From: Methanothrix sp.
GTDB taxonomy: Archaea; Halobacteriota; Methanosarcinia; Methanotrichales; Methanotrichaceae
DNA length: 64,000 bases
NCBI GenBank assembly: GCA_963682135.1
Contig: OY821645.1
Coordinates: forward strand, 704,001 to 768,000
Direction of reading: 5' to 3'
Shown: one piece after another, positions 1 through 64,000 of the stretch
Layout of the letters: every line of letters begins with the position of its first letter
Position numbering within the stretch: the first letter of the stretch is position 1
Program-made: the position numbers and the translations under genes
Notes under the pieces: generated by a model
What the model saw: the letters and a program-made list of their open reading frames with translations, nothing else
Database searches by the model: none
What the model was told of the DNA's origin: nothing

Positions 1-1050
1 CCGCACGAAGATACTGCCATCGGTAGGTGTGATAATTCCGCTTACCATCTTGGAGAGAGTGGTCTTGCCGCCGCCGGAAACCCCAACCAGGCCGAAGATT
101 TCGCCCTCTTTTACTTCCAGGCTGACTCTATCCACGGCTTTCACCACGCCCCGGTCTATGCTGATATATCTCTTTGCCAGGCTGTTGGCCTTGATTATGG
201 GCTCGCCCATTTCCACATCTTCTCGCTTGCCGAGCGTTCCGGCCATGGCCAGGAACATAGCTGCGATATCCTTGGGCTTGCCTTCGGCCTTGATCTCTCC
301 GCCATCCAGCAAAATAGCTCTATCGGTCAGCTCGACCATGACATCTTCCCAGTGGCTGGTGATGATCAGGGTCATTTTGAAGTCACGGACGGCACGCTTG
401 ATGGATTCATGCACGACTTTGGCCGTTGACGGATCGAGTGTTCCCGTGGGCTCGTCCGCCAGCAAGACCATAGGCGACTTGGCGAGCTGGCGGGCCAGGA
501 CAACGCGCTGCTTTTCTCCACCGGACAGTTCTCTGGCCACATGCATCAGCCTGTGGGACAGATTTACCTCATCCAGAAGGTCGGCGGCGCGGTGAACGCT
601 CATGGAGTCACCTCTCTCCTCTACAGCGCGCATGACATTGGTTATCACGCGTTCATCGCCATAAAGAGCAAAGGTTCTCTGCAGCATAATGGCGATGCGG
701 TTTACGATATCACGCCGAAGAGGATCATTTATGTCCAAACTCACAAAATCAGCATCGATTGGTTTCAGGACTCCGCCGCATTTGCACTTTTCTCCGGCAC
801 GGCCAGGCAGCTCTACGTGACGGCATTTCTCACATCTGGCCACATGAAATATCACGCTTCCGCTCATGCCGGGAAATGACTCCACACCGCGCAAGACATG
901 CATCAGTACGCTCTTGCCGCAGCCGCTTCTGCCCAAGATTCCCACTGATTCGCCCTCACCTATAACCAGGTTTATATTGCGGAGAGCGACAACATCACCG
1001 AATCGAACTGTCAGATCCCGTATCTCGATAAAAGGTGCCAAATCTATCAT
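1..1050 (-). CDS. atwA: Methyl-coenzyme M reductase system component A2 (ABC-type ATPase), runs off window start
   Basis: Manual translation from ATG at 1050: MIDLAPFIEIRDLTVRFG...GRSGCGKS (Walker A), CEKC...CKCG Zn insert, LSGGEKQRVVLARQL signature, LLADEPTGTLD, second Walker A GVSGGGKT. Absent from the ORF track because it has no stop in the window. Confidence 0.92.
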   Translation of the reverse strand, partial: MIDLAPFIEIRDLTVRFGDVVALRNINLVIGEGESVGILGRSGCGKSVLMHVLRGVESFPGMSGSVIFHVARCEKCRHVELPGRAGEKCKCGGVLKPIDADFVSLDINDPLRRDIVNRIAIMLQRTFALYGDERVITNVMRAVEERGDSMSVHRAADLLDEVNLSHRLMHVARELSGGEKQRVVLARQLAKSPMVLLADEPTGTLDPSTAKVVHESIKRAVRDFKMTLIITSHWEDVMVELTDRAILLDGGEIKAEGKPKDIAAMFLAMAGTLGKREDVEMGEPIIKANSLAKRYISIDRGVVKAVDRVSLEVKEGEIFGLVGVSGGGKTTLSKMVSGIITPTDGSIFVR

Positions 1051-1269
1051 GCCCCATAATTCTCACTGCAATGTAAGGTTGATCCGCTAGCAATCCTGGC
1101 ATAATGCTACTTAAGTTTATCCGAAGCTTTGAATGCGTCTTGCCGATAACGATTGTTAAAGTCTTCTCATTAAAAAGATCAAAGCGGTCTAACTTTGGCA
1201 AGAATCTTCTTACTCAATATTTCGAATCAATTGTGGGATGATTGCAGATTCTATGGAAATGGCAGGCAT

Positions 1270-3771
1270 TTATTCTCCATTCCTGGACTTGGCCCGGAGG
1301 GCTTGCAGACGCTTGGCATCATTTTCTGAATCTGGATGTCCGATCTCCCTTTCATAGTCTACGCATATCTGCATCAGTTCAGCAGCCTGCTTGAGACCTC
1401 CTGATTTCTCATATGCGAGACCCAGATTCCAGCAAGTATTTGCTTCGCCCCTTCGGTCCCCGATCTCGTGGGCAATGACAAGACGCTGATCGTAGTACTC
1501 GATGGCCTTACGGGCGTCGCCCAGGTCGGCGTAGGCATTGCCCAGGTTGCCCAGATCAGCTCCCTCGCTCCTTCGGTCCCCGATCTCACGGGCTATAGTC
1601 AGGTGCTGCTCATAATACTCGATGGCCTTACGGGCGTCGCCCAGGTCGGCGTAGGCATTGCCCAGGTTGCCCAGCGCATTTCCTTCGCCCCTTCGGTCCC
1701 CGATATCACGGGCTATGGTCAGGTGCTGCTCGTGGTACTCGATGGCCTTGTGGGCGTCGCCCAGGTTCTTGTATGCGATGCCCAGGTTGCCCAGCGCATT
1801 TCCTTCGCCCCTTCGGTCCCCGATATCACGATCAATGGCCAGCGCCTGCTCGAGGTACTCGATGGCCTTACGGGCGTCGCCCAGGTCGGCATAGGCCAGG
1901 CCCAGGTTGCCCAGATCAGCTCCCTCGCCCCTTCGGTCCCCGATCTCGCGGGCTATGGTCAGATGCTGCTCGTAGTACTCGATGGCCTTACGGGCATCGC
2001 CCAGGTCGGCGTAGGCATTGCCCAGGTTGCCCAGCGCAGCTCCTTCGCCACTTCTGTCCCCGATCTCACGGGCTATGGTCAGGTGCTGCTCGTGGTACTC
2101 GATGGCCTTGTGGGCGTCGCCCAGGTTCTTGTATGCGATGCCCAGGTTGCCCAGCGCATTTCCTTCGCCCCTTCGGTCCCCGATCTCACGGGCTATGGTC
2201 AGATGCTGCTCGTGGTACTCGATGGCCTTGTGGGCGTCGCCCAGGGCGGCGTAGGCATTGCCCAGGTTGCCCAGCGCAGCTCCTTCGCCCTGCTTCGTCC
2301 CAATTTTGCGAAAAGCTTTCAGTGATTGCTTATGATAGTCGATGGCCTTGCGAACATTTCCAATGGCAGCGCTGGCAAGGCCCAACATAGTGAGAAAAGA
2401 TGCTTCGTCATAGCTTGCACCATCAGAATGTGCTGCCTCCAGTCCACACTCCAACATGGCAATTCTCTCCCCCGAATGCCCCTGTAGATCAAGATAATCT
2501 TTGATAGCCCACACAAGAGACCGAGCCTCTGCCAGCATCCCGATCCTAATGCAGACTGACTGAACTGCCAGGATGTGATCTCTCTGAGCATCTAAGTTTT
2601 CGTATCCTGGCAATCCCAGCTTCATCTGTTCTTGGCCGAATTTATCGTAATGCTGAGCCAGTCGAGCCAGTTCTTCCTTTGATACAGACAGCCTTTCCCT
2701 GGCATAAGTATGTGCCAGAGAATGGGTTATCTGATAGCTGGATTCAGGGCGCATTAACAATCCAAAATCGACCAGCTCGCCCAGGCTGAAGTTCGCCTTC
2801 AGAGCAGATAACTGCAGAGCTATGGCTATGACCTCAGGCTCGAAGGACTTCATGGCCAGAACTCCCGCCAGGCCGAGACAGGAGAGCGCCTGATCGCTTA
2901 CGTGCTCCAGACTGTGCTCCATCAGCAGTGGAATGCTCTGATGCTGCTTTTTTCCCATGTCCAGAGCCTCAAGCGGCGTCTCCTTCAGCCAGGCCAGATA
3001 GTCGCTGGCAATCTGTCGCCGGTGAGCCAGGTAGCGGCCTGCCAAGAATATGGCCAGGGGCAAACAGCCCAGGAGATTGCAGATGCTGCGAGATGTCTTT
3101 TCATCTGCAGCCATCGAGCCGCCCCAGGCCTGCAAAAGCTCGACAGCCTTATCCTCAGGCAGAGGCAGCAGATCGCTTGGCTCCTCAGGAGCATCGCTTC
3201 GGCGCCTGGTGGTGATGAGAACTCCGCAGCTTCCTGTGACTGTTAAAACTGCCTGCAGGTCATCGCAGGCCTCGGCTCCATCCAGGACTATCAGAGCCTG
3301 GCGGCCGGCCAGGGCTCTCTTTGCTGCTTCGTAAGGGCTTTGCCGCGGGTCTTCTCCATAAGCTCGGGCGATTTCTTCCAGAGCCGAAGCAGCCTGAGGC
3401 TTGTGATAGAAGGTATGAAAGACTATTCCATCTGGGAAGCGTTCCAGCGGGTTGCTTACGGGCGCAAGCTGCCAGATAGCTTCGGCAGCCAGAGCGGTCT
3501 TGCCCATACCTCCAGGGCCGCAGATGGTGACTGCGTGGCCAGCCTGAAGGTCCCGGTGGAGCGAAGCTAGCTCGGCCTCTCTTCCTGTGAAATGAGGGAC
3601 TCGCTGCGGCCTTTGGAAGGGCAGGCGAAGTTTTAGAGCTTCATTGTAGATGAAATCGCCCTGGATCTGGAACTGGCCGGAGAAGAGCGGGCCAGAGACG
3701 TCTCCTGCTACGTTGGTTTGTGGACCGTTGGTCGTCTGGCCACGTTGGTTGATTGCAGGCTTGTAGTTCAT
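1270..3771 (-). CDS. NLR-like STAND NTPase (NB-ARC) with TPR array; N-terminal amyloid-like motif A
   Basis: FTGRE, Walker A GPGGMGKT, Walker B LIVLDGAE, LITTRR, CLPLAI; seven 40-aa TPR repeats; GGAGG RBS before the ATG. Confidence 0.9.
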   Translation of the reverse strand: MNYKPAINQRGQTTNGPQTNVAGDVSGPLFSGQFQIQGDFIYNEALKLRLPFQRPQRVPHFTGREAELASLHRDLQAGHAVTICGPGGMGKTALAAEAIWQLAPVSNPLERFPDGIVFHTFYHKPQAASALEEIARAYGEDPRQSPYEAAKRALAGRQALIVLDGAEACDDLQAVLTVTGSCGVLITTRRRSDAPEEPSDLLPLPEDKAVELLQAWGGSMAADEKTSRSICNLLGCLPLAIFLAGRYLAHRRQIASDYLAWLKETPLEALDMGKKQHQSIPLLMEHSLEHVSDQALSCLGLAGVLAMKSFEPEVIAIALQLSALKANFSLGELVDFGLLMRPESSYQITHSLAHTYARERLSVSKEELARLAQHYDKFGQEQMKLGLPGYENLDAQRDHILAVQSVCIRIGMLAEARSLVWAIKDYLDLQGHSGERIAMLECGLEAAHSDGASYDEASFLTMLGLASAAIGNVRKAIDYHKQSLKAFRKIGTKQGEGAALGNLGNAYAALGDAHKAIEYHEQHLTIAREIGDRRGEGNALGNLGIAYKNLGDAHKAIEYHEQHLTIAREIGDRSGEGAALGNLGNAYADLGDARKAIEYYEQHLTIAREIGDRRGEGADLGNLGLAYADLGDARKAIEYLEQALAIDRDIGDRRGEGNALGNLGIAYKNLGDAHKAIEYHEQHLTIARDIGDRRGEGNALGNLGNAYADLGDARKAIEYYEQHLTIAREIGDRRSEGADLGNLGNAYADLGDARKAIEYYDQRLVIAHEIGDRRGEANTCWNLGLAYEKSGGLKQAAELMQICVDYEREIGHPDSENDAKRLQALRAKSRNGE
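1450..2289 (-). repeat. Intragenic tandem array, 7 x 120 bp (40-aa TPR units)
   Basis: Near-identical DNA recurs every 120 nt (gatggcctt..gggcgtcgcccagg); unit GEGxxLGNLGxAYxxLGDAxKAIEYxEQxLxIxREIGDRR. Confidence 0.95.
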
Positions 3772-3777
3772 GATGGG

Positions 3778-6300
3778 CTATCTCCTCCATTCGGCCAGTT
3801 TTTGCTCAACCCTGGCTGCAAAGGGACTTTCGATTTGCCTGTAAATTTCGAGGGCAATTTCTGCTTTCTTGATAGCTTCGGGGTGCTTGCCGAGTCCGTA
3901 GAGGGCCAGACTGGAATTGTACAGCGCATTTCCTTCGCCCCTTCTGTCCCCGATCTCACGATCGATGGCTAGCGCCTGCTCGTAGTACTCGATGGCCTTA
4001 CGGGCGTCGCCCAGGGCGGCGTAGGCCAGGCCCAGGTTGCCCAGCGCAGCTCCTTCATTCCTTTTATCCCCGATTTCCTTGGCAATGGCCAGCGCCCGAT
4101 CGTAGTACTCGATGGCCTTACGGGCGTCGCCCAGGTCGGCGTAGGCATTGCCCAGGTTGCTCAGCGCATTTCCTTCGCCCCTTCTGTCCCCGATATCACG
4201 ATCAATGGCCAGCGCCTGCTCGTAGTACTCGATGGCCTGGCAGGCGTCGCCCAGGGCGGCGTAGGCCAGGCCCAGGTTGCCCAGCCAAGCACCTTCATTC
4301 CTTTTATCCCCGATTTCCTTGGCAATGGCCAGCGCCTGCTCGTAGTATTCGATGGCCTTACGGGCGTCGCCCAGGTCGGCGTGTGCCAGGCCCAGGTTGC
4401 CCAGCGCATTTCCTTCGCCCCTTCTGTCCCCGATCTCTCGGGCTATGGTCAGGTGCTGCTCGTAGTACTCGATAGCCTTACGGGCGTCGCCCAGGTCAGC
4501 GTGTGCCAGGCCCAGGTTGCCCAGCGCATTTCCTTCGCCCCTTCTGTCCCCGATCTCTCGGGCTATGACAAGACGCTGCTCGTAGTACTCGATGGCCTTA
4601 CGGGCGTCGCCCAGGGCGGCGTAGGCCAGGCCCAGGTTGCCCAGCGCATTTCCTTCGCCCCTTCTGTCCCCGATCTCACGATCAATGGCCAGCGCCTGCT
4701 CGTGGTACTCGATGGCCTTACGGGCGTCGCCCAGGGCGGCGTAGGCCAGGCCCAGGTTGCCCAGCGCATTTCCTTCGCCCCTTCTGTCCCCGATCTCACG
4801 ATCAATGGCCAGCGCCTGCTCGTAGTACTCGATGGCCTTACGGGCGTCGCCCAAAACGTAGTGGGCACTGCCCAGGTTACCCAGCGCAGCTCCTTCCACG
4901 CCCCTATTCCTCAGCTTTCTAGCAGCTTTCAAGGCTTCTTCAAGCCAGGAAATCCTCTGCGTCGGATGGAGGCGCAAATCTATCACATAAACTCCTGCAC
5001 CAGGGTAGTTCATGCAAAGATTCGCTGCCTGGGAATTTACTTCCAGGCTCTTACAGGACCAGGCATGACCGACGTTGATATTCGCTTCTTCTCTGTCAAA
5101 GAGCGCAAGACCCTTTTGGATTCCTTCGCTTCCCTGCAGGTAGTGGTCATCGGCTGCAGCTAGCAGATCTTTGTAGTAAGAGGAATGCCTTGCAGCAATG
5201 ATCTCCCTCGATTCGTCCCGCTGACGGGCTGAGGCAAAGAGGCGAGAGAGGTCGTGCAGCCTGTAGCGCCCATAATCCCGATCTTGAGACCTGTAATCTA
5301 CGAGACTCCACCGCACCAGCTCACTCAAATTCCTGTGCTTATCATCCAGGCAGATCTGCTCCTCAGCCTGGGCATCGAAGTCCGCCGGAAAGACTGACAG
5401 ATCGAGAAAAGTCTTCTGCACAGCAGCAGCAAGCCTTTGAAAGCTTAGGCCTAAGCTGGCGTCAACGCTCATCTCCACGCCCTGCTCGCCGATCATCTCA
5501 AGCCTGGTGCGCTCGTCCTTCAGCTCCTGAGCATATTGCTTCGGGCCGATGTCCTCGGAATTGGCCAGATAGCTTCCGGCAGCTCTCAAGGCCAGCGGCA
5601 GAAAGCCGCAGAGGCTGGCAATTTCAAGCCAGGCAGGGTCATCTCTGGGTGACTTATCTTGCTTTGCAGGGCAGCAGACATTGAGCAGCAGCTCCAGAGC
5701 TTCACCTGGCTTCATGACGTCCAGGTCCTTTTTGAAGAGGCCGGGTATTTTGATGGTCCTGCGGGAGGTGATGAGAAGAGCGCAGCTCTTGGGAGGAATC
5801 AGCTTGATGACCTGCTTGTCATCGGACGCATTATCCAGAAGGAGCAGGACGCGCTTGCCATTAAGCACTTCAAGATATCTGTCTTTGACTTCTGAATCGC
5901 TTTCTGGAATCTTTTCGTTGCGATGATAAGAATGGATGACATAGGCCATTGCCTCCATGGGAGAGAGGGGATTGGTCGTGCCCATCATGTCCACCATGAT
6001 CTGGCCGTCTGGGTAGCGATCTTTGAGTGATTCGGCGAGCTTGAGAGCAAGAGCCGTCTTGCCAACGCCCCCTATGCCACGCAGGCCGATGATGTTCTTG
6101 CCGGCTGAATACTCCGCTAAAAGCTCATTCAGCTCTTCATTGCGGCCTGTGAAATCTGAAGGCGGTTCCGGGATGAAAGGAAGCCGGGAGAGATCATTAG
6201 GTTTTGGGATATTAATATTATAATAATTTCTATCTCCGAATTGCTGCTCTACATTCCCAGTGGGATTTACAACCGGCCCTTTAGCATCCCTGAAATCCAA
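3778..6300 (-). CDS. NLR-like STAND NTPase (NB-ARC) with TPR array; N-terminal amyloid-like motif B
   Basis: TTG start with AGGAGG RBS; FTGRNEEL, GIGGVGKT, LLLLDNA, LLITSRR, GFLPLAL, MHD-like RLHDL; eight TPR repeats. Confidence 0.9.
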   Translation of the reverse strand: MDFRDAKGPVVNPTGNVEQQFGDRNYYNINIPKPNDLSRLPFIPEPPSDFTGRNEELNELLAEYSAGKNIIGLRGIGGVGKTALALKLAESLKDRYPDGQIMVDMMGTTNPLSPMEAMAYVIHSYHRNEKIPESDSEVKDRYLEVLNGKRVLLLLDNASDDKQVIKLIPPKSCALLITSRRTIKIPGLFKKDLDVMKPGEALELLLNVCCPAKQDKSPRDDPAWLEIASLCGFLPLALRAAGSYLANSEDIGPKQYAQELKDERTRLEMIGEQGVEMSVDASLGLSFQRLAAAVQKTFLDLSVFPADFDAQAEEQICLDDKHRNLSELVRWSLVDYRSQDRDYGRYRLHDLSRLFASARQRDESREIIAARHSSYYKDLLAAADDHYLQGSEGIQKGLALFDREEANINVGHAWSCKSLEVNSQAANLCMNYPGAGVYVIDLRLHPTQRISWLEEALKAARKLRNRGVEGAALGNLGSAHYVLGDARKAIEYYEQALAIDREIGDRRGEGNALGNLGLAYAALGDARKAIEYHEQALAIDREIGDRRGEGNALGNLGLAYAALGDARKAIEYYEQRLVIAREIGDRRGEGNALGNLGLAHADLGDARKAIEYYEQHLTIAREIGDRRGEGNALGNLGLAHADLGDARKAIEYYEQALAIAKEIGDKRNEGAWLGNLGLAYAALGDACQAIEYYEQALAIDRDIGDRRGEGNALSNLGNAYADLGDARKAIEYYDRALAIAKEIGDKRNEGAALGNLGLAYAALGDARKAIEYYEQALAIDREIGDRRGEGNALYNSSLALYGLGKHPEAIKKAEIALEIYRQIESPFAARVEQKLAEWRR
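3940..4899 (-). repeat. Intragenic tandem array, 8 x 120 bp (40-aa TPR units)
   Basis: Same unit family as 1450-2289, with 120-nt periodicity visible in the DNA. Confidence 0.95.
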
Positions 6301-6343
6301 AATTTGACTCCTCCTGCTTGATCTTTTAATCCCTCATCGAGGT

Positions 6344-7477
6344 CTACTCATCCTCTGGAGCTATGAGCTCGATCTTTTCGGGATCTACTCCCTCCTTGAC
6401 CAGCAATTCTGGTTTGCTTTCTTCCGGTATCCCCTCAAGGAGCAGAACGACGATCCCTTGATCAAAAGCCTGCTTAATCGATAGCCCAAATCCTATGGCC
6501 CGGTAGAAAGAGCCAGCAAAGGCAATTGCAGCCTCATCTCCGATTGCATCGTTCATGCCAATGGCGCAATCGATCACCTGGGTAATGGCTTCAGCCTGAA
6601 TTTTAGAGTAGCACGCATTTAGGATTACTACTCGAATGTTAGCTTTCAGCGTCTGGAATAGCGCCTTTATCGCTCTGGGATTTACTGGCTTTTGCTCTCC
6701 CCGGCTATCCACTAAAATTATCTCGCCAGATTGGCTGCCGTGCCCACTGAAATGCACAATCTGCGGCTTATGCTGGTTGAGCAGTTGCAGCAAATCATCG
6801 GGACGAACTGCCCAGGCGGATATGAGGTCTATTGAATCACGGTACTCTGCAGCTCTGATCTTTTCTGTGATCTCTCGGATCTCTCTATCAAGCTCCAAAG
6901 GTGTGGTGCCTTTGGGATTTGAAGCCAGGAAGAGAGCCTTAATCTTTTTAGAATTTTTATTATCATCGGACGATTCTTTTGCCCTGGAATGATCGATATT
7001 CACATCTCCGAAATGCTGGCTGACTGAGCCGCTTGGCCTAATAACCGCGCCTTTCGAGCCTCGAAAGTCATTTGCGTCTCCATTGAATTGACCGGAAAAT
7101 ACAGCTCCCTGTACGCCTCCGGCAATATTGGTCTGCGGACCGTGAACTGTCTGGCCCCGCTGGTCGAATACCGATCCTGCGCCCTCTTTCTTGATTGTCT
7201 CGACAAGCCTCTGAATCTCCTCTGCAAAATCAGCATCATCTTCCATCTTTTCGGCTATGGCCGCCTGTAGGGCAGCCTGCCTTGCCTTTGAATCCGGCTT
7301 CTCCTGGGCGCCAGCCAAAGCCTGCTGGGCGCTGGCGTCGCCTTTGAACCTGTCTGCAACCGACCCGGAAAGATCACCTACCAGACCCCCCAGCTTCTCT
7401 CCAACGGTTTTTGAAAATACTTCTGCTCCCTTAGCCACAAAGGGAGCCGCAAGGGCCGCTATTCCGAGTAGATCCAT
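6344..7477 (-). CDS. Effector: BELL-like helical N-terminal domain + two amyloid-like motifs + CHAT (caspase-like) protease domain
   Basis: aa1-100 helical (AAPFVAKGAE...LQAAIAEKMEDDADFAEEIQRLV); aa104-161 G/Q/N/S-rich; CHAT motifs LFLASNP, IVHFSGHG (catalytic His), VVILNACYS (catalytic Cys), FYRAIG. Confidence 0.85.
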   Translation of the reverse strand: MDLLGIAALAAPFVAKGAEVFSKTVGEKLGGLVGDLSGSVADRFKGDASAQQALAGAQEKPDSKARQAALQAAIAEKMEDDADFAEEIQRLVETIKKEGAGSVFDQRGQTVHGPQTNIAGGVQGAVFSGQFNGDANDFRGSKGAVIRPSGSVSQHFGDVNIDHSRAKESSDDNKNSKKIKALFLASNPKGTTPLELDREIREITEKIRAAEYRDSIDLISAWAVRPDDLLQLLNQHKPQIVHFSGHGSQSGEIILVDSRGEQKPVNPRAIKALFQTLKANIRVVILNACYSKIQAEAITQVIDCAIGMNDAIGDEAAIAFAGSFYRAIGFGLSIKQAFDQGIVVLLLEGIPEESKPELLVKEGVDPEKIELIAPEDE

Positions 7478-7615
7478 GCACTCACATTCCCAAATCGAGG
7501 TCTAAGAGGCGTTGACATCTCATGAGATAAATCTTTCCGGATAAAATTTGATGAAAGCAGGCATAGATTATAAGATCAATAACATACATATCTTGCATCA
7601 TTGAAGGTATTACCT

Positions 7616-8125
7616 ATGGAAACCCTGCAAGCAATAAAGACCCGCCGTAGCATACGCAAGTTCTTGGATAAGCCGGTCACCCGAGAGATGGCAAGAGATC
7701 TCCTGGAGGCGGCCATGTTTGCGCCTTCCGCCGGAAACGAGCAGCCCTGGCAGTTCATAGTATTGGATGAACGCAAGTTTCTCGATAAGGTGCCAAATAT
7801 TTGTGCCACAGCTTCCATGTGCCGGCAGGCGCCTCTGGCGATCCTGGTTTGCGGCGACTCTTCACTGGAGAAGTACCCCAATTTCTGGGTGCAGGATTGC
7901 TCAGCCGCAACGGAAAATCTCTTGCTGGCCGCGCATGCCTGGGGTCTGGGCGGCGTCTGGGTGGGAATCTATCCCTTGAACGACCGCGTTGAGGCTTTTC
8001 GCAAGCTCCTGGGTCTGCCAGAAGAGATAACTCCATTTGCCCTGACGGCACTGGGATACCCGGATGAAGCACCTGCTGCGCCCAAGAGATACAGGGAAGA
8101 AAGGGTACATTTCAACGGATGGTAG
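7616..8125 (+). CDS. Nitroreductase family protein
   Basis: IKTRRSIRKF, APSAGNEQPWQFIV, QDCSAATENLLLAAHAWGLGGVW; ATG at 7616 preferred over TTG at 7601. Confidence 0.9.
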   Translation: METLQAIKTRRSIRKFLDKPVTREMARDLLEAAMFAPSAGNEQPWQFIVLDERKFLDKVPNICATASMCRQAPLAILVCGDSSLEKYPNFWVQDCSAATENLLLAAHAWGLGGVWVGIYPLNDRVEAFRKLLGLPEEITPFALTALGYPDEAPAAPKRYREERVHFNGW

Positions 8126-8144
8126 AAGAAGGATTGGGATCTTA

Positions 8145-8756
8145 TCAAGCGATGCCCCTCATCAATCTCTCTTCTTCTTCCAGCTTATGAAATGCTCTCT
8201 TTCTTCTGCGATAAGTTACAAAGGTGATTATGGCTGCAATTGCGATGGATCCGAAGAGGGCTGCCAGGGAGATCATGATTGATGCGAACAGGCCCTCAAC
8301 CATCCCTTTTCCTATAGCCAGTACCGCTTGGGGCCCGTCTCTGCCTGAATACGAGGCATTAACCTGATAAATGCCGGCCCGCTCGATGCTAAAGGCCATT
8401 ATGGATCGACCGCTGCGCCCTCCCAGGCTGTAGGAAAAGTCGCTTTTTGCCGGATAGGTGGCTAAGTCAATGCCTGTGGCTTTTTCCCGCACATGTACCT
8501 CCAGACCTGATATTGGCTCACCCGAACTGTAGAATCTGCCGCTAAAGTAACTGTTGTTCTCGTAGAAGACGACGTATTCGCCCGGCTCTGAGAAAAACAG
8601 GTCCGCTCCTCCCGGAGCTAGCATCTGCATCAGGCCGTTTTGCGTATCAGAAATGCCGGAGTAGATAGACCCGGCAAATGCCGCAAATCCTATGATTATT
8701 ATCAGCACTGCCAGGCCATAATACCAAATTCCCGGCTGAATATTATCGCTATTCAT
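8145..8756 (-). CDS. Hypothetical membrane protein (N- and C-terminal TM helices)
   Basis: Hydrophobic segments YYGLAVLIIIIGFAAFAG and LFASIMISLAALFGSIAIAAIITF; ATG at 8756 overlaps the photolyase stop. Confidence 0.7.
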   Translation of the reverse strand: MNSDNIQPGIWYYGLAVLIIIIGFAAFAGSIYSGISDTQNGLMQMLAPGGADLFFSEPGEYVVFYENNSYFSGRFYSSGEPISGLEVHVREKATGIDLATYPAKSDFSYSLGGRSGRSIMAFSIERAGIYQVNASYSGRDGPQAVLAIGKGMVEGLFASIMISLAALFGSIAIAAIITFVTYRRRKRAFHKLEEEERLMRGIA

Positions 8757-10113
8757 CGTAACCCCATTTGCCAATGTAAGCCTGCACATCGAATTTTCTT
8801 TTTGCGCCATTATAGTTCATGTAGCGCACCTTGCCAAATATCGCCCTTTCCTTCCAGGCTCGATCATGAAGGCCGCCCAGGCTCCAGGCAATTCCCGTAT
8901 ATCCGTTGGGATCTCTTCCGTCCAGTTCATACCGATCATTCAGATAGATCGCTAATGCCTGAGCTGCAGCGGGCGACGCCGTCCACTCCAGAATCTTTTT
9001 GGCCCAGTACATTCTCATGTAGCCGTGCATCTTTCCAGTTCGAAGCAGCTCCCGTTGGGCAGCATTCCACAGTTCGTCATGGGTGCCTGCCTTCTCCAGC
9101 TCCGAAAGAGTGTAAAGGTATTCTCTTCTATCTTTTTCATGCTCGCGAAGGCTCTTAATTGCCCAGGATGCAAAGCCCTGCGTATCATCATAGTGCTGAT
9201 TGTAGTAGCAGTAATTCTCGGATAATTCTCTTCGCACTATCAGCTCCTCTAAAAATGCGCCTGCATCTTTGCGGCTTCTCAAAACTTGCAGAGCGATTCG
9301 TTGAGCCGATATCTGGCCGAAGTGCAGATAAGGAGAAAGGCCGGACTGTCCATCAATATTGGGATCATTCCTATCCCTTTCGTAACCGTCCAGCTTGTGC
9401 TCCAGGAAATGGTCCATTTGCCTCATGGCCGCCGCCTCTCCCGGCACTATCCATTTTGCCTCCGGCATCGCGTCTGCTCTTAAGGATCTTTCCGCTTCCC
9501 CCCAGTCATTCTCAATAGCGCCGGTTCCCTGAGGATAATTGCTCTCTCTCACAACGAGATCCTTCTTGGGCAAAGTCGGGAACTCATCAAGAAATTCAAA
9601 GAGAAGTCGATTCACTTTGGGACGGAAACTGTAGGCTGCCCATTCCTGTTTTTGGGATGCCTGCCAGCAAGGAATGATGTTGTGGGCATCAACCTCGTAA
9701 AAGGATATTTCGTTCACATCTGCAAGTACGCTTTTCCACTGCCTGCTTTGCCGCAGAGGGGAAAAATCACATACTAAAGCACCTGCATCCATTTCTTCAA
9801 TCAGACGAGGTATCTCTCTGCCGGGATCGCCCCGGAGAAGGAAGAAAGGAATGTTTTGAGCCTTCAGGTTATTTTCCATCTCCTTTAACCCTCGTAGCAT
9901 AAAGAGATACTGCCTTTCGGTCGCACCCAAGAACAGGGAAGCCTGGCAAAAGGCTACCGCCGGATAGGTATCGTACTTTTTGGCAAGCTCTCCGGCATAG
10001 AGCAGAGCCCAGTTGTCGCTGACGCGCTGGTCGCGACTCATCCAATAGATCACAGGGCCTTTCGTTTGGCTTTTTTTCGTCAAGGCTCTTACCCTTTTGG
10101 GATTGATGAGCAT
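8749..10113 (-). CDS. phr: Class II CPD DNA photolyase
   Basis: YWMSRDQRVSDNWAL, SGLSPYLHFGQIS, MHGYMRMYWAKKILEW, LDGRDPNGY. Confidence 0.93.
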   Translation of the reverse strand: MLINPKRVRALTKKSQTKGPVIYWMSRDQRVSDNWALLYAGELAKKYDTYPAVAFCQASLFLGATERQYLFMLRGLKEMENNLKAQNIPFFLLRGDPGREIPRLIEEMDAGALVCDFSPLRQSRQWKSVLADVNEISFYEVDAHNIIPCWQASQKQEWAAYSFRPKVNRLLFEFLDEFPTLPKKDLVVRESNYPQGTGAIENDWGEAERSLRADAMPEAKWIVPGEAAAMRQMDHFLEHKLDGYERDRNDPNIDGQSGLSPYLHFGQISAQRIALQVLRSRKDAGAFLEELIVRRELSENYCYYNQHYDDTQGFASWAIKSLREHEKDRREYLYTLSELEKAGTHDELWNAAQRELLRTGKMHGYMRMYWAKKILEWTASPAAAQALAIYLNDRYELDGRDPNGYTGIAWSLGGLHDRAWKERAIFGKVRYMNYNGAKRKFDVQAYIGKWGYDE

Positions 10114-10381
10114 AATAGCTATTACTGTTATTATTACTATTTATAGAAACCATTGCTTGATGGCGTCAAAAAATATGAGTGATAATGATTCATCAACCAC
10201 ACATCGATCACCTGTAATAGTGGTGATTAAATGCGAAATTACCATGTGGATGAAGGCTGATATACCCGGTAGAAGTTAAGTCAGAAGATTATCTGAATTG
10301 TCTAATATCATGAAAATATCTTCCGAAAGACCTATAAGGCAGTGAGGAGAGCAGAAGTCGAAGTTCAGACAGGTCGTCTCA

Positions 10382-13300
10382 ATGGCATACGATATCTTAT
10401 GGCGCTATGATGTTGATTCTCAGAAAAGGATCATTGATTCCTACATCTCACCGGTCGCGGACAAGATGCTGGGCTTGCCAGAAGATACCATCAGAAACAG
10501 CTTCCAAATATATTTTTCATATGTACATCCCGATGACTTGCCAGTCGTGCAGGAGATGCTTTCCGAAGCTATAGGGACGCCTGGGAAGGAGAAAAACGCA
10601 GAATACCGATTGCGAAAGGCTGACGGAAGGATGCTTTGGGTTCGTTCCCGGAGTCATGCCAATTGGCAGCCCGACGGCCGGATCAATATCTTTGGCTCTA
10701 CAATTGAGATCAATGACAGCAAGCAAGAAGAAGAAGAACTCAAAGAATCAAAGCTGCGATTAGCCAATATCATCGATTTTTTGCCGGATGCCACATTTGC
10801 CATAAGCCGGGACGGAAAGGTTCTCGCCTGGAATCATGCTATTGAGGTTATGACCGGTGTACCAAAGGAGGAGATCGTGGGCAAAAGCAATTATGCCTAT
10901 GCAGTACCGTTTTTTGGCGAAGCCCGGCCGATTCTCATCGATCTCATCTTTGAGAAATTACCGAAATTTGAAGAGAGATATATTTCTTTTGCAAGAAAAA
11001 GAAACCAATTGGTTGCCGAGGCTTTTGCGCCCCGGCTCAACCGGGGTAAGGGTGCCTATCTCTGGGGTATTGTCTCTCCTCTTTATGATAGCTATGGCAA
11101 TATTGTAGGAGCAATCCAATCTATCCGCGATGTCACCGAACGTAAAGCCGCAGAGCATGCGCTGCAGGAAAGCGAGGAGAGGTTTCGTACACTCTTTGAG
11201 AGTTCTCAAGACGCATTGATTACCCTCTCCCCGCCCTTGTGGAAGATCAACTCAGGCAATCCGGCGGCAATCAAGATATTCGGGATAAGAGACGATAAGC
11301 AGCTTACATCATTTTGTCCCTTGGATCTCTCACCGGAGCGCCAGCCGGATGGGCAGAAATCCTCCGATAAATTCAAGGAGATGATGGATATCGCCATGCA
11401 AAAGGGCTCCCATTACTTCGAATGGATACACAATCGGCTAAATGGCGAGCAGTTTGCGGCAACAGTTCAGCTTACCCGCATGCAGCTGCAAGGTAAGATA
11501 TTGATACAGGCCAACGTGCGAGATATCTCCGAGCAAAAATGGGCGGAAGCGGCGCTAAAGGGAAGCGAGAAGCGCCTCATGCGAGCGGAGGAGATCGCCC
11601 GTTTCGGTCACTGGGAGTTCTCAATAGACGAGAAACTGATGCGCGCCTCAAAGGGGGCAAAGCGCATTTATGGTTTGGAGGGTGAAGAGTGGCCTCTTTC
11701 TGATGTGAAAAAAATTCCCTTGCCCGAGTACCGCACGCTCCTCGATAGGGAACTTTCAGAATTGGTTATGAATGGAAGGCCGTATAATGTGGAATTTAAA
11801 ATTCAAAGGCCATCCGACGGACAGATTCTTGATATTCATTCACTTGCAGAATATGATCCTGCAAAAAGAATGTTGTTTGGCGTCATAAATGATGTCACGC
11901 AGCGCAAGAAAGCAGAGGAAGCCTTGCGGGAGAGTGAACTGAGGCTAAGAACCATTTTTCAGACCTCCTCTGCAGGAATAATCATAGTTAATCCCCAGGG
12001 GAGAATTACACAGGCAAACCAGAGGATGGCAGAAATGTTTTCCTGCCCGCTGCAGACGATTATAGGCACTGCGTATCCTTCCTTTATTCATCCGGATGAA
12101 CGCTCGCAGGGAACAGATCGCATGCAAGCATTGATGGAAAAGAGGATCGATACAGTCTATACGCAGCGACATTATCTGCGTAGGGATGGCGGCGATTTTT
12201 GGGGATTAATAAGTGGCCGACGGATGGTAGGATCGAATGGAGAGTTCATTGGCCTGCTGGGCATCATATTCGATATAACCGATCACAGGAACGCTGAGTT
12301 GGCGCTAATGTCATCAGAGCAGGAGAAGGCGGCAATTCTGAATGGATTAAGGCATGTTTCTGTGGAGTACCTTGATACCAACATGCGCATTATCTGGGTG
12401 AATAAAGCGGTGCAAACCTCTCTTGGATTATCTATGGAGCAGATAAAGGGCAATTACTGCTATGAGATCCTGCAGAAACTCAAGGAGCCGTGTCCCGGAT
12501 GCACGGCATGCAAAGCCGCAAAGACAGGGCATTTTCAGGAAGGGGAGATTGTGACCCCCGACGGCAAGACCTGGCTGTCAAGAAGCTCTATCATCAAAGA
12601 TGCAAATGGTTGTGTCCAGGGAATAGTCCATGTGGCTATGAATATCACCGAGCGCAAGAGGACAGAGGAAGAGATCAGCTCGAATCTTGAGGAGCTCAAG
12701 AGATCCAAGACCCAGATTCAGCAATCAAATTCGCTGCTTTCAGCAATTATGGCAAGCCCCAATAATATCGTCGTTTTCGCATTGGACAGGGAGTACAGAT
12801 ATCTGGCATTTAATCAAAATCATAAAAATACTATGTTGGCCATTTGGGGGGTTGACATTGAAATCATGGCAAATATGCTCGATTACATTACAGATGCCGC
12901 TGACCGCAGCAAAGCAAAGCGAAACTTTGACCGAGCACTGGCAGGCGAGCACCTGGTTATTATTGAGGCATATGGAGACAACGATCTGCAGCGTCGCTAT
13001 TATGAGAACCATTACAGCCCCATCAGAGGAGAAGACGGTCTCTTCATCGGACTGACTGTATTTCTGTTCGACATTACTGAGCGCAGGCGCATGGAGGAAG
13101 AGCTGCAACAAACCAATCACGATCTGGAAATTGCCATTAAGCAGTCAAATGAATTGGCTAAACAAGCCGAGCATGCCAATACTGCCAAGAGCGAATTCCT
13201 GGCTAACATGAGCCATGAGATCCGCACTCCATTAAACGGCGTTATAGGCATGACCGGACTGTTGCTGGATATGGATTTAGATGCAGAGCAGCATGAGTAT

Positions 13301-14353
13301 GCACAAATTGCCCATATCAGCGGTGAGATGCTTCTATCTCTAATCAACGATATCCTTGACTTCTCCAAGATCGAGGCCCGCAAACTGGAAATGGAAATGC
13401 TGGATATCGATATTCGCTCCATCATGAAAGAGACTGCAAATCTCCTGGCATTCAGTGTCCGGGAGAAAGAGCTGGAATTGCGCTGTCAGGTGGAGCCGGA
13501 AGTTCCATCCAGGCTGAGAGGCGATCCGGGAAGGCTGCGCCAGATTCTCATCAACCTGGGCAGCAATGCTGTAAAGTTCACTGATAAGGGCGAGATCGAA
13601 ATTCGCGCTTGCTTGGAGAGCGAAGATGAAATAAATGCCACAATTCGCTTCTCTGTAAGAGATACAGGTATTGGCATCCCGGCAGATCGGCAAGATATTC
13701 TCTTCTCACCTTTTTCACAATTGGACAGATCGACAACGCGAAAATACGGTGGAACCGGCCTCGGTCTGGCCATATCTAAACAACTGGTGGAAATGATGCG
13801 TGGTAGGATCGGCCTGGAAAGCAAGGTGGGCATAGGTTCTATCTTCTGGTTCACAGCCGTGTTCGAGAAGAAGATGACAAGGCCGGAATCGGCAGATGGT
13901 GAGCCCATGAAGATTAAAGGAAAGGCAGGAATAGATGGCATCGTGGCAAGGCCTGCAATTTCCCAATCATCCAAACGCAAGATACGCATTCTGGTGGCGG
14001 AAGATAACCCCGTAAACCAGAAAGTGGCCCAGGCATTGCTGCGCAAGATGATGTTACAATCGGATGTTGTTTCTAACGGTCTGGAGGCAGTCAATGCACT
14101 GCAGACCACACCCTACGACCTGGTGCTGATGGACTGCCAAATGCCTGAGATGGACGGTTACGAGGCCACGAGTAAGATCCGTGAGCAAGGATCCAAGGCA
14201 CTCAATCCATCCATTCCCATCATTGCCATGACAGCTCTCGCAATGCTTGGAGATAGGGAGAAGTGTATTCAGGCCGGAATGAACGATTTTATTGCCAAAC
14301 CGGTCTTGCGAAGAGATCTGACAAGAATGCTTACCCGATGGCTGGGGATTTAA
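10382..14353 (+). CDS. Multi-PAS hybrid sensor histidine kinase/response regulator
   Basis: Multiple PAS/PAC units ending DITER; FLANMSHEIRTPLNG, NLGSNAVKFT, DTGIGI, GTGLGL; receiver ILVAEDN...LMDCQMP...AKP. Confidence 0.92.
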   Translation: MAYDILWRYDVDSQKRIIDSYISPVADKMLGLPEDTIRNSFQIYFSYVHPDDLPVVQEMLSEAIGTPGKEKNAEYRLRKADGRMLWVRSRSHANWQPDGRINIFGSTIEINDSKQEEEELKESKLRLANIIDFLPDATFAISRDGKVLAWNHAIEVMTGVPKEEIVGKSNYAYAVPFFGEARPILIDLIFEKLPKFEERYISFARKRNQLVAEAFAPRLNRGKGAYLWGIVSPLYDSYGNIVGAIQSIRDVTERKAAEHALQESEERFRTLFESSQDALITLSPPLWKINSGNPAAIKIFGIRDDKQLTSFCPLDLSPERQPDGQKSSDKFKEMMDIAMQKGSHYFEWIHNRLNGEQFAATVQLTRMQLQGKILIQANVRDISEQKWAEAALKGSEKRLMRAEEIARFGHWEFSIDEKLMRASKGAKRIYGLEGEEWPLSDVKKIPLPEYRTLLDRELSELVMNGRPYNVEFKIQRPSDGQILDIHSLAEYDPAKRMLFGVINDVTQRKKAEEALRESELRLRTIFQTSSAGIIIVNPQGRITQANQRMAEMFSCPLQTIIGTAYPSFIHPDERSQGTDRMQALMEKRIDTVYTQRHYLRRDGGDFWGLISGRRMVGSNGEFIGLLGIIFDITDHRNAELALMSSEQEKAAILNGLRHVSVEYLDTNMRIIWVNKAVQTSLGLSMEQIKGNYCYEILQKLKEPCPGCTACKAAKTGHFQEGEIVTPDGKTWLSRSSIIKDANGCVQGIVHVAMNITERKRTEEEISSNLEELKRSKTQIQQSNSLLSAIMASPNNIVVFALDREYRYLAFNQNHKNTMLAIWGVDIEIMANMLDYITDAADRSKAKRNFDRALAGEHLVIIEAYGDNDLQRRYYENHYSPIRGEDGLFIGLTVFLFDITERRRMEEELQQTNHDLEIAIKQSNELAKQAEHANTAKSEFLANMSHEIRTPLNGVIGMTGLLLDMDLDAEQHEYAQIAHISGEMLLSLINDILDFSKIEARKLEMEMLDIDIRSIMKETANLLAFSVREKELELRCQVEPEVPSRLRGDPGRLRQILINLGSNAVKFTDKGEIEIRACLESEDEINATIRFSVRDTGIGIPADRQDILFSPFSQLDRSTTRKYGGTGLGLAISKQLVEMMRGRIGLESKVGIGSIFWFTAVFEKKMTRPESADGEPMKIKGKAGIDGIVARPAISQSSKRKIRILVAEDNPVNQKVAQALLRKMMLQSDVVSNGLEAVNALQTTPYDLVLMDCQMPEMDGYEATSKIREQGSKALNPSIPIIAMTALAMLGDREKCIQAGMNDFIAKPVLRRDLTRMLTRWLGI

Positions 14354-14408
14354 GAAAGAACAATGGCATTTTTCTTCCAACAGATCTATCAATCAGAACT
14401 AATCATAA

Positions 14409-17132
14409 GTGTTAGTGATAATCATGGGCGATGAGGAAGATTGGCGTGTGGCCGAGGTCAATGGAGGCATCGCCGAAAGAAAGCAGGCGGAGCTAGCGCT
14501 ACGACGAGAGAAAGAGCAGGCTCAGCTATATCTTGATATTGTGGGGACAATAATTATCTCCATCAGTTCCGACCATACCGTAAGTCTGGTCAACCAGGCC
14601 GGCTGTCGTCTGCTGGGATACCGTGAAGATGAGATTATAGGCACTAACTGGTTTGAGCGTTTTTTGCCGGCACGGGAAAGAGTAGATGTTGAACAGATAT
14701 TTGATCATTTGATGGCCGGGATTATTGAGCCGGTCAGGCATGTAGAGGGCATAGTACTGACCCGCAATGGTGAGGAGCGGATAGTCTCCTGGCTTAACAC
14801 CGTATTAAGAGATGAGGGAGGCAATATCACAGGTACCATTTCCTGCGGCGAGGATATTACTGAGCGCAAGAAAGCAGAAGAGAAAATTGCATCATCAGAA
14901 GCGCTTCTAAATGCTACTCTTGATTCTATTCCTGATATCATAGGGATACAAAATCCAGACCATACAATCGTACGCTATAACCGCGCAGGATATGATTTCC
15001 TGGGCCTTTCCCAAGAGGTGGCTCACGGGCGACGATGCTACGAACTAATCGGACGGAGTATTCCCTGCGAAGAATGTGCATCCTCAAAGGCACTCAAGAC
15101 GAAGAAGCTGGAACAGATAGAGAAATATTTGCCCGAATATGGAGTTTATTTGGACTGCCGGTCTAATCCTGTATTGAATAAAGACGGTGAGATCGAATAC
15201 ATTGTCGAGCAGCTTCGCGATATCACCGAACGCAAGCAAGTCGATTTGAGCCGGGCCCGTTCCTTGGAACGCCTGGAGAGGTTGAATTTGCTTATGCAGA
15301 CTCTGCTAAGCCCTGGCAAATTGGAGCAGAAACTCAAGAAGATCACCGATGGCGTGGTGGATATCTTCGGGGCCGACTTTTGTCGCATTTGGATTGCCTG
15401 TCCCGGAGACCTATGCGATGCAGGGTGCATACATGCAGCAGTGACTGCTGGACCGCACGTCTGTCTTCATAAAGATCGATGTCTTCGACTTCTTGCCAGT
15501 TCGGGACGCTATACCCACACGGACGGAGAGATTCACAGACGAGTGCCTTTTGGTTGCTACAAGATTGGTCGCATCGCATCGGAGAAGGAACAGAGATTTC
15601 TTACCAACGATGTGCAAAGCGATCCTCGCATTCACAATCGCGAATGGGCTAAGGAGAACGGCCTCGTCTCATTTGCCGGCTATCAGTTGCGTCACCCTGG
15701 TGGTGATGCCCTGGGAGTCATGGCGCTTTTCAGCAAGAAACCTATCACCTGCGAGGAAGATGCCCAGCTCAATATCCTGAGCAATACAGTCACTCAGGTC
15801 ATTCAAACTGCCTGTGCGGATGAGGAGATGCTTGAGACTCTCAACGAAGCGACCAGACTCAACAAGTACCTCAATGAGCAGACCGCCCGAGCCAATGAAT
15901 TGGCAGATCTGGCCAGAAAGGCCAGTGCTGCCAAGAGCGAATTTTTAGCTAACATGAGCCATGAGATCCGCACTCCCTTGAACGGCATCATCGGCATGAT
16001 CGGGCTCTTGCAGGATATGAATTTGAATCCCGAACAGCTTGAATACGCAAGAATCGCCGGAATCAGCGGCGAAATTCTGATGTCTCTAATCAACGATATC
16101 CTGGACTTCTCCAAGATAGAAGCCCAAAAACTGGAGCTGGAGACACTGGACTATGATCTGCGCTCTGTGCTTGACAATACGAGAAACCTCCTGGCCATCG
16201 GGGCTCAAGATAAAGAGCTGGAATTGGTCTGCATTGTGGAGCCCTCTGTGCCTTCTTTGCTAAGAGGCGATCCAGGAAGACTGCGCCAGATTCTAATCAA
16301 CCTGGGGAGCAATGCCGTGAAGTTCACTGACCATGGCAAGATAGTAATTCGCGCCGGCCTGGAGAACGAAGACGAAAGAAATGCCACAATTCGTTTCTCT
16401 GTCAGCGATACAGGCATCGGCATCCCGGTAGATCGGCAAGATATTCTCTTCACTCTGTTCACTCAGGTAGACGGCTCGACGACACGCAAATACGGCGGAA
16501 CAGGCCTCGGTCTGGCTATATCCCGGCAGCTTGCAGAGCTGATGGGTGGTATGATCGGCGTGCATAGTGAGGTGGGAAAAGGCTCTACATTCTGGTTTAC
16601 TGCCGTTTTCGAGAAACAGCCGGCAAGGATCGAATCTGCCGAAGATATTGTGGGAATTGAGGTTGAAGGATCATCGCACCGGATCGAAGTGTCTGGATTT
16701 TCCCAATCACCCAAACGCAAAATACGCATCCTGGTTGCGGAAGATAATCCCGTGAACAAAAAAGTGGCTCAGGCCTTGCTCACAAAGATGGGGCTGCAAT
16801 CGGATGTTGTGGCCAATGGTCTGGAGGCCGTCAATGCTCTGCAGACCACTTCTTACGACCTGGTGCTGATGGACTGCCAAATGCCTGAGATGGACGGTTA
16901 CGAGGCCACGAGCAAGATCCGTCAGCCAGGTTCAAAGGCACTCAATCCATCCATTCCCATCATCGCCATGACTGCTCTTGCTATGCAGGGAGATCGTGAG
17001 AAATGCATTCGGGCTGGAATGAACGATTTCATTGCCAAGCCGGTCTTGCGAAGAGATCTGACTAAAATGCTCGACAGGTGGCTGTCAACAACGGCGGATG
17101 GTAAGCCGCTGCGATCTCTTAATATTCCTTGA
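14409..17132 (+). CDS. PAS/GAF hybrid sensor histidine kinase/response regulator
   Basis: Two PAS domains, a Cys-rich GAF, and HisKA/HATPase/REC motifs as in the upstream paralog; true start may be ATG at 14424. Confidence 0.92.
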   Translation: MLVIIMGDEEDWRVAEVNGGIAERKQAELALRREKEQAQLYLDIVGTIIISISSDHTVSLVNQAGCRLLGYREDEIIGTNWFERFLPARERVDVEQIFDHLMAGIIEPVRHVEGIVLTRNGEERIVSWLNTVLRDEGGNITGTISCGEDITERKKAEEKIASSEALLNATLDSIPDIIGIQNPDHTIVRYNRAGYDFLGLSQEVAHGRRCYELIGRSIPCEECASSKALKTKKLEQIEKYLPEYGVYLDCRSNPVLNKDGEIEYIVEQLRDITERKQVDLSRARSLERLERLNLLMQTLLSPGKLEQKLKKITDGVVDIFGADFCRIWIACPGDLCDAGCIHAAVTAGPHVCLHKDRCLRLLASSGRYTHTDGEIHRRVPFGCYKIGRIASEKEQRFLTNDVQSDPRIHNREWAKENGLVSFAGYQLRHPGGDALGVMALFSKKPITCEEDAQLNILSNTVTQVIQTACADEEMLETLNEATRLNKYLNEQTARANELADLARKASAAKSEFLANMSHEIRTPLNGIIGMIGLLQDMNLNPEQLEYARIAGISGEILMSLINDILDFSKIEAQKLELETLDYDLRSVLDNTRNLLAIGAQDKELELVCIVEPSVPSLLRGDPGRLRQILINLGSNAVKFTDHGKIVIRAGLENEDERNATIRFSVSDTGIGIPVDRQDILFTLFTQVDGSTTRKYGGTGLGLAISRQLAELMGGMIGVHSEVGKGSTFWFTAVFEKQPARIESAEDIVGIEVEGSSHRIEVSGFSQSPKRKIRILVAEDNPVNKKVAQALLTKMGLQSDVVANGLEAVNALQTTSYDLVLMDCQMPEMDGYEATSKIRQPGSKALNPSIPIIAMTALAMQGDREKCIRAGMNDFIAKPVLRRDLTKMLDRWLSTTADGKPLRSLNIP

Positions 17133-17490
17133 GAAGAAATTATCTCTTGTGAAGGATCTCTGCGAACTTTCCCAGCCGAAGAAAAAAAAGATGCTGGATT
17201 TAGCATCAGATATGGATAGAATCATACTTCTCCTCCTCTTCGAGACCGGTCTCGATCTTGAATGCCTGATCAATCTTGGCGTCTCTGATCTGGACATAGA
17301 GAGCGGACAGCTTCGAGTTGCTGAGAACAGAAAGATTCAGCTATCCAGTGCAACGCTTTCTGAGATCAGGCAATTTCTGAACTCCCGTCCCGGGCAGGTT
17401 CATCTCCTGGAGGGGAGGTGCGCTAAGCCGGTAACCAGCAAATGGAAGCGATGCGTGCTGGAAAGTCTGATGCGGAAATCTGAACAATAA
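17098..17490 (+). CDS. Short tyrosine-recombinase-like protein (box I region only, catalytic Arg absent)
   Basis: RIILLLLFETGLDLECLINLGVSDLDIE resembles box I LLxxTGLRxxELxxLxxxDID; no HxxR/Y region; start uncertain. Confidence 0.55.
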   Translation: MVSRCDLLIFLEKKLSLVKDLCELSQPKKKKMLDLASDMDRIILLLLFETGLDLECLINLGVSDLDIESGQLRVAENRKIQLSSATLSEIRQFLNSRPGQVHLLEGRCAKPVTSKWKRCVLESLMRKSEQ

Positions 17491-17527
17491 TGGAAAATGA
17501 TAAGAATGGATAAGCAAATCACCCCTC

Positions 17528-17974
17528 ATGCAATATTCTGAGGGCAGCTTGGGCCGCGTCTTCGTCCTGAGGATGGATCATGGCGAAGATCTCATAGAAT
17601 CGCTGCAAAAGTTCCAACGGGAGAAAAAGATCGAGTCTTGCACCGCTTTTTTCTTGGGGGCACTGCGTGATGGTCGGGCAGTGACAGGTCCAAAGTTGCC
17701 GGTAGTTCCTCCCACGCCCAATTTTGAAGCCTATGAGAGCGCCTGGGAGATCTTTGGCATGGCTACAATTTACCCATCTATTGAGGGGCCGAAGCTGCAT
17801 ATCCACAGCGCAATGGGACGGGGCCGGCAGTCCCTCTTGGGATGCATTCGAGATAAGGCTCAGGTCTACCTGATTGTGGAAGCGGTCTTATTCGAGATCT
17901 GCGGCCTTGCTGCAGAAAGAGCCTGGGATGAAAATATGCAGCTCTATCTGCTCTCCTTGAAGAACCGGCTCTAG
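17528..17974 (+). CDS. PPC/DUF296 domain protein
   Basis: GRVFVLRMDHGEDLIESL, LGAL, PKLHIHSAMG. Confidence 0.85.
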   Translation: MQYSEGSLGRVFVLRMDHGEDLIESLQKFQREKKIESCTAFFLGALRDGRAVTGPKLPVVPPTPNFEAYESAWEIFGMATIYPSIEGPKLHIHSAMGRGRQSLLGCIRDKAQVYLIVEAVLFEICGLAAERAWDENMQLYLLSLKNRL

Positions 17975-18352
17975 ACCTTTGAATTCATGCACAATGAAGA
18001 TCTCGCGACATCGCGAAGATACTTGCCTATTTTTGATAGCAATATAAAATCTGTTATTGCCAATAGTGCGCATGAGAATGGCGAAAGCTATTTATGAGAG
18101 TACTTAAGTCCAGCCAATAAAATTTGGTAAAACGAAAGCCTCCTCTCAGCTCTGCCTATTGTATCTGTTATGAATTATATGCACCATAAAATTCTCATAT
18201 AGAATCATTCTTGTCTAATTTAGTACATTAAAGAGCCAGGTGAATTTTTTTGTGAGTATGTGTATAGTTTGTAGATCACGATCTGTACACATGTGTCCAC
18301 TTTAAGTGTCTATTAATACTAGTGAATATTCTTTAGTGAACAGGAGAATTGA

Positions 18353-18760
18353 ATGAGACTTAGAGTAGTTAGTTCAAAAAATGAGATTTCAAATCTCAAT
18401 CCCAATGAGAAGATGGTTCATCTGGCTTTTCGCGCCAGCAATGTAGACTTCCTCAGCTTGATGCAGAGATGCCCCAGGCTGCGAATGATTCAGGTACCCC
18501 CATCCTATCACAAGACCATGTCCAACGCCATCCAGGTATTCCTGGACATGCAGGGCATTGAGCTATTGGAAGGAGATGTCTGGGGCCACAGAAAGGACCT
18601 GGACGAGTACTTCACCGTGGAAGATGCAACTCTGGAGGAGATCAGCTCTCTGGTTGCCAGCGGTGCCGCCATAGAGGATCTGGCCAGCCAGATCCAGAAG
18701 AAGGCCAGACTCGGCCCGGACCTCATCAAGTACATCGCAAAGAGCAAGATCACCGCATAA
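18353..18760 (+). CDS. DUF1699 family protein
   Basis: MRLRVVSSKNEI...VHLAFRASN...LLEGDVWGHRKD, typical of Methanosarcinales; AGGAG RBS. Confidence 0.85.
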   Translation: MRLRVVSSKNEISNLNPNEKMVHLAFRASNVDFLSLMQRCPRLRMIQVPPSYHKTMSNAIQVFLDMQGIELLEGDVWGHRKDLDEYFTVEDATLEEISSLVASGAAIEDLASQIQKKARLGPDLIKYIAKSKITA

Positions 18761-18846
18761 AGTCGGGACATCTTGTGCCGGGTGAGAATTTTCCGGCTAT
18801 TCTCTTTTATTTTCTAAGAAACTGATTTAATAAAATTGGGTGGTGA

Positions 18847-20949
18847 ATGATTTTGAAGAACGCATTTGTTCCATCATTAAAAAAGGCTGTTTTAAAAAGA
18901 GCATTTCGCATCACATTATTAATTTGTTTTGTATTAGTGTTGCAGATGCCCGGCTTGATAGCAGTCGACACTTCAAACAACGATACTCTAGCCTTTGACC
19001 CTGGCAACATGAATACATCAATTCATCCCGGAGACGACTTCTATCGATATGTCAACGGCAGGTGGATCGAGAAGAATCCCATTCCATCGGATAAAACCGA
19101 TTTTAGCGAATTTGTGATTGTGGGTGACAGAACAGACGAGCAGGTTCGAAGGCTGGTAGAGCAGGCCTCCAATAACACATCTGCCCAGAAGAGCCTGGAA
19201 TGGAAGATAGGCCGGCTCTACAGCATCGGAATGGATACCAATTCAATAAACCGCCAGGGAACCGGGCCGCTGCAGGGAGAACTGGAACAGATAGACAATA
19301 TTACCTCCGCTGCTGATGTTCAAAAGGTCTCCACGAAGTTGCTTTCTTATTACATTATCGATCCATTATTCTCATTCTATGCTTCTCCCGACAGCAAGAA
19401 CAGCAAGGTGATGATAGCTACCATTTACCAATCCGGTCTGGGCTTGCCAGACAGAGATTATTACCTGCGAATGGATAACGAATCGGCGAAGACGCGCGAA
19501 GATTATCTAAAGTTCGTCGCCAACATGTCTATCTTGCTGGGCGAATCTTCCTCGAACGCCTCCAAAGATGCTCAGACTATTTTGAGAATGGAGACCAGAT
19601 TGGCCAATGCATCTTTCACAAATATTGAGAATCGAGATGCAGTCAAGACCTATCATCGCATGACCCTCTCAGAGCTGCAGGAACTGGCACCGGAAATCAA
19701 CTGGACCGGATTGATCCAGGATGTGGGCTATCCTGATATTGAGGTGATCAATGTCAACCAGCCGACTTTCATAAGGGAAATGGGAAAGATGATCGAGACG
19801 GAGAGCGCAGACGACTGGAAGACCTTCCTGCGCTGGAAGCTGATATCTGCAACTTCTCCATACCTCTCCTCCGAATTTGAGAATGAATCCTTTGAATTCT
19901 ACGGCCATAAGTTGAACGGCCAGGAGGAGATGAAGCCTCGCTGGAAGAGGGTCCTCGGGACAGAGAACCAATTACTGGGGGAGAGCATCGGCCAGCTCTA
20001 CATTCAGCAATATTTTGATCCTCAATCCAAGGCCAAGATGAAAGAAATGGTGAAGAACCTGAAAGCTGCATTTCGCGAAAGGCTCGTGAATCTCTCCTGG
20101 ATGGAGAATGCCACTAAAGCTAAGGCTCTTGATAAACTGGAGGCCATGGATGTTCAGGTCGGCTATCCGGATGAATGGCAGGATTTCTCTCGGCTGGAGA
20201 TATCGAACGATTCTTACGTGATGAATGTGCTCAGAGCCGGCAAGTTCCAATTCGAACACGGATATTCCGGGCTGGACAAGGCAGGAAAGCCCGTGAACCG
20301 CAAAACCTGGTTTGCGCCGCCTCAAGAGGTAAACGCTTACGCCTACTTCGAGATGAATGCCATATTCTTCCCGGCAGGGATTTTACAGCCGCCTTTCTAT
20401 AATGCCCTGGCAGATGATGCCATCAACTATGGAGCTATCGGCGCTGTCATCGGACACGAGATGACTCATGGTTTTGACGATCAGGGAAGAAAGTTTGACA
20501 AGAACGGCAATTTGACTGACTGGTGGACAGAGCAGGATGAATTCAATTTCAATAACAGCACAGAGGTGTTGGTGGGCCAGTATGACAAGTTCGAAGCGCT
20601 GCCGGGTCTCTATGTGAACGGCAACCTGACATTAGGCGAGAACATAGCAGATATGGGCGGCCTGACCATGGCGTATTATGCTTTCCATCTGACACAGCCA
20701 AATGAGACTGAGAAGATCGACGGTTTCATTGCAGATCAGAGGTTCTTCCTGGGCAACGCCCAGATGTGGCGAGATAATATCCGCAATGAGTCTTTGAGGA
20801 CTAAGGTATTGACCAATCCACATTCGCCCTGCAAATTCCGAATTAATGGTGTAGTCTTCAATATGCCGGAGTTCTACCTGGCCTTTAAAGATATCAAGCC
20901 TGGTGATAAGCTTTACAGACCAGAGGATGAGAGGCCGGTCATCTGGTAA
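18847..20949 (+). CDS. Exported M13 (neprilysin/PepO-like) zinc metallopeptidase
   Basis: Signal/anchor helix; PGDDFYRYVNG, VNAY, FPAGILQPPF, HEMTH, GENIAD, PHSP. Confidence 0.93.
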   Translation: MILKNAFVPSLKKAVLKRAFRITLLICFVLVLQMPGLIAVDTSNNDTLAFDPGNMNTSIHPGDDFYRYVNGRWIEKNPIPSDKTDFSEFVIVGDRTDEQVRRLVEQASNNTSAQKSLEWKIGRLYSIGMDTNSINRQGTGPLQGELEQIDNITSAADVQKVSTKLLSYYIIDPLFSFYASPDSKNSKVMIATIYQSGLGLPDRDYYLRMDNESAKTREDYLKFVANMSILLGESSSNASKDAQTILRMETRLANASFTNIENRDAVKTYHRMTLSELQELAPEINWTGLIQDVGYPDIEVINVNQPTFIREMGKMIETESADDWKTFLRWKLISATSPYLSSEFENESFEFYGHKLNGQEEMKPRWKRVLGTENQLLGESIGQLYIQQYFDPQSKAKMKEMVKNLKAAFRERLVNLSWMENATKAKALDKLEAMDVQVGYPDEWQDFSRLEISNDSYVMNVLRAGKFQFEHGYSGLDKAGKPVNRKTWFAPPQEVNAYAYFEMNAIFFPAGILQPPFYNALADDAINYGAIGAVIGHEMTHGFDDQGRKFDKNGNLTDWWTEQDEFNFNNSTEVLVGQYDKFEALPGLYVNGNLTLGENIADMGGLTMAYYAFHLTQPNETEKIDGFIADQRFFLGNAQMWRDNIRNESLRTKVLTNPHSPCKFRINGVVFNMPEFYLAFKDIKPGDKLYRPEDERPVIW

Positions 20950-21063
20950 GGAGGACCATTGCAGAGAGGATTTAGGGAAAAGAAGATGCCTAAAGGAAGT
21001 ATGCCTGAAGGGGGTTAGAATCCACTTTGGCAGCCTTCAGCTATCGGAACTTGGGTGTAACTA

Positions 21064-21510
21064 TCAGGCCTTTATGACAATCGTCTTGGCGATGTTATCC
21101 CCAAGTCTCTGCTTCTTATCGGAACGCCAGATGAGGATAGCACCGATGAGATAGGCGAATAGTCCATCGATGATTCTGAGGATATTCCTTGTCAGAGCTT
21201 GGTTCATATCGATCTGTCCTCCGTCTTCCCTGACTACCTTGATCTTGGTTACCATCTTGCCGATGGTCTGTCCCTTTGACCCCTCAAGGAGTGTGAAATA
21301 GCCAACGTAAATTACGAAATAGAGCAATCCAATCCACCAGGGAACCATTCTCTGCGTCATCATACCAAAACCCATCCCACTGCCGATGGCTCCAATAATG
21401 ATGCCCACAATTATGTTATCAATGATGAGAGATACTAGCCTAATTCCTATTCCCTGGTACTCTTTCGTCTCTATGGTATTTCCTGAATTTGATAAAATTT
21501 CATCGGTCAT
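21064..21510 (-). CDS. RDD family membrane protein
   Basis: RLVSLIID, GQTIGK, QRLGD. Confidence 0.88.
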   Translation of the reverse strand: MTDEILSNSGNTIETKEYQGIGIRLVSLIIDNIIVGIIIGAIGSGMGFGMMTQRMVPWWIGLLYFVIYVGYFTLLEGSKGQTIGKMVTKIKVVREDGGQIDMNQALTRNILRIIDGLFAYLIGAILIWRSDKKQRLGDNIAKTIVIKA

Positions 21511-21608
21511 AAATCCACTCTCCTAGCTATGACTAATAACATCTATATTGGAAACGCATGCATTAGCCATTTCCAAATCAACTAATATAATTAATATAGC
21601 TATTACTG

Positions 21609-22485
21609 CTATATATTTTTTTCTTTAAAGTTAATCGCATGTAGAGTCCCGAATCTTTGGCATTTATATACCCCTCGATTCTTTTTTAATCTACCTTGCT
21701 GCATTAAAATCTCTCTCCATTCGAGACAGAATAAATTCAACTTACAGCCGTTTGGCAATCTAGACCAAAAAGCATCTTCTGGCGTCTGAAGATAGTGCTT
21801 TTCTTCAAGACTCTCATGATACCTTATTGAGTTATACCAATTCAAAAATTTGTCAAAATTTTCAAACAATTTCCTGCTCTTCTCGTAAGTATGAAACCAT
21901 TTTTCGATTTTGCCATTGGTCTGAGGATGCTTAACTCGCGCCAGGATATGTTTTATCCTATTCTCTGCCAGGAATCGTCCAAAATCACATTCTGACACCC
22001 CGTTCTTGTCTGACCTGTTGGCAAAGAATTGCGAGCCATGATCCGTAATCATCTCTTTGATTTCCCGAATCTCTCCAAAATCATCAAGCGCCATTCTTAC
22101 AATCGCTATGCTGTTATCAGTAGTCGCAGCAGAAAATTCCCCTTCTGCAAGAATGAATCGAGAGCTGTCATCAAGAACCACGCAGACCTCTTTGCCATTG
22201 AATCGACTGGTATGCCAATCAAGATGAACTGCGATGAGACTATGTTTTCGTTCATATCTCATCCAAGGCTTCCTGCGTTTCTTTTTTGTTATCCCCATTG
22301 GTTAAACCGTTTTCAAGAAGGACTTGATGGATCGCGTTATGCGGTATATGTCTGCCATATCTTTGCTCGATTATCTTCTCGATAAGCCTTGCTCCGGAAT
22401 TTTGCTCTTTGTGGATTTCCAGTATTAGACTAACGTCTGACTCGCCAAGACTCTTCTTTGGGCGCCCGAACTTTTTTGGTGCCAA
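21609..22485 (-). pseudogene. IS481-type DDE transposase, frameshifted and 5'-truncated
   Basis: Two frames join near 22290 (GRPKK...IPHNAIHQVL / KKRRKPWMRYERKHSL..VHLDW); LDDSSR, TDHGSQF, HPQTNGKIEKW. Confidence 0.85.
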
Positions 22486-22549
22486 TGGCTCCTTATTCTT
22501 ATAATTGAGATCGTGCGGTTAATGCGTTTACTTGATTCGGGAGGTTGGG
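21640..22549 (-). mobile_element. Decayed IS481-family insertion sequence
   Basis: Transposase remnants plus a terminal TGTAGAGTCCCGAATC at 21640 and a partial inverted copy GATTCGGGA at 22534-22542; upper boundary approximate. Confidence 0.7.
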
Positions 22550-22559
22550 TCAAAACCTA

Positions 22560-23102
22560 TTAGAGATTCACGACCCGGTCGCTTTTGGACACGGAAATCA
22601 GACGCTCTACTCCATCAATCTCCTTGATTAATGCCGCCACAGAAGACGGCACCAGTTTGGACCATTCACCATTCTCTCTCATCAGCTTGCGGATGACCGT
22701 CCCGGAATACTGGTCTCTCCGGTACATGGGCGACCTTCTTATCTGTATGCCGGCTTCGGACATGAGCTGAACCACCAGAGGATTATTGGAGTAGACCACA
22801 TCAAAGCGAGGCACCATGGATCGCAGGTGAGAAGCCCATACGCAGTTTCTTTGGATATCCTGCAAAGGCGTGATGACGCATCGCTCCCTCAAACCGCTCT
22901 CGCTCAAAGCGGCATATATCATCTCCATCCTCTCGCCACCGGTGAAAGGATTTTCTGGAGTGTGGCTCTCCTGGGCGCTGCCAATTACGATTACTATCTC
23001 CTCCACCTCCAGAGCGATCTTCTCCAAAACCGCCTGATGCCCCAGGTGATAGGGCTGGAAGCGCCCAATGTACAAAGCCCTCTTGATCTTTAAATCCCCC
23101 AT
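22560..23102 (-). CDS. nadM: Nicotinamide-nucleotide adenylyltransferase
   Basis: YIGRFQPYHLGH, GSAQESH..NPFTGGER, YSGTVIR. Confidence 0.9.
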   Translation of the reverse strand: MGDLKIKRALYIGRFQPYHLGHQAVLEKIALEVEEIVIVIGSAQESHTPENPFTGGERMEMIYAALSESGLRERCVITPLQDIQRNCVWASHLRSMVPRFDVVYSNNPLVVQLMSEAGIQIRRSPMYRRDQYSGTVIRKLMRENGEWSKLVPSSVAALIKEIDGVERLISVSKSDRVVNL

Positions 23103-23119
23103 CTTGACTTGCCTATCGC

Positions 23120-24878
<1,759 letters not shown>

Positions 24879-24891
24879 AATTCAGCGTTCT

Positions 24892-27800
24892 TCATTCCTT
24901 GTTTTTTGCAGGGGATTTTTCAGCTAGTTTATCAGTGAGACTCTTAATCAACTCATCAAGATCTTTCTCATACTCTTCATTGAGATCCAATTCCTTCGCC
25001 AACCGGCAACATTTCGAGGCCTTTCTGGCAATGAGCGGATCCCTCTTTGATTGCAGATCCCATAAATCAATTTTGCCCTTATATGCCATAGCCAGGTGAA
25101 AATATGCAGAAGGTCCGGCTTGCTCGGACACGGATTTCTCAAGCCAGTATATCGCTTCATCTATGAGGCCAAGGTCATAGCAAATCCAGCCCATGCAATC
25201 TTCGTAATCGGCATTTAAGCGATGCATCCTTGATTGATAATCCTCTTTATATTCTCTGCTATTTGTCCCTTTATTGCAGTCTTCCAGTGAGCCAATATCT
25301 TTTTTGGCAAGACGAGCATTATCAAGGGCAATACCAGGGTTACCATTGCGTTCTATGCATGAGATTGATTTACCTAAATAGGCTCGAATTATTATCTCAT
25401 TTGGATAAATGAAATCTTCATATTTTTCTCCAAGAATATTATCTGGCGCATCTTCTTTAAATTTTACTCCTTCTGATATTATCTGGTCGAACAGTCTATC
25501 CGATTCATCGAATGACTTAGCTTTGAGGTAAGCATAAGCAAGTCTTAGGGCGATTATGAGCGTGTCTCTATCGGAATGGATCTTTGCAGATCTAACATTG
25601 TAGAGAATTCTGAAATGAGGTATTGCTTTCTTGTAGTTGCCCATCTCATAATGCACTTTGCCAAGCCAGTAACGAGCCACACCTCTCTTTGTTATCAGAG
25701 ATTTATCATAGATCCTCAGGGCTTGATTGAGTTTATCACTGGCGGCAGTCAGTATTTTCTTACGATGTTCTTTATCATCGCATTTTTTTGCCTGTTTAAC
25801 ATATGATTGTGCCATCTCAACCAGGATTTCAGGCTTGTCAGGCTTCCAAGATTGTGCATAATCCAGCTCTTGCATGCCAAAATCAAACTCCTCCAGGTCG
25901 CAGAATATGCTGCCAAGCTCACGACGCTCGTCATAGCCCAACGGGTTAGACATCCTTCCTTTTTGTGCTCCTTTTAGGGCATTCGACATTTCTTTTCTTT
26001 GCTCACTCTGTGATCGGGAAAGCTTCGTCCAGAGGCTTCTGCTTTTTATATCCTGAGGACGTTCATCCTCTAATAGATTAATTGCTTCCTGGAAGGCCGT
26101 TTCCGCTTCTCTTGGCTTTTTCATATTAAGATAAAGCTGACCTGATTCAATCAAGAGCTGAGAATATTCCTGGACATACATGGAGTACTTTCTTGGAAAT
26201 TCAGTTTTAATTATTGAACTATTATTTTTATTATCCTTAATAAAAATCTCATTGATCTCTTCAAGCGTATTTATAGATTCTTTATCAAATAAATCCACCT
26301 GCGCTTTGATTTTATCATTATTCTTTTTATTTTCAATAGCATCAACAGCTCTGAGATAGACATCTGCGCAATTTTTTAGGGCATTTTCTAATTCATCGAT
26401 CGCTTCTTTATTGTGGGATAGTTTTTGCGCTTCGCTAATAATATCGCTAATTTTTCTTTGTAATTTATTGTACATTTTTTTATTTTTATAATCTCTAGCT
26501 TCAATTGGATTTGACTCACCATTTATAAGTTTGTATGTATCTAATTTGCATTTTAACACATTCTTGGCATTGGCGAGACAATTCTCAGACTCTTGCTTTT
26601 TTTCTTGATTTTTTTGATATATTTCATTAAATAGAGCATCCAATACGTTTATTTCCGGGCCAATGAAGATAGAGTCGTCTTTGAGATGCTTATTTAAACT
26701 TTCTATTTTTTTATCGAAATCACTATTATCTTGAATCTTATTATTTTCTAGAAAATTAATTGAATTAGTGAGACATCTATGGGCATCGTCTGGTCTTTTC
26801 GATTTCAAATAGTGCTCATGTCTATCAAACATCTCTCTAGCCTTTCTGAAAGAATCGTCCCAATAATTATAATATAAATAAGATAAATAACTATACGAAT
26901 AAAGAACCTGTGCTCTTTCCCATCCCTTTTCTGCCCGATGATAATCATTCTTCAATTTATCAATAATTATTTTGATGTGGTTTTCGTAAATGTTCTTAGT
27001 CTCATTGCTATCGTTATCTATTGAATCTAGGTCATCTAATAATTTAATTAATGTCGCAAAAACGGCGGCGCTTTTCCAATTCCCCGATACACCTTCCTCT
27101 TTTCCGCCGCATTCAAGCATCATTTTAAGACATTTGATAATCGAATCTCCTTTCTTTGCATCATCCTTTAATCTTGCCAAAAAGGAAGCATTTTCCAGAC
27201 GTCGACATTGCTCGGCTTCCTCCATCGACCCATAGACTTTTGCCACCATTTCCAGGGCGGCACTGCATGCATCAGGGCCATAGACCATGATACTATCGCA
27301 TAATTGAAACGCTCTTTCTTTGCACATTAATTCATTATGGGTTACTTCTTTGTTCCACTTTTTATAAAAAATACATCCAAGACATGCCTTGAACCTGTCA
27401 TCTTCAGGAGCCATTTTTGAGCCAAATTCGTAAATTTTTCTGGCGGCTTCATCGTATTTATTGGATGAATTCTGACAATGGGCTTTGCCTAGATGAAGAT
27501 ATAAATTGGAATCATAGGGATTCACGCTGATGGCCTGTTCAAGAGATTTTCTCGCACTAAAATTTTGCATAGAATAAGATAGCTCCTCTGGAAAGGATTT
27601 TTGCTTAAGCAAATATAGATCGGCCAGATCAATTAGGCACTCGCTAAACAGCTTCCTGGCATCAGTCAAATCATCCTCCCAGAATTCTGATTTTAGCAAT
27701 GCCAACAGGGAATAATATGCCGCCTTTTTACAGCACGTGATCGGATTTATTAGATCTATCTTTTGGACGCCGGATCCTGAATTCTTCACGCTGGTCTCAA

Positions 27801-29799
27801 CTGAACAGATAGACTCTCGGTTTTTTTCATCAATCCTGGCCAGATGGCTCATGGCATCTCCCTTCAGATTATATGCTTTTGCCAGACATCGATAATCCTT
27901 CAATATGATGCCAGAGTCTTTCTCTTTAAGTTTAATTATATAATCACTCAAATCAACAACTTTCGTATACTGTTCTGTAATTGTCTTATTGCAGAGGCGG
28001 AGAAGCTTAATATCATGATGATACGAATGAGAAAGTTCCTCTTGGTCTCTTGCTCTATCATAAATATTGAGCCCAAGGGCATAATATGCCTCCCATTCGT
28101 TGGGATTTTTCTTGATGGCCCTGGAGAACGCGACCTCGGCAGAGTCGAGCTGCTGGAGTTCGGTATAGACGACCCCTAAATTATAATAGGCTTTAATGGA
28201 GTCATCCTCCTCTTCGGCAGCATTGATGAAGTGCTTTTCAGCATCCTTTAAGTAATATTGCCTTTTTTTGACAGAATGCAGACAATCACGATAAGCTCGA
28301 AGACCTTCATTGAAATTCCAAATAGCTTTCCAGGGTACTACTTTGCCAGGTTCTCCAAATGCCAGCTTTGCGAAAATCCGGTGAGAGAGCTCACTAACCA
28401 TATCGTCAATCGGTCGGGTCTTTGAGTCACTATCCAAGGAGATCTGCTCATCAACAACCCAGCTGTATGGCTCACTTCCCGTCATAGTTGCGGTCAGGTA
28501 AAAAATGTCTCCCTTTTCCTTCGTTGTGTCTTTCGTCTTATGCAATCCGATAGTTATCCTTGGTCCCTGCATCAAGCGCCCGATCATACTGGTGACTGAC
28601 CCCAGGGGGACGCTTATTGGGCCAAGCCCAATCTCCGAATTTTCACTGGTTGAGCTCTTTAGAATATCTCCGATCTCCCCTGATTTAAGGGTGGCTTCGA
28701 CGGGCCTGCCTGCACCTGATTCAGATCGAATGGCACGTTGCTCATCTACATCTTTGTATAGCTCGCTTATCCTATTGAGGTTTGTTGCCAGCAGGTCGGC
28801 CAACCCACTTGGATTGGGTTCATCTCTGTCGGCCCCCTTTCCAGCTTTATCATCTGCTTTGGTTTCTTGCGGAGGGGAATTTGTGAAATCTTCCACAACA
28901 ATTGACAATTGATGAGATGTCCTCATGACGAGGATTATTACTTCTAAAAGAAACCAAATTACTAAGATCTTCTCCCAATGAAAACTGATAGTTGTTATTA
29001 TGCTTGATACCATTGCATAAAAAAAGTTATCCCCAAAATAATTCCAATATACTATTACTCCCTTTGGCGAATCCATATTGAGCAATAATCCGTCAGATGG
29101 TCCGTCCAGCAATGATCCTTGCGCATACCTTGCACCAAGATATGTGACGTTAGATATGATTCCATTGATCTGGGATGTGCCATCGATAATCATTCTTGAG
29201 CTCGATGCAATCAGGCCATTGTAGGCTTTCTCTATCAACCAGACAATGATTGCGACATCTGCCAGCCTTATTACAGGAGCCGGACATCCTGTAATCAAGA
29301 AGCGGTAGGTTTTTCCCAGCCATCTGGATATCCACAATAATAGAAATCGAGCAGGGAAAAAAATAGTATGTTTCGAAAGAATTAATAATGTTGAGAGGAG
29401 TAATAGTATTAATGAAATCAAGATAATAGAAAAGCCCAACATTGCCCATAGAGAAGATTGTGGTAAGCCTTTAGCTTCTCCAAAGAGTAGGTATAATATG
29501 CTTTCTCCATAGGCCTGGTCAATTATGCGAAGAATAAGAAGCGAAATTAGAATGACGCCAATGCCAAGAAATAATATTATCGCGTAAGCCCACCTTTTCT
29601 TACACAATGGTTTAAAATGGAAAATAAGAGCAGGAACAAAAAAGAAGAAAAAAAACGTAGTAATCGCATATGCCCAAAGATCAGACATCTCTGAGAAAGC
29701 TGTCGCTTTCACTAGAATGCTGATGAATGCACTGGCAATAAACAACGAACTCGCAAAAATAAAGAAAACCGTTGAAGCCCCATTCCTTACCTTCAGCAT
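24892..29799 (-). CDS. Large membrane-anchored TPR protein (~1635 aa)
   Basis: Several N-terminal TM helices; TPR-type segments (AYYNLGVVY, AYYALG, RYWLGKVHYEMGNYKKAI, AYFHLAMAY); start at ATG 29799 or TTG 29808. Confidence 0.8.
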   Translation of the reverse strand: MLKVRNGASTVFFIFASSLFIASAFISILVKATAFSEMSDLWAYAITTFFFFFFVPALIFHFKPLCKKRWAYAIILFLGIGVILISLLILRIIDQAYGESILYLLFGEAKGLPQSSLWAMLGFSIILISLILLLLSTLLILSKHTIFFPARFLLLWISRWLGKTYRFLITGCPAPVIRLADVAIIVWLIEKAYNGLIASSSRMIIDGTSQINGIISNVTYLGARYAQGSLLDGPSDGLLLNMDSPKGVIVYWNYFGDNFFYAMVSSIITTISFHWEKILVIWFLLEVIILVMRTSHQLSIVVEDFTNSPPQETKADDKAGKGADRDEPNPSGLADLLATNLNRISELYKDVDEQRAIRSESGAGRPVEATLKSGEIGDILKSSTSENSEIGLGPISVPLGSVTSMIGRLMQGPRITIGLHKTKDTTKEKGDIFYLTATMTGSEPYSWVVDEQISLDSDSKTRPIDDMVSELSHRIFAKLAFGEPGKVVPWKAIWNFNEGLRAYRDCLHSVKKRQYYLKDAEKHFINAAEEEDDSIKAYYNLGVVYTELQQLDSAEVAFSRAIKKNPNEWEAYYALGLNIYDRARDQEELSHSYHHDIKLLRLCNKTITEQYTKVVDLSDYIIKLKEKDSGIILKDYRCLAKAYNLKGDAMSHLARIDEKNRESICSVETSVKNSGSGVQKIDLINPITCCKKAAYYSLLALLKSEFWEDDLTDARKLFSECLIDLADLYLLKQKSFPEELSYSMQNFSARKSLEQAISVNPYDSNLYLHLGKAHCQNSSNKYDEAARKIYEFGSKMAPEDDRFKACLGCIFYKKWNKEVTHNELMCKERAFQLCDSIMVYGPDACSAALEMVAKVYGSMEEAEQCRRLENASFLARLKDDAKKGDSIIKCLKMMLECGGKEEGVSGNWKSAAVFATLIKLLDDLDSIDNDSNETKNIYENHIKIIIDKLKNDYHRAEKGWERAQVLYSYSYLSYLYYNYWDDSFRKAREMFDRHEHYLKSKRPDDAHRCLTNSINFLENNKIQDNSDFDKKIESLNKHLKDDSIFIGPEINVLDALFNEIYQKNQEKKQESENCLANAKNVLKCKLDTYKLINGESNPIEARDYKNKKMYNKLQRKISDIISEAQKLSHNKEAIDELENALKNCADVYLRAVDAIENKKNNDKIKAQVDLFDKESINTLEEINEIFIKDNKNNSSIIKTEFPRKYSMYVQEYSQLLIESGQLYLNMKKPREAETAFQEAINLLEDERPQDIKSRSLWTKLSRSQSEQRKEMSNALKGAQKGRMSNPLGYDERRELGSIFCDLEEFDFGMQELDYAQSWKPDKPEILVEMAQSYVKQAKKCDDKEHRKKILTAASDKLNQALRIYDKSLITKRGVARYWLGKVHYEMGNYKKAIPHFRILYNVRSAKIHSDRDTLIIALRLAYAYLKAKSFDESDRLFDQIISEGVKFKEDAPDNILGEKYEDFIYPNEIIIRAYLGKSISCIERNGNPGIALDNARLAKKDIGSLEDCNKGTNSREYKEDYQSRMHRLNADYEDCMGWICYDLGLIDEAIYWLEKSVSEQAGPSAYFHLAMAYKGKIDLWDLQSKRDPLIARKASKCCRLAKELDLNEEYEKDLDELIKSLTDKLAEKSPAKNKE

Positions 29800-29917
29800 A
29801 ATTGGCAACCAGACACTTTCCTATTACTACTGTTTCGTTGTTTTAGTATATTTAATTTGCCGAAGACCTCTCGAATGACAATGAGTGCATCAAATCAAAA
29901 TAAATATAAAAAACTAA

Positions 29918-30310
29918 TTATTTTCCGTCAATAGAAACTACATCTTTCGCTCGATCTACAGTTATCTCTTTAATTCCTTGAAAAGAGGAAACAGCACCCT
30001 TGATCCGGACGCGATCGCCTATATTCACCTTGTCTTGAATCTCTTCGGCTCCTGCTTTCGATGAAATGAAAACCGGAAGAGGCGTTGAGTCCAGCATGAT
30101 AATTAGATTGCCGCCACTCTTGGTAGGCTTCTTCTCCAGGACCAGGCCTTCTACTGAAAGGCTTGCCTCTTCTTTCATGCCGGAATCAATATCTTTAACG
30201 CCAGCCAGATCATCGTCTTCAGGGCCAAAGGCCCAAAAAGCCACCGCCAGAGATCCCAAGGCCATGAGGAGCAACACTACTACGACCTTCTCCTCTCTTT
30301 GCATCCTCAT
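29918..30310 (-). CDS. Membrane-anchored OB-fold protein
   Basis: N-terminal TM helix; VEGLV..., IGDRVRIKGAVSSFQGIKEI OB-fold pattern. Confidence 0.75.
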   Translation of the reverse strand: MRMQREEKVVVVLLLMALGSLAVAFWAFGPEDDDLAGVKDIDSGMKEEASLSVEGLVLEKKPTKSGGNLIIMLDSTPLPVFISSKAGAEEIQDKVNIGDRVRIKGAVSSFQGIKEITVDRAKDVVSIDGK

Positions 30311-30386
30311 GACAGTCCATCCGGCGCCATAGCCCAGGCTATTCTACAAGCTCTGCGCGATTGAGCAAAAAAGATTTTTATATCTT

Positions 30387-30563
30387 CTATTTCTTAACTT
30401 CCGGTTTGACACCATAGTACTGCTGCCAGCCCTTCTCCAGGTGCTCCAGACATATATCGCATACACCCTTGTATGCGCCCTCTGGGTAGGTGAGGTTATG
30501 GACGGGGGCCTTTATGGGAAAGAGCAGCGGTCGAGCACGGGTACATAATTCGCAATCAGCCAT
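30387..30563 (-). CDS. fpoO: FpoO-like small Cys protein (58 aa), not in ORF track
   Basis: MADCELCTRARPLLFPIKAPVHNLTYPEGAYKGVCDICLEHLEKGWQQYYGVKPEVKK*; AGGAG RBS; CxxC...YPEGxxKGxCxxC matches the FpoO N-terminal repeat as I recall it. Confidence 0.72.
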   Translation of the reverse strand: MADCELCTRARPLLFPIKAPVHNLTYPEGAYKGVCDICLEHLEKGWQQYYGVKPEVKK

Positions 30564-30629
30564 TTAAATTCATCTCCTACGAAATGTTGGATGAAGCTTC
30601 TCATGTTTAAGTTTTCTGTCCGAATGGTT

Positions 30630-31076
30630 TCATGCCTCAAAGGGATGATATTCTTCCATCTCCCTCACAATTCCTGCCAGTTCCTCCACCAGCGCCTCAT
30701 CTACCTCTGCAAGCTTTACATTTCGCACAACATTGGTCACCTCGATATCGGCCATGACGATCTTGGGAAGATTGCTGTGCTTGAATCCCTCCACCACAAC
30801 GTAGTCCATCCCATCCCTCTCCAGTTCAGCCAGGGCGCAATCAAGATCGCCTCGCTCGCGGGTCACCTTGAGGCGCGCGTTGCCCATGCCCAGGACCACA
30901 TCCGCCCCGGCATCGAAGTGGCGCCTGGTGTCGCCCCGGTCCACGTCATGGCCGGCCATGTTCTTGATCGTGCCCACCTTGCCATGTTTAGCCAGCGACG
31001 CTACCAGTGCGCAGGCCAATGTGGTCTTGCCTGTTTTCTTGGTTCCTACTACGGATATTACCTTCATGCTATCCAT
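30630..31076 (-). CDS. mobB: Molybdopterin-guanine dinucleotide biosynthesis protein B
   Basis: VISVVGTKKTGKTTL, GDTRRHFDAGA, VVVEGFK. Confidence 0.85.
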   Translation of the reverse strand: MDSMKVISVVGTKKTGKTTLACALVASLAKHGKVGTIKNMAGHDVDRGDTRRHFDAGADVVLGMGNARLKVTRERGDLDCALAELERDGMDYVVVEGFKHSNLPKIVMADIEVTNVVRNVKLAEVDEALVEELAGIVREMEEYHPFEA

Positions 31077-31107
31077 TTTCGATTGCAGATGGTTTGTTAT
31101 TCTTTGC

Positions 31108-32337
31108 TCAGGCCCGCAAGAGTTCGATTAAAAATCTCGCGAATCCATTCAGGTCTGCTACGCGAACATTCTCGTTCAGGCCGTGGATATTGCTCTCCAG
31201 CTGCCGGCCCACCCCAAAGACACAGGTGGGAATGCCGGTCTTCTCTGTGGCATAAGCCTGATCAAGGCTGCCCTGCGCTCCGGAGAGTCGGGGGAAAAAG
31301 CCCATTCCCCTCTTCACTGCCTCCCTCACCTCCCAGACCCAGGGGTGATCCGGGTTGACGCTCATAGGCGGATAGCCGGGATAAAACTTGATATCAAAGT
31401 CGACATCCAGCGGTTTCAGGGTCCTCTCGATCTCCGCCATGGCCTCATCCATGCTCTCTTCCGGTATCACCCGCCGGTCGCCGCGCAGATTGCACCTATC
31501 CGGCACAATGTTCTCCTTGATGCCCCCATTGATCATAGTAATATTGAGGATGGGCATGAGGTTTTTCTTTCCAACGGCCTCCAGGGCGGAGCTGGCAGGC
31601 AGAAGAGACCGTCTGGCCTGCACCACTTTCTTGAGGTCCATGAGCGCGTTCATGATGGGTATGGATCTTTCCACAGCATTTATCCCCAGGAAACTGGAGC
31701 CGCTGTGCACAGAATTGCCATGGACGACCAAATCCCAGTGTATGATGCCGTTGCTGCCTATCACCACATCATCAGAGAAGCCGTCCATGCAGAGCATCAG
31801 ATCCCCTTTTACCAATCCCAAATCGGTGAGATAACACAGGCCGGAATAGCCGCCCACCTCTTCGTCCGTAGTTAAGAGAACAGAGAGATTGTACTTGGGC
31901 TTGCCACTCTCCAGGAGTGCTTTTAGGGCAGCAATTAATGCGGCAATCGACCCCTTGCAATCGGAGACACCCCGCCCATAGACTCTTGCGTTCTTGACCA
32001 TTGCCAGGAATGGATCGCTATCCCAGGCACCTTCTGCCGGCACCACATCCAGATGGGCATAGATCACCAGCGTCTTCTCTGCTCCCGCGAAAAAGTCGGC
32101 GCGCAGGTTGTAGCGATCGCCCACAAGCCGCCGGTCACTGCATTTTGTCTCAAAAACCTCCTCGGGCATAACCATTTTTTGCGTGGCAAAGCCCATCCCT
32201 TGAAATATAGGGACGAGCCAGTCCACGATCTCCTCATAATTACTGCCCGGAGGGGCGACTGTCTTAAAACTGATGATTTTTTTTAGCAAATCCATGAGAT
32301 AATTGGCATCGGGCGATGGGATAATATCGGACATCAT
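31108..32337 (-). CDS. M20 family metallopeptidase (ArgE/DapE-like)
   Basis: AHLDVVP, YGRGVSDCKG, DEEVGG, NIHGLNE. Confidence 0.88.
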   Translation of the reverse strand: MMSDIIPSPDANYLMDLLKKIISFKTVAPPGSNYEEIVDWLVPIFQGMGFATQKMVMPEEVFETKCSDRRLVGDRYNLRADFFAGAEKTLVIYAHLDVVPAEGAWDSDPFLAMVKNARVYGRGVSDCKGSIAALIAALKALLESGKPKYNLSVLLTTDEEVGGYSGLCYLTDLGLVKGDLMLCMDGFSDDVVIGSNGIIHWDLVVHGNSVHSGSSFLGINAVERSIPIMNALMDLKKVVQARRSLLPASSALEAVGKKNLMPILNITMINGGIKENIVPDRCNLRGDRRVIPEESMDEAMAEIERTLKPLDVDFDIKFYPGYPPMSVNPDHPWVWEVREAVKRGMGFFPRLSGAQGSLDQAYATEKTGIPTCVFGVGRQLESNIHGLNENVRVADLNGFARFLIELLRA

Positions 32338-32378
32338 GCATTCCTTCTATAATCTGGACTTAAATGCTTTGTGAGATC

Positions 32379-33911
32379 TTATGCGAGGATATTGAACAAT
32401 TCGTCTCTGATCAGGCTCTTTCCATCAATTGCTTTCGGCTGAGGAATATGGAGGAGCTGCAATACCGTGGGCGCAATATCCGCCAGAATACCGTCCCCGC
32501 GAAGGCCATACTTCTGGCCGTCGTTTATTATCAGCGTGAAGGGCACAGGATTGGTAGTATGAGCCGTATGCGGCTGTCCGGTTGTCAGATCGATCATCTT
32601 CTCGGCATTGCCGTGATCTGCGGTGAGCAGCACAGCGCCACCCTTTTTGAGAATCTCATCTACGACTGCGCCCACGCAGCCGTCCACCACCTCAACCGCT
32701 TTCACAGCAGCTTCGAATATGCCGGTGTGGCCCACCATATCGGGATTGGCAAAATTGAGAACGATAAGGTCATACTTGCCGCAATCGATGCGCCCGATCA
32801 CCTCGTCCCTGACCTGCAAGGCGCTCATCTGCGGCATCAGGTCGTAGGTGGCTACTTTTGGAGAAGGTACGAGGCACCGGTCTTCTCCAGGGTTGGGCTC
32901 TTCCTTTCCGCCGTTAAAAAAGTATGTGACATGAGCATATTTCTCTGTCTCGGCTATGCGTAGCTGTGTGAGGCCCGCTCTGCTGATAACCTGGCCGAGA
33001 GTGTCGTCCAGGTTTTGCGCCGGAAAGGCGATAGGCACGTTTAGCGTGGCATCGTACTGGGTCATGCAGGTGTAAAAAACCCGGATCGGTTTGGTGGCAA
33101 AGCCCTGAAATTCCTTATCCACAAAGGCTCTGGTGATCTCTCGCGCCCTGTCGGGCCGGAAATTGAAGAATATGATGCTGTCGCCATCCTGGACCAGACC
33201 CTTATCATCGACCAGGGTGGGTAGGAGAAATTCGTCATTCTCGCCTCGCAGGTAGCCGTTTTCCACAGCATCCCTGGCGGAGGCGGCCCGCAGACCAACT
33301 CCCTCGGTAAGGCAGCGATAGGCCTTCTCGACTCTCTCCCAGCGTTTGTCTCTGTCCATGGTGTAGTAGCGACCCGAGACAGTAGCCACCTTGCCAGTGC
33401 CGATCTGCCGCAGCTTCTCTTCCAGATCCTGCAAATAGGTGAGCGCGCTTCTGGGAGGCACGTCCCTGCCATCCAAAACGACGTGCACATAAACATTCAC
33501 CAGGCCCATCTTCCTGCACATCTCCAGGAGCGCGTAAAGATGGGTATTGTGGCTGTGCACTCCGCCGTCAGAGAGAAGGCCAATCAGATGAAGCCGGGAG
33601 CCTCTTGATTTTTCCATTGACCCCAGCAATACCTCGTTCTCGGCGATTGTGCCCTGCTCAACTGCCAGGCTGATTCGAGTATAGTCCTGGTAGACGATAC
33701 GACCGCCTCCTATGTTGAGATGTCCCACCTCTGAATTGCCCATCTGGCCGCGCGGCAATCCCACGGCCAGGCCCGAAGCGGCAAGAGTGGTCGTCGGGTA
33801 ATTCTTCCAGAATCGATCCAGGTTGGGCTTATGCGCCTTGGCTATGGCATTGCCCTCAACTATTGGGCTTATACCGAAGCCGTCCATGATTATGATTGCT
33901 AAGGGCTTCAT
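32379..33911 (-). CDS. gpmI: 2,3-bisphosphoglycerate-independent phosphoglycerate mutase
   Basis: GQMGNSEVGH, SDGGVHSH, AETEKYAHVT, NPDMVGHTG, TADHGNAE. Confidence 0.95.
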   Translation of the reverse strand: MKPLAIIIMDGFGISPIVEGNAIAKAHKPNLDRFWKNYPTTTLAASGLAVGLPRGQMGNSEVGHLNIGGGRIVYQDYTRISLAVEQGTIAENEVLLGSMEKSRGSRLHLIGLLSDGGVHSHNTHLYALLEMCRKMGLVNVYVHVVLDGRDVPPRSALTYLQDLEEKLRQIGTGKVATVSGRYYTMDRDKRWERVEKAYRCLTEGVGLRAASARDAVENGYLRGENDEFLLPTLVDDKGLVQDGDSIIFFNFRPDRAREITRAFVDKEFQGFATKPIRVFYTCMTQYDATLNVPIAFPAQNLDDTLGQVISRAGLTQLRIAETEKYAHVTYFFNGGKEEPNPGEDRCLVPSPKVATYDLMPQMSALQVRDEVIGRIDCGKYDLIVLNFANPDMVGHTGIFEAAVKAVEVVDGCVGAVVDEILKKGGAVLLTADHGNAEKMIDLTTGQPHTAHTTNPVPFTLIINDGQKYGLRGDGILADIAPTVLQLLHIPQPKAIDGKSLIRDELFNILA

Positions 33912-33940
33912 CTCAGGGTCGTATAGTAGCAGCGAATATA

Positions 33941-34585
33941 TTAGATCTGCTCTTTGAAACCCTCTTTTCCAATGAGCGGAACGAAGATCACGCCCATCTT
34001 CTCCTCAATAGAAAAACCGTTCTTTCTTGTCACCAGATAGAGATCCTGATAGTCCCGGCCCACGGGCAGGACCATCTTGCCGCCCACCTTCAGTTGCTGC
34101 TTGAGAGGCTCGGGCACCTTGGGGGCGGCGGCTGCCACGCTTATGCGATCGTAAGGTGCATGCTCCGCCAGGCCGAGGCTTCCATCAGCCTCGATCATGG
34201 TCACATTTGCTATGCCGGCACGTTCCAGATTCCACCTGGCCGCAGCCACCAGCTCCGGCTTGCGCTCCACAGAGAATACCATTCCATTGGGGCCTACCAT
34301 TTCCGCCATCACCGCGGCATGATAGCCGCTGCCGCCGCCTACCTCCAGGACGGTCATTCCCGGCTGCAGATCGAGAAGATCGCACATTATGGCTACCATG
34401 TGAGGGGCGGAGATGGTCTGGTCCAGTCCGATGGGAAGGGGTGTGTCCTCGTACGCCCGGCTCTTGAGTGCAACCGGCAGGAAGAGCTCTCTGGGAATGC
34501 GGGACATGGCTGCTATGACGGATTCTTTTACGTTGCCCCGCAGGCTGTCCAGGAGCTCTTCTCGGTTCAAAGCTCTCGACCCCAT
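33941..34585 (-). CDS. pcm: Protein-L-isoaspartate O-methyltransferase
   Basis: QTISAPHMVA, LEVGGGSGYHAA, APYDRI, FVPLIG. Confidence 0.92.
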   Translation of the reverse strand: MGSRALNREELLDSLRGNVKESVIAAMSRIPRELFLPVALKSRAYEDTPLPIGLDQTISAPHMVAIMCDLLDLQPGMTVLEVGGGSGYHAAVMAEMVGPNGMVFSVERKPELVAAARWNLERAGIANVTMIEADGSLGLAEHAPYDRISVAAAAPKVPEPLKQQLKVGGKMVLPVGRDYQDLYLVTRKNGFSIEEKMGVIFVPLIGKEGFKEQI

Positions 34586-35130
34586 ACCCTCTGTATGTCT
34601 TTGGCTTCGGCCATATCGGCAAAGCCTTCGCCGCGCAGCTTCATCTTAACGATGACGAATTTGAAGCCTTCCACTTTTCTGGCTTCCCCAACTTCAAAGA
34701 CCTCATCGCCGGCTACGTTGATTTTGAGCGAATGAGTCTTGCCGTTTCGATAGACGGAGATTTTAAGGGGCACATTATCCGTGGCCCGGGCCCAGACAGT
34801 CAATACCTTCTCAGCCGGAGCGCTGCTGACCCTGCGATCGGTCTCCAGAGATGCGATCTCTGTCATGACCACATCTTTAGAAGGATCGTCCACCAGGAGT
34901 TCATCTCCGACGCACAGCATCTCTTTAGCCGGGATTTTGATGTAGTATGGCGAAGATTGCTCGTCGTCGCTCACAATGACTTTGAGATTGACCAGCCGCT
35001 CGCGTTCTACCTGAACGGAATGAACCGTCTCGCACTCAACACAGCGCACTAGATTCTCCTGGCCGGATTTGATCAATGTATGCTCTGTATCGGCACCACA
35101 GGTAGGACAGAAGATCTGATCATCAAGCAT
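34567..35130 (-). CDS. Archaeal Zn-finger protein (HVO_0476-like)
   Basis: CPTC...H...VRCVEC..VH; TVWAR; typically adjacent to pcm. Confidence 0.8.
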   Translation of the reverse strand: MLDDQIFCPTCGADTEHTLIKSGQENLVRCVECETVHSVQVERERLVNLKVIVSDDEQSSPYYIKIPAKEMLCVGDELLVDDPSKDVVMTEIASLETDRRVSSAPAEKVLTVWARATDNVPLKISVYRNGKTHSLKINVAGDEVFEVGEARKVEGFKFVIVKMKLRGEGFADMAEAKDIQRVWGREL

Positions 35131-35307
35131 AGCATAATATTATTCCACAGAGTATTTAAAGTATGGCGGCCTGCCGCTCACTTCTCCCGTCCGGCGGCGC
35201 AGATGATGCCAGGCAAAGCCGGAGTTGATTGATTTTTTAGATTTCACAAGAATCGCATATTTTTAGAGAGGGAAAAATTTTTTAATGAAGACAGAATATC
35301 AGTACGT

Positions 35308-35517
35308 ATGAAAGAAGTTATTAAAGAGAATGACCATTCCCCGGATCACGGGATGGACGAATGCTGCAACATTGCCGAGAGCATGATCGAGGAGATTCAT
35401 CAGATCGCATTGCCTGGTTTTTCCATGTCCGCCTCAGCTAACGGAAGGCATAAGGGCTCGCTTAAAGAAAGGCTTCTTCGCCAGATAAAAGCGGCGAGAA
35501 AGGTGGCGATGGTATGA
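35308..35517 (+). CDS. Small hypothetical protein
   Basis: 69-aa ATG ORF after an AT-rich promoter-like tract; no recognised motif. Confidence 0.45.
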   Translation: MKEVIKENDHSPDHGMDECCNIAESMIEEIHQIALPGFSMSASANGRHKGSLKERLLRQIKAARKVAMV

Positions 35518-35646
35518 TTATCAGGATATATCAGGATAATTCTCCCAGGATCAAAAATTCAAATCGATAAAAATTATTTTTAGTATGTAAGGCGCATTTT
35601 TAATTACGCGAAAACTATTTATATTAATCTAGTTACTAATTTAGTT

Positions 35647-36336
35647 GTGGACACTGACTCTAAAGCCTGTTCTATCCCGCAATCGTGCTCTGAGGTGGAG
35701 GTAGACCTCAAGAGGCTGGACCGCATGCTTCAGGCAGCCCACCGAAGTTCTATCGACATAAAAGATAGCTACGATTTTTACGTTCTGGCTCTAAAGGAGT
35801 TTAATAAAGAAAACCTCTCCGAGTCGTACCTTTACTGCGATCGGGCCAAGTACGAGCTTACCTCGGCCATCAACGATGCCAAGATCAAGATCAAAGGCTC
35901 CCGATTTCACAGCCTGAGGACCCTCTCCTACTTCTTCAAGCTCTACGGGCTTTATGCCGTGTTCTTTGCGGCTATCGCCACCGTGCTCTTCAGCTTCCTG
36001 ATCACCAGATTCTCAGAGATAAGCGTTCTGGGCGTGCCCCTCTGGTCCTCGTTCTTCGCGGGCCTGGGCTCCTCGGCCCAGATACTGACGGGAATTGCCG
36101 ACGACCTGCGCCGCTATGGCATGGCCTCGCGCTACAAGAGGCTCTGGTACATGGCATTGCCGCTACTGGCCATGGTATTCGGCTACATGGCCTATCTCTT
36201 TGTCAGCTCCGGCTTCATTGCCCAGGACGGCGGCACAGAGAGCCGGGAGTTTTCCATCATGTTCGTCTGCTTCCTGACCGGGTTTCTCACCAAGTGGTTG
36301 ATCGGCAGGCTGTCGCGAATGTCAAGGGATATTTGA
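35647..36336 (+). CDS. Hypothetical membrane protein
   Basis: Helical N-terminus followed by about four TM segments; host-like codon usage. Confidence 0.75.
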   Translation: MDTDSKACSIPQSCSEVEVDLKRLDRMLQAAHRSSIDIKDSYDFYVLALKEFNKENLSESYLYCDRAKYELTSAINDAKIKIKGSRFHSLRTLSYFFKLYGLYAVFFAAIATVLFSFLITRFSEISVLGVPLWSSFFAGLGSSAQILTGIADDLRRYGMASRYKRLWYMALPLLAMVFGYMAYLFVSSGFIAQDGGTESREFSIMFVCFLTGFLTKWLIGRLSRMSRDI

Positions 36337-36452
36337 ATTTGCGCCGTTCGGATTTAGTCTATTTTTGGATTCCTGGCTGGTTTTCTGATCGCTATCTTTT
36401 TGAGAGTCCAATACACACTCACTTCAGGTTCAGGGAAAAGAGTGATTGGAAT

Positions 36453-36683
36453 ATGTCCTACGGCAAGATTCTTATGAAGGAAGGCGAGACGGTGGTTTCG
36501 ATTGAGCTTTAAGATGCGGAAAGCTATCGAGGAATTCTAGGGTTCATGGATGAGCTGAAGAGGAAGTTCAGCGAGAACATGGCTTTAATCGAGCAGATCG
36601 CCAGGAACTCCCACGTCGAATATGTGAAGAGCCTGCCCAAAGAGCTTAAGCTTGACTTTGGTTGCATTCTGATTCATGGCTAA
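36453..36683 (+). pseudogene. Possible small gene interrupted by an in-frame TAA
   Basis: MSYGKILMKEGETVVSIEL*DAESYRGILGFMDELKRKFSENMALIEQIARNSHVEYVKSLPKELKLDF...; stop at 36510-36512. Confidence 0.35.
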
Positions 36684-37662
36684 GCTAACGTTAGATTATA
36701 TTAGGAGCAACAAAGTTGCAAGTCTTATGGATCGCGAATATAGGAATACTGCTCTAACTATTATCGGTGCTATAATTATTTCTTTAATTATATCGCTTGC
36801 ATTAACGGTTTCCGTGGTCCCGACTTATCTTCATGCGACCAACAGAGCAGTTAACATCTTTGACTTTTATGATCGTATTGAATATAATAATATATATTTT
36901 ATTGGATCTAGTCAGATCGGCTCTGATGTCGATCCCCGCATGATAGGGCAGGATGTATATAATTTAGGATCGTCGGGTGACACTCCTTTACGAAGGTTGA
37001 TTGAGCTGAATCAGCTCATAAAAACCGAACCCAAAACCGTTATAATCGGATTGTCTTATTTTGGGCTAAACGACTCATCAGTGATCGTCCTACAAGGAGA
37101 TTATATTGCACCAGTAGCAGATAAAATCAAATTGAATTCAAGTTCAAGAGAATTTTTTACTGAAGAAGAATTAAAACTAATTGACGCAAATCCAATTCAT
37201 TATAATAGAAAATTCATCCGTAATGTACTTGGTCAGCGTATTGGACTTAGTCAGGGTAGACTGAGCTCCTGGAATGTGACCAATTTTACCATACCTGAAA
37301 ATCATGCACACAACTGTACTTACGAGGAACTTATTGAAAAGCTTAAAGACGAAATACAGATAGATGGTTTTGTGGTGTCAGAAAAAGACTGTGGACAAAA
37401 GAATGCATTAAATTACACAATCTGCGAATTGCAAAAAACTGGCATACAGGTAATGGTTATCAATATGCCATTGAACTCACTTCTTTCGGCAAAGATCTCA
37501 AATGATACAAGAAAGAACTATTTCAATTTCTTAAATTATACGGGTGTTAAATATTATGATTTTGAGACGTCCTGCTCGGATGAGTATTTTGCAGACCTTA
37601 CCCATCTAAACAATGCGGGTAGAAAGCATTTTACGGAGCTATTATGTCCAATCGTTCAATAG
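36676..37662 (+). CDS. SGNH-like (DltD/AlgJ-type) membrane-anchored acyltransferase/esterase
   Basis: N-terminal TM helix, FIGSSQ, YNLG, FADLTHLN (DxxH); AT-rich; overlaps the MBOAT gene. Confidence 0.75.
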   Translation: MAKLTLDYIRSNKVASLMDREYRNTALTIIGAIIISLIISLALTVSVVPTYLHATNRAVNIFDFYDRIEYNNIYFIGSSQIGSDVDPRMIGQDVYNLGSSGDTPLRRLIELNQLIKTEPKTVIIGLSYFGLNDSSVIVLQGDYIAPVADKIKLNSSSREFFTEEELKLIDANPIHYNRKFIRNVLGQRIGLSQGRLSSWNVTNFTIPENHAHNCTYEELIEKLKDEIQIDGFVVSEKDCGQKNALNYTICELQKTGIQVMVINMPLNSLLSAKISNDTRKNYFNFLNYTGVKYYDFETSCSDEYFADLTHLNNAGRKHFTELLCPIVQ

Positions 37663-38915
37663 CTTTCTTCTTACTGTTGGTTAGCTATGCTTTCTATTGG
37701 GGCATTGCTGGAAATTATATAGCGTGTCTTATATTTGTATCTATGCTCACGTGGTATTGCGGAAGAAAAATTAACCGACATCCTGAGTGCAAGAATGGAT
37801 ATCTATATCTTGCAATATTTGGAGCTATTGGACAGTTAGTATTATTTAAATTTAGTGGAATTCTCCCATCTATTCCGCTTGGTCTATCATTCTATACATT
37901 AGCAAGTATTACTTATGTGTTCGATATATATAGGGGCAAATTAGGACCCGCTCACTCTATTTGGGAATATGCTCTTTTTGTATCCTTTTTCCCTTTGATA
38001 ACATCAGGACCGATAGCACGTGCAAGAGAATTATTGCCCCAATTCAACGCTATGGCTCTAAGATCTGAAGATCTGCGTTATGGTGCGACCTTAATAGCAA
38101 TTGGACTTGTCAAAAAATTTGCTTTAGCAGATAATATAGCAATCTACTTAGATCCTTTCTTTCTAAATCCACAAAATCATGACTCCGCCGCTATCATCCT
38201 AGCTATATTTGCCTTTGGTATACAGCTTTACTTGGATTTCTCAGGATATAGTGACATCGCCATAGGCAGTGCCAGGGTATTGGGGTTCAAGATACCACCT
38301 AACTTCAATATCCCCTACCTAGCCGCAAATCCGTCTGAGTTCTGGCATCGGTGGAATATCTCATTATCCTCTTTCCTTAGAGATTATCTATACATCCCAT
38401 TAGGTGGAAACCGAAAGGGCAATCTGAGGACTTATCTGAATATGATCCTTACAATGGTCCTCTGTGGTCTCTGGCATGGGGCTACCTGGAACTTTGTTAT
38501 TTGGGGAGCATATCATGGAGGACTCCTGACCGCCCACAGATTAATTGGCGATAGCTTAGGAAATAGGTTTAAAGATCGTTTTTGGGCGATCCCTAAAGTT
38601 TTTGCAACGCAGTATTTTGTTTTCTTAGGTTGGCTATTTTTCCGCATAAGTGATTTAGACAACTTGACTTTTTGCTTGAGTAAATTCTTATTCTTCGATA
38701 TCAGCGATTTTATGCGGTTTAGTAAGATATTTCTATTGACCCCAATTATACTGCTTATAATATTATATAAAGATAAGATACTTTCAATAGATTGGATTAA
38801 AATGATCACCTTATTTAAATTAAGATACTGGATCCTTTTCTTGATTACTGCGATTTTATTAGTGATATTGCTTGCCCCAAGTTCTCATCCGACTTTCATA
38901 TATCAAGCATTTTAA
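37644..38915 (+). CDS. MBOAT O-acyltransferase (AlgI/DltB family)
   Basis: PLGLSFYT, FFPLITSGPIAR, YLDFSGYSDIAIG, FWHRWNISLSSFLRDYLYIPLGG, GLWHGA. Confidence 0.93.
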   Translation: MSNRSIAFFLLLVSYAFYWGIAGNYIACLIFVSMLTWYCGRKINRHPECKNGYLYLAIFGAIGQLVLFKFSGILPSIPLGLSFYTLASITYVFDIYRGKLGPAHSIWEYALFVSFFPLITSGPIARARELLPQFNAMALRSEDLRYGATLIAIGLVKKFALADNIAIYLDPFFLNPQNHDSAAIILAIFAFGIQLYLDFSGYSDIAIGSARVLGFKIPPNFNIPYLAANPSEFWHRWNISLSSFLRDYLYIPLGGNRKGNLRTYLNMILTMVLCGLWHGATWNFVIWGAYHGGLLTAHRLIGDSLGNRFKDRFWAIPKVFATQYFVFLGWLFFRISDLDNLTFCLSKFLFFDISDFMRFSKIFLLTPIILLIILYKDKILSIDWIKMITLFKLRYWILFLITAILLVILLAPSSHPTFIYQAF

Positions 38916-38926
38916 AAAATTTAAAT

Positions 38927-39922
38927 CTAGCACGGCACCGCCACGTAGATGTTGTGCTTGTTGCTCACAATCTGCACCCGCACGCTGCCCTGCTTGATGG
39001 AGCAGTCCATCACCGAGACCACCCGGTTTTTGGCGACGCCCAGCATCTCCCCGCTCACCCAGCCGGGGGCCTTGATCTCCACCCATGTCTTCTCCTTCTT
39101 CTCAAAAACCGTGGGGATAGTGGGCCGCTTCTCAATCTTGAAATCCTGGGCCTTGAGGCGGAGCGGTATGGAGAACTGCTTCTCCCACCCGGCCATGCTG
39201 CGATTGTAAAACTGCCACCAGTTCTGGGCCTTGACCTTGCCTGGCGAGCGGCCCAGCCGGTAGTGCTCAAACTTCTGGATGCCTAGAGGTGGCCACCTCT
39301 TTCCCGCCCCGATCTGCTGGGCGAAACGGATCAGCTCCGGCATATCCTCGTCGTTTATGCCCGGAATCAAGACCGGCGCAATTAGAAGGCCGATCTTGCT
39401 CTGCGCAATGCTCTTTGCTGCCTGCTTTATCTTCTCGATGTCAAAGCCGGGCATGCCCGCCAGGAAGGCGGCCTTCTCCGGCTGCAGAGAATGAATGGAG
39501 AGGTTGATCCGGTCCAGGCCGGCCTCTTCCAGGGCAGCGATTCGATCTTCATCGAGCAGGGTGCCGTTGCTCTGCATGGAGACGACGCTGACCTCTTTTA
39601 TGGCCTTGAGCTGCTTGACCAACGGCACGATATCCGGGTAAAGCATGGGCTCGCCCGGCGAGTCGATGTGGCACTCCACCCCCGGCCCTTTGAAGGGGGC
39701 GATCTCCTCCACCGCCTCCATTAGATAGTCCAGCTCCACCTGGTAGTCTGTGACTCGCGAGCGGCTGTGCGGGCCGGCATCCACTGAACAGAAGGGGCAG
39801 CTCAGGTTGCAGCCACAGCTCGGCCTGATCTGCAGAAGGCTGCTGCCCCGGTCGACCACGCCGAAGTAGATGCACCCCACCAGAGGGATGCCCGATTGAC
39901 GAGTTATGTGAAAGAGAGACAT
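38927..39922 (-). CDS. Archaeal radical SAM protein with C-terminal TRAM-like region
   Basis: CNLSCPFCSVD, GEPMLYP, MQSNG, RINLSI. Confidence 0.85.
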   Translation of the reverse strand: MSLFHITRQSGIPLVGCIYFGVVDRGSSLLQIRPSCGCNLSCPFCSVDAGPHSRSRVTDYQVELDYLMEAVEEIAPFKGPGVECHIDSPGEPMLYPDIVPLVKQLKAIKEVSVVSMQSNGTLLDEDRIAALEEAGLDRINLSIHSLQPEKAAFLAGMPGFDIEKIKQAAKSIAQSKIGLLIAPVLIPGINDEDMPELIRFAQQIGAGKRWPPLGIQKFEHYRLGRSPGKVKAQNWWQFYNRSMAGWEKQFSIPLRLKAQDFKIEKRPTIPTVFEKKEKTWVEIKAPGWVSGEMLGVAKNRVVSVMDCSIKQGSVRVQIVSNKHNIYVAVPC

Positions 39923-40030
39923 TTGAGATCCTTTGCAGCTATGAGGTTTTTACTCCCGGCTTTTATGGCTTTGCTATTGACTGATGGATCGGGTAGGGAA
40001 ATGGAAATCAATAGGAATTACAGGTGCCGG

Positions 40031-40741
40031 TTAAGATCTCCGTCCGTACGGGCAGACAAAAAGGCACATTCCGCACACTCCATACCCCGTCTTCTCTTCC
40101 AGATCCTTCAGGTACCTCTCGCACTTTCGGGCATCATATCTTGCCTCCCGCGGCTCATCTTCCCGGAAGGGCCGTCCGGTGAACGCAAACTGCGGGCAGA
40201 TTTCCACGCACTTTCGACATTCTCCGCAGCGCTCCGCCATTGCATAGCCCGTCGCTTCTAGCGGCGCGTCGGTCAGCACCGTAGCCCAGCGCACGCGCGG
40301 CCCCGCTTCTGGAGTGATAAGCAGGCAGCTCTTGCCGATCCAGCCAAGACCTGCCAGATGCGCAGCAAGCTTATGAGAGAATATGGCGGCCACTCGCTCA
40401 TCTACCACGGCACGCTTTGAGGCGGGAATTGGCAAGGCCCGGTAACCCTGGCGCTGCAACAAACTGCTGAGACGCAGGGCGATGGTGTCCAAAAGGCCGT
40501 TTACTGTGTCATAAGCGTGGTGCTTGTATTCCATCGCCACCGCCTTTTCGCTCCTTTCAGGAAGCTGGTCCACGATTGGGTTAAGCAGGGCAATTCCTAT
40601 GGAAACGGCCCTGGGATACTGGGCCAGACTCTCTTTGCCCTGCCACGCGATGAAATCATGGGCCGGCGCAAGATCTGCCACACCAAAGAAATCTGCGCCC
40701 CAATCCTCAGCGATCGCACGAATCTTGGAATCCAACTGCAT
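40031..40741 (-). CDS. QueG-like 4Fe-4S double-cluster protein
   Basis: [46 protein letters not shown]. Confidence 0.85.
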
Positions 40742-40774
40742 AGCTTGATAATTCCTCCATAGCTCAATAAATCG

Positions 40775-41212
40775 TCAGTCGGGCAGCCCACTATTCGAGG
40801 TCCTCTCTAGCTCGACCTCGTTTTCCCTGCACCATTCACGCAGGGTATCCTCCTCACGGCGGCTTTCGAAATCGTACCAGCTCTGCAAAAGGTCCCTATG
40901 CTCCAGAAGGTCTTTGAACCTGCGGTAGGCGCCGCGTCTGCTGAAGATCTCCTGGACGCGGCCTAAGTCGTCCGGCATCTGCTGCTCAACAAATTCGGCG
41001 ACAAGCTCCTGGCCTAAATCAAGCTCATTCTTGTGGGGGATCACCAGAAAATTGTCGCAGTCGAATTTGTCTTCATCCAGCTCATCGAAGACTCCGTCTT
41101 CAGAATGGTAAAATATCTCACCATTGTCCAGGCAGAGTAGCGCTCTATTCATCCCGTATCCGTCTGAACTGACGAATAGGAATGCATCATGAATCTCGTC
41201 GAAGGTGGCCAT
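40775..41212 (-). CDS. UPF0158 family protein
   Basis: GAYRRFKDLL, W..F...LREWCREN. Confidence 0.8.
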   Translation of the reverse strand: MATFDEIHDAFLFVSSDGYGMNRALLCLDNGEIFYHSEDGVFDELDEDKFDCDNFLVIPHKNELDLGQELVAEFVEQQMPDDLGRVQEIFSRRGAYRRFKDLLEHRDLLQSWYDFESRREEDTLREWCRENEVELERTSNSGLPD

Positions 41213-41227
41213 GTTTCACCTCTGAGT

Positions 41228-41578
41228 TTACAGTCCCATTATTCTCTCCAGCTCAGCCTTTCTGATCTGAAGGTCTCTCAGTCGTTGTTCAATTTCAGCG
41301 ATCTCTTTCTTGATCTTAGGCAGCTCAATTTTGCCTTTGGCTTTCGCCAGGTATTCTGCACCCAGCTCTGCCGCAATGTACTCTTCAAGCTGGCGTCTCA
41401 GAACCTTGATAAATGAATTTCCCCAAACAGAGGCGTAACGGCATTCAAGCTTGCCGGTCTCAATCCCTTTTATGGTAAAATCCTGATCTACCTTGTACTC
41501 TTTGCGTGCCGTTTTATCGCTGAGCGTGGCGCCCTTTCGATTCCATTCACCGTATTCGGCCATTTTATCCTTAATCAA
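41228..41578 (-). CDS. Hypothetical protein with C-terminal coiled coil
   Basis: WNRKGATLSDKTARKEY...GKLE; heptad-like C-terminus. Confidence 0.65.
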   Translation of the reverse strand: MIKDKMAEYGEWNRKGATLSDKTARKEYKVDQDFTIKGIETGKLECRYASVWGNSFIKVLRRQLEEYIAAELGAEYLAKAKGKIELPKIKKEIAEIEQRLRDLQIRKAELERIMGL

Positions 41579-41596
41579 TATGTCTTCTTGAAGGCA

Positions 41597-42382
41597 TCAA
41601 GCCGTAATCGTGCCCTCCAGATAAAGAGCTGCTCTTCCGAATATTTTTACGCGGTCGCCTGCATTGGTGCAGAATAGCTCGCCGCCTCTCTTCGAGAGCT
41701 GAAATGCATGGAGATCGTTCTTGCCAAGCACTCCTGCCCAATAAGGAGCCAGAACACAGTGGCTGGAGCCTGTCACCGGGTCTTCAGGCACTCCAATTCG
41801 GGGCGCAAAGAAGCGTGATACGAAGTCGCATTTATCTCCACTGGCTGTAACAATGATGCCGCGACAGGCTATCCTGGCCAGGGCGGGAAAATCGGGCTGC
41901 ACAACTCTTACGGCCTTCTCGCTGTCCAGCAAAACAAGCAAATCCTCTACCGAAGAGAGCGTCTCTTTGGGTGTGACTCCCAAGGCATCGTCAAGCCCGG
42001 CGGGAGGGCTTATGGCATGAGAAGCTATTGCGGGAAAGTTCATTTCCAGGAGATCTCCATTCCTTTTCACCTCAAGCCCTCCGCTCCAGCGTGTTTGAAA
42101 TCTGATGCTTTCCTGGGGCCATTTCCGGCAATTGAAGAGAACAAAAGCGCTCGCCAATGTGGCATGGCCGCAAAGCGTGACCTCTGTGAGAGGAGTGAAC
42201 CATCTGATGTCAAAACCTATGGCATTGCGGACCAAAAAAGCCGTTTCAGAGAGGTTGTTCTCAGCAGCCATGGCCTGTAGAAGCTGGTCATCAAGCCAGC
42301 AATCCAGGATGCATACTGCGGCGGGGTTGCCGGAAAAGACCTCGGAGGTGAAGGCATCGACATGGTATAACGGTATTCTCAT
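41597..42382 (-). CDS. PhzF family epimerase
   Basis: VDAFT..FSGNPAAV, NNLSETAF, LCGHATLA, EDPVTGSSHC; ATG at 42382. Confidence 0.92.
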   Translation of the reverse strand: MRIPLYHVDAFTSEVFSGNPAAVCILDCWLDDQLLQAMAAENNLSETAFLVRNAIGFDIRWFTPLTEVTLCGHATLASAFVLFNCRKWPQESIRFQTRWSGGLEVKRNGDLLEMNFPAIASHAISPPAGLDDALGVTPKETLSSVEDLLVLLDSEKAVRVVQPDFPALARIACRGIIVTASGDKCDFVSRFFAPRIGVPEDPVTGSSHCVLAPYWAGVLGKNDLHAFQLSKRGGELFCTNAGDRVKIFGRAALYLEGTITA

Positions 42383-42401
42383 AGACTCATTTCCAGGACG
42401 A

Positions 42402-42555
42402 TCAAACTCTCGAACTCGCATTCTCTCTTATCTTCTTGGAATCAGCCTCAATCTTATCCAGCAATGGACTGTCCTTGAGGGCTCCGAAGTACTCGGATAG
42501 ATCTATTTTCTCCTTCTTGAGCAGCCTTTCCATGACATTGGTATTGGATGCCATG
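42402..42555 (-). pseudogene. Archaeal VapB-type antitoxin remnant
   Basis: VMERLLKKEKIDLSEYFGALKDS..IEADSKKIRE resembles the C-terminal half of archaeal VapB antitoxins; no N-terminal half or toxin gene seen. Confidence 0.5.
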
Positions 42556-42602
42556 TATCTGTGTATGCATGACAGATATATAGTATTTTCATCTTTGAAT
42601 TG

Positions 42603-42647
42603 GCGCCTTCGCGGCTTTGCGCGGGGTTTCGGCTCACGCGAAGGCGC
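42603..42647. repeat. REP-like palindrome (11-bp perfect inverted repeat)
   Basis: gcgccttcgcg (42603-42613) / cgcgaaggcgc (42637-42647). Confidence 0.6.
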
Positions 42648-42771
42648 GAAGTATCGATGAGATGGATAATTTTGGCGGAGACAAATTTCTGCCGATAATT
42701 GATCCACTGCTCGACTCTCACCAACCGCCGATCACAAGAATGCACACTAACGGAGTTCTTCAGCCCGGATG

Positions 42772-43191
42772 TTACTGCACCTCCCAGAGCGTGAGTGTGC
42801 CCGGAAAGCCCTTCATAGCCATTCCATCGTGTTGCTGCCATCCCAACCGTTTGTGCTGCCCGGCACCGAGCCGACCGATGTCCTCTTTGGCCCGATTGCT
42901 CAGCCAGATCTCCGCATCTTTTACGGCTCCGACTACGCGGGAGGCGAAGTTCACAGTGCCGCCAAACACATAGCCTTCCTCCACATGAATCGGCCCGATG
43001 TGAATGCCGGCACGGATTTGAATCTGCGGATGGCCCGTATTCCTCTAAAATGCCACAGAGTAGTCCAGTGCTTCGACTGCGGACTTGAACGCCGTCATGA
43101 AGCTGTCGCCAATGGTCTTGATTTCCCTGCCATTGAACCTGCTAATCAGCTTGCGGCTCTGGGCAAAGTGCGTCCGCCGCACTTCATTCAT
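42772..43191 (-). pseudogene. Class III adenylate/guanylate cyclase fragment with in-frame TAG
   Basis: MNEVRRTHF...GREIKTIGDSFMTAF...YSVAF*RNTGHPQIQIRAGIHIGPI..VFGGTVNFASRV...MKGF; TAG at 43045-43047; first catalytic Asp strand missing. Confidence 0.85.
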
Positions 43192-43271
43192 GACCTCGTT
43201 GAATTTGCTGGATTAGACATCAATATGTGTCATAAGAATCTAAATAGGCATGGAACTCAATGGTTTAATCA

Positions 43272-44366
43272 ATGAAAAAAGTCGTCATTCTGGGTGCAGG
43301 GGCCACTTTGGGCGCGGCTTCCGTAGACTTGGTTGTGCGTCCGCCGCTTTTGCAAGACCTACATGCTATATTCGATGCTAGCTTCTTAAGTCTAAATCAA
43401 TCCGCTGATGGGCCTATTCTGAAGGATAGTCTTAAAAAATTATTAGAAATTACCAAAACAAAAGAAGATATCGAACGATTTTTTACGTTAATGCAAGTAA
43501 TTGAGGATATCCATCTGGATTATAGTCCCAAAGATCTACGTTTTGATTTATCAAAGATGGAGGAAATTTACAATGATTCTGTCTTCTCTGATCCTTTGAT
43601 CTGGTCTTATAATCTATCTAAGAATGATGTTAAAGATATAAGATTAATTTTAGGATACATCGTAAAAGATTCTAAGAGGCAAATTTTATGCTGTGCCAAT
43701 AATTTCTTTAGGCTATTTACGTATGCATTAAAGGAATACCTTAATCGTTCTATATCGGACAATTTTTGCATATACCACGAAAAATTGTTTAAAAATCTTG
43801 GAATTAAAGATACTGTTGCTACTTATAATTATGACGAAATATCTGATTTTACACTATTTCTCAGAGGAAAGCTTAGCGCCCAATCTTTCGATGAACTTGG
43901 ATTTAGCAGCATAACTTTCCCAAAAGAGCGACCTATTGTATCTGAAAGCGTCACTCTCTTGAAACTTCATGGGTCCTTCAATTGGCATACTAATTATTTA
44001 AAAGATGTGCATTATATTCTAGGTTCACAGAACGTGCCATTTCCCAACGTAATATTGCCCATTTATCACAAAGATCAAATTTACAAATCTAATAGGGTTT
44101 ATCGCTCGCACATGATAAAATATGGACAAAAAATTCGACACGCTGATAAAGTAATATTAGTTGGCAAAAATTTTAAAAACTCAGATCGCGAATTATATAA
44201 ATTTATTAATAAACATGCTCGAGGGAAAAAGAGGACATTGGACCTCATCGACCCAAAAATTGATGATGATTCCTTTATTGATTATCATTGTAGGCTTTTC
44301 AATGCCAAATTCGAAAACGGCTGGAAATCACTAAACGAGTTCTATAATTCATCAAGCTTTATTTAA
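43272..44366 (+). CDS. SIR2-like domain protein
   Basis: VVILGAGAT, ATYNYD, LLKLHGSFNW, ILVG; strongly AT-rich. Confidence 0.8.
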   Translation: MKKVVILGAGATLGAASVDLVVRPPLLQDLHAIFDASFLSLNQSADGPILKDSLKKLLEITKTKEDIERFFTLMQVIEDIHLDYSPKDLRFDLSKMEEIYNDSVFSDPLIWSYNLSKNDVKDIRLILGYIVKDSKRQILCCANNFFRLFTYALKEYLNRSISDNFCIYHEKLFKNLGIKDTVATYNYDEISDFTLFLRGKLSAQSFDELGFSSITFPKERPIVSESVTLLKLHGSFNWHTNYLKDVHYILGSQNVPFPNVILPIYHKDQIYKSNRVYRSHMIKYGQKIRHADKVILVGKNFKNSDRELYKFINKHARGKKRTLDLIDPKIDDDSFIDYHCRLFNAKFENGWKSLNEFYNSSSFI

Positions 44367-44692
44367 TTAAAAAATAGAAAAAGATACTTGCATGATTCCT
44401 TTTCATCCTGCACTCACCCATGATCGCGACCCCGCCATCTGCAGGATGAATCCAGAACAGTTCACATCCACCGCTTCCCTCCCTGTCGTTCTTCGTCCCG
44501 ACAGCCACAAAATCCCGCCACCGTCCGCGCCATGACCCGCCCGCGCTCGCACGGGCCCGCCCGGCCGCTCCCGGCCCCTGGCCATGCGGGCCAGGCTGCA
44601 CGATCGTGCCACGACACTTGACAAGGTGGAAAGGCAGCTTTGCAAATGCATGCAAAAAAGTTTATTGCCCAAGATCTACCTCTATTACTATT

Positions 44693-45187
44693 ATGAAACA
44701 AAATGCATTATTAATGATCCTGGCGCTCAGCCTCGCCATTTTGCCAGCTCTCGGGCAGCAAGAAGCAGGCGAGCCGCTTACAGCCAGCAATGCTTCCGAA
44801 CTGGTGAATTCGAGCATCCCCTCCGGCGAGCAATTTAGCATGGTGAACATCTTCCAAGTAGCAGAGGAAAATCCCATCGATCCCAAACTCGGTTATCTGA
44901 GAAAAGAAGTTCTTCTCGGAAAGAACGCCAGCGTCAACATGACTATGTATATGCCGGGCATCTCTTCCGGAGCGCATTACCACAGTGCCACGGAGGAAAT
45001 CGATTACGTAGTCATGGGTCAGGCGAATCTGACAATGAACGGCAAGGACTATCCAGTCAAAGAAGGGGATTTGATCTATATTCCGCCATTCAATGTGCAT
45101 GATTATCGGTCTGCGGAAAATGATACATTCCAGATCATGGTTTTCTTTATGCCTCCATTAGCCGGGAACGATAGAGTCTACGTTTGA
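44693..45187 (+). CDS. Exported cupin domain protein
   Basis: Signal peptide MKQNALLMILALSLAILPALG; HYHSATEEIDYV, GDLIYIPP..VH. Confidence 0.85.
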   Translation: MKQNALLMILALSLAILPALGQQEAGEPLTASNASELVNSSIPSGEQFSMVNIFQVAEENPIDPKLGYLRKEVLLGKNASVNMTMYMPGISSGAHYHSATEEIDYVVMGQANLTMNGKDYPVKEGDLIYIPPFNVHDYRSAENDTFQIMVFFMPPLAGNDRVYV

Positions 45188-45259
45188 AGCCGGAGAGCAA
45201 ACTGCCCTGATAAAACCATTTATTTTTTAAAACGCACTTATCTCTCATCAATCGATCGG

Positions 45260-45439
45260 TTAATAGGCACAGCTGTCATGCTTCTCTGCCAGATCCTGCG
45301 GACCTTCACAAATGCCTATTACGCTGGATAGGGCATCTGCTTTGTGCTTCCCAGTATCTGGCCTCTCTTCCAGGAAACTCAATAACTTAGAGATTTTCTT
45401 GAGATCTGCATCAGGGAGGGAGTCAATTTTTCTCATCAT
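45260..45439 (-). CDS. Small antitoxin-like protein (orphan)
   Basis: IDSLPDADLKKISKLLSFL...IGICEGPQDLAEKHD resembles DUF2281-like antitoxins; start uncertain. Confidence 0.45.
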   Translation of the reverse strand: MMRKIDSLPDADLKKISKLLSFLEERPDTGKHKADALSSVIGICEGPQDLAEKHDSCAY

Positions 45440-45593
45440 AGGGATTCTCTTTTCAGAGTCAGATGTTTTTCTATTTCCAGCAATAAAGACTTGCCGTGTT
45501 GGCCATTCCTCTATTTGTGAGCGGAGCTTGAGCAGACCACTGAAACAAAACTGTACAGGCCTCGAAATCCCCAGGCTTGTCCTCCTGGGAGCT

Positions 45594-46405
45594 TCACCCC
45601 TTTCTTCCCGTAGCTTTGAAAAATGTGTAGCAGAACACCCCGTCATCTTCCGTCGTTCTGTAGAGGTCCTGCACCCCTGCCTCAAAATCATCCGGCTCAA
45701 TTATCCCCGCCCCCACCGACGCCTCACGAACGCCCTCAATCATGGCCGTAAATGTCCTCCTGGTGAAGCCCTCCACAAGCTCCGGCTTGCTGGAATCGAC
45801 ATAAACCATGCGAGGAGAGACGCAGATCTCAGAGATGCCTGCCTGGCAAGCAGCGGATAAAGCTGTCTGCCGATCATTGCATTGCCGCCTGCTCTCCTCT
45901 GCAGCTCGACCTGGCACGAAATCGCTTTGTGGGCCGCAGCGCTATCAGGATAGAAATAGGCAGAACCATGATCCCCCTCGATTGCCGTGATCGAACCGCC
46001 TGGTTTGATGAAATCCATGAGGATGCGCAGTGCCTCGACCGGGCGAGAGAGATGTTCAAGAACAAAACAGATGAAAAGATGGTCGAAGGATTCCGGCTGG
46101 AAAGGCAGATTGAATATATCACCCTGCAAAACCTGCACATTTGCAAGGCCTGCCTCAGCCACTCTCCTTCGAGCCTCGCCCACAGAGGCTTCTGATATAT
46201 CGACTGCTGTGATGATTGACTGAGGGCTATTTCTGGCCAGAGGCACGGTCTGTGCCCCTACGCCACAACCTGCTTCAAGAATGCGTGATCCCGGCGGAAA
46301 ATGAGTGTCGCCGTGCAAGAGTTCTTCCAGAGTGGTGGCCTGATCCTGCAAGCGCGTGTTTTCTCTCGGATGGTAGCCGTGAACATACGCATACTCATTA
46401 AGCAT
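45594..46405 (-). pseudogene. Class I SAM methyltransferase, frameshifted near 45845
   Basis: ILEAGCGVGAQT, FDHLFICFVLEH in frame 1, continuing after LYPLLA as AGISEICVSPRMVYVD...FCYTFFKA in another frame. Confidence 0.82.
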
Positions 46406-46457
46406 GATGGACCGTATGCTGCTGGTTTATTTCAAATTTTCCGCTCAATCAATTCCA

Positions 46458-47507
46458 TCAGCTGGTAACCACCTCGACAGAGACCGGATAATGATCTGAG
46501 GCATGTTTGTACTTCTTGCTTATGCTTGTGCCGTTGGGCATATTATGGTTGACTTTTGCACTGCGCACCCAATTTGAGAGTGGAGACTTGGAATACAGTA
46601 TATGGTCAATCCATTCCTTTTGATAGACGTCATTGAAGATCGGATCTTTGAAGCTGGTGGTGTAGATGGATGAAAAGTCGAGTGCCTTCTGTGCTTTGGG
46701 TTTCAAAGCATCGAATAGCGCATTTCCCAGGCACCGGCCCGGCTGCCAAATAGTGCCCATCAGACTCTCTATGCCGCTGCCATGCAATCGTTTCTCACTG
46801 GCATCAAGCCCCGGTCCGTCGTTAATGTCGCCGCATACGATAAGCGGGATTTGTTTCGTTTTGTCGTCGGTTAAATACGGTTCAATAAATGTGTCATGAA
46901 TATGCGCTGCCTGGCCGAGAATTTTCTTGCGGTTGGCATCGGCCATCTCCCACCATTTGCTCCATTCGTAGGCGCCAAATATGCCTTTGCTCTTCAGATG
47001 AAGGCCAAGCACACGGAAAGGCGCACCCTCCGCCGGAATTATCTCTGCATAAAGGGGCAGTCTTTCAAAGTGGTGCTGCTCCTTTATCTCATCATTATCA
47101 GTATCGACAAGGAACGGATTAAATCGAGGATCATCTTTGGTTTCCATGCGCCTCAGCGCAGGATCCTTGAATTTGTTGGTATCAACTCTTACAGCTATTC
47201 CAATATTCTGTGCTTGACCTGGCGAAACCTGCAAATCGGTCGCCCAGGTGCCCTGTCCAATATTATCAAAGAAGAGCTGCAACTCCTTTTGCTGGCTTGG
47301 TCCCTCTACAATAACAACCACATCGGGCATCAATTCGCGAAGAACCCCTGACAAATCGTCACGACGTTGTTTTACGGAAGTACTAGAAGAATGCGACGTC
47401 TTCTCTTCGTCGGGACGAAATGAAACCACCTGATCATCCTTAGTAAAAAGATCATTCAGCCACTGCATATTCCACAAGACAAACTTCAAATCGGACAACA
47501 GAACCAT
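46458..47507 (-). CDS. Endonuclease/exonuclease/phosphatase (EEP) family protein
   Basis: WNMQWL, VVVIVEG, HLKSK, CGDIND, IDHILYS, SDHYPV. Confidence 0.85.
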   Translation of the reverse strand: MVLLSDLKFVLWNMQWLNDLFTKDDQVVSFRPDEEKTSHSSSTSVKQRRDDLSGVLRELMPDVVVIVEGPSQQKELQLFFDNIGQGTWATDLQVSPGQAQNIGIAVRVDTNKFKDPALRRMETKDDPRFNPFLVDTDNDEIKEQHHFERLPLYAEIIPAEGAPFRVLGLHLKSKGIFGAYEWSKWWEMADANRKKILGQAAHIHDTFIEPYLTDDKTKQIPLIVCGDINDGPGLDASEKRLHGSGIESLMGTIWQPGRCLGNALFDALKPKAQKALDFSSIYTTSFKDPIFNDVYQKEWIDHILYSKSPLSNWVRSAKVNHNMPNGTSISKKYKHASDHYPVSVEVVTS

Positions 47508-47605
47508 CTCCTTTTGGACTTATGGATAATAGTAGCTCATCCTTAAAAAATAGATGCTTTGGCGAATTATCTCTAAAAATTTGATATAAGTGCCAGTGCC
47601 CCTTT

Positions 47606-48868
47606 TCACTCCACGCACACTCTCGCCCCCAGCCCCTTCATCTGTTCGAAGAATCCTGGATAGCTCACGTCCACCGCCTCTGCCGTATCGATCCTTGTTC
47701 CTCCGGCCACAAAGCCCGCCACAGTCAGTGCCATGACAATCCTGTGATCGTGCCAGCCGTGCACCTTTGCGCCGTGCAGCCTGCCGCCCGTGATCTCCAG
47801 CCCGTCCGGCCTCTCCCGGATGTCAGCGCCCATCTTGGTGAGCTCGACAGCCATGGCGTGCAGCCGGTCCGTCTCCTTGTGGCGCACGTGCTCAGCGTTG
47901 ACCACGGTCGTCTTTCCCTGGGCCAGCGCGCCCAGCACGGCAATGGTAGGCACGAGATCCGGCGTGCGGCCGGCATCCACCTGCACGCCCTGCAAGTTTC
48001 CGCCCTTGATGTGAAGGTCTCCTTTCTCCTTATTCCAGGAGACCCTGGCGCCCATGCGGTTCAGAATATCGATGATTGCCGAGTCACCCTGCCTTGAGGG
48101 AAGAACCCCTTTGACAGTAACCTCGCTTCCGGTGACCGCAGCCGCAGCCAATGGATAGGAGGCCGAGGAGAAGTCTCCGGGAATGGTATAGCTCTTCAAG
48201 CCGTAGCTTTGCCCTCCCGGCACGAAGAACTCCTGAGGCTTTGCCTCGACGCGCACGCCCGCATCGGCCAGCATATCCAGGGTGATCTCGGCGTAGGGAC
48301 GGCTCTTGAGATCGCCCTCAATTACGATTTTTGTGTCCGCTTTCGCCAGAGGGGCAGCAATGAGCAGCGCCGAGAGGAACTGAGAGCTTACGCCCCCGTT
48401 GAGGTGCGCAGTGCCCCCTCTCATCTTTCCTTTGATCACCAGCGGAGCTTTTCCGTTATTGCGAATGGAAAAAGCGGTGGCGCCCAGTTCTGAGAGCGTG
48501 CTCAATAGCGGGCCGTTGGGCCGGGTGCGAATGGAGGCATCGCCCGTGAGCACGGCTCCGTCGGTGAGAGCCGCCACTGCCGAGCAGAAGCGCAACGTTG
48601 TACCAGAGTTTAGAACATTGATGACATCATCCGGGGTCTGGGGCCGATCGGAGACGCCAGTGATGGACACATCGTCGCCAAGTGATATCTTAGCTCCAAA
48701 TGCCTCGCTGGCGGCAACTGTTGCCCTGGTGTCTGCGGAGAGGAGGGGCCGCTTTACGGTCCCGCCAGGCCCCAGGGAAGTTATGAGGATGGCACGGTGG
48801 GTGTAGCTCTTGGAAGGTGGGGCATAGACCTCACCGGAGAGAGAAGAGCGCTCGACTGACGCAATCAT
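47606..48868 (-). CDS. aroA: 3-phosphoshikimate 1-carboxyvinyltransferase
   Basis: PPSKSYTHRA, NSGTTLRF, SSQFLSALL, RHKETDR, DHRIVMA; ATG at 48868. Confidence 0.95.
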   Translation of the reverse strand: MIASVERSSLSGEVYAPPSKSYTHRAILITSLGPGGTVKRPLLSADTRATVAASEAFGAKISLGDDVSITGVSDRPQTPDDVINVLNSGTTLRFCSAVAALTDGAVLTGDASIRTRPNGPLLSTLSELGATAFSIRNNGKAPLVIKGKMRGGTAHLNGGVSSQFLSALLIAAPLAKADTKIVIEGDLKSRPYAEITLDMLADAGVRVEAKPQEFFVPGGQSYGLKSYTIPGDFSSASYPLAAAAVTGSEVTVKGVLPSRQGDSAIIDILNRMGARVSWNKEKGDLHIKGGNLQGVQVDAGRTPDLVPTIAVLGALAQGKTTVVNAEHVRHKETDRLHAMAVELTKMGADIRERPDGLEITGGRLHGAKVHGWHDHRIVMALTVAGFVAGGTRIDTAEAVDVSYPGFFEQMKGLGARVCVE

Positions 48869-49178
48869 GATCGAGGGAATGGCAGCGCAAGTATAAGAAA
48901 TGTGTGCCATGATATAGCTTGACACTAGCAATTGACGGAAAAATGGCGGCCCAAAGATGAGCCGTCAGTCTTCCATCAGGCGGTGATCAGAGAGAGAAGC
49001 CCCCACTCCTCTACCTCTTTTGCCGGTGGTCTTACGGCAATTACCGTAGTACGACACAAGTCGTATTTATATTTTGCGCCCCCATCCTATCAAAGCGGAA
49101 GATAAATCTATGATGCATCCAGGATATAGTGATAGAGGGCTAGTCAACCCTGGCCTCGGGCTTGCCAGAGAGATTATT

Positions 49179-50480
49179 ATGAATATAATTTGCGTTTATC
49201 CGGTAAACGTCGATGCCGTCTGCAATATACGGGGCGAAGAGATAATGCGCCTCATCCCGTCCAATGTGAAAATTGAGCTGAAGGAGTCCATAGGTAGCCG
49301 CGAGGACCTTCTCTCCTGCCTGCTATTCTGCATGCAGCAGGGATCAGGTGCAGAGATTCTTATCCAGAACCGAGCGACGGCCATGAAGATCGAAGATTCT
49401 TTCTCCTGGCAATTTCGCCTGGGAGGAAATGCCGGAATCATGGCCAATGTCCTGGCCGCACTGGGTGCGAAGCCGGTTCTCAATGCTCCTGCCCTGGGGC
49501 CAAGACTGGCGAAAATGATTGACACCGGGGTGCACGTGCCCGTTTCCGTTGCAGTTGAGCCCGGCCGGGCGACGGGAGCACCCCAAGAGAATCTAGAAAG
49601 AGATCAAGACGCAGAGACAGAGATGGAGCATTTCGTCTTTCAATTCAAAAAGGGAGATCAGTTTGCCAGCGGCCAGATAAGAATAACTGCGCCCAGCGAC
49701 AATCGTTTTATTGCCACTTACGATCCGGTAAATTCCAGGCTCCTCACCAGCCGGCATTTCGATTCCTATTGCCAGGAGAATATCCGGGAAATCGATGGCG
49801 CTCTGCTCTCCGGCTTTCACCTGGCAGCTTTTAAAGAGTACCAGGAAATCTTTCCCCAGAAAATCTCCCAGATAAAATCCTGGAAGGATAAAAACCGGAA
49901 GATCTTCATCCACGCGGAGATGGGGTCCTTCCAGAGCCCTGAGATAATGAAGTCTCTTCTAATGCTTCTTCCCAAAATCCCCGTGGACAGCCTGGGGCTA
50001 AATGAAGACGAACTGGCAACAGCAGAAGGACTGGCTCATGGATCATCGCCAGCCAGCTGGCAAGAGACAATGCAGGCGGCTGAAAGGCTGCGTGGCAGAC
50101 TGGGGCTCTTCAGAGTAGCCGTCCATACCCGAGACTACATTCTGAGCATCAAGTTACAGGGAAAGATCAATGCACGAGAGGAGCTTTTTGCCCTGCAAAG
50201 CGGAGTTGAAGCCGCAGCCACATTGGCAGCCACGGGCCTTGTAACAGGAGAGCCTCCCCAGGAGATCAACCCCCTGGGGATTGAGGCTAAAGAGGATTTT
50301 TGCCGCAATGGTGCCACAGCATACGGGCGGGGCGCATTTCTTCATCTTGGAGAAGAGATCATATCTTTGATGCCCTCTCTTGTGGTGCATAAGCCAAAGA
50401 TTACGGTAGGCTTGGGCGATACTGCTACAGCAACCATATTTTTCCAGGAGCTTTCCGCCATCCGGAAAAATTTGATTTGA
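49179..50480 (+). CDS. ADP-dependent glucokinase/phosphofructokinase
   Basis: [39 protein letters not shown]; ATG at 49179. Confidence 0.9.
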
Positions 50481-50820
50481 TGTGCTCTGTCTCGATGAGT
50501 TGCGCTCCCGCCAGCTTTCTTACCCTCTTCACCAAATCGCCGGCGCGAATGCAGATCCGCTTCTCTCCCCGAAATATCTCGGCCTTCTCTCCATCCACGA
50601 TGCCGATAACAGGGATACCCAGCCTGGCCAGGATATCTCCGGCGATGATAGTAATAATATCCTCCAGACCGGCATCGATGACGGCCACCCGGCCCATTGT
50701 CCCGCCTAAGACCGCTGCGACGCTTGCCTGCTTTTGCTTTTTCAGGTAATTGATCAGCGAAAGAGCACAGCCGCTGTCTATTATCTCCGGGCCATGAACC
50801 ACTATGCCGATTCTCAGCAT
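50425..50820 (-). pseudogene. DUF2117-family gene, apparently internally deleted
   Basis: [14 protein letters not shown] and [18 protein letters not shown] run directly into [19 protein letters not shown]; only 131 aa. Confidence 0.6.
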
Positions 50821-50829
50821 CTCTGATTC

Positions 50830-51111
50830 TTATCCACCCGTCTCCAGGTTATCATCCTGCATCTTAACAGCATCCATCATCTCTTGCGTCTGCTTGAACC
50901 TCTCCTGGATCTGCTCTATGGTCATGCCCTCCAGGTCTTTTCTTTCCGGAGCCTTCTCGATCAGCTCCAGAGTATCCAGGCGGTAATAAAGGCCGGTGCT
51001 GTCCAAATAGGCCCATGTCTCACCATCATCTTCCACCTTCAGCACCTTGACGGTACCGATGGTGCCCGTGCCCTTGTACCTGACCAGGCTATCCTCTTTG
51101 ATCTCCGCCAT
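50830..51111 (-). CDS. DUF2098 family protein
   Basis: VRYKGTGTIGTV...W..LDSTGLYYR...GG; ATG at 51111. Confidence 0.8.
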   Translation of the reverse strand: MAEIKEDSLVRYKGTGTIGTVKVLKVEDDGETWAYLDSTGLYYRLDTLELIEKAPERKDLEGMTIEQIQERFKQTQEMMDAVKMQDDNLETGG

Positions 51112-51132
51112 AATAGTCACCAAATGAATCAA

Positions 51133-51594
51133 TTACAACTTCTGCACAATTATCTCGCTTTCCTTTGAGGCTCCACCCAATATCTCAACACCACCTGGCT
51201 TCGCCAGCACTTGGACTGCGTGAAACTCCTCTGATCCGCAGAGCACATCCTGCTCAGGATGCGTCCCAGGCTCTATCTTGCAGCTCAAATGAATGCTCTC
51301 GCCAATGGATACCACTGTCTTCAAGCGGGGTGATGCGGGATGGCCTTTGGGGAGCACTATCAATGGTGCGCCCAGTTCCCTAAGCTGATAAATAGTACAG
51401 CATAGGCCGCGCATAACCTTCTTGCCTGCTCCTTGGGAAGAAGCCACAATCAGATCCTCAGGATCGGTGAAAAGCACAATCTCTTCAGACTCCGTCTCCA
51501 GATAAAAAAAGTTTCCATTCGTCTTGGCAATAGCTAAAGTGCCACTGCGACCCACGAGGTAAGCTATCTCATTCTCCTTAATGATAATATGCAT
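51133..51594 (-). CDS. Conserved methanogen hypothetical protein
   Basis: LRELGAPLIVLPKGHP, CKIEPGTHPEQDVLC; ATG at 51594 directly after the small Zn-ribbon gene. Confidence 0.7.
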   Translation of the reverse strand: MHIIIKENEIAYLVGRSGTLAIAKTNGNFFYLETESEEIVLFTDPEDLIVASSQGAGKKVMRGLCCTIYQLRELGAPLIVLPKGHPASPRLKTVVSIGESIHLSCKIEPGTHPEQDVLCGSEEFHAVQVLAKPGGVEILGGASKESEIIVQKL

Positions 51595-51599
51595 GGCAT

Positions 51600-51752
51600 T
51601 CAGACTGCCTTGACGTTCCTGGATTTGCAGGTAGGACACATGGGCCTTCTGCCCATTCCCTTAAATTGATTCTTGCAGTCCTGACATTCATAATCTTTAG
51701 CGGCTAAAGTCTCGATATTTCCTATGTCCGGTCCGCCTCCAACAGTACACAT
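51600..51752 (-). CDS. Small Zn-ribbon protein (50 aa), not in ORF track
   Basis: MCTVGGGPDIGNIETLAAKDYECQDCKNQFKGMGRRPMCPTCKSRNVKAV*; GGAGGTGA RBS. Confidence 0.82.
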   Translation of the reverse strand: MCTVGGGPDIGNIETLAAKDYECQDCKNQFKGMGRRPMCPTCKSRNVKAV

Positions 51753-51795
51753 GGTTGCCTTCACCTCCCGATCTTTCTAATGCACTTTGGCATAT

Positions 51796-52146
51796 GTGAA
51801 CTCCTTTCACGCCCTGAAGGGCGGAGCTTCCCTGCTGCTGTTTCCGCTTCATTGGCCCCGACTTACATCAGATTCGCAATGCAGTGGTTAGGATCTCGTC
51901 GGACAGGTTCGGGGTGTTCCCTCCCTACTATCTGGAATCGTCTGGCGAATCCAAAATCTCCCCTAGGGTGAAGTATCGATCATCCAAGTAGCGCTTGTTG
52001 CCTGCATGGAATCATATCTTAATAAGAAGAGGGACTGTAATTAGATATATAATTGATCCGCTTGGGGCGAACGAAATCAGGGCAAAAGAGCACCACATTC
52101 ATCCGTTGCGACTGCATCGAAACTCTCGCTGACCCGCGGTCAGCGA
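51796..52146 (-). mobile_element. Non-autonomous IS200/IS605 (TnpB) derivative: right end / omegaRNA-like scaffold, no ORF
   Basis: Minus strand ends ...GAAGCTCCGCCCTTCAGGGCGTGAAAGGAGTTCAC; upstream GTAGGGAGGGAACACCCCGAAC; TATA-like box at 52045-52052; 9-bp hairpin at 52126-52146. Confidence 0.62.
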
Positions 52147-52191
52147 AATTTGCCCTTCGCGATCCTGCAAGTAAAAATAGGCGAAAATCGC

Positions 52192-52800
52192 TCAGAAGCT
52201 CAATGCTTGTCCCGGACAAGCCTCCACGCATCTGCCGCATTTAATGCAGTCTGGATTATCCTGGATCTCGATAATTGGAAGCTGCATAGGGCAAACCTTC
52301 TGGCACTTTTTGCAGTCGATGCATTTTTCCTTGTCCACTTTTAGATGGTACTTCTTGCCGCCCATTGCTCTTTGCAGCGTGCCCATGGGGCAAAAGGAGC
52401 ACCAGGTCCGGGGAGCTATGATTACACCAAAAAAAATGGCAATTGATGTGGTCAGAATGCAAAGCGTCACAAAAACCATTCCAATCTTGTCCACCATCCC
52501 ATCGGTCCGTATAATGCGAAAGATCATAAATCCCATAAGAGCAACGAAGATGGGAGCTCGCAGCCACATGCTCCTAAATTGAGGCGGAATCCTTAGCTTT
52601 CGGCTCAGGGGAGCCAGCCAGAAATCGACAAAGCTTCCTCGCGGGCAGAGATTTCCGCAAAACCATCTACCGCGAAAAGGAGCAATGATCATCAGGCTGG
52701 CAAAGACCAGCAAGAGAAAGTAGCCAAGCTTGGGATAAAATATGCCGCCAATGGATACTATCAATACTATGATTCCCAGATATGGAGTAATCTTCAGCAT
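52192..52800 (-). CDS. Membrane 4Fe-4S binding protein (polyferredoxin)
   Basis: GRWFCGNLCPRG, RTWCSFCPMG, CIDCKKCQKVCP, CIKCGRCVEACP. Confidence 0.88.
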   Translation of the reverse strand: MLKITPYLGIIVLIVSIGGIFYPKLGYFLLLVFASLMIIAPFRGRWFCGNLCPRGSFVDFWLAPLSRKLRIPPQFRSMWLRAPIFVALMGFMIFRIIRTDGMVDKIGMVFVTLCILTTSIAIFFGVIIAPRTWCSFCPMGTLQRAMGGKKYHLKVDKEKCIDCKKCQKVCPMQLPIIEIQDNPDCIKCGRCVEACPGQALSF

Positions 52801-52900
52801 ATATTAGGGTTTATAAAGCCGGTAAAGCTATATAAACAATTCCTGACCGGTTAAGCTTTTAGCTATCAGCATCAAAACGATAGAAATAACTGAGTGTCGA

Positions 52901-54238
52901 GTGGTTCCTTTGGCCAAACTTCATAAAAAAACCTGCGGCATGATGAATGGCATGGATGAGTTCTCATCTGGAAAAGAAGAGAGCTATTGCCATTATGACC
53001 TAATTGTCGTCGGAGCCGGGCCTTCCGGGCTTTTTTGCGGCATAAACGCCATGCAAGCGGGCAAAAATATTCTGATTCTGGAAAAGAAGAACTCCCCAGG
53101 TCATAAGCTCCTCATCTCAGGGTCCGGCCAATGCAATATAACTCACGATGGCGATATTCAGGACTTTCTTGATCATTTTGGAGATCCGGGTCAAGGCAGA
53201 TTCCTGCGCCCGGCTCTTCTCGGCTTCACAAATAGCGATCTTATCTCCTTTTTTAAATCAAAAGGACTGGAAATGATCCGAGAAAAGGCAGGCAAGGTCT
53301 TTCCAGAGACCAGGCGGGCCAGGGATGTGCTCAATATCTTGATAGAGCAATGCCAGGAAAAGGGGATAGTCATCAAGTGCAACCAGGCGGTCATGGCCAT
53401 AACCAGAAATGAGGATAGTTTTCTGGTAAGCTGCAAAGAAAGCAGATATCGCAGCAGGCTGCTGGTAATAGCCACCGGTGGATGCTCTTATCCAGCCACC
53501 GGTTCGAGCGGAGACGGCTACAAGTTTGCCGAAATTCTCGGCCACAGCATAAGCGAGATCGGCCCGGCTCTAACCCCGCTTCTTACCAAGAATTATCCTT
53601 TCTCTGATCTGGCAGGGCTCTCGTTCCCGGATATGAAGATCTCGCTTTACCGTCACGCAAAAATCAGAGAGCATCAGGGCGACATTTTATTTACCCATGA
53701 GGGACTATCGGGCCCGGGAATTCTCGATTCATCCAGATATATTCGAGCAGGAGACATCTTGAAGCTCTCTTTTGTGCCTGAAGATAAACGAAAGACACTG
53801 GAAGAATGGCTTGTAAACAAGGCTCGAATGGAGGGAGATAGGATCTTATTGTCTGTGCTGGCGGATCTATCTCACGTTAAGCTTCCTGTTGTGCCACTCT
53901 ATCCCAGACTGATAAAGAGAATTCTGGAAATATCAGGAATACCTTCCGATCTGCAAATGGCTCAATTGACCAGAGAGAATCGCAGCTCCTTGGTAGATAG
54001 TCTTACAGGCTTTTCTCTGGTCGTATCCGATCTCTGCGACTATAACACCGCCATGGTTACCAGGGGAGGAGTGGAAAGGAAAGAGATCGATCCCAGGACC
54101 ATGCAGTCCCGGCTGGTTAAAGGACTGTATCTGGTGGGCGAAGTTTTGGATGTGGACGGGGATACGGGAGGCTATAACCTGCAAGCATCGTTCTCTACGG
54201 GAATGCTGGCCGCCCGGAGCATCAAGAACAATTGGTAG
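52901..54238 (+). CDS. HI0933/BaiN-like FAD-dependent oxidoreductase
   Basis: VVGAGPSG, KLLISGSGQCN, ATGG.SYP.TGS.GDG, GEVLDVDGDTGGYNLQ; start may be a later ATG. Confidence 0.9.
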   Translation: MVPLAKLHKKTCGMMNGMDEFSSGKEESYCHYDLIVVGAGPSGLFCGINAMQAGKNILILEKKNSPGHKLLISGSGQCNITHDGDIQDFLDHFGDPGQGRFLRPALLGFTNSDLISFFKSKGLEMIREKAGKVFPETRRARDVLNILIEQCQEKGIVIKCNQAVMAITRNEDSFLVSCKESRYRSRLLVIATGGCSYPATGSSGDGYKFAEILGHSISEIGPALTPLLTKNYPFSDLAGLSFPDMKISLYRHAKIREHQGDILFTHEGLSGPGILDSSRYIRAGDILKLSFVPEDKRKTLEEWLVNKARMEGDRILLSVLADLSHVKLPVVPLYPRLIKRILEISGIPSDLQMAQLTRENRSSLVDSLTGFSLVVSDLCDYNTAMVTRGGVERKEIDPRTMQSRLVKGLYLVGEVLDVDGDTGGYNLQASFSTGMLAARSIKNNW

Positions 54239-54278
54239 AAATCAGAAGGTTGGTGTTTTGATCCGCCGCAGAAAAGAA

Positions 54279-55139
54279 CTAAATCAGCGGCTCCGGCTGC
54301 TTGCCCTCCGGCGTCAGCGGCAGACTCGCCCGGTACATGGCCAGCGGCCCGGAGAAATGCAGTGCCCGGTTGAGGAGCAGGCGCTTTCCCTCAACAGTCA
54401 AGGCGAAGACGGGGATGGAGATGCCCATCTGCAGGCGCGACGTCTTTCCCACAATCTCCCGCACCGCTTTTGAGGCGCAGGACCAAACCAGATCGCAAGC
54501 TTCCGCCAGGATCTTGGCCTGCGCTTCGCTGATGCCGGTGGTGTGGACCGCCAGCAAGAATGGCCTGACCACTAGCCCGGCCCCCATCTCTCTGAGCGTA
54601 GCGGCATCATGGGCATTATTTCCGGCTAAGGTAATTGCGATCTTTTGAAATCCCGCCGCCACTGCCTTTTGGTAGCCTTGCAGCTGATCGACTGTTGCCT
54701 GCCGGTCGAGCAGAAGACAGCCCCTCTTCACCAGACCTTCCTGGATCTCTGCGATAGGTTCGGTCTCGATCAGTCCGGTCATGTGCGCTCCCACCGCCTG
54801 CAACACATCCGGCCTGGTCGCTACCACAGTTCCCGCGCCCTCGCAGACCACCACGGCACAATCCACCAGGCCCTCGCTCATGGCATCCATAAGGATCTCG
54901 GAGGCACCGAAGCTGACCGGCTTTTCCTGTAGCTCTAAAACCCGGTTGGGGCCGTACATTCCCAGCTCCCTTATGTGGCTTTGCAATACGCGTTCCACGC
55001 TCTCCCGGCTCTCTTCAACAATGCCGTACAGATCCCGGCGCAGGGGGCAATAGCTAACGCCGGGATCGGTCAGAACCTCAATCTTGCCGTCTTTGACCCT
55101 GATACGGGCTTTCGCCATCTCCAGAAGATGCTCGGACAT
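54279..55139 (-). CDS. Methanogenesis marker protein 8 (DUF2099)
   Basis: YCPL, SFGASE, DCAVVVCEGAGTVV, VHTTG, CASKAVRE. Confidence 0.85.
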   Translation of the reverse strand: MSEHLLEMAKARIRVKDGKIEVLTDPGVSYCPLRRDLYGIVEESRESVERVLQSHIRELGMYGPNRVLELQEKPVSFGASEILMDAMSEGLVDCAVVVCEGAGTVVATRPDVLQAVGAHMTGLIETEPIAEIQEGLVKRGCLLLDRQATVDQLQGYQKAVAAGFQKIAITLAGNNAHDAATLREMGAGLVVRPFLLAVHTTGISEAQAKILAEACDLVWSCASKAVREIVGKTSRLQMGISIPVFALTVEGKRLLLNRALHFSGPLAMYRASLPLTPEGKQPEPLI

Positions 55140-55144
55140 TTTAT

Positions 55145-55303
55145 TTACCTGGCAATCCTGGTATTCGTTGATTTGCAGCGCGGGCAGGGCAATTTGTAGC
55201 CAAATCCCCTAAAGAGCATGCTGCAGTCCTGGCACCTGTAATTCTTGGCAAAGACTTCTTCCATGCTGCCCAGATCTACACCACATCCGCAGGTGGCACA
55301 CAT
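55145..55303 (-). CDS. Small Zn-ribbon protein (52 aa)
   Basis: MCATCGCGVDLGSMEEVFAKNYRCQDCSMLFRGFGYKLPCPRCKSTNTRIAR; C-terminal part of the track ORF 55145-55444. Confidence 0.75.
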   Translation of the reverse strand: MCATCGCGVDLGSMEEVFAKNYRCQDCSMLFRGFGYKLPCPRCKSTNTRIAR

Positions 55304-55372
55304 AAATAGAAATAGCATCCTGATCGTAAATATGTTATCCTGATGATGGGTTATGGTAAAGAGGTATAAAAA

Positions 55373-56323
55373 ATGACCCATGAAAATTCGAAAAGCGATT
55401 CCGAGAAGAAATTGACTCCCCTCCAGTTTCATGTGACCCAGCAATGTGGGACAGAGCCGCCTTTCCAGAATGAATTCTGGAATAACAAAAAAGCTGGCAT
55501 CTATGTAGATGTGGTATCCGGTGAACCTCTCTTCAGCTCCCTGGATAAATTCGATTCAGGTACCGGTTGGCCCAGCTTCACCAGGCCTTTGAAAGATGAA
55601 AATGTTGTCGAAAAAGTTGATAGCAGCTACGGCATGACTCGGATGGAAGTGCGCAGCAAGAATGCAAATTCGCATCTGGGTCATGTATTCGATGACGGAC
55701 CCGCTGCTACTGGGCAGCGCTACTGCATCAACTCCGCATCTTTGCGATTCGTTCCTGCCGAGGATCTGGAAAGAGAGGGATATGGTGAATACGCAAAGCT
55801 TTTCAAAATAACCAAAAATGCAGAAAAGGCGGATACAGATCTTCAGACTGCCACCTTTGCCGCCGGATGTTTCTGGGGCGTGGAATCCGTTTTCCAGAAG
55901 GTCAAGGGCGTTGTGGAGACAACCGCTGGCTACACGGGCGGAACAACTCTAGGTCCCACCTACCGCCAGGTTTGCACAGGCATTACCGGCCACGCCGAGG
56001 CGGTGCAGATTTTATTTGATGCGAAGAGAGTATCCTACGAAGAGCTTCTCTCTCTCTTCTGGAGGATGCATGATCCCACCACACCAAATCGCCAGGGTCC
56101 GGATGTGGGAACACAATACCGCTCTGCCATCTTCTACCATAGCGAGGAGCAAAGAAAGGCGGCGGAGAGATCAAAAGAAGAATTCGACCGCTCCGGAGTC
56201 TACATAAACAAAGCGACAACCCGGATTATTCCGGCATCGACCTTCTATGCAGCGGAAGATTATCATCAGGACTATTTTGAAAAGCAGGAAGGCGGATCCT
56301 GTCATATTTTAAGGAAGAAATAA
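55373..56323 (+). CDS. msrAB: Fused methionine sulfoxide reductase MsrB/MsrA
   Basis: [30 protein letters not shown]; [23 protein letters not shown]. Confidence 0.94.
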
Positions 56324-56445
56324 GGCTGAATTAGAGTGCAGAGCAGCGCCTGGAGCTGGGCACTGGGCGAGCCTTCACTTTATTGCTTCAACTATTTGAA
56401 TCCAATGGAAAAGTATTTGTTATCATTATTCCACAATAGTTTCTG

Positions 56446-57801
56446 ATGTCCCTAAAACCTATCTCAATGGGACCAATAATTGTTCTGGCAATTTTTTTGG
56501 CAGTCTCTGCTGCAGAGGCGTCCCAGACAAATGGTCCTGCATCATCAGCGTCCTATTCTAAAAACCCCTCCATTGTAAAGGATGAAGTCTTCATAGCCAA
56601 GGAGAATGGAACCCAGGTGGAGTGGCGGCACATAGTCTTGAAAGGAAACAACACTCAGATAGGAATGGCCCAGGCTGAGATCGCCCTGAGAGATTATGGC
56701 GTCAAATCTCTGACGCGATATGCCGATCCAGTCTATGGCAAGGCCAGACAGACCTACATGGATAGGAACTATCCCATGATGAGGGAGAGGATGAAAGGCA
56801 TAGCTATGGCTTATGGGCTCTCTTCAGACAATGCCTCATTCGATACCATCACCTTACCCTACGATATGGGGTCTCTGGCCTGCTCCATGATCTACTTCCC
56901 GCCCCAGACGGCAGCAAACGGCCATGCCATAACCTCGAGGAATTTGGAGTGGTTCCTGGTTCCCATGGATTTATACCTGAATAGGACGGAGAACGCGACC
57001 GGAAATAGCACATCCACAAGGAACTTCTTATTAGAGATCTATCCAGATCAGGGATACTCGACTATAGCTATTGGCACCTCTGATCTGAACATAGTCATCG
57101 ATGGCCTTAACTCAGCGGGTTTGGGTATATCTCTGCTGGTGGATGAAGGGATGGAACCGGTCCTGAAGATGCCCCTTTCCGGTGATAGAAGCAGCGGGAT
57201 AATGAGCGCACAGATGAGCCGGCTCGTTCTTGATACATGCAAGAGTGTGGAGGAGGCAAAGATAGCATTCCTGGCCAATAAAGAGTACTTCCCAATGGCG
57301 GGAGTGCATTACATGGTCTATGACAGTCAGGGAAATTCTGCGATTATCGAATGGAACAGGACTGACGGGAATCTGTACTTCACAGACGGCAACCGCAGTA
57401 AGCCCAATATTATGACCAATCACCCCATGTTCATATTCTCCAATTACACTTCGAAGGACATGCAAAGAGAGGGTCTGCTTCCGCTTAACGATGCATACGA
57501 CACATTTAACCGCTACGTGAGGCTCGATAATTTCACCAGCAGCCATGTGGGAAAATTTTCTGAGGAGGATGCAGCCGCGGCGCTCCGTGAGGTCTTCGCA
57601 AACAAGATGGTAATGGTCGAGGGGGCCCCAAAACCACTTCCGATCAATACGATATATAATGTCATCTTAGACTTGAACGAAAGAAGTCTGAATGTGAAGT
57701 TTTACCTCAAGAACGGGCCTTTTGATCCGGATACAGACGAGACTACTTCGGTCTTCACTCCCTACATGACCTTTAAAATGAATGATTCAACTCAGCAATA
57801 G
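56446..57801 (+). CDS. Exported Ntn-hydrolase (C45/C59-like) precursor
   Basis: Signal peptide; internal ACSMIY nucleophile site, SRNLEW, DGLNSAGL, MTNH. Confidence 0.75.
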   Translation: MSLKPISMGPIIVLAIFLAVSAAEASQTNGPASSASYSKNPSIVKDEVFIAKENGTQVEWRHIVLKGNNTQIGMAQAEIALRDYGVKSLTRYADPVYGKARQTYMDRNYPMMRERMKGIAMAYGLSSDNASFDTITLPYDMGSLACSMIYFPPQTAANGHAITSRNLEWFLVPMDLYLNRTENATGNSTSTRNFLLEIYPDQGYSTIAIGTSDLNIVIDGLNSAGLGISLLVDEGMEPVLKMPLSGDRSSGIMSAQMSRLVLDTCKSVEEAKIAFLANKEYFPMAGVHYMVYDSQGNSAIIEWNRTDGNLYFTDGNRSKPNIMTNHPMFIFSNYTSKDMQREGLLPLNDAYDTFNRYVRLDNFTSSHVGKFSEEDAAAALREVFANKMVMVEGAPKPLPINTIYNVILDLNERSLNVKFYLKNGPFDPDTDETTSVFTPYMTFKMNDSTQQ

Positions 57802-57848
57802 TGAGGAGCCGATCCGGATCTGCCAATTTTTTTAGCGCAATTCCCCAA

Positions 57849-58805
57849 TCAAATCTCCTGCTTAAATACCTCCACCAGCGAGTCTTTGGCCTTTTTCATC
57901 ACTTCAGTAGGACAGGTCTTGTAAGCCCGCTGCAGCGGCTCTATCGCCCTAACATCCGCAATTTCTCCCAGGCTCCAGGCCGCCCAGGCCCTTATCTCCT
58001 CGTCCTCCCCTGCGAACATGGTCTGGACCAGGGTATCCAGTGCCTTGTTATGGCCGATCTCGCCGAGGGTTGTAACGGCTGTGTAGCGAACCTGCCATTC
58101 AGGGTCCTGCAAGGCCTGCAAAGCCAGATCACAGGCTTCTTCTCCCTTCATCTTGCCCAGGGATTTTAGTGCCTCGCAGCGGACGGCACTCTCACTATCC
58201 TGCAAAGCCAGGGCCAGCCAGCCCAAGGCCTCATTGCAGTCTACCTTGCAGGCTACCTCTCCCATGAAGGCTGCCACTCGGCGTCTAACCTCCAGGTCTT
58301 CATCCTGCATCAACCTTGCCACATCCTGCAAAGATTCCCTGTGTCCGATCTTGGCAAGACCCGTCACTGCCATGCCCCTGATCTCGGGATCGCTGTAGCT
58401 CAGGAGATCACGCAGAGCTTCTGCTGCCTCAAGCTTTCGCAGCGCTACTGCCGCTCGCAGACGAACATCTTTGGAGCTGTCCCGCTTCATGGCTAGAACC
58501 AATGCTGTGATCGCCTCCTGGCTATTGATTGCTTCCAGGGCGGCAGCGCACCATTCGCGAACCACATGATCGGGATCATTCAGCATGGCCCGGCAGAGCG
58601 GTTCTACTCCGCTGGGGCTTGCGATCTTGCCTAAAATCCAGGCGGATTTGTATCTCAGATCTGAGAACTCGCCGCTCTCCAGAGCAATGGCCGTCTGTTC
58701 CACGGATGACTCCCCCAGATTCACCAGGGCCCATGCCGCCTTTTGGCGTTCGAAGTAGTCATCGCTCTTGCCGAGTAATTCGATCAATTCACGAGCCTTG
58801 TCCAT
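57849..58805 (-). CDS. HEAT-repeat protein
   Basis: Repeated VRxxAAxALGxI units. Confidence 0.88.
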   Translation of the reverse strand: MDKARELIELLGKSDDYFERQKAAWALVNLGESSVEQTAIALESGEFSDLRYKSAWILGKIASPSGVEPLCRAMLNDPDHVVREWCAAALEAINSQEAITALVLAMKRDSSKDVRLRAAVALRKLEAAEALRDLLSYSDPEIRGMAVTGLAKIGHRESLQDVARLMQDEDLEVRRRVAAFMGEVACKVDCNEALGWLALALQDSESAVRCEALKSLGKMKGEEACDLALQALQDPEWQVRYTAVTTLGEIGHNKALDTLVQTMFAGEDEEIRAWAAWSLGEIADVRAIEPLQRAYKTCPTEVMKKAKDSLVEVFKQEI

Positions 58806-58907
58806 GCTGATTGTTCGAACCTGCCGTCATTTAAGCTTTATCAATAAATAAGATTAAATCTACGTGCTGGTTAGTCACCCTGTAGAAAAGATAATCGGGA
58901 ACGAATT

Positions 58908-59822
58908 ATGGGATATCTCTTTGGGCCGGTATTATCTCGTCGCCTGGGCCTGTCCATGGGTGTGGACCTGCTCAAGTATAAGACCTGCAACCTGGATTGC
59001 GTCTACTGTGAGTTGGGCCGTACTGCCTGCTTAACTTCATGCCGGGATCGTTTCGTGCCCAGGCAAAAGGTCATAAGAGAGATCGAACTCAAACGGGCCG
59101 AGCCTTTTGACCATCTCACATTCGCCGGATCGGGAGAGCCGACGTTAAGCCTTGACCTGGGGGAGATCGTGACCCAGGCCAAGAAGATTGTTGACACTCC
59201 GGTGGCAGTGATCACCAATAGCACGCTACTTTCCAGCCCATCCGTTCGAAAAGAGGTTTCGGCTGCGGATGTGGTCCTACCGTCGTTGGATGCTGTCAGC
59301 CAGACGGCTTTTCAGGCTATCAACAGGCCGGCACCGGGCCTGATGGCTGCAGAGATGATCCAGGGCTTAAAGGACTTCAGGAAGGAATTTTCCGGTGAGA
59401 TCTGGCTCGAGGTGATGCTGGTGAAGGGCATTAACGATGAGGAGGCGGAAGTGATCGCCAGGGCGGCAGAGGCTACACAGCCGGACAGAATCCAGCTCAA
59501 CACTGTGGTCAGAACGCCAGCAGAACCAGTTGAAGCCCTGAGCGAAGAGGAGATGAAAAGGATGCTGGAGATATTCCCCGGCGCAGAGTTGATACCGGAC
59601 TGGGACTGGAGCGTACCAGGTCGTATCCGTGACCGGCTGATAGATCTTCTCATAACCCGGCCCAGCACTCTGGAAGAGATAAGCCGACAAATGGAAATCG
59701 AAGGAAGCGATGCCATCAAGTACTGCAAGATCCTGGAGAAGGACGGCCTGATATCCAGAAAGCTGCACTGCGGGAAGCTCTTTTTTCATGCTGCCGATAA
59801 ATTAATAAATAAGATGGAATAA
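58908..59822 (+). CDS. Radical SAM Fe-S oxidoreductase (COG0731-like)
   Basis: FGPVLSRRLGLSMGVD, CNLDCVYC, GSGEPTL, ITNS. Confidence 0.88.
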   Translation: MGYLFGPVLSRRLGLSMGVDLLKYKTCNLDCVYCELGRTACLTSCRDRFVPRQKVIREIELKRAEPFDHLTFAGSGEPTLSLDLGEIVTQAKKIVDTPVAVITNSTLLSSPSVRKEVSAADVVLPSLDAVSQTAFQAINRPAPGLMAAEMIQGLKDFRKEFSGEIWLEVMLVKGINDEEAEVIARAAEATQPDRIQLNTVVRTPAEPVEALSEEEMKRMLEIFPGAELIPDWDWSVPGRIRDRLIDLLITRPSTLEEISRQMEIEGSDAIKYCKILEKDGLISRKLHCGKLFFHAADKLINKME

Positions 59823-59879
59823 TAATTGTAACCATTGTTATACAAATCATATTAAACAATTGCATGCCAACCAAGCGGA

Positions 59880-60740
59880 ATGACTTCCATGACAAAACAA
59901 AGCAACAATTGTGAAACATGCGCCCAGAAGGGCTCCTGTAAGGATCCTGGTGACGGCCAAGAGTGCACCTGCAAAGTCGATCGCATGGCCAGAATCAAGC
60001 ACAAGATCATCATCGCCAGCGGCAAGGGGGGCGTAGGCAAGAGCACTGTTTCCGTCAACCTGGCGCGCGCTCTGCAGATGAAGGGTCTACGGGTCGGTAT
60101 ACTGGACGGCGATATCACCGGTCCGGATATTCCCAAGCTTCTGGGAATCGAGGATGAAAGGCTGAAGCAGGGAGCAGAGGGAATTGAACCAGCCGGGGCC
60201 GAGGGCATCAAGGCCGCCTCCATGGCTCTGATTCTCACCAATCGCGATACGCCGGTCGTCTGGCGCGGGCCCATGAAGATGGCCGCCATCAAGCAGTTCA
60301 TCCAGGATGTTAACTGGGGCGATCTTGATTTCTTGCTGGTAGACATGCCGCCGGGCACCAGCGATGAGCCGCTCTCCGTGGTGCAGCTTATCCCTGAGCT
60401 GGCCGGGGCGATAATAGTAACCACTCCCCAGGATGTCGCGCTCCTTGACAGCCGAAAAGCGGTGAACATGGTCAAGGCCATGAAGATTCCAGTGCTCGGC
60501 ATAGTGGAGAACATGTCAGGCCTGGTCTGCCCGCATTGCGGCGAGAGCATAAGCATCTTTGGCTCCGGCGGGGGCGAGAAGATGGCTGAGGAGATGGATG
60601 TGCCCTTCCTGGGAGCAATTCCCATGGACCCAAAGGTCTGCGCTTTGGGCGATCGCGGACAGACTTTTGTGCAGAGCGGTACGCTGGCAGGCGGCAGCTT
60701 CAACAAGATCGTGGAGAGGCTGCTGGAGATGTTCAATTAG
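59880..60740 (+). CDS. Mrp/NBP35 Fe-S cluster carrier ATPase
   Basis: SGKGGVGKST, VVWRGPMK, DMPPGTSD, VENMS..CPHC. Confidence 0.93.
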   Translation: MTSMTKQSNNCETCAQKGSCKDPGDGQECTCKVDRMARIKHKIIIASGKGGVGKSTVSVNLARALQMKGLRVGILDGDITGPDIPKLLGIEDERLKQGAEGIEPAGAEGIKAASMALILTNRDTPVVWRGPMKMAAIKQFIQDVNWGDLDFLLVDMPPGTSDEPLSVVQLIPELAGAIIVTTPQDVALLDSRKAVNMVKAMKIPVLGIVENMSGLVCPHCGESISIFGSGGGEKMAEEMDVPFLGAIPMDPKVCALGDRGQTFVQSGTLAGGSFNKIVERLLEMFN

Positions 60741-60777
60741 CTGCCTTTTAATATCTGAGGCGCATTAAGAGAGGGCG

Positions 60778-61566
60778 ATGCATCGCATACTGGTCAGCAA
60801 CGACGACGGCGTTTATGCCTCCGGCTTGCAGGCTGCCGCTAAAGCCGTGCAGGGTTTGGGTCAGGTAATAGTAGCCGCTCCTTCCGGGCAGAAGAGCGGC
60901 GTAGGAAGATCGGTTTCCGTCTTTGAGCCGCTGCGTTACGCCCAGGTGAATTTTAATGGCTTTCAGGCCTATGCCGTCACCGGGACTCCCGTGGATTCCG
61001 TCATCATCGGCATCTTCGCTATCATGAAAGGCGAACTGCCCGACCTCGTCGTATCAGGAATTAATGTGGGCGAGAACATCAGCACTGATACCGTCACCAC
61101 CAGCGGGACCATCGGCGCAGCTCTTGAGGCTGCCAGTTACGGTATCCCCTCCATTGCCGCATCCATTCAGGTCGTAGACCAGGGCGATAAATTCGATATG
61201 CACCATGGAGCGAAGCACAACTTTGAGGTAGCGACCATTGTGCTTCGCCGCGTGGCAGGCAAGGTGCTGGAGCACGGCCTTCCCCAAGGCGTTGATGTCC
61301 TGAATCTGAATGTTCCGGCTGATGCTACAGAGGATACGGAGATAGTTGTCACCCGTCTGGCTCGCAAGATATTCAAGACTACTGTGCAAGAGCGCTTTGA
61401 TCCGAGGGGCAGGCCCTACTACTGGATTGATGGCGATCTGATCCGATCGGATGCAGAGGGCACGGATGTGCAGACGATCTATCAGGACCAGAAGATCTCT
61501 CTGACGCCGCTCACGCTGGACTCGACTGCCAGGATTGATTTCGAGCAGATCGAGTGCATGTTTTAA
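60778..61566 (+). CDS. surE: 5'/3'-nucleotidase SurE
   Basis: ILVSNDDG, GTPVD, SGINVGEN, SGTIGAALEA. Confidence 0.94.
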   Translation: MHRILVSNDDGVYASGLQAAAKAVQGLGQVIVAAPSGQKSGVGRSVSVFEPLRYAQVNFNGFQAYAVTGTPVDSVIIGIFAIMKGELPDLVVSGINVGENISTDTVTTSGTIGAALEAASYGIPSIAASIQVVDQGDKFDMHHGAKHNFEVATIVLRRVAGKVLEHGLPQGVDVLNLNVPADATEDTEIVVTRLARKIFKTTVQERFDPRGRPYYWIDGDLIRSDAEGTDVQTIYQDQKISLTPLTLDSTARIDFEQIECMF

Positions 61567-61579
61567 TATATAGATTCAT

Positions 61580-62149
61580 GTGGCGGGAAAAGTCCATTTA
61601 TCTGAAAAGAGAAACGACCCACTCATGATTGAACTGTCCAGCGACCCTTATGTTCTGAAGCCCAGGAATACGCCTTTGACGGAAGCTGACTTTCGGCTTC
61701 ATCTTAATATAAGCTGGTGTCGCGGCGTCCTCTTCAATGTAGTGGCGCTAAAGAACGCTATCGCCGTGGTGGAGTATGACGCCCTGCTCTGGTCCGATGA
61801 TTCCATCATGTTTGTGGAGTACAAGGATTCAGTTGCAGCCTACAAAGATCTCTCTTCTCGAAGAGTGCAACAGATGAACAGCTTCGCCAAGAATATTTCC
61901 CGGGGACTGGGCTACAAAAGTTTTGCATTCATAGTAGTTGTAAAGGGGCTGGAAGAAGGAACAAACAAAGGTGGTGTAGAGGTCATGCCGCTCTTTGAAT
62001 TAGGGAGCTATCAGCCCATCTTTGTCTCGTCCATCACCGAACTGGAATATCTGAACAAGATGATCGCAAAATATACTCGCGAGGGTAAAGATGATTTTGT
62101 AAAAGAGCTGGATAAGCTCAAGAAGATCTTTGAGATGGAGCAGGCCTAA
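61580..62149 (+). CDS. Hypothetical protein with PD-(D/E)xK-like motif
   Basis: EYDALLWSDDSIMFVEYK...Q; start may be ATG at 61625. Confidence 0.6.
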   Translation: MAGKVHLSEKRNDPLMIELSSDPYVLKPRNTPLTEADFRLHLNISWCRGVLFNVVALKNAIAVVEYDALLWSDDSIMFVEYKDSVAAYKDLSSRRVQQMNSFAKNISRGLGYKSFAFIVVVKGLEEGTNKGGVEVMPLFELGSYQPIFVSSITELEYLNKMIAKYTREGKDDFVKELDKLKKIFEMEQA

Positions 62150-62170
62150 AGGAAATCGCCTGAGATATTC

Positions 62171-63019
62171 ATGAGAGGATACGCATGGGCAAACGGCGCT
62201 GCCACAATTCTCAATGCAGTGGCCACCTGGAAGGGAGCGGCCTTCGGAATCGAGCTTAAGATGCGAGCGGAAGTGGAGCTGAACAATTCCGGCGACATCT
62301 TGGGAGACGTACCTGGGGTGGACACCCGCCTCATCGAGACCTGTGTGCGCATGGTGCAAGAGCGACTGGGCTATAGCTACGGAGCAGTAGTGCGAACCTA
62401 CAGCGAAATTCCTGTGGCCGGCGGCCTGAAGAGCAGCAGTACCGCTGCCAACGCCACCATCCTGGCAACCCTGGATGCTCTGCAAGAAGATCTGGACCTT
62501 GTAGAAGCGGCCAAGATAGGCGTGGCCGCCGCACGGGAGGTGGGAGTGACCATTACCGGTGCTCTGGACGATGCATTGGCTTCAATGCTGGGCGGAGTTG
62601 TGGTTACCGACAATCGCCAGATGGCGTTGCTCAAGCGAGAGGAGTTCTCGTGCTATGTAATGCTCCTCATTCCTGATCGAAAGCTCTTCTCCAGTGACAC
62701 CAATACCTCCCGTTCCCAGCTCATTGCGCCAGTCGCGGATGTAGTCTATGAGCTGGCTATGCGCGGCGATTATGCCCGGGCCATGACACTGAACGGCCTG
62801 GCATATTGCGCCGCGTTGGGACTGCCAACCGAGCCGATGCTCCTGGCGCTGGAGGCAGGTAGCAAAGGGGTTAGCCTCTCAGGAACAGGACCCTCTTATG
62901 CGGCAATTATCGATGAAGATAAGATGGACGCTCTTGAATCTGCCTGGAGACCGCTGGGCGGAAGAGTGATAAGAACGAAAGCTAATAATAAGTGCGCATC
63001 CAAAGGGCGGGGAATTTGA
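62171..63019 (+). CDS. aroK: Archaeal (GHMP) shikimate kinase
   Basis: ATILNAVATWKGAAFGI, IPVAGGLKSSS, TGALDDA, LSGTGPS. Confidence 0.93.
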   Translation: MRGYAWANGAATILNAVATWKGAAFGIELKMRAEVELNNSGDILGDVPGVDTRLIETCVRMVQERLGYSYGAVVRTYSEIPVAGGLKSSSTAANATILATLDALQEDLDLVEAAKIGVAAAREVGVTITGALDDALASMLGGVVVTDNRQMALLKREEFSCYVMLLIPDRKLFSSDTNTSRSQLIAPVADVVYELAMRGDYARAMTLNGLAYCAALGLPTEPMLLALEAGSKGVSLSGTGPSYAAIIDEDKMDALESAWRPLGGRVIRTKANNKCASKGRGI

Positions 63020-63300
63020 TGGGGCTACAAGAGCATCGCAGCGAAATAGAGAGAATAGACGAGCAGATAATAAAGCTCATCTATCGACGCATAGGCATCT
63101 CGAAAAAAATATTTGAGTCCAAGAGGGCGGAAGGAAAGCCGATCAGCGATCCGGAACGCGAAAAGAAGGTTCTATCTCAGGCCATGGACCTGGCAACGGA
63201 ACTGAATCTGGACACAGGAGCCGTCAAGAACATATTCGAGACGCTGATTACGATGAGCGTTAATAAGCAGCACGAACTGCAGGGAAAGAATCAAGGATAA
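63019..63300 (+). CDS. Chorismate mutase (AroQ class)
   Basis: [16 protein letters not shown]...K...I.DPERE; TGATG overlap with aroK. Confidence 0.88.
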
Positions 63301-63317
63301 TAGAAGGATTTACATCG

Positions 63318-63707
63318 ATGGTCGATATTGCGATAATTTCCGGGTCCAAATCAGATCAGGCAATTGTAGATAAGGTCGTTGCCAGACTTGAGGATCAGGG
63401 AGCGTCATTTGAGCATAAAGTTCTCTCTGCACATCGAAGTCCTCGGGAACTGGAAGATTACATCTCCCAGACGGATGCTCGCGTCTTTATCGGCATTGCC
63501 GGCCTTTCCGCGGCGCTGCCCGGCGTTATCGCCTCAAAGACGAAGCGCCCGGTCATTGGAGTGCCTGTAAGTGCGAAACTGGGCGGCCTGGATGCACTTT
63601 TATCAATTGTTCAAATGCCGCCAGGTGTTCCAGTGGCCTGCGTCGGTATCGATAATGGAGAAAATGCGGCGCTATTAGCCCTTAGAATTCTTCAGTCGGG
63701 AAGATAG
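63318..63707 (+). CDS. purE: N5-CAIR mutase / AIR carboxylase
   Basis: [35 protein letters not shown]. Confidence 0.93.
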
Positions 63708-63754
63708 CTATTTATACAATGTCAGTGAGATAAACGCACCAAAGGTGGGATAGG

Positions 63755-64000
63755 ATGTACAAGCGGATATTGATTGCCACGGATGGCTCAGATAAATCTA
63801 TGACAGCCGCTGAGGAGGGCATGGAGCTCGCTAAGGCACTCGGCGCACAAGTCACAGCACTCTACGTTGTAAATGAGGTCGTTATTGCCAGTGCTGTAAG
63901 ACAGCTTGGAGCCGAAAGAAAGGATGTTGAGGGCAAGCTGGAGGCGGCAGGCAGAAAAGCAGTTGATGCCCTCAAGGCAATGGGCGCCAAAGCTGGCGTC
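63755..64000 (+). CDS. Universal stress protein, runs off window end
   Basis: MYKRILIATDGSDKSMTAAEEGMELAKALGAQVTALYVV. Confidence 0.9.
   Translation, partial: MYKRILIATDGSDKSMTAAEEGMELAKALGAQVTALYVVNEVVIASAVRQLGAERKDVEGKLEAAGRKAVDALKAMGAKAGV

Follow-up and report, generated by a model that had tools for sequence, protein, structure and literature searches.

We have identified, in a window of 64,000 nucleotides of archaeal DNA, an accessory cassette of three genes on the chromosome of a Methanothrix-type methanogen, in which a single effector is followed by two NLR receptors. The effector carries two short motifs, A and B; motif A recurs at the N-terminus of one receptor (NLR1) and motif B at the N-terminus of the other (NLR2). 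The cassette is a real system and looks like a new wiring of the amyloid-based immune signaling known from fungi and bacteria. The reading that we consider on balance probable is that of an NLR/Bell-like amyloid-signaling cassette wired many-to-one, with two receptors converging onto one death effector.

Organization of the Cassette

The three open reading frames, encoding an effector of 377 amino acids, NLR2 of 840 amino acids (TTG start) and NLR1 of 833 amino acids, lie collinearly on the minus strand (Table 1). Co-orientation and tight spacing of these genes, as described in the first-pass annotation, are reproduced by the ORF coordinates, with intergenic gaps of 43 nt between effector and NLR2 and of 6 nt between NLR2 and NLR1. 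Both NLR genes are preceded by a GGAGGAG ribosome-binding-like site, and a run of T is absent from both gaps. The A/T-rich region in front of the effector gene is, judging from its sequence, a likely candidate for the promoter region of the cassette. Flanking genes for the MCR component A2 and Mmp3 identify the host as a methanogen. The cassette may suit a filamentous habit.

Table 1. Features of the effector/NLR cassette, with positions in the window.
Feature	Coordinates	Strand	Basis and remarks
Effector gene, 377 aa, Bell + motif A + motif B + CHAT	6344..7477	-	ORF; Pfam CHAT match; homologue alignment
Bell-type N-terminal helical domain, aa 1-~100	7178..7477	-	Identity to Bell proteins; AF2
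Motif A on effector, aa 104-131	7085..7168	-	BLASTP, shuffles
Motif B on effector, aa 137-160	6998..7069	-	BLASTP, shuffles
CHAT caspase-like protease domain (predicted), aa 168-340	6458..6976	-	Pfam PF12770, 37.4 bits (cut-off 24), E 2.5e-9
NLR2: motif B aa 2-25, NB-ARC aa 55-276, TPR array	3778..6300	-	ORF, Pfam, BLASTP
Motif B, NLR2 N-terminus, aa 2-25	6226..6297	-	BLASTP, shuffles, codon comparison
NLR2 TPR array, 120-nt units, 8.1 copies, 85% matches	3922..4896	-	Repeat search
NLR1: motif A aa 7-34, NB-ARC aa 78-257, TPR array	1270..3771	-	ORF, Pfam, BLASTP
Motif A, NLR1 N-terminus, aa 7-34	3670..3753	-	BLASTP, shuffles, codon comparison
NLR1 TPR array, 120-nt units, 7.1 copies, 85% matches; alternative 360-nt period at 90%	1438..2290	-	Repeat search
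GGAGGAG ribosome-binding-like site, NLR2	6308..6314	-	7 nt before TTG; read from sequence
GGAGGAG ribosome-binding-like site, NLR1	3782..3788	-	10 nt before ATG, within NLR2 end; read from sequence
Divergent intergenic region, A/T-rich, 123 nt	7478..7600	.	Separates effector from nitroreductase-like gene; read from sequence

Domains of the Effector and the Receptors

The effector had initially been called a protease. The CHAT domain behind this name is present, but the description is incomplete, having overlooked a Bell domain at the N-terminus; with this domain included, the effector is composed of Bell, motif A, motif B and CHAT, with the motifs in an internal position. The same order is kept in the 22 full-length homologues that were aligned (64-94% identical to the window copy). 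The first 130 residues share 49% identity with a canonical 137-residue Bell protein encoded by the same genome (E 2.8e-29), and the Bell region is 52-64% identical to stand-alone Bell proteins of relatives. AF2 predicts six helices over residues 1-100, in a helical bundle (pLDDT 54-91 by 10-residue block), and disorder over residues 99-165, which include both motifs. The N-terminus, MDLLGIAALAAPF, begins with MD followed by a hydrophobic helix, and the domain thus has the ~100 helical residues and the acidic residue at position 2 or 3 expected of Bell. Such an MD-type start in front of a hydrophobic helix is given as a Bell signature by Dyrka et al. (bioRxiv 10.1101/2020.01.06.895854). By homology, Bell is predicted to act as a helical membrane-targeting death domain, as it does in the bacterial NLR/Bell amyloid pairs that have been published.

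Among solved structures, SAVED-CHAT (PDB 8tl0; E 1.2e-13) comes nearest to the CHAT domain. His246 within HFSGHG and Cys289 within NACYS fall in motifs that align with HFIGHG and LNACC of 8tl0, respectively, and columns H246, G247 and C289 are invariant across the 22 homologues. Together with the profile match, this points to a caspase-like cysteine protease with a His/Cys dyad.

Both receptors combine an NB-ARC domain with a TPR array and are encoded collinearly with and close to the effector. Their NB-ARC domains score 56.3 and 33.8 bits (cut-off 23.5) and their TPR_12 matches 323 and 187.5 bits, and the translations contain the Walker A sequences GIGGVGKT (NLR2) and GPGGMGKT (NLR1) of NB-ARC-type STAND NTPases. 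The TPR arrays of NLR1 and NLR2 clearly recombine, and a chimeric NLR is present at a related locus (L039).

Two Unlike Motifs Shared With the Receptors

Motif A of the effector is identical to its counterpart on NLR1 at 19 of 28 positions (BLASTP, E 1e-9), where a hand count in the first-pass annotation had given 19/26; motif B matches NLR2 at 14/24 positions (E 2e-6), exactly as counted by hand. Each motif is the only significant alignment between the effector and the respective receptor. Motif A scores 106, compared to 24 ± 5 for shuffled sequences, and motif B 79, compared to 19 ± 4, and in neither case do any of 5000 shuffles reach the observed score. Each motif is thus a stretch of ~20-30 residues found both on the effector and at the N-terminal tip of a neighboring NLR. 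When compared with each other, A and B score 19 against a shuffle mean of 18.3, a score reached by 2010 of 5000 shuffles; the two are therefore not alike, in agreement with the original claim, and do not represent pseudo-repeats of the HET-s type (HRAM). At the nucleotide level, the copies on effector and NLR are identical at 56/84 (motif A) and 43/72 positions (motif B), and different codons are used for 12 of the 19 identical residues in A and for 7 of the 14 in B. The likeness between effector and NLRs is one of peptides, not of DNA.

Whereas motif A is C-terminal in the stand-alone Bell relatives, both motifs of the effector lie at residues 104-160 of 377, between Bell and CHAT. In the A-B module, taken with its short flanks, Q (2.3x), G (2.0x), P (1.55x), N (1.24x) and V (1.22x) are enriched, while L stands at 0.21x, K at 0.76x and I at 0.97x. 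Of the bias published for BASS motifs, with Q, N, G, V and I enriched and K, P and L depleted (Dyrka et al., bioRxiv 10.1101/2020.01.06.895854), the module follows Q, G, N, V, L and K, but not I and P.

For a peptide of an M. soehngenii NLR, AEB69175.1(5-29), both FTIR and Congo red indicated amyloid-like aggregation in vitro (PMC8086366). The identical 25 residues occupy positions 5-29 of an NLR in a genome of the same genus (L063), where this NLR adjoins one of the stand-alone Bell relatives. By its sequence, the published peptide plainly belongs to the motif A family. The same account reports that the Methanothrix motif is missed by the BASS1-10 profiles and that it is said to 'resemble BASS3/RHIM' (PMC8086366); motif A is therefore not placed in a named BASS family here.

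Conservation and Pairing of the Motifs

Among the 22 homologues, mean pairwise identity amounts to 0.84 for motif A and 0.70 for motif B, compared to 0.47 for the linker. Both motifs are kept under selection: they exceed the linker, and their identical residues are often specified by different codons. Motif A is the usual Bell/NLR motif in this family of methanogens, with 18 canonical Bell-A/A-NLR pairs. In each of them the gene downstream of Bell-A encodes an NLR that bears an A-like motif N-terminally, and the gap is -13 to +13 nt in 16 of the 18 pairs. In the genome of the cassette itself, the stop of the canonical Bell gene overlaps the start of an NB-ARC/TPR NLR carrying the motif variant of that very Bell.

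The co-occurrence and covariation to be expected of paired motifs is only partly borne out. In its favor, next to the 18 pairs, cognate Bell/NLR motifs score 70.2 compared to 48.6 for non-cognate ones (20 pairs) and none of 10000 re-pairings reaches the cognate sum, a result that is inflated by kinship among the loci; yet only 5 of 20 Bell tails score best with their cognate NLR, a modest covariation by rank. Both motifs are present in the 22 homologues, and at one orthologous locus (G041) the same effector is followed by three NLRs, of which one carries B, one A together with the first half of B, and one A. However, motif A is retained on the effector at L039 although the adjacent A-type NLR has been lost, and at G035 the effector homologue is a pseudogene without an adjacent NLR; both cases count against paired signaling.

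Relatives combine A and B with caspase, PNP_UDP and STAND modules as well, often with a third conserved element, C, behind B; the A-B(-C) cassette thus formed occurs in many architectures. The first-pass annotation was right about the pairing of the motifs between effector and NLRs but missed this wider cassette. A and B occur in addition as linkers within single polypeptides (caspase-A-B-NB-ARC, Bell-A-NB-ARC), where inter-protein templating is not needed and the motifs might thus serve another role. Motif B is found without A in an N-terminal position on long STAND proteins, as well as adjoining caspase domains, and thus behaves as an autonomous unit.

Comparison With Known Systems

The likeness to NLR/Bell pairs of BASS type that had been noticed at the outset is upheld: the locus contains Bell, a short Q/G/N/V-rich motif that recurs at the N-terminal tip of the NB-ARC/TPR protein of a neighboring collinear gene, and tight spacing. 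Bell, such a motif and an adjacent collinear NLR are equally the elements of the published Bell/NB-ARC-TPR pairs, including M. soehngenii AEB69174.1/AEB69175.1 (bioRxiv 10.1101/2020.01.06.895854; PMC8086366), and it is in this very context that BASS motifs of bacteria were shown to template in a prion-like manner (Dyrka et al., bioRxiv 10.1101/2020.01.06.895854). In the pairs as published, however, the motif is C-terminal, whereas here it is internal, accompanied by a second, unlike motif and with CHAT fused behind, and one effector is followed by two NLRs (three in G041) with different motifs. The Bell/BASS survey presents proteins in which one motif is repeated two or three times (Fig. S4) and CHAT bearing a BASS at its C-terminus (Fig. 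S5); the passages of these papers that were covered describe neither a tandem of two different motifs nor a Bell+CHAT fusion (bioRxiv 10.1101/2020.01.06.895854; PMC8086366). A description in print of the two-motif, two-NLR Bell-CHAT cassette was not found in the passages of the literature covered. In the E. coli antiphage system Bab/Agp (BASS11), a Bell-related death domain is likewise activated via a ~20-residue amyloid motif of an adjacent sensor, providing functional proof that Bell/sensor pairs act in abortive infection; its sensor is TPR-GreA/B-C-PIN instead of an NLR, with one motif and without a protease fusion (bioRxiv 10.1101/2024.11.07.622273).

In NWD2/HET-S of Podospora anserina (HRAM), as published, the N-terminal motif of an NLR templates the effector motif and so switches on an N-terminal helical membrane-targeting domain, a scheme that the cassette would share. 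HET-S has two pseudo-repeats of one motif and one NLR, in contrast to the two unlike motifs, two NLRs, added protease and archaeal host of the present system. The sigma-motif cluster sesA/sesB/het-eN of Nectria haematococca comprises three genes with more than two proteins having common amyloid motifs. There, one receptor serves two effectors through one motif, whereas here two receptors would serve one effector through two motifs. SAVED-CHAT resembles the effector in the CHAT core only. It was solved as an 'activated SAVED-CHAT filament' and hence offers a precedent for activation by ordered polymerization, but its protease is switched on through SAVED, a domain that binds cyclic nucleotides, and not through an amyloid motif. 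Its protease activity reportedly depends on filament assembly. In animals, the RHIM necrosome and ASC/caspase-1 platforms gather death effectors and caspases on ordered polymers, without sequence relation to the cassette.

Proposed Mechanism and Alternative Explanations

In the proposed mechanism, which resembles that of the NLR/Bell pairs of multicellular bacteria and of the fungal NWD2/HET-S, a ligand would bind the TPR array of an NLR, upon which the NB-ARC domains would oligomerize and bring the N-terminal tips together. These tips, A on NLR1 and B on NLR2, would fold into a cross-beta nucleus templating the matching motif within the single effector. Polymerization of the effector along the fibril would then release the Bell helix or change its fold, enabling it to attack the membrane, and would at the same time gather the CHAT domains for proximity activation. 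As A and B are both located on one effector and would be templated by separate NLRs, one double-headed executioner could be triggered by either receptor (OR-gate logic). By homology with the known systems, we infer an amyloid mechanism for the cassette, with templating of the effector by the NLR tips in vivo and cell death as the outcome; motif B would form amyloid as well, and A and B would be orthogonal.

The same wiring of at least two receptors to one effector might rely on other physics, with A and B as non-amyloid homotypic adaptor peptides that dock in finite stoichiometry on the oligomerized NLR, e.g., by beta-strand augmentation, in a role like that of the Death-fold/EAD adaptors of other STAND systems and without a self-propagating fibril. 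The occurrence of the motifs as internal linkers of single proteins fits such docking, as do the A-B profile matches, which include proteins with the adaptor-rich conflict-system modules EAD7 (5/139) and TCAD2 (12/139), and the proline enrichment of the module, given the depletion reported for BASS. We nevertheless hold it to be unlikely in view of the in vitro amyloid aggregation of a motif A peptide (PMC8086366), the Bell, motif and adjacent NLR context shared with prion-like templating in bacteria, and the motif region being predicted as disordered, with no folded adaptor. Alternatively, A and B, with or without C, may build one composite multi-rung beta-solenoid-forming region, of which an A-only or B-only NLR nucleates one rung of the same fibril; the receptors would then feed into one fold, either redundantly or cooperatively, and A and B would not be orthogonal. 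That A and B travel as a cassette, often with the third element, that in 'B-only' proteins the second half of A is part of the conserved unit, that one G041 NLR combines A with the first half of B, and that a one-rung NLR templates a two-rung unit in HET-s all speak for a composite fold. The rungs of HET-s, however, are pseudo-repeats, whereas A and B lack sequence likeness; moreover, A alone suffices in 18 canonical Bell-A proteins and B stands alone in several proteins, which makes a composite fold quite unlikely.

The frequent position of A and B next to caspase or CHAT domains would also agree with a function as recognition or cleavage sites for CHAT and Peptidase_C14, a cut at A or B releasing Bell or other modules as in protease-activated gasdermins. 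This is highly improbable, as the 18 canonical pairs contain no protease, the motifs accompany PNP_UDP, GNAT and ATPase modules as well, and there is no reason for a cleavage site at the extreme N-terminus of a receptor. Finally, recombination between neighboring genes, to which the TPR arrays and the chimeric NLR of L039 testify, could have left the motif match as a by-product without any signaling role. We disfavor this explanation as barely credible: the motif copies agree at no more than 60-67% of their nucleotides and differ synonymously at many conserved residues, conservation of the motifs across the 22 homologues exceeds that of the adjacent linker, and the same pairing recurs at 18 other loci.

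Implications

Beyond the many-to-one amyloid reading of this single cassette, we tentatively raise the possibility that A, B and C are separate orthogonal amyloid 'addresses', a cassette of which this archaeal lineage distributes by shuffling to both its sensors (NB-ARC, NACHT, other ATPases) and its executioners (Bell, CHAT, caspase, PNP_UDP). If this holds true, the effector would be a logic hub, in which several receptors with codes of their own can each polymerize one protein and thereby launch membrane attack and proteolysis together. Such a system would constitute the first combinatorial multi-input amyloid signaling network, and it would be found in Archaea.

Organization of the cassette

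The cassette comprises an effector gene followed by the genes of two NLR receptors, NLR2 and NLR1. As the first-pass annotation had stated, these three genes are co-oriented and tightly spaced, with ORF calls placing them on one strand with gaps of 43 and 6 nt. GGAGGAG sites lie 7 nt before the NLR2 start and 10 nt before the NLR1 start and no T-run occurs in either gap, so that translational coupling of the cassette genes on a single transcript is plausible. A sequencing-run search listed no RNA runs for the locus, its five holders being contigs from two studies.

Features of the cassette and its surroundings, with coordinates in the window
Feature	Position	Strand	Remarks
Effector ORF	7477..6344	-	377 aa
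NLR2 ORF	6300..3778	-	840 aa, TTG start
NLR1 ORF	3771..1270	-	833 aa
CHAT module	6458-6976		~200 aa
TAGACCTCGAT, upstream copy	7494-7504	-	17 nt upstream of the effector ATG
TAGACCTCGAT, downstream copy	6336-6346	-	overlaps the effector TAG stop
Multi-PAS hybrid histidine kinase/response-regulator gene	10382-14353	+	1323 aa, two genes from the cassette

Both NLRs carry NB-ARC and long TPR_12 arrays (Pfam). The arrays of NLR1 and NLR2 consist of 120-nt units, in 7.1 and 8.1 copies, respectively, with 85% matches each. Such high internal repeat identity accompanies frequent recombination. The cassette is an accessory element. Its flanking genes in the window and in L039, a related locus on a metagenome contig, encode MCR component A2 (TIGR03269, 822 bits) and a nitroreductase-like protein, and in two other genomes (G035 and G073) these neighbours adjoin with no such cassette between them. 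No direct or inverted repeats of at least 9 nt were found between the two flanks. Two exact copies of the 11-mer TAGACCTCGAT, and no more, are present in the 64-kb window and bracket the effector ORF as a direct repeat; this could be a trace of the joining of the effector gene to the NLR genes, or chance. At the position matching the single multi-PAS hybrid kinase gene of the window, L039 has two such genes.

Two unlike motifs connect the effector with its two receptors

BLASTP of the effector against NLR1 yields a single significant alignment, motif A, in which effector residues 104-131 match residues 7-34 of the receptor (19 of 28 identical, E 1e-9). Motif B likewise connects effector residues 137-160 with NLR2 residues 2-25 (14 of 24 identical, E 2e-6). 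Both matches had been proposed from the sequence by hand count and are borne out by shuffling of one partner: the scores of 106 for motif A (24 ± 5 for shuffled sequences) and 79 for motif B (19 ± 4) were each reached in none of 5000 shuffles. The claim that A does not resemble B stands as well, with a score of 19 vs 18.3 for shuffles, reached by 2010 of 5000. At the DNA level the matched stretches share only 56/84 (A) and 43/72 (B) positions, and different codons are used at 12 of 19 and 7 of 14 conserved residues, respectively, which argues for a likeness kept at the peptide level and not for fresh gene conversion. The composition of the A-B module (Q 2.3-fold, G 2.0-fold, L 0.21-fold) supports a putative beta-arch-type motif in most respects, whereas its enrichment in proline is contrary to it. 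A complex prediction with NLR1 1-45, NLR2 1-40 and effector 99-165 gave a score of 0.09 (mark 0.32), which speaks neither for nor against an interaction.

The effector combines a Bell domain with a CHAT protease

The effector had been described as a protease, and a CHAT domain is indeed present at residues 168-340 (Pfam, 37.4 bits, cut-off 24), but its Bell domain had been missed. A search of the window's own genome with the effector revealed a 137-aa protein (G000:1955355-1955768) with 49% identity to residues 1-130 of the effector. AlphaFold2, run with 22 homologues, predicted six helices for residues 1-100 (pLDDT 54-91 by 10-residue block) and disorder for residues 99-165. The effector starts with MD followed by a hydrophobic helix, and an MD-type start with a hydrophobic helix is the Bell signature described by Dyrka et al. 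(bioRxiv 10.1101/2020.01.06.895854). Bell homology, helical prediction and MD start thus give the effector a Bell + A + B + CHAT architecture. Over residues 1-165, Pfam contains no matching family; NCBIfam gave nothing for the canonical 137-aa Bell protein and only sub-threshold caspase-type matches for the effector. The Bell domain has no PDB match, and the best non-CHAT Foldseek matches have E > 0.3.

Among PDB sequences the effector matches only the SAVED-CHAT protease 8tl0 (E 1.2e-13), in an alignment that brings their His and Cys motifs into register. Foldseek agrees with 8tl0 at E 3e-5, on a poor model: the whole-effector model has a mean pLDDT of 47 and is confident in the Bell part only. 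Since its CHAT part, built from 22 close sequences, is poorly modelled, the Foldseek TM-scores are poor as well (0.14-0.19), and the relation to 8tl0 is taken from the sequence match. In the effector search, 2461 proteins scored at E <= 0.001 among 8000 candidates. The CHAT module is 56-85%, mostly 64-76%, identical to the CHAT domains of many database proteins among P0025-P0120, two of its matches bear the bacterial names Pyrinomonadaceae and Blastocatellia, and its relatives have very different N-terminal parts (FGE-sulfatase, TIR, NACHT, FHA, PspA-like, HTH). This points to a 'mini-CHAT' effector module that is unusually well conserved and has been exchanged widely.

Motif A in Bell/NLR pairs of the lineage

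The 137-aa Bell protein belongs to a second locus of the window's genome, where the stop of its gene overlaps the start of a 630-aa NB-ARC/TPR gene and the pair shares a motif variant of its own (Bell, GQTVHGNQTVI; NLR, GQTVHGDQTII). The arrangement is the canonical Bell/NLR layout for amyloid signalling as described in the text of Dyrka et al. (bioRxiv 10.1101/2020.01.06.895854), which includes a Methanothrix soehngenii protein among its listed Bell domains and also gives two archaeal pairs that pairwise alignment had revealed. Four more proteins of the window's genome match NB-ARC queries (G000:C1 649851-652436, 2616981-2620283, 555006-557174 and 2427813-2430038). Their heads, judged from the first residues and phmmer only, are TIR-like, metallophosphatase-like and, in two cases, CHAT-like, which suggests that the genome has, besides its three NLRs with motifs, a small set of 'all-in-one' NLRs.

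A search of 105 genomes of the window's order, with the loci fetched, gave 18 stand-alone Bell proteins of 133-187 aa ending in an A-type motif. In all 18 cases the next gene encodes an NB-ARC protein with an A-like motif at its N-terminus, at a distance of -13 to +13 nt in 16 of them (exceptions 483 and -52). Motif A is the standard Bell/NLR motif of this lineage. Variants recur on both sides: '...EANAPVFSG...' is present in Bell and NLR proteins of three loci (L014, L018, L042), and a short Bell-side form '...TQTNIGNV.GSVNIG' is paired with '...TQTNI...' NLRs. Co-variation of the effector and receptor motifs, a check proposed in the first-pass annotation, holds on average for motif A: over 20 pairs the mean score is 70.2 for cognate vs 48.6 for non-cognate combinations, and the cognate sum was reached by none of 10000 re-pairings, the loci being related and not independent. 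By rank the agreement is modest, the cognate NLR being the top-scoring one for only 5 of the 20 Bell tails. For the window and L036 this test used the A-type NLR only. It left out loci where an A-type NLR is absent or not visible (L039, L040), where Bell-A is fused to the NLR (L017, L020), that are cut by contig ends (L019, L025) or have broken tails (L034, L035), a pseudogene (L037), and L057, which is the same locus as L021.

Experimental data exist for a closely related peptide. Synthetic residues 5-29 of the M. soehngenii NLR AEB69175.1 gave FTIR and Congo-red signs of amyloid-like aggregation (PMC8086366), and these 25 residues are identical at positions 5-29 of a Bell-adjacent NLR (L063) in a genome of the window's genus. 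Judging from its pattern (..FDQRGQ.V.G.Q.NVAGD..), the peptide is clearly motif A. Its aggregation is decisive for the mechanism as far as homology goes. According to the same source, the Methanothrix motif is missed by the BASS1-10 profiles and 'resembles BASS3' (PMC8086366).

The two-motif effector is a conserved family

About two dozen full-length effector homologues were found in a search of 5.8 billion proteins. The 22 that were aligned are 64-94% identical to the window copy, and all contain Bell, A, B and CHAT, with mean pairwise identities of 0.70, 0.84, 0.70 and 0.89, respectively, and 0.47 for the linker after B. His246 and Cys289 are invariant among them. The Bell-A-B-CHAT effector is a conserved family.

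Effector residues 1-165 found no relative in genome contigs and four loci in metagenomes. In genome G041 (L036) the same effector precedes three NB-ARC/TPR genes; one encodes a B tip, one a tip with A and the first half of B, and one an A tip. L039 has only one NLR gene after the effector (L039:11196-13730). Its product shares 86% identity with NLR2 over the first 824 residues, and its final 40 residues match the end of NLR1 (93% identity) and not that of NLR2 (3%). This chimera evidently arose when near-identical 120-nt TPR units of the neighbouring receptors recombined and the stretch between them was deleted; the A-type receptor was lost and motif A was kept on the effector. In L060, NLR2-like and NLR1-like genes are adjacent and the contig ends at the expected place of the effector. 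The homologue in G035 (L037:7762-8406) is a pseudogene near a transposase-like gene, without an NLR. This decayed copy stops after residue 214, ~1.2 kb downstream of the 542-aa transposase-like ORF and far from NLR genes.

Motifs A and B, singly or in tandem, also occur within other proteins of the window's family. These comprise a Peptidase_C14 caspase-A-B-NB-ARC-TPR protein (L045), caspase-B-NB-ARC (L053, L054), caspase-A-NB-ARC (L057), caspase-A-B-helical tail (L043, L044), hydrophobic helix-A-B-NB-ARC (L046, L047, L049-L052) and Bell-A fused directly to NB-ARC (L017, L020). Of 1.84 billion representative proteins, only 210 matched a profile of the A-B region at E <= 0.001, with 58 reaching E <= 1e-10. 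Among the best 139 of 149 aligned matches, Pfam assigned TCAD2 (12), Peptidase_C14 (11), NB-ARC (9), EAD7 (5), NACHT (5) and PNP_UDP_1 (3); P0124 is a Bell-A-B-PNP_UDP_1 protein, its Bell part judged by eye from sequence. Many A-B proteins (P0121, P0122, P0124, P0131, P0135, P0159) have after B a third, G/N/V-rich element C, '..GDGNV(I/V)G..S.S.VIK', which the window effector lacks. P0121 has a second A-like motif near its C-terminus in addition to A-B-C. In a sample of the phylum, 3 of 401 genomes match the profile, all in the window's family, with none of the 389 genomes outside it. Within the window's genome the profile is significant for the effector, NLR1 and NLR2 only; the Bell/NLR pair of the second locus is a remote variant, with E 0.22 and 7.4.

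Discussion

The best-supported reading of this locus is templating of the amyloid type, in which the NLR tips would act on the effector in the manner of NWD2/HET-S and bacterial Bell/NLR pairs. The two receptors would use separate motifs on the single effector, in a putative OR logic, and its polymerisation would arm the Bell domain and, through proximity, the CHAT protease as well. Functional backing for this kind of system comes from the Bab/Agp antiphage system (bioRxiv 10.1101/2024.11.07.622273). The locus shares with the published Bell/NLR kind the Bell domain, the motif in common, the NLR and the spacing. It differs in the position of the motifs, which are not C-terminal, and A and B lack the pseudo-repeat of HET-s-type domains.

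It is the internal position of the motifs in the effector, together with their use as linkers within single polypeptides elsewhere, that keeps two other explanations alive: A and B may be non-amyloid adaptors, or A-B(-C) may form a composite fold. On the side of templating, the nearest solved CHAT protein, 8tl0, is an activated filament. The protease activity of SAVED-CHAT reportedly depends on filament assembly.

In the described cases of amyloid-templated immune signalling that we found, each receptor-effector set uses one motif family. Doubles and triples of the same motif are described (Fig. S4 legend, bioRxiv 10.1101/2020.01.06.895854), as is CHAT with a C-terminal BASS (section 9 of the same work). 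In the main texts to which our literature search was confined, we found neither an effector with two unlike motifs nor a Bell+CHAT fusion nor a layout directing several NLRs to one effector; the supplementary tables and figures of Dyrka and Ibarlosa may list this effector family or a similar two-motif case.

The practical value of these findings is modest and the proposed mechanism is based on homology; they are of clear interest for the amyloid-signalling and prokaryotic-immunity fields. An effector with two unlike receptor-matched motifs would, if true, mean that prion-like codes can be multiplexed into many-to-one circuits, and the locus would offer a compact system for a direct test of cross-seeding specificity (A/A and B/B, not A/B). 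The Bell+CHAT fusion joins, in a single polypeptide, a helical pore-forming domain to a caspase-like protease, both of them hallmark machineries of cell death. Its presence under putative NLR control in an archaeon would bear on the age of this type of regulated cell death.

Follow-up and report, generated by a model that had tools for sequence, protein, structure and literature searches.

What would switch on a protease that shares one polypeptide with amyloid-type motifs and a putative membrane-targeting domain, and which sensors would do so? Amyloid-controlled effectors, as portrayed in the parts of the literature cited here, have a single effector domain, and the motif stands at its end. 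We analysed a window, the whole 64,000-nt stretch of contig OY821645.1 from Methanothrix sp., in which an effector gene (P0001; 6344..7477, minus strand) departs from this plan. Its open reading frame begins with ATG, encodes 377 amino acids and has exactly the ends given in an earlier note on this DNA. The translation, an AlphaFold2 model and a Pfam CHAT match confirm the three-part anatomy that the note had described: a helical domain, a disordered motif segment and a CHAT protease. From the N-terminus, the protein consists of a Bell-like domain, motif A, motif B and CHAT.

The Bell-like domain spans aa 1-100 (7178..7477, minus strand). In the full-length model it has a pLDDT of 71-89; modelled as a domain with the family alignment, aa 3-100 fold into six helices, with a pLDDT of 81-95 for this block. 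The protein starts with M-D-L-L-G, its N-terminus reading M-D-L-L-G-I-A-A-L-A-A-P-F-V-A, and the hydropathy peak of the whole protein (15-residue window) starts at residue 1. Both the model and the hydropathy maximum bear out a helical domain of about 100 residues with a hydrophobic first helix, as had been proposed. The domain thereby shows two features of Bell/BASS effectors: a predicted all-alpha N-terminal domain of about 100 aa, and a hydrophobic N-terminal helix in a protein whose second or third residue is acidic, here the Asp at position 2. In the family alignment A1, 20 of the 31 sequences start with M-[DE]-P-[LIMFV]-[ST], which resembles 'MEPIS', an N-terminal motif named in the relevant part of 10.1101/2024.11.07.622273.

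Comparison of aa 1-100 with BELL, HeLo and MLKL folds had been suggested as a check on this assignment; similarity to the HeLo, MLKL or Bab fold did not appear. A Foldseek search with the N-terminal model, run on a PDB copy that may be without a Bab structure, returned only generic helical bundles, the best of them at E 0.15. Fold topologies are described as differing widely inside the group of Bab-type domains (10.1101/2024.11.07.622273, in its section on these domains). Searched against the PDB as a profile, the Bell family matched at best, and marginally, an unrelated helical protein (1wj7, E 0.009), and hmmscan assigned no Pfam family to aa 1-100. Many relatives of the domain carry a precomputed annotation as PF20701 'HetE-N'. 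We rejected this family as an assignment because its hmmscan matches were sub-threshold in three of six relatives and absent from the window domain. A literature search on PF20701 and HetE-N found nothing relevant, and Kaur et al. 2020 (eLife 52696) contained no relevant passage on HetE, amyloid, CHAT or HeLo. The nearest Atlas clusters of the N-terminal domain are cyanobacterial or actinobacterial proteins of 88-116 aa. We assign the domain provisionally to the Bell type, independently of any fold match, through the architecture of its family and the sequence features of its N-terminus.

The family comprises 952 representatives at E<=1e-3, and the best 150 of the 952 are mostly 125-150 aa long and match from residue 1. 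Close stand-alone Bell relatives measure 141-146 aa and end a few residues past motif A, which thus terminates them. These lengths agree with the earlier statement that Bell effectors usually end at the motif. A search of genome contigs with the single N-terminal query sequence found no match, and the same kind of search with alignment A1 found 31 loci. At six loci, including the window, an effector with Bell marks and motif A adjoins an NB-ARC gene that also bears motif A, an arrangement like the published Bell/BASS layout, as far as this is set out in 10.1101/2020.01.06.895854.

Motifs A and B, together with the linker to CHAT, lie in a disordered G/S/N/Q-rich segment at aa 101-176 (6950..7177, minus strand; pLDDT 31-38), the overall composition of which is rich in G, S, V, D, Q and N. 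Motif A (aa 105-131; 7085..7165, minus strand) recurs at aa 8-34 of a second protein, NLR2 (3670..3750, minus strand), with 19 of 27 residues identical (BLASTP, E 3e-12). Motif B (aa 137-160; 6998..7069, minus strand) recurs at aa 2-25 of a third, NLR1 (6226..6297, minus strand), with 14 of 24 residues identical (BLASTP, E 5e-9). The N-terminus of NLR1 gives a single BLASTP HSP against the effector, at motif B; that of NLR2 matches at motif A, and its remaining HSPs (E>0.4) are located elsewhere.

The genes of both receptors follow the effector gene on the same strand. NLR1 (P0002; 3778..6300, minus strand) is a protein of 840 aa with a TTG start, preceded at a distance of 8 nt by GGAGGAG; behind motif B it carries an NB-ARC domain (aa 55-276, E 3.6e-15) and a TPR array (TPR_12, E 2.2e-98). 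NLR2 (P0122; 1270..3771, minus strand; 833 aa) has the same organization behind motif A, with NB-ARC at aa 78-257 (E 2.7e-8) and a TPR array (TPR_12, E 4.1e-56). The three genes are collinear: 43 nt separate the effector stop from NLR1, and 6 nt separate the NLR1 stop from NLR2. Both TPR arrays consist at the DNA level of 120-nt tandem repeats with 85% matches, 8.1 copies in NLR1 (3922..4896) and 7.1 copies in NLR2 (1438..2290).

Judged by these alignments, A and B are distinct from one another as motifs, and each has a separate NLR gene as its partner. A reading of the two stretches as pseudo-repeats of one motif, as in HET-s, was considered and dropped because a second NLR gene was found and each NLR N-terminus matches its own stretch only. 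The likeness to HET-S/NWD2 of Podospora, as outlined in 10.1101/2020.01.06.895854, is that an NLR with one motif templates an effector in which two motif units lie beside a membrane-targeting helical domain. The HET-s units, however, are described there as pseudo-repeats that share a single motif and a single NLR, whereas A and B differ from each other; and HET-S, in the same description, is without an enzyme domain, whereas the window effector has CHAT.

The closest match in layout is provided by the Bell/BASS-NLR pairs (Dyrka et al. 2020, 10.1101/2020.01.06.895854). According to the sections of that paper on these pairs, they share with the window a helical domain of about 100 aa whose N-terminus is hydrophobic with an acidic start, a short G/N/Q-rich motif behind this domain, a second copy of the motif opening the neighbouring, collinear NB-ARC/TPR gene, and TPR repeats that closely resemble one another. 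The same sections place the Bell domain in Methanosarcinales, and they name two pairs from archaea and a Bell protein of Methanothrix soehngenii. The hallmark of a short motif that also opens an adjacent collinear NLR-type gene occurs twice at the present locus. In contrast to the published pairs, the effector carries two different motifs in tandem, one for each of two NLR genes, and the motifs occupy aa 105-160 of 377 rather than the C-terminus of a protein of about 120-140 aa, 217 residues including the protease coming after them.

We consider it somewhat better than an even bet that the locus is an amyloid-signalling cassette under NLR control in a Methanothrix-type archaeon, its three genes encoding two sensors and an effector with two heads. 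Each NB-ARC/TPR protein would recognise a ligand of its own with its array of hyper-similar TPRs. Once the sensor oligomerises, the short motifs at the N-termini of its copies (A for NLR2, B for NLR1) would come together as a cross-beta nucleus. This nucleus would serve as a template for the corresponding motif of the effector, which lies in a disordered central segment, and the effector would polymerise as a result. Since copies of A and B stand at the starts of two receptor genes, either of two sensors may be able to trigger the one effector. Against this reading, motif A co-varies only weakly between cognate partners: effector and NLR copies share on average 16.7 of 28 residues in 7 cognate pairs vs 13.7 of 28 in 35 non-cognate ones, and the own NLR is the best or tied-best match for three of the six effectors at the six loci. 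For motif B, a count by eye on two loci gave no cognate preference.

That A and B may form amyloid and transmit their fold is suggested indirectly by the disorder of the segment in the monomer model and by its G/S/N/Q-rich composition. They might instead be ordinary homotypic docking peptides, which would join the effector to the oligomerised NLR through an added strand or a small adaptor-like interface, so that activation on the NLR ring would be stoichiometric and no self-propagating polymer would arise. This explanation, to which we give a low probability, could draw on the company kept by motif A, which also accompanies domains belonging to other conflict systems, TCAD2 and Mrr_cat, and on its conservation, which is like that of an enzyme domain (dN/dS roughly 0.06). 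It could also draw on the archaeal Bell pairs, which the relevant section of 10.1101/2020.01.06.895854 leaves outside its BASS1-10 assignment. However, the length, G/N/Q/S-rich composition, monomer disorder and placement of the motifs match those of amyloid signalling motifs as published, and related BASS motifs are reported to form prions and fibrils (10.1101/2020.01.06.895854; 10.1101/2024.11.07.622273, in the parts on BASS motifs). Within the Bell family, moreover, the short motifs at the C-terminus are many and unrelated (alignment A3), which is the Bell/BASS pattern.

The remainder of the effector is a caspase-fold protease cassette at aa 178-373 (6359..6946, minus strand), supported by Pfam family PF12770, by profile and fold matches to 8tl0 and by a pLDDT of 74-90. 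The PF12770 CHAT match covers aa 168-340 (E 2.5e-9; 37.4 bits vs a cut-off of 24), and the PADLOC 'chat' model also matches (3e-17). The top match of the cassette is 8tl0, the SAVED-CHAT protease of a Haliangium ochraceum type III-B CRISPR system, by profile (E 1.8e-21) as well as by Foldseek fold (E 2.6e-11); caspases 4, 7, 8, 6 and 1, MALT1 and separase follow it in the Foldseek ranking. By family model and predicted structure, the cassette is a CHAT domain with a caspase-type fold. No SAVED domain accompanies it in these matches: the PADLOC SAVED_CHAT model aligns at profile positions 308-454 only, which is its CHAT part, and the 8tl0 profile match is restricted to chain residues 288-454.

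The cassette contains HFSGHG at aa 242-247 and LNACYS at aa 286-291. The predicted catalytic His246 (codon 6740..6742, minus strand) aligns with the His of HFIGHG in 8tl0, and the predicted catalytic Cys289 (codon 6611..6613, minus strand) with the first Cys of LNACC. The aligned 8tl0 positions differ by a constant offset of 20 from H375 and C422, the residues given as catalytic in the account of SAVED-CHAT in 10.1101/2023.06.23.546230. The profile alignment thus upholds the intact His/Cys dyad read from the DNA in the earlier note, and both residues are kept in 117 of 119 homologues of the cassette. By profile and fold, SAVED-CHAT is the closest solved CHAT relative, with the same dyad context.

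According to that account (10.1101/2023.06.23.546230), SAVED-CHAT is inactive as a monomer and its protease activity depends on filament formation induced by cA3. Polymerisation of the window effector may likewise align its CHAT domains at high local concentration and turn the protease on. The two proteins would differ in the polymeriser, a cA3-binding SAVED domain in the CRISPR protein as described and presumably the two short motifs in the effector. Indirect support by analogy comes from other fusions as well: the cassette, about 70% identical, is joined directly to an NB-ARC NTPase in P0081 and to a NACHT NTPase in P0098, which would be the 'all-in-one' counterpart expected of an effector activated by oligomerisation. 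A predicted two-copy complex of CHAT aa 172-377 scored 0.00 against a mark of 0.42 in a run without controls, and this result carries no weight either way.

SAVED-CHAT is described as having a substrate, PCaspase, encoded nearby, whereas no substrate gene was seen at the present locus. Pfam scans of the 52 further open reading frames of the window (7 + 45) identified neither a gasdermin nor another dedicated substrate gene, as had been stated for gasdermin-like genes, and the locus thus differs from a protease-gasdermin cell-death operon in having no such gene. One might suppose that CHAT is a regulator of the pathway, cleaving the NLRs, the polymer or an inhibitor in order to reset or amplify the signal, and that only the Bell domain kills. 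SAVED-CHAT itself is presented as an initiator: it acts by cutting a second protease and does not kill directly (10.1101/2023.06.23.546230, passages on its target), and the Pfam result for the 52 reading frames fits such a role. On the other hand, the locus holds no candidate for a second protease or an inhibitor, and CHAT is the sole non-sensor domain on P0081 and P0098, as befits an effector. We regard the regulator role as improbable.

The position of the protease had also raised the possibility that it releases the N-terminal domain. This alternative is weakened because a sibling protein, P0213, carries a PNP_UDP phosphorylase (PNP_UDP_1), which is not a protease, in the CHAT position behind the same Bell-A-B unit. 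The slot C-terminal to Bell-A-B thus appears to hold an independent second effector, of which PNP_UDP_1 in P0213 is one example. A related possibility is that CHAT cuts its own or a neighbouring linker after polymerisation, which would free Bell-motif units or remove an inhibitory C-terminal domain, so that proteolysis would be a maturation step. The linker at aa 161-177 is indeed disordered and K/D/S/N-rich, and channel-type CHAT active sites are reported to accept unstructured peptides (10.1101/2023.06.23.546230, in its structural part). In a permuted relative, P0031, CHAT comes first, followed by a Bell-like domain and a C-terminal motif, and the internal hydrophobic helix would become N-terminal only once cut. 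Bell-like domains are nevertheless internal in P0302, P0307 and P0323 too, and Bell-A proteins, abundant as stand-alone forms, do without a protease. The cassette is, furthermore, 65-75% identical in Bell-free proteins, where its partners include TIR, FGE-sulfatase, HTH, NB-ARC and NACHT domains, which makes a Bell-specific substrate improbable. Together with the phosphorylase of P0213, these observations speak against self-processing, which we consider unlikely.

In the preferred reading, a three-gene cassette with a double-headed effector, the polymerisation that turns on CHAT would also free the hydrophobic first Bell helix for membrane attack, and the outcome would be cell death or arrest, as abortive infection or regulated cell death. 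Bab/Agp (BASS11) of E. coli, as presented in the sections of 10.1101/2024.11.07.622273 on this pair, combines a small Bell-type domain with a C-terminal amyloid motif and is activated by a partner with the same motif; it provides experimental proof that motif-paired Bell activation causes abortive infection. Unlike the window locus, that pair is described as having a TPR-GreA/B-C-PIN sensor rather than an NLR, a single-headed effector and a bacterial host. The CHAT-BASS effectors mentioned in 10.1101/2020.01.06.895854 tie a CHAT protease to an NLR by a common amyloid-type motif, as here; in the window protein, by contrast with their description, the motifs are N-terminal to CHAT and a Bell domain lies on their other side.

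A bolder form of the same idea, which we put forward tentatively and think possible rather than probable, is an archaeal 'inflammasome plus MLKL' in one polypeptide. The two NLRs would act as a logical OR, a single polymerisation would both deploy a pore-forming helical domain and activate the protease through proximity templated by the fibril, and A+B would be a portable 'amyloid plug'. The A+B unit is found in archaea and several bacterial phyla, on C14 caspases, ahead of PNP_UDP behind Bell, and at NB-ARC N-termini; with Mrr and TCAD2, motif A occurs alone. The locus touches on the question of how a cross-beta polymer switches on an enzyme such as CHAT, TIR, PNP_UDP or a hydrolase; because the membrane-targeting domain and the protease flank the polymerising segment, both outputs could be read from one construct. 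With two distinct motifs and a receptor gene for each, the locus would lend itself naturally to testing how amyloid signalling achieves specificity and integrates signals. If the reading is true, an archaeal caspase-fold protease is controlled by induced polymerisation, which bears on the age of inflammasome-like logic.

The fusion of these parts could also be incidental or decaying, without a joint function, and the window protein does lack six residues of the A-B spacer that are present in most homologues. This we hold to be very improbable. About 20 full-length homologues from metagenomes, with 59-92% identity, have the extended Bell-A-B-CHAT form, and all of them keep all the parts. The full arrangement with genomic context is seen at two loci, the window and L001 (Methanosaeta sp. 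UBA80), where the extended effector is followed in the same order by a B-type NLR and two A-type NLRs, in a chromosomal neighbourhood different from that of the window. Comparison with the L001 orthologue gives dN/dS values of 0.14 for Bell and 0.06 each for motif A and CHAT, which are rough because dS between the two loci is near saturation (0.8-1.6). With the dyad intact, these values look like constraint on Bell, motif A and CHAT alike, and argue against decay. On the same rough scale, motif B including the linker is the fastest-evolving segment of the protein (dN/dS 0.43).

The effector gene, a genuine ORF on the minus strand (6344..7477), encodes 377 aa. An AlphaFold2 model of the full-length protein, computed from an alignment of 56 rows, predicts a helical domain at residues 3-100 (block pLDDT 71-89), a disordered segment at residues 101-176 (pLDDT 31-38) and an alpha/beta domain at residues 178-373 (pLDDT 74-90). 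When the N-terminal domain is modelled separately, from the 31-row alignment of its own family, six helices are predicted (pLDDT 81-95). The protein begins M-D-L-L-G-I-A-A-L-A-A-P-F-V-A, and a hydropathy scan of the whole protein places its most hydrophobic 15-residue window from residue 1. The C-terminal domain scores 37.4 bits against Pfam CHAT (curated cut-off 24) and 3e-17 against the PADLOC 'chat' model. Its nearest solved relative is the activated SAVED-CHAT filament (8tl0), both by sequence profile (E 1.8e-21) and by fold (E 2.6e-11), with caspases, MALT1 and separase next in the fold list. His246 aligns with the His of HFIGHG in 8tl0 and Cys289 with the first Cys of LNACC; the aligned 8tl0 positions lie at a constant offset of 20 from the published catalytic residues H375/C422 (10.1101/2023.06.23.546230). 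The models, the first helix, the CHAT matches and the dyad alignment therefore bear out the earlier note's description of the ORF as a helical domain with a hydrophobic first helix, joined to a CHAT domain that retains its catalytic dyad.

The earlier note also placed amyloid motifs between these domains. Two distinct motifs, which had not been told apart, are present there. Two NB-ARC/TPR receptor genes follow the effector gene. NLR1 (3778..6300, same strand) has a TTG start 43 nt downstream of it, with GGAGGAG 8 nt ahead of the start, and NLR2 (1270..3771) lies 6 nt past the NLR1 stop. Motif B of the effector (aa 137-160) matches aa 2-25 of NLR1 (14/24 identical, E 5e-9), the only alignment between the NLR1 N-terminus and the effector. 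Motif A (aa 105-131) matches aa 8-34 of NLR2 (19/27 identical, E 3e-12); all other alignments of the NLR2 N-terminus to the effector have E>0.4 and fall outside motif A. The middle segment thus consists of two different motifs in tandem, each of which, judged by these matches, appears to be addressed by its own receptor gene. That the motifs are docking peptides of a non-amyloid kind seems unlikely. The receptors share 45% overall identity, mostly owing to their TPR arrays, whose coding DNA consists of 120-nt tandem repeats (85% matches; 8.1 copies in NLR1, 7.1 in NLR2). The same high internal repeat similarity is described for diversifying NLR sensors (Dyrka et al. 2020, 10.1101/2020.01.06.895854). 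The spacer between A and B (aa 132-136, around 7085..7069) is 5 residues in the effector and 11 in most homologues, which carry a K-G-P-L-S-M-type insert; the distance between the motifs is therefore not fixed. Two NB-ARC proteins, L017:8791-10023 (from an Ignavibacteriota assembly) and P0207, carry A and B in tandem at the N-terminus, unlike the window, where they are divided between two receptors.

A search with effector aa 1-165, limited to shorter proteins, recovered 90 relatives, mostly of 141-146 aa with 82% query coverage, most of which stop a few residues past motif A. A profile of these relatives matched 952 proteins at E<=1e-3 among 1.84 billion representatives; the best 150 are mostly 125-150 aa long and match from residue 1. 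In an 82-member alignment a common helical domain of ~100 aa precedes short C-terminal motifs of several unrelated kinds, the layout published for Bell domains and bacterial amyloid signalling (BASS) motifs (10.1101/2020.01.06.895854). That study, in the text seen, also reports a Bell protein from Methanothrix soehngenii and two Methanosarcinales pairs that fall outside BASS1-10. The start M-[DE]-P-[LIMFV]-[ST], found in 20 of 31 aligned family sequences, resembles 'MEPIS', a motif described at the N-terminus of Bab, Bell and Hell domains (10.1101/2024.11.07.622273). We retrieved 31 loci from the genome contigs, mainly Methanothrix or Methanotrichaceae assemblies. An A-bearing effector with Bell marks adjoins an NB-ARC gene opening with motif A in five of them and in the window; L029 shows this pairing, and in L007 the Bell-A unit is fused directly to NB-ARC-TPR. 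The pairing, too, follows the Bell/BASS layout in the literature. The family layout and N-terminal marks agree with the Bell-like assignment made previously. A firm label is weakened by the comparisons with known folds and families: Foldseek against the PDB gave no significant match (best E 0.15, designed or generic helical bundles), the family's PDB profile search gave a marginal unrelated match only, and the Pfam scan of aa 1-100 gave no family, PF20701 'HetE-N' being sub-threshold in 3/6 relatives. PF20701.5 is listed for many relatives in precomputed tables, and PF20701 occurs on 26% of the nearest Atlas cluster.

The extended two-headed form is real and recurrent. About 20 full-length homologues (376-403 aa, 59-92% identity) keep the N-terminal domain, both motifs and CHAT. 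In Methanosaeta sp. UBA80 (L001) the same gene lies in a different neighbourhood, flanked by ion-antiporter genes, and is followed, in the order seen in the window, by three receptors: a B-type NLR, an NLR that carries motif A together with the beginning of B, and an A-type NLR. The dN/dS between the two orthologues, a single pair with dS near saturation (0.8-1.6), is 0.14 for Bell, 0.06 for motif A, 0.06 for CHAT and 0.43 for motif B plus linker. Such conservation disfavours a meaningless fusion of Bell, motif and CHAT. The same plan occurs with other second heads: Bell-A-B-PNP_UDP_1 (P0213), Bell with a different, longer CHAT (P0230) and Bell with DUF4062 (P0246). Peptidase_C14 caspase domains, too, are followed by the A+B unit or by motif A at seven loci (L018, L019, L022, L023, L025, L030, L031) from Methanothrix, Anaerolineales, Chloroflexia and Caldilineaceae assemblies. 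The A/B plug is found on a second family of the caspase fold and in more than one domain of life. At these loci, among them L018:8161-9534, L019:8194-9432, L022:157-1659 and L023:8152-9408, motif A, mostly with motif B, follows the protease, and zinc ribbons follow the plug in some Peptidase_C14 proteins. Motif A lies between an Mrr-type restriction endonuclease domain (Mrr_cat) and TCAD2 in P0334 and ahead of TCAD2 alone in L027:1722-2438, which links it to 'ternary' conflict systems.

The search that gave the full-length homologues returned 2461 proteins at E<=0.001 among the 8000 candidates scored. The ~195-aa CHAT part (6359..6946) is 56-76%, mostly 65-75%, identical to the non-full-length matches listed, an unusually high value between an archaeon and proteins named Acidobacteria (P0029-P0121). 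The cassette occurs at either protein end, with TIR, FGE-sulfatase, TPR, HTH, FHA or PspA-like partners, and is also joined to NB-ARC (P0081) and NACHT (P0098); named carriers include Methanosarcinales, Pyrinomonadaceae and Blastocatellia. Both His and Cys are kept in 117 of the 119 matches examined, the exceptions being P0055 (Arg for His) and P0027 (truncated). The high identity between such distant hosts and the many unrelated partners suggest that the module is mobile and under strong constraint, and that it perhaps acts on a universal substrate. As the earlier note stated, no separate substrate gene is visible in the locus; none was seen among the 52 other window ORFs scanned against Pfam, which makes a role of CHAT as a pathway regulator possible. 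Self-processing by CHAT would fit the disordered, K/D/S-rich linker and a permuted relative, P0031, and is weakened by the PNP_UDP sibling P0213 and by how widely the cassette occurs in proteins that lack Bell. In P0031 (343 aa) the conserved CHAT cassette stands ahead of a Bell-like helical domain, which opens M-D-S-A-T-I-G-A-I-A, and a G/N/Q-rich C-terminal motif ends the protein; the hydrophobic helix is internal, raising the question of release by cleavage.

The evidence best fits an amyloid signalosome that is set off by NLRs and has two inputs and two outputs; its steps beyond the anatomy we infer as follows. Ligand-bound NLR1 or NLR2 would oligomerise and nucleate its own motif; the nucleus would template motif B (from NLR1) or motif A (from NLR2), and the effector would polymerise. 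Polymerisation would release the Bell domain's first helix, which is hydrophobic, to attack the membrane, and may also align the CHAT domains into an active state. Activation by alignment is proposed because SAVED-CHAT is monomeric and inactive until cA3-driven polymerisation (10.1101/2023.06.23.546230), because the same cassette forms the N-terminal domain of NB-ARC/NACHT proteins, and because a Bell-type domain with an amyloid motif executes abortive infection in Bab/Agp, as shown experimentally (10.1101/2024.11.07.622273). The BASS literature (10.1101/2020.01.06.895854, 10.1101/2024.11.07.622273, a 2021 Prion review and papers in PLoS Comput Biol (2022) and Bioinformatics (2025)), in the text seen, puts the motifs at the C-terminal end of Bell, TIR, CHAT, hydrolase or cyclase domains and reports single motifs that are pseudo-repeated two or three times. 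That text describes neither a polypeptide of the Bell-motif-CHAT type nor a pair of NLR genes that serve two different motifs in tandem. Table S2 (the two archaeal pairs) and Fig. S5 (a CHAT example) of Dyrka et al. 2020 (10.1101/2020.01.06.895854) may hold a locus of this type. Our literature search surfaced no further paper on either arrangement.

Three other features were observed. In L024, a contig labelled Holophagales, NLR N-terminal stretches are identical to those of L001:12175-16756 in the segments compared, which suggests a mis-binned contig or a very recent transfer. An rve (integrase-core) ORF at 21609..22298(-) lies near a 1638-aa TPR-containing ORF at 24892..29808(-) in a stretch with a G+C of 0.36-0.41, against ~0.50 elsewhere, possibly an acquired island. 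A predicted membrane ORF of 221 aa at 8145..8810(-), for which Pfam gives no match, shares ~60 nt with the photolyase ORF (8749..10113(-)) at the latter's 3' end; both were called from the first start codon, and one of the two starts is probably mis-set.
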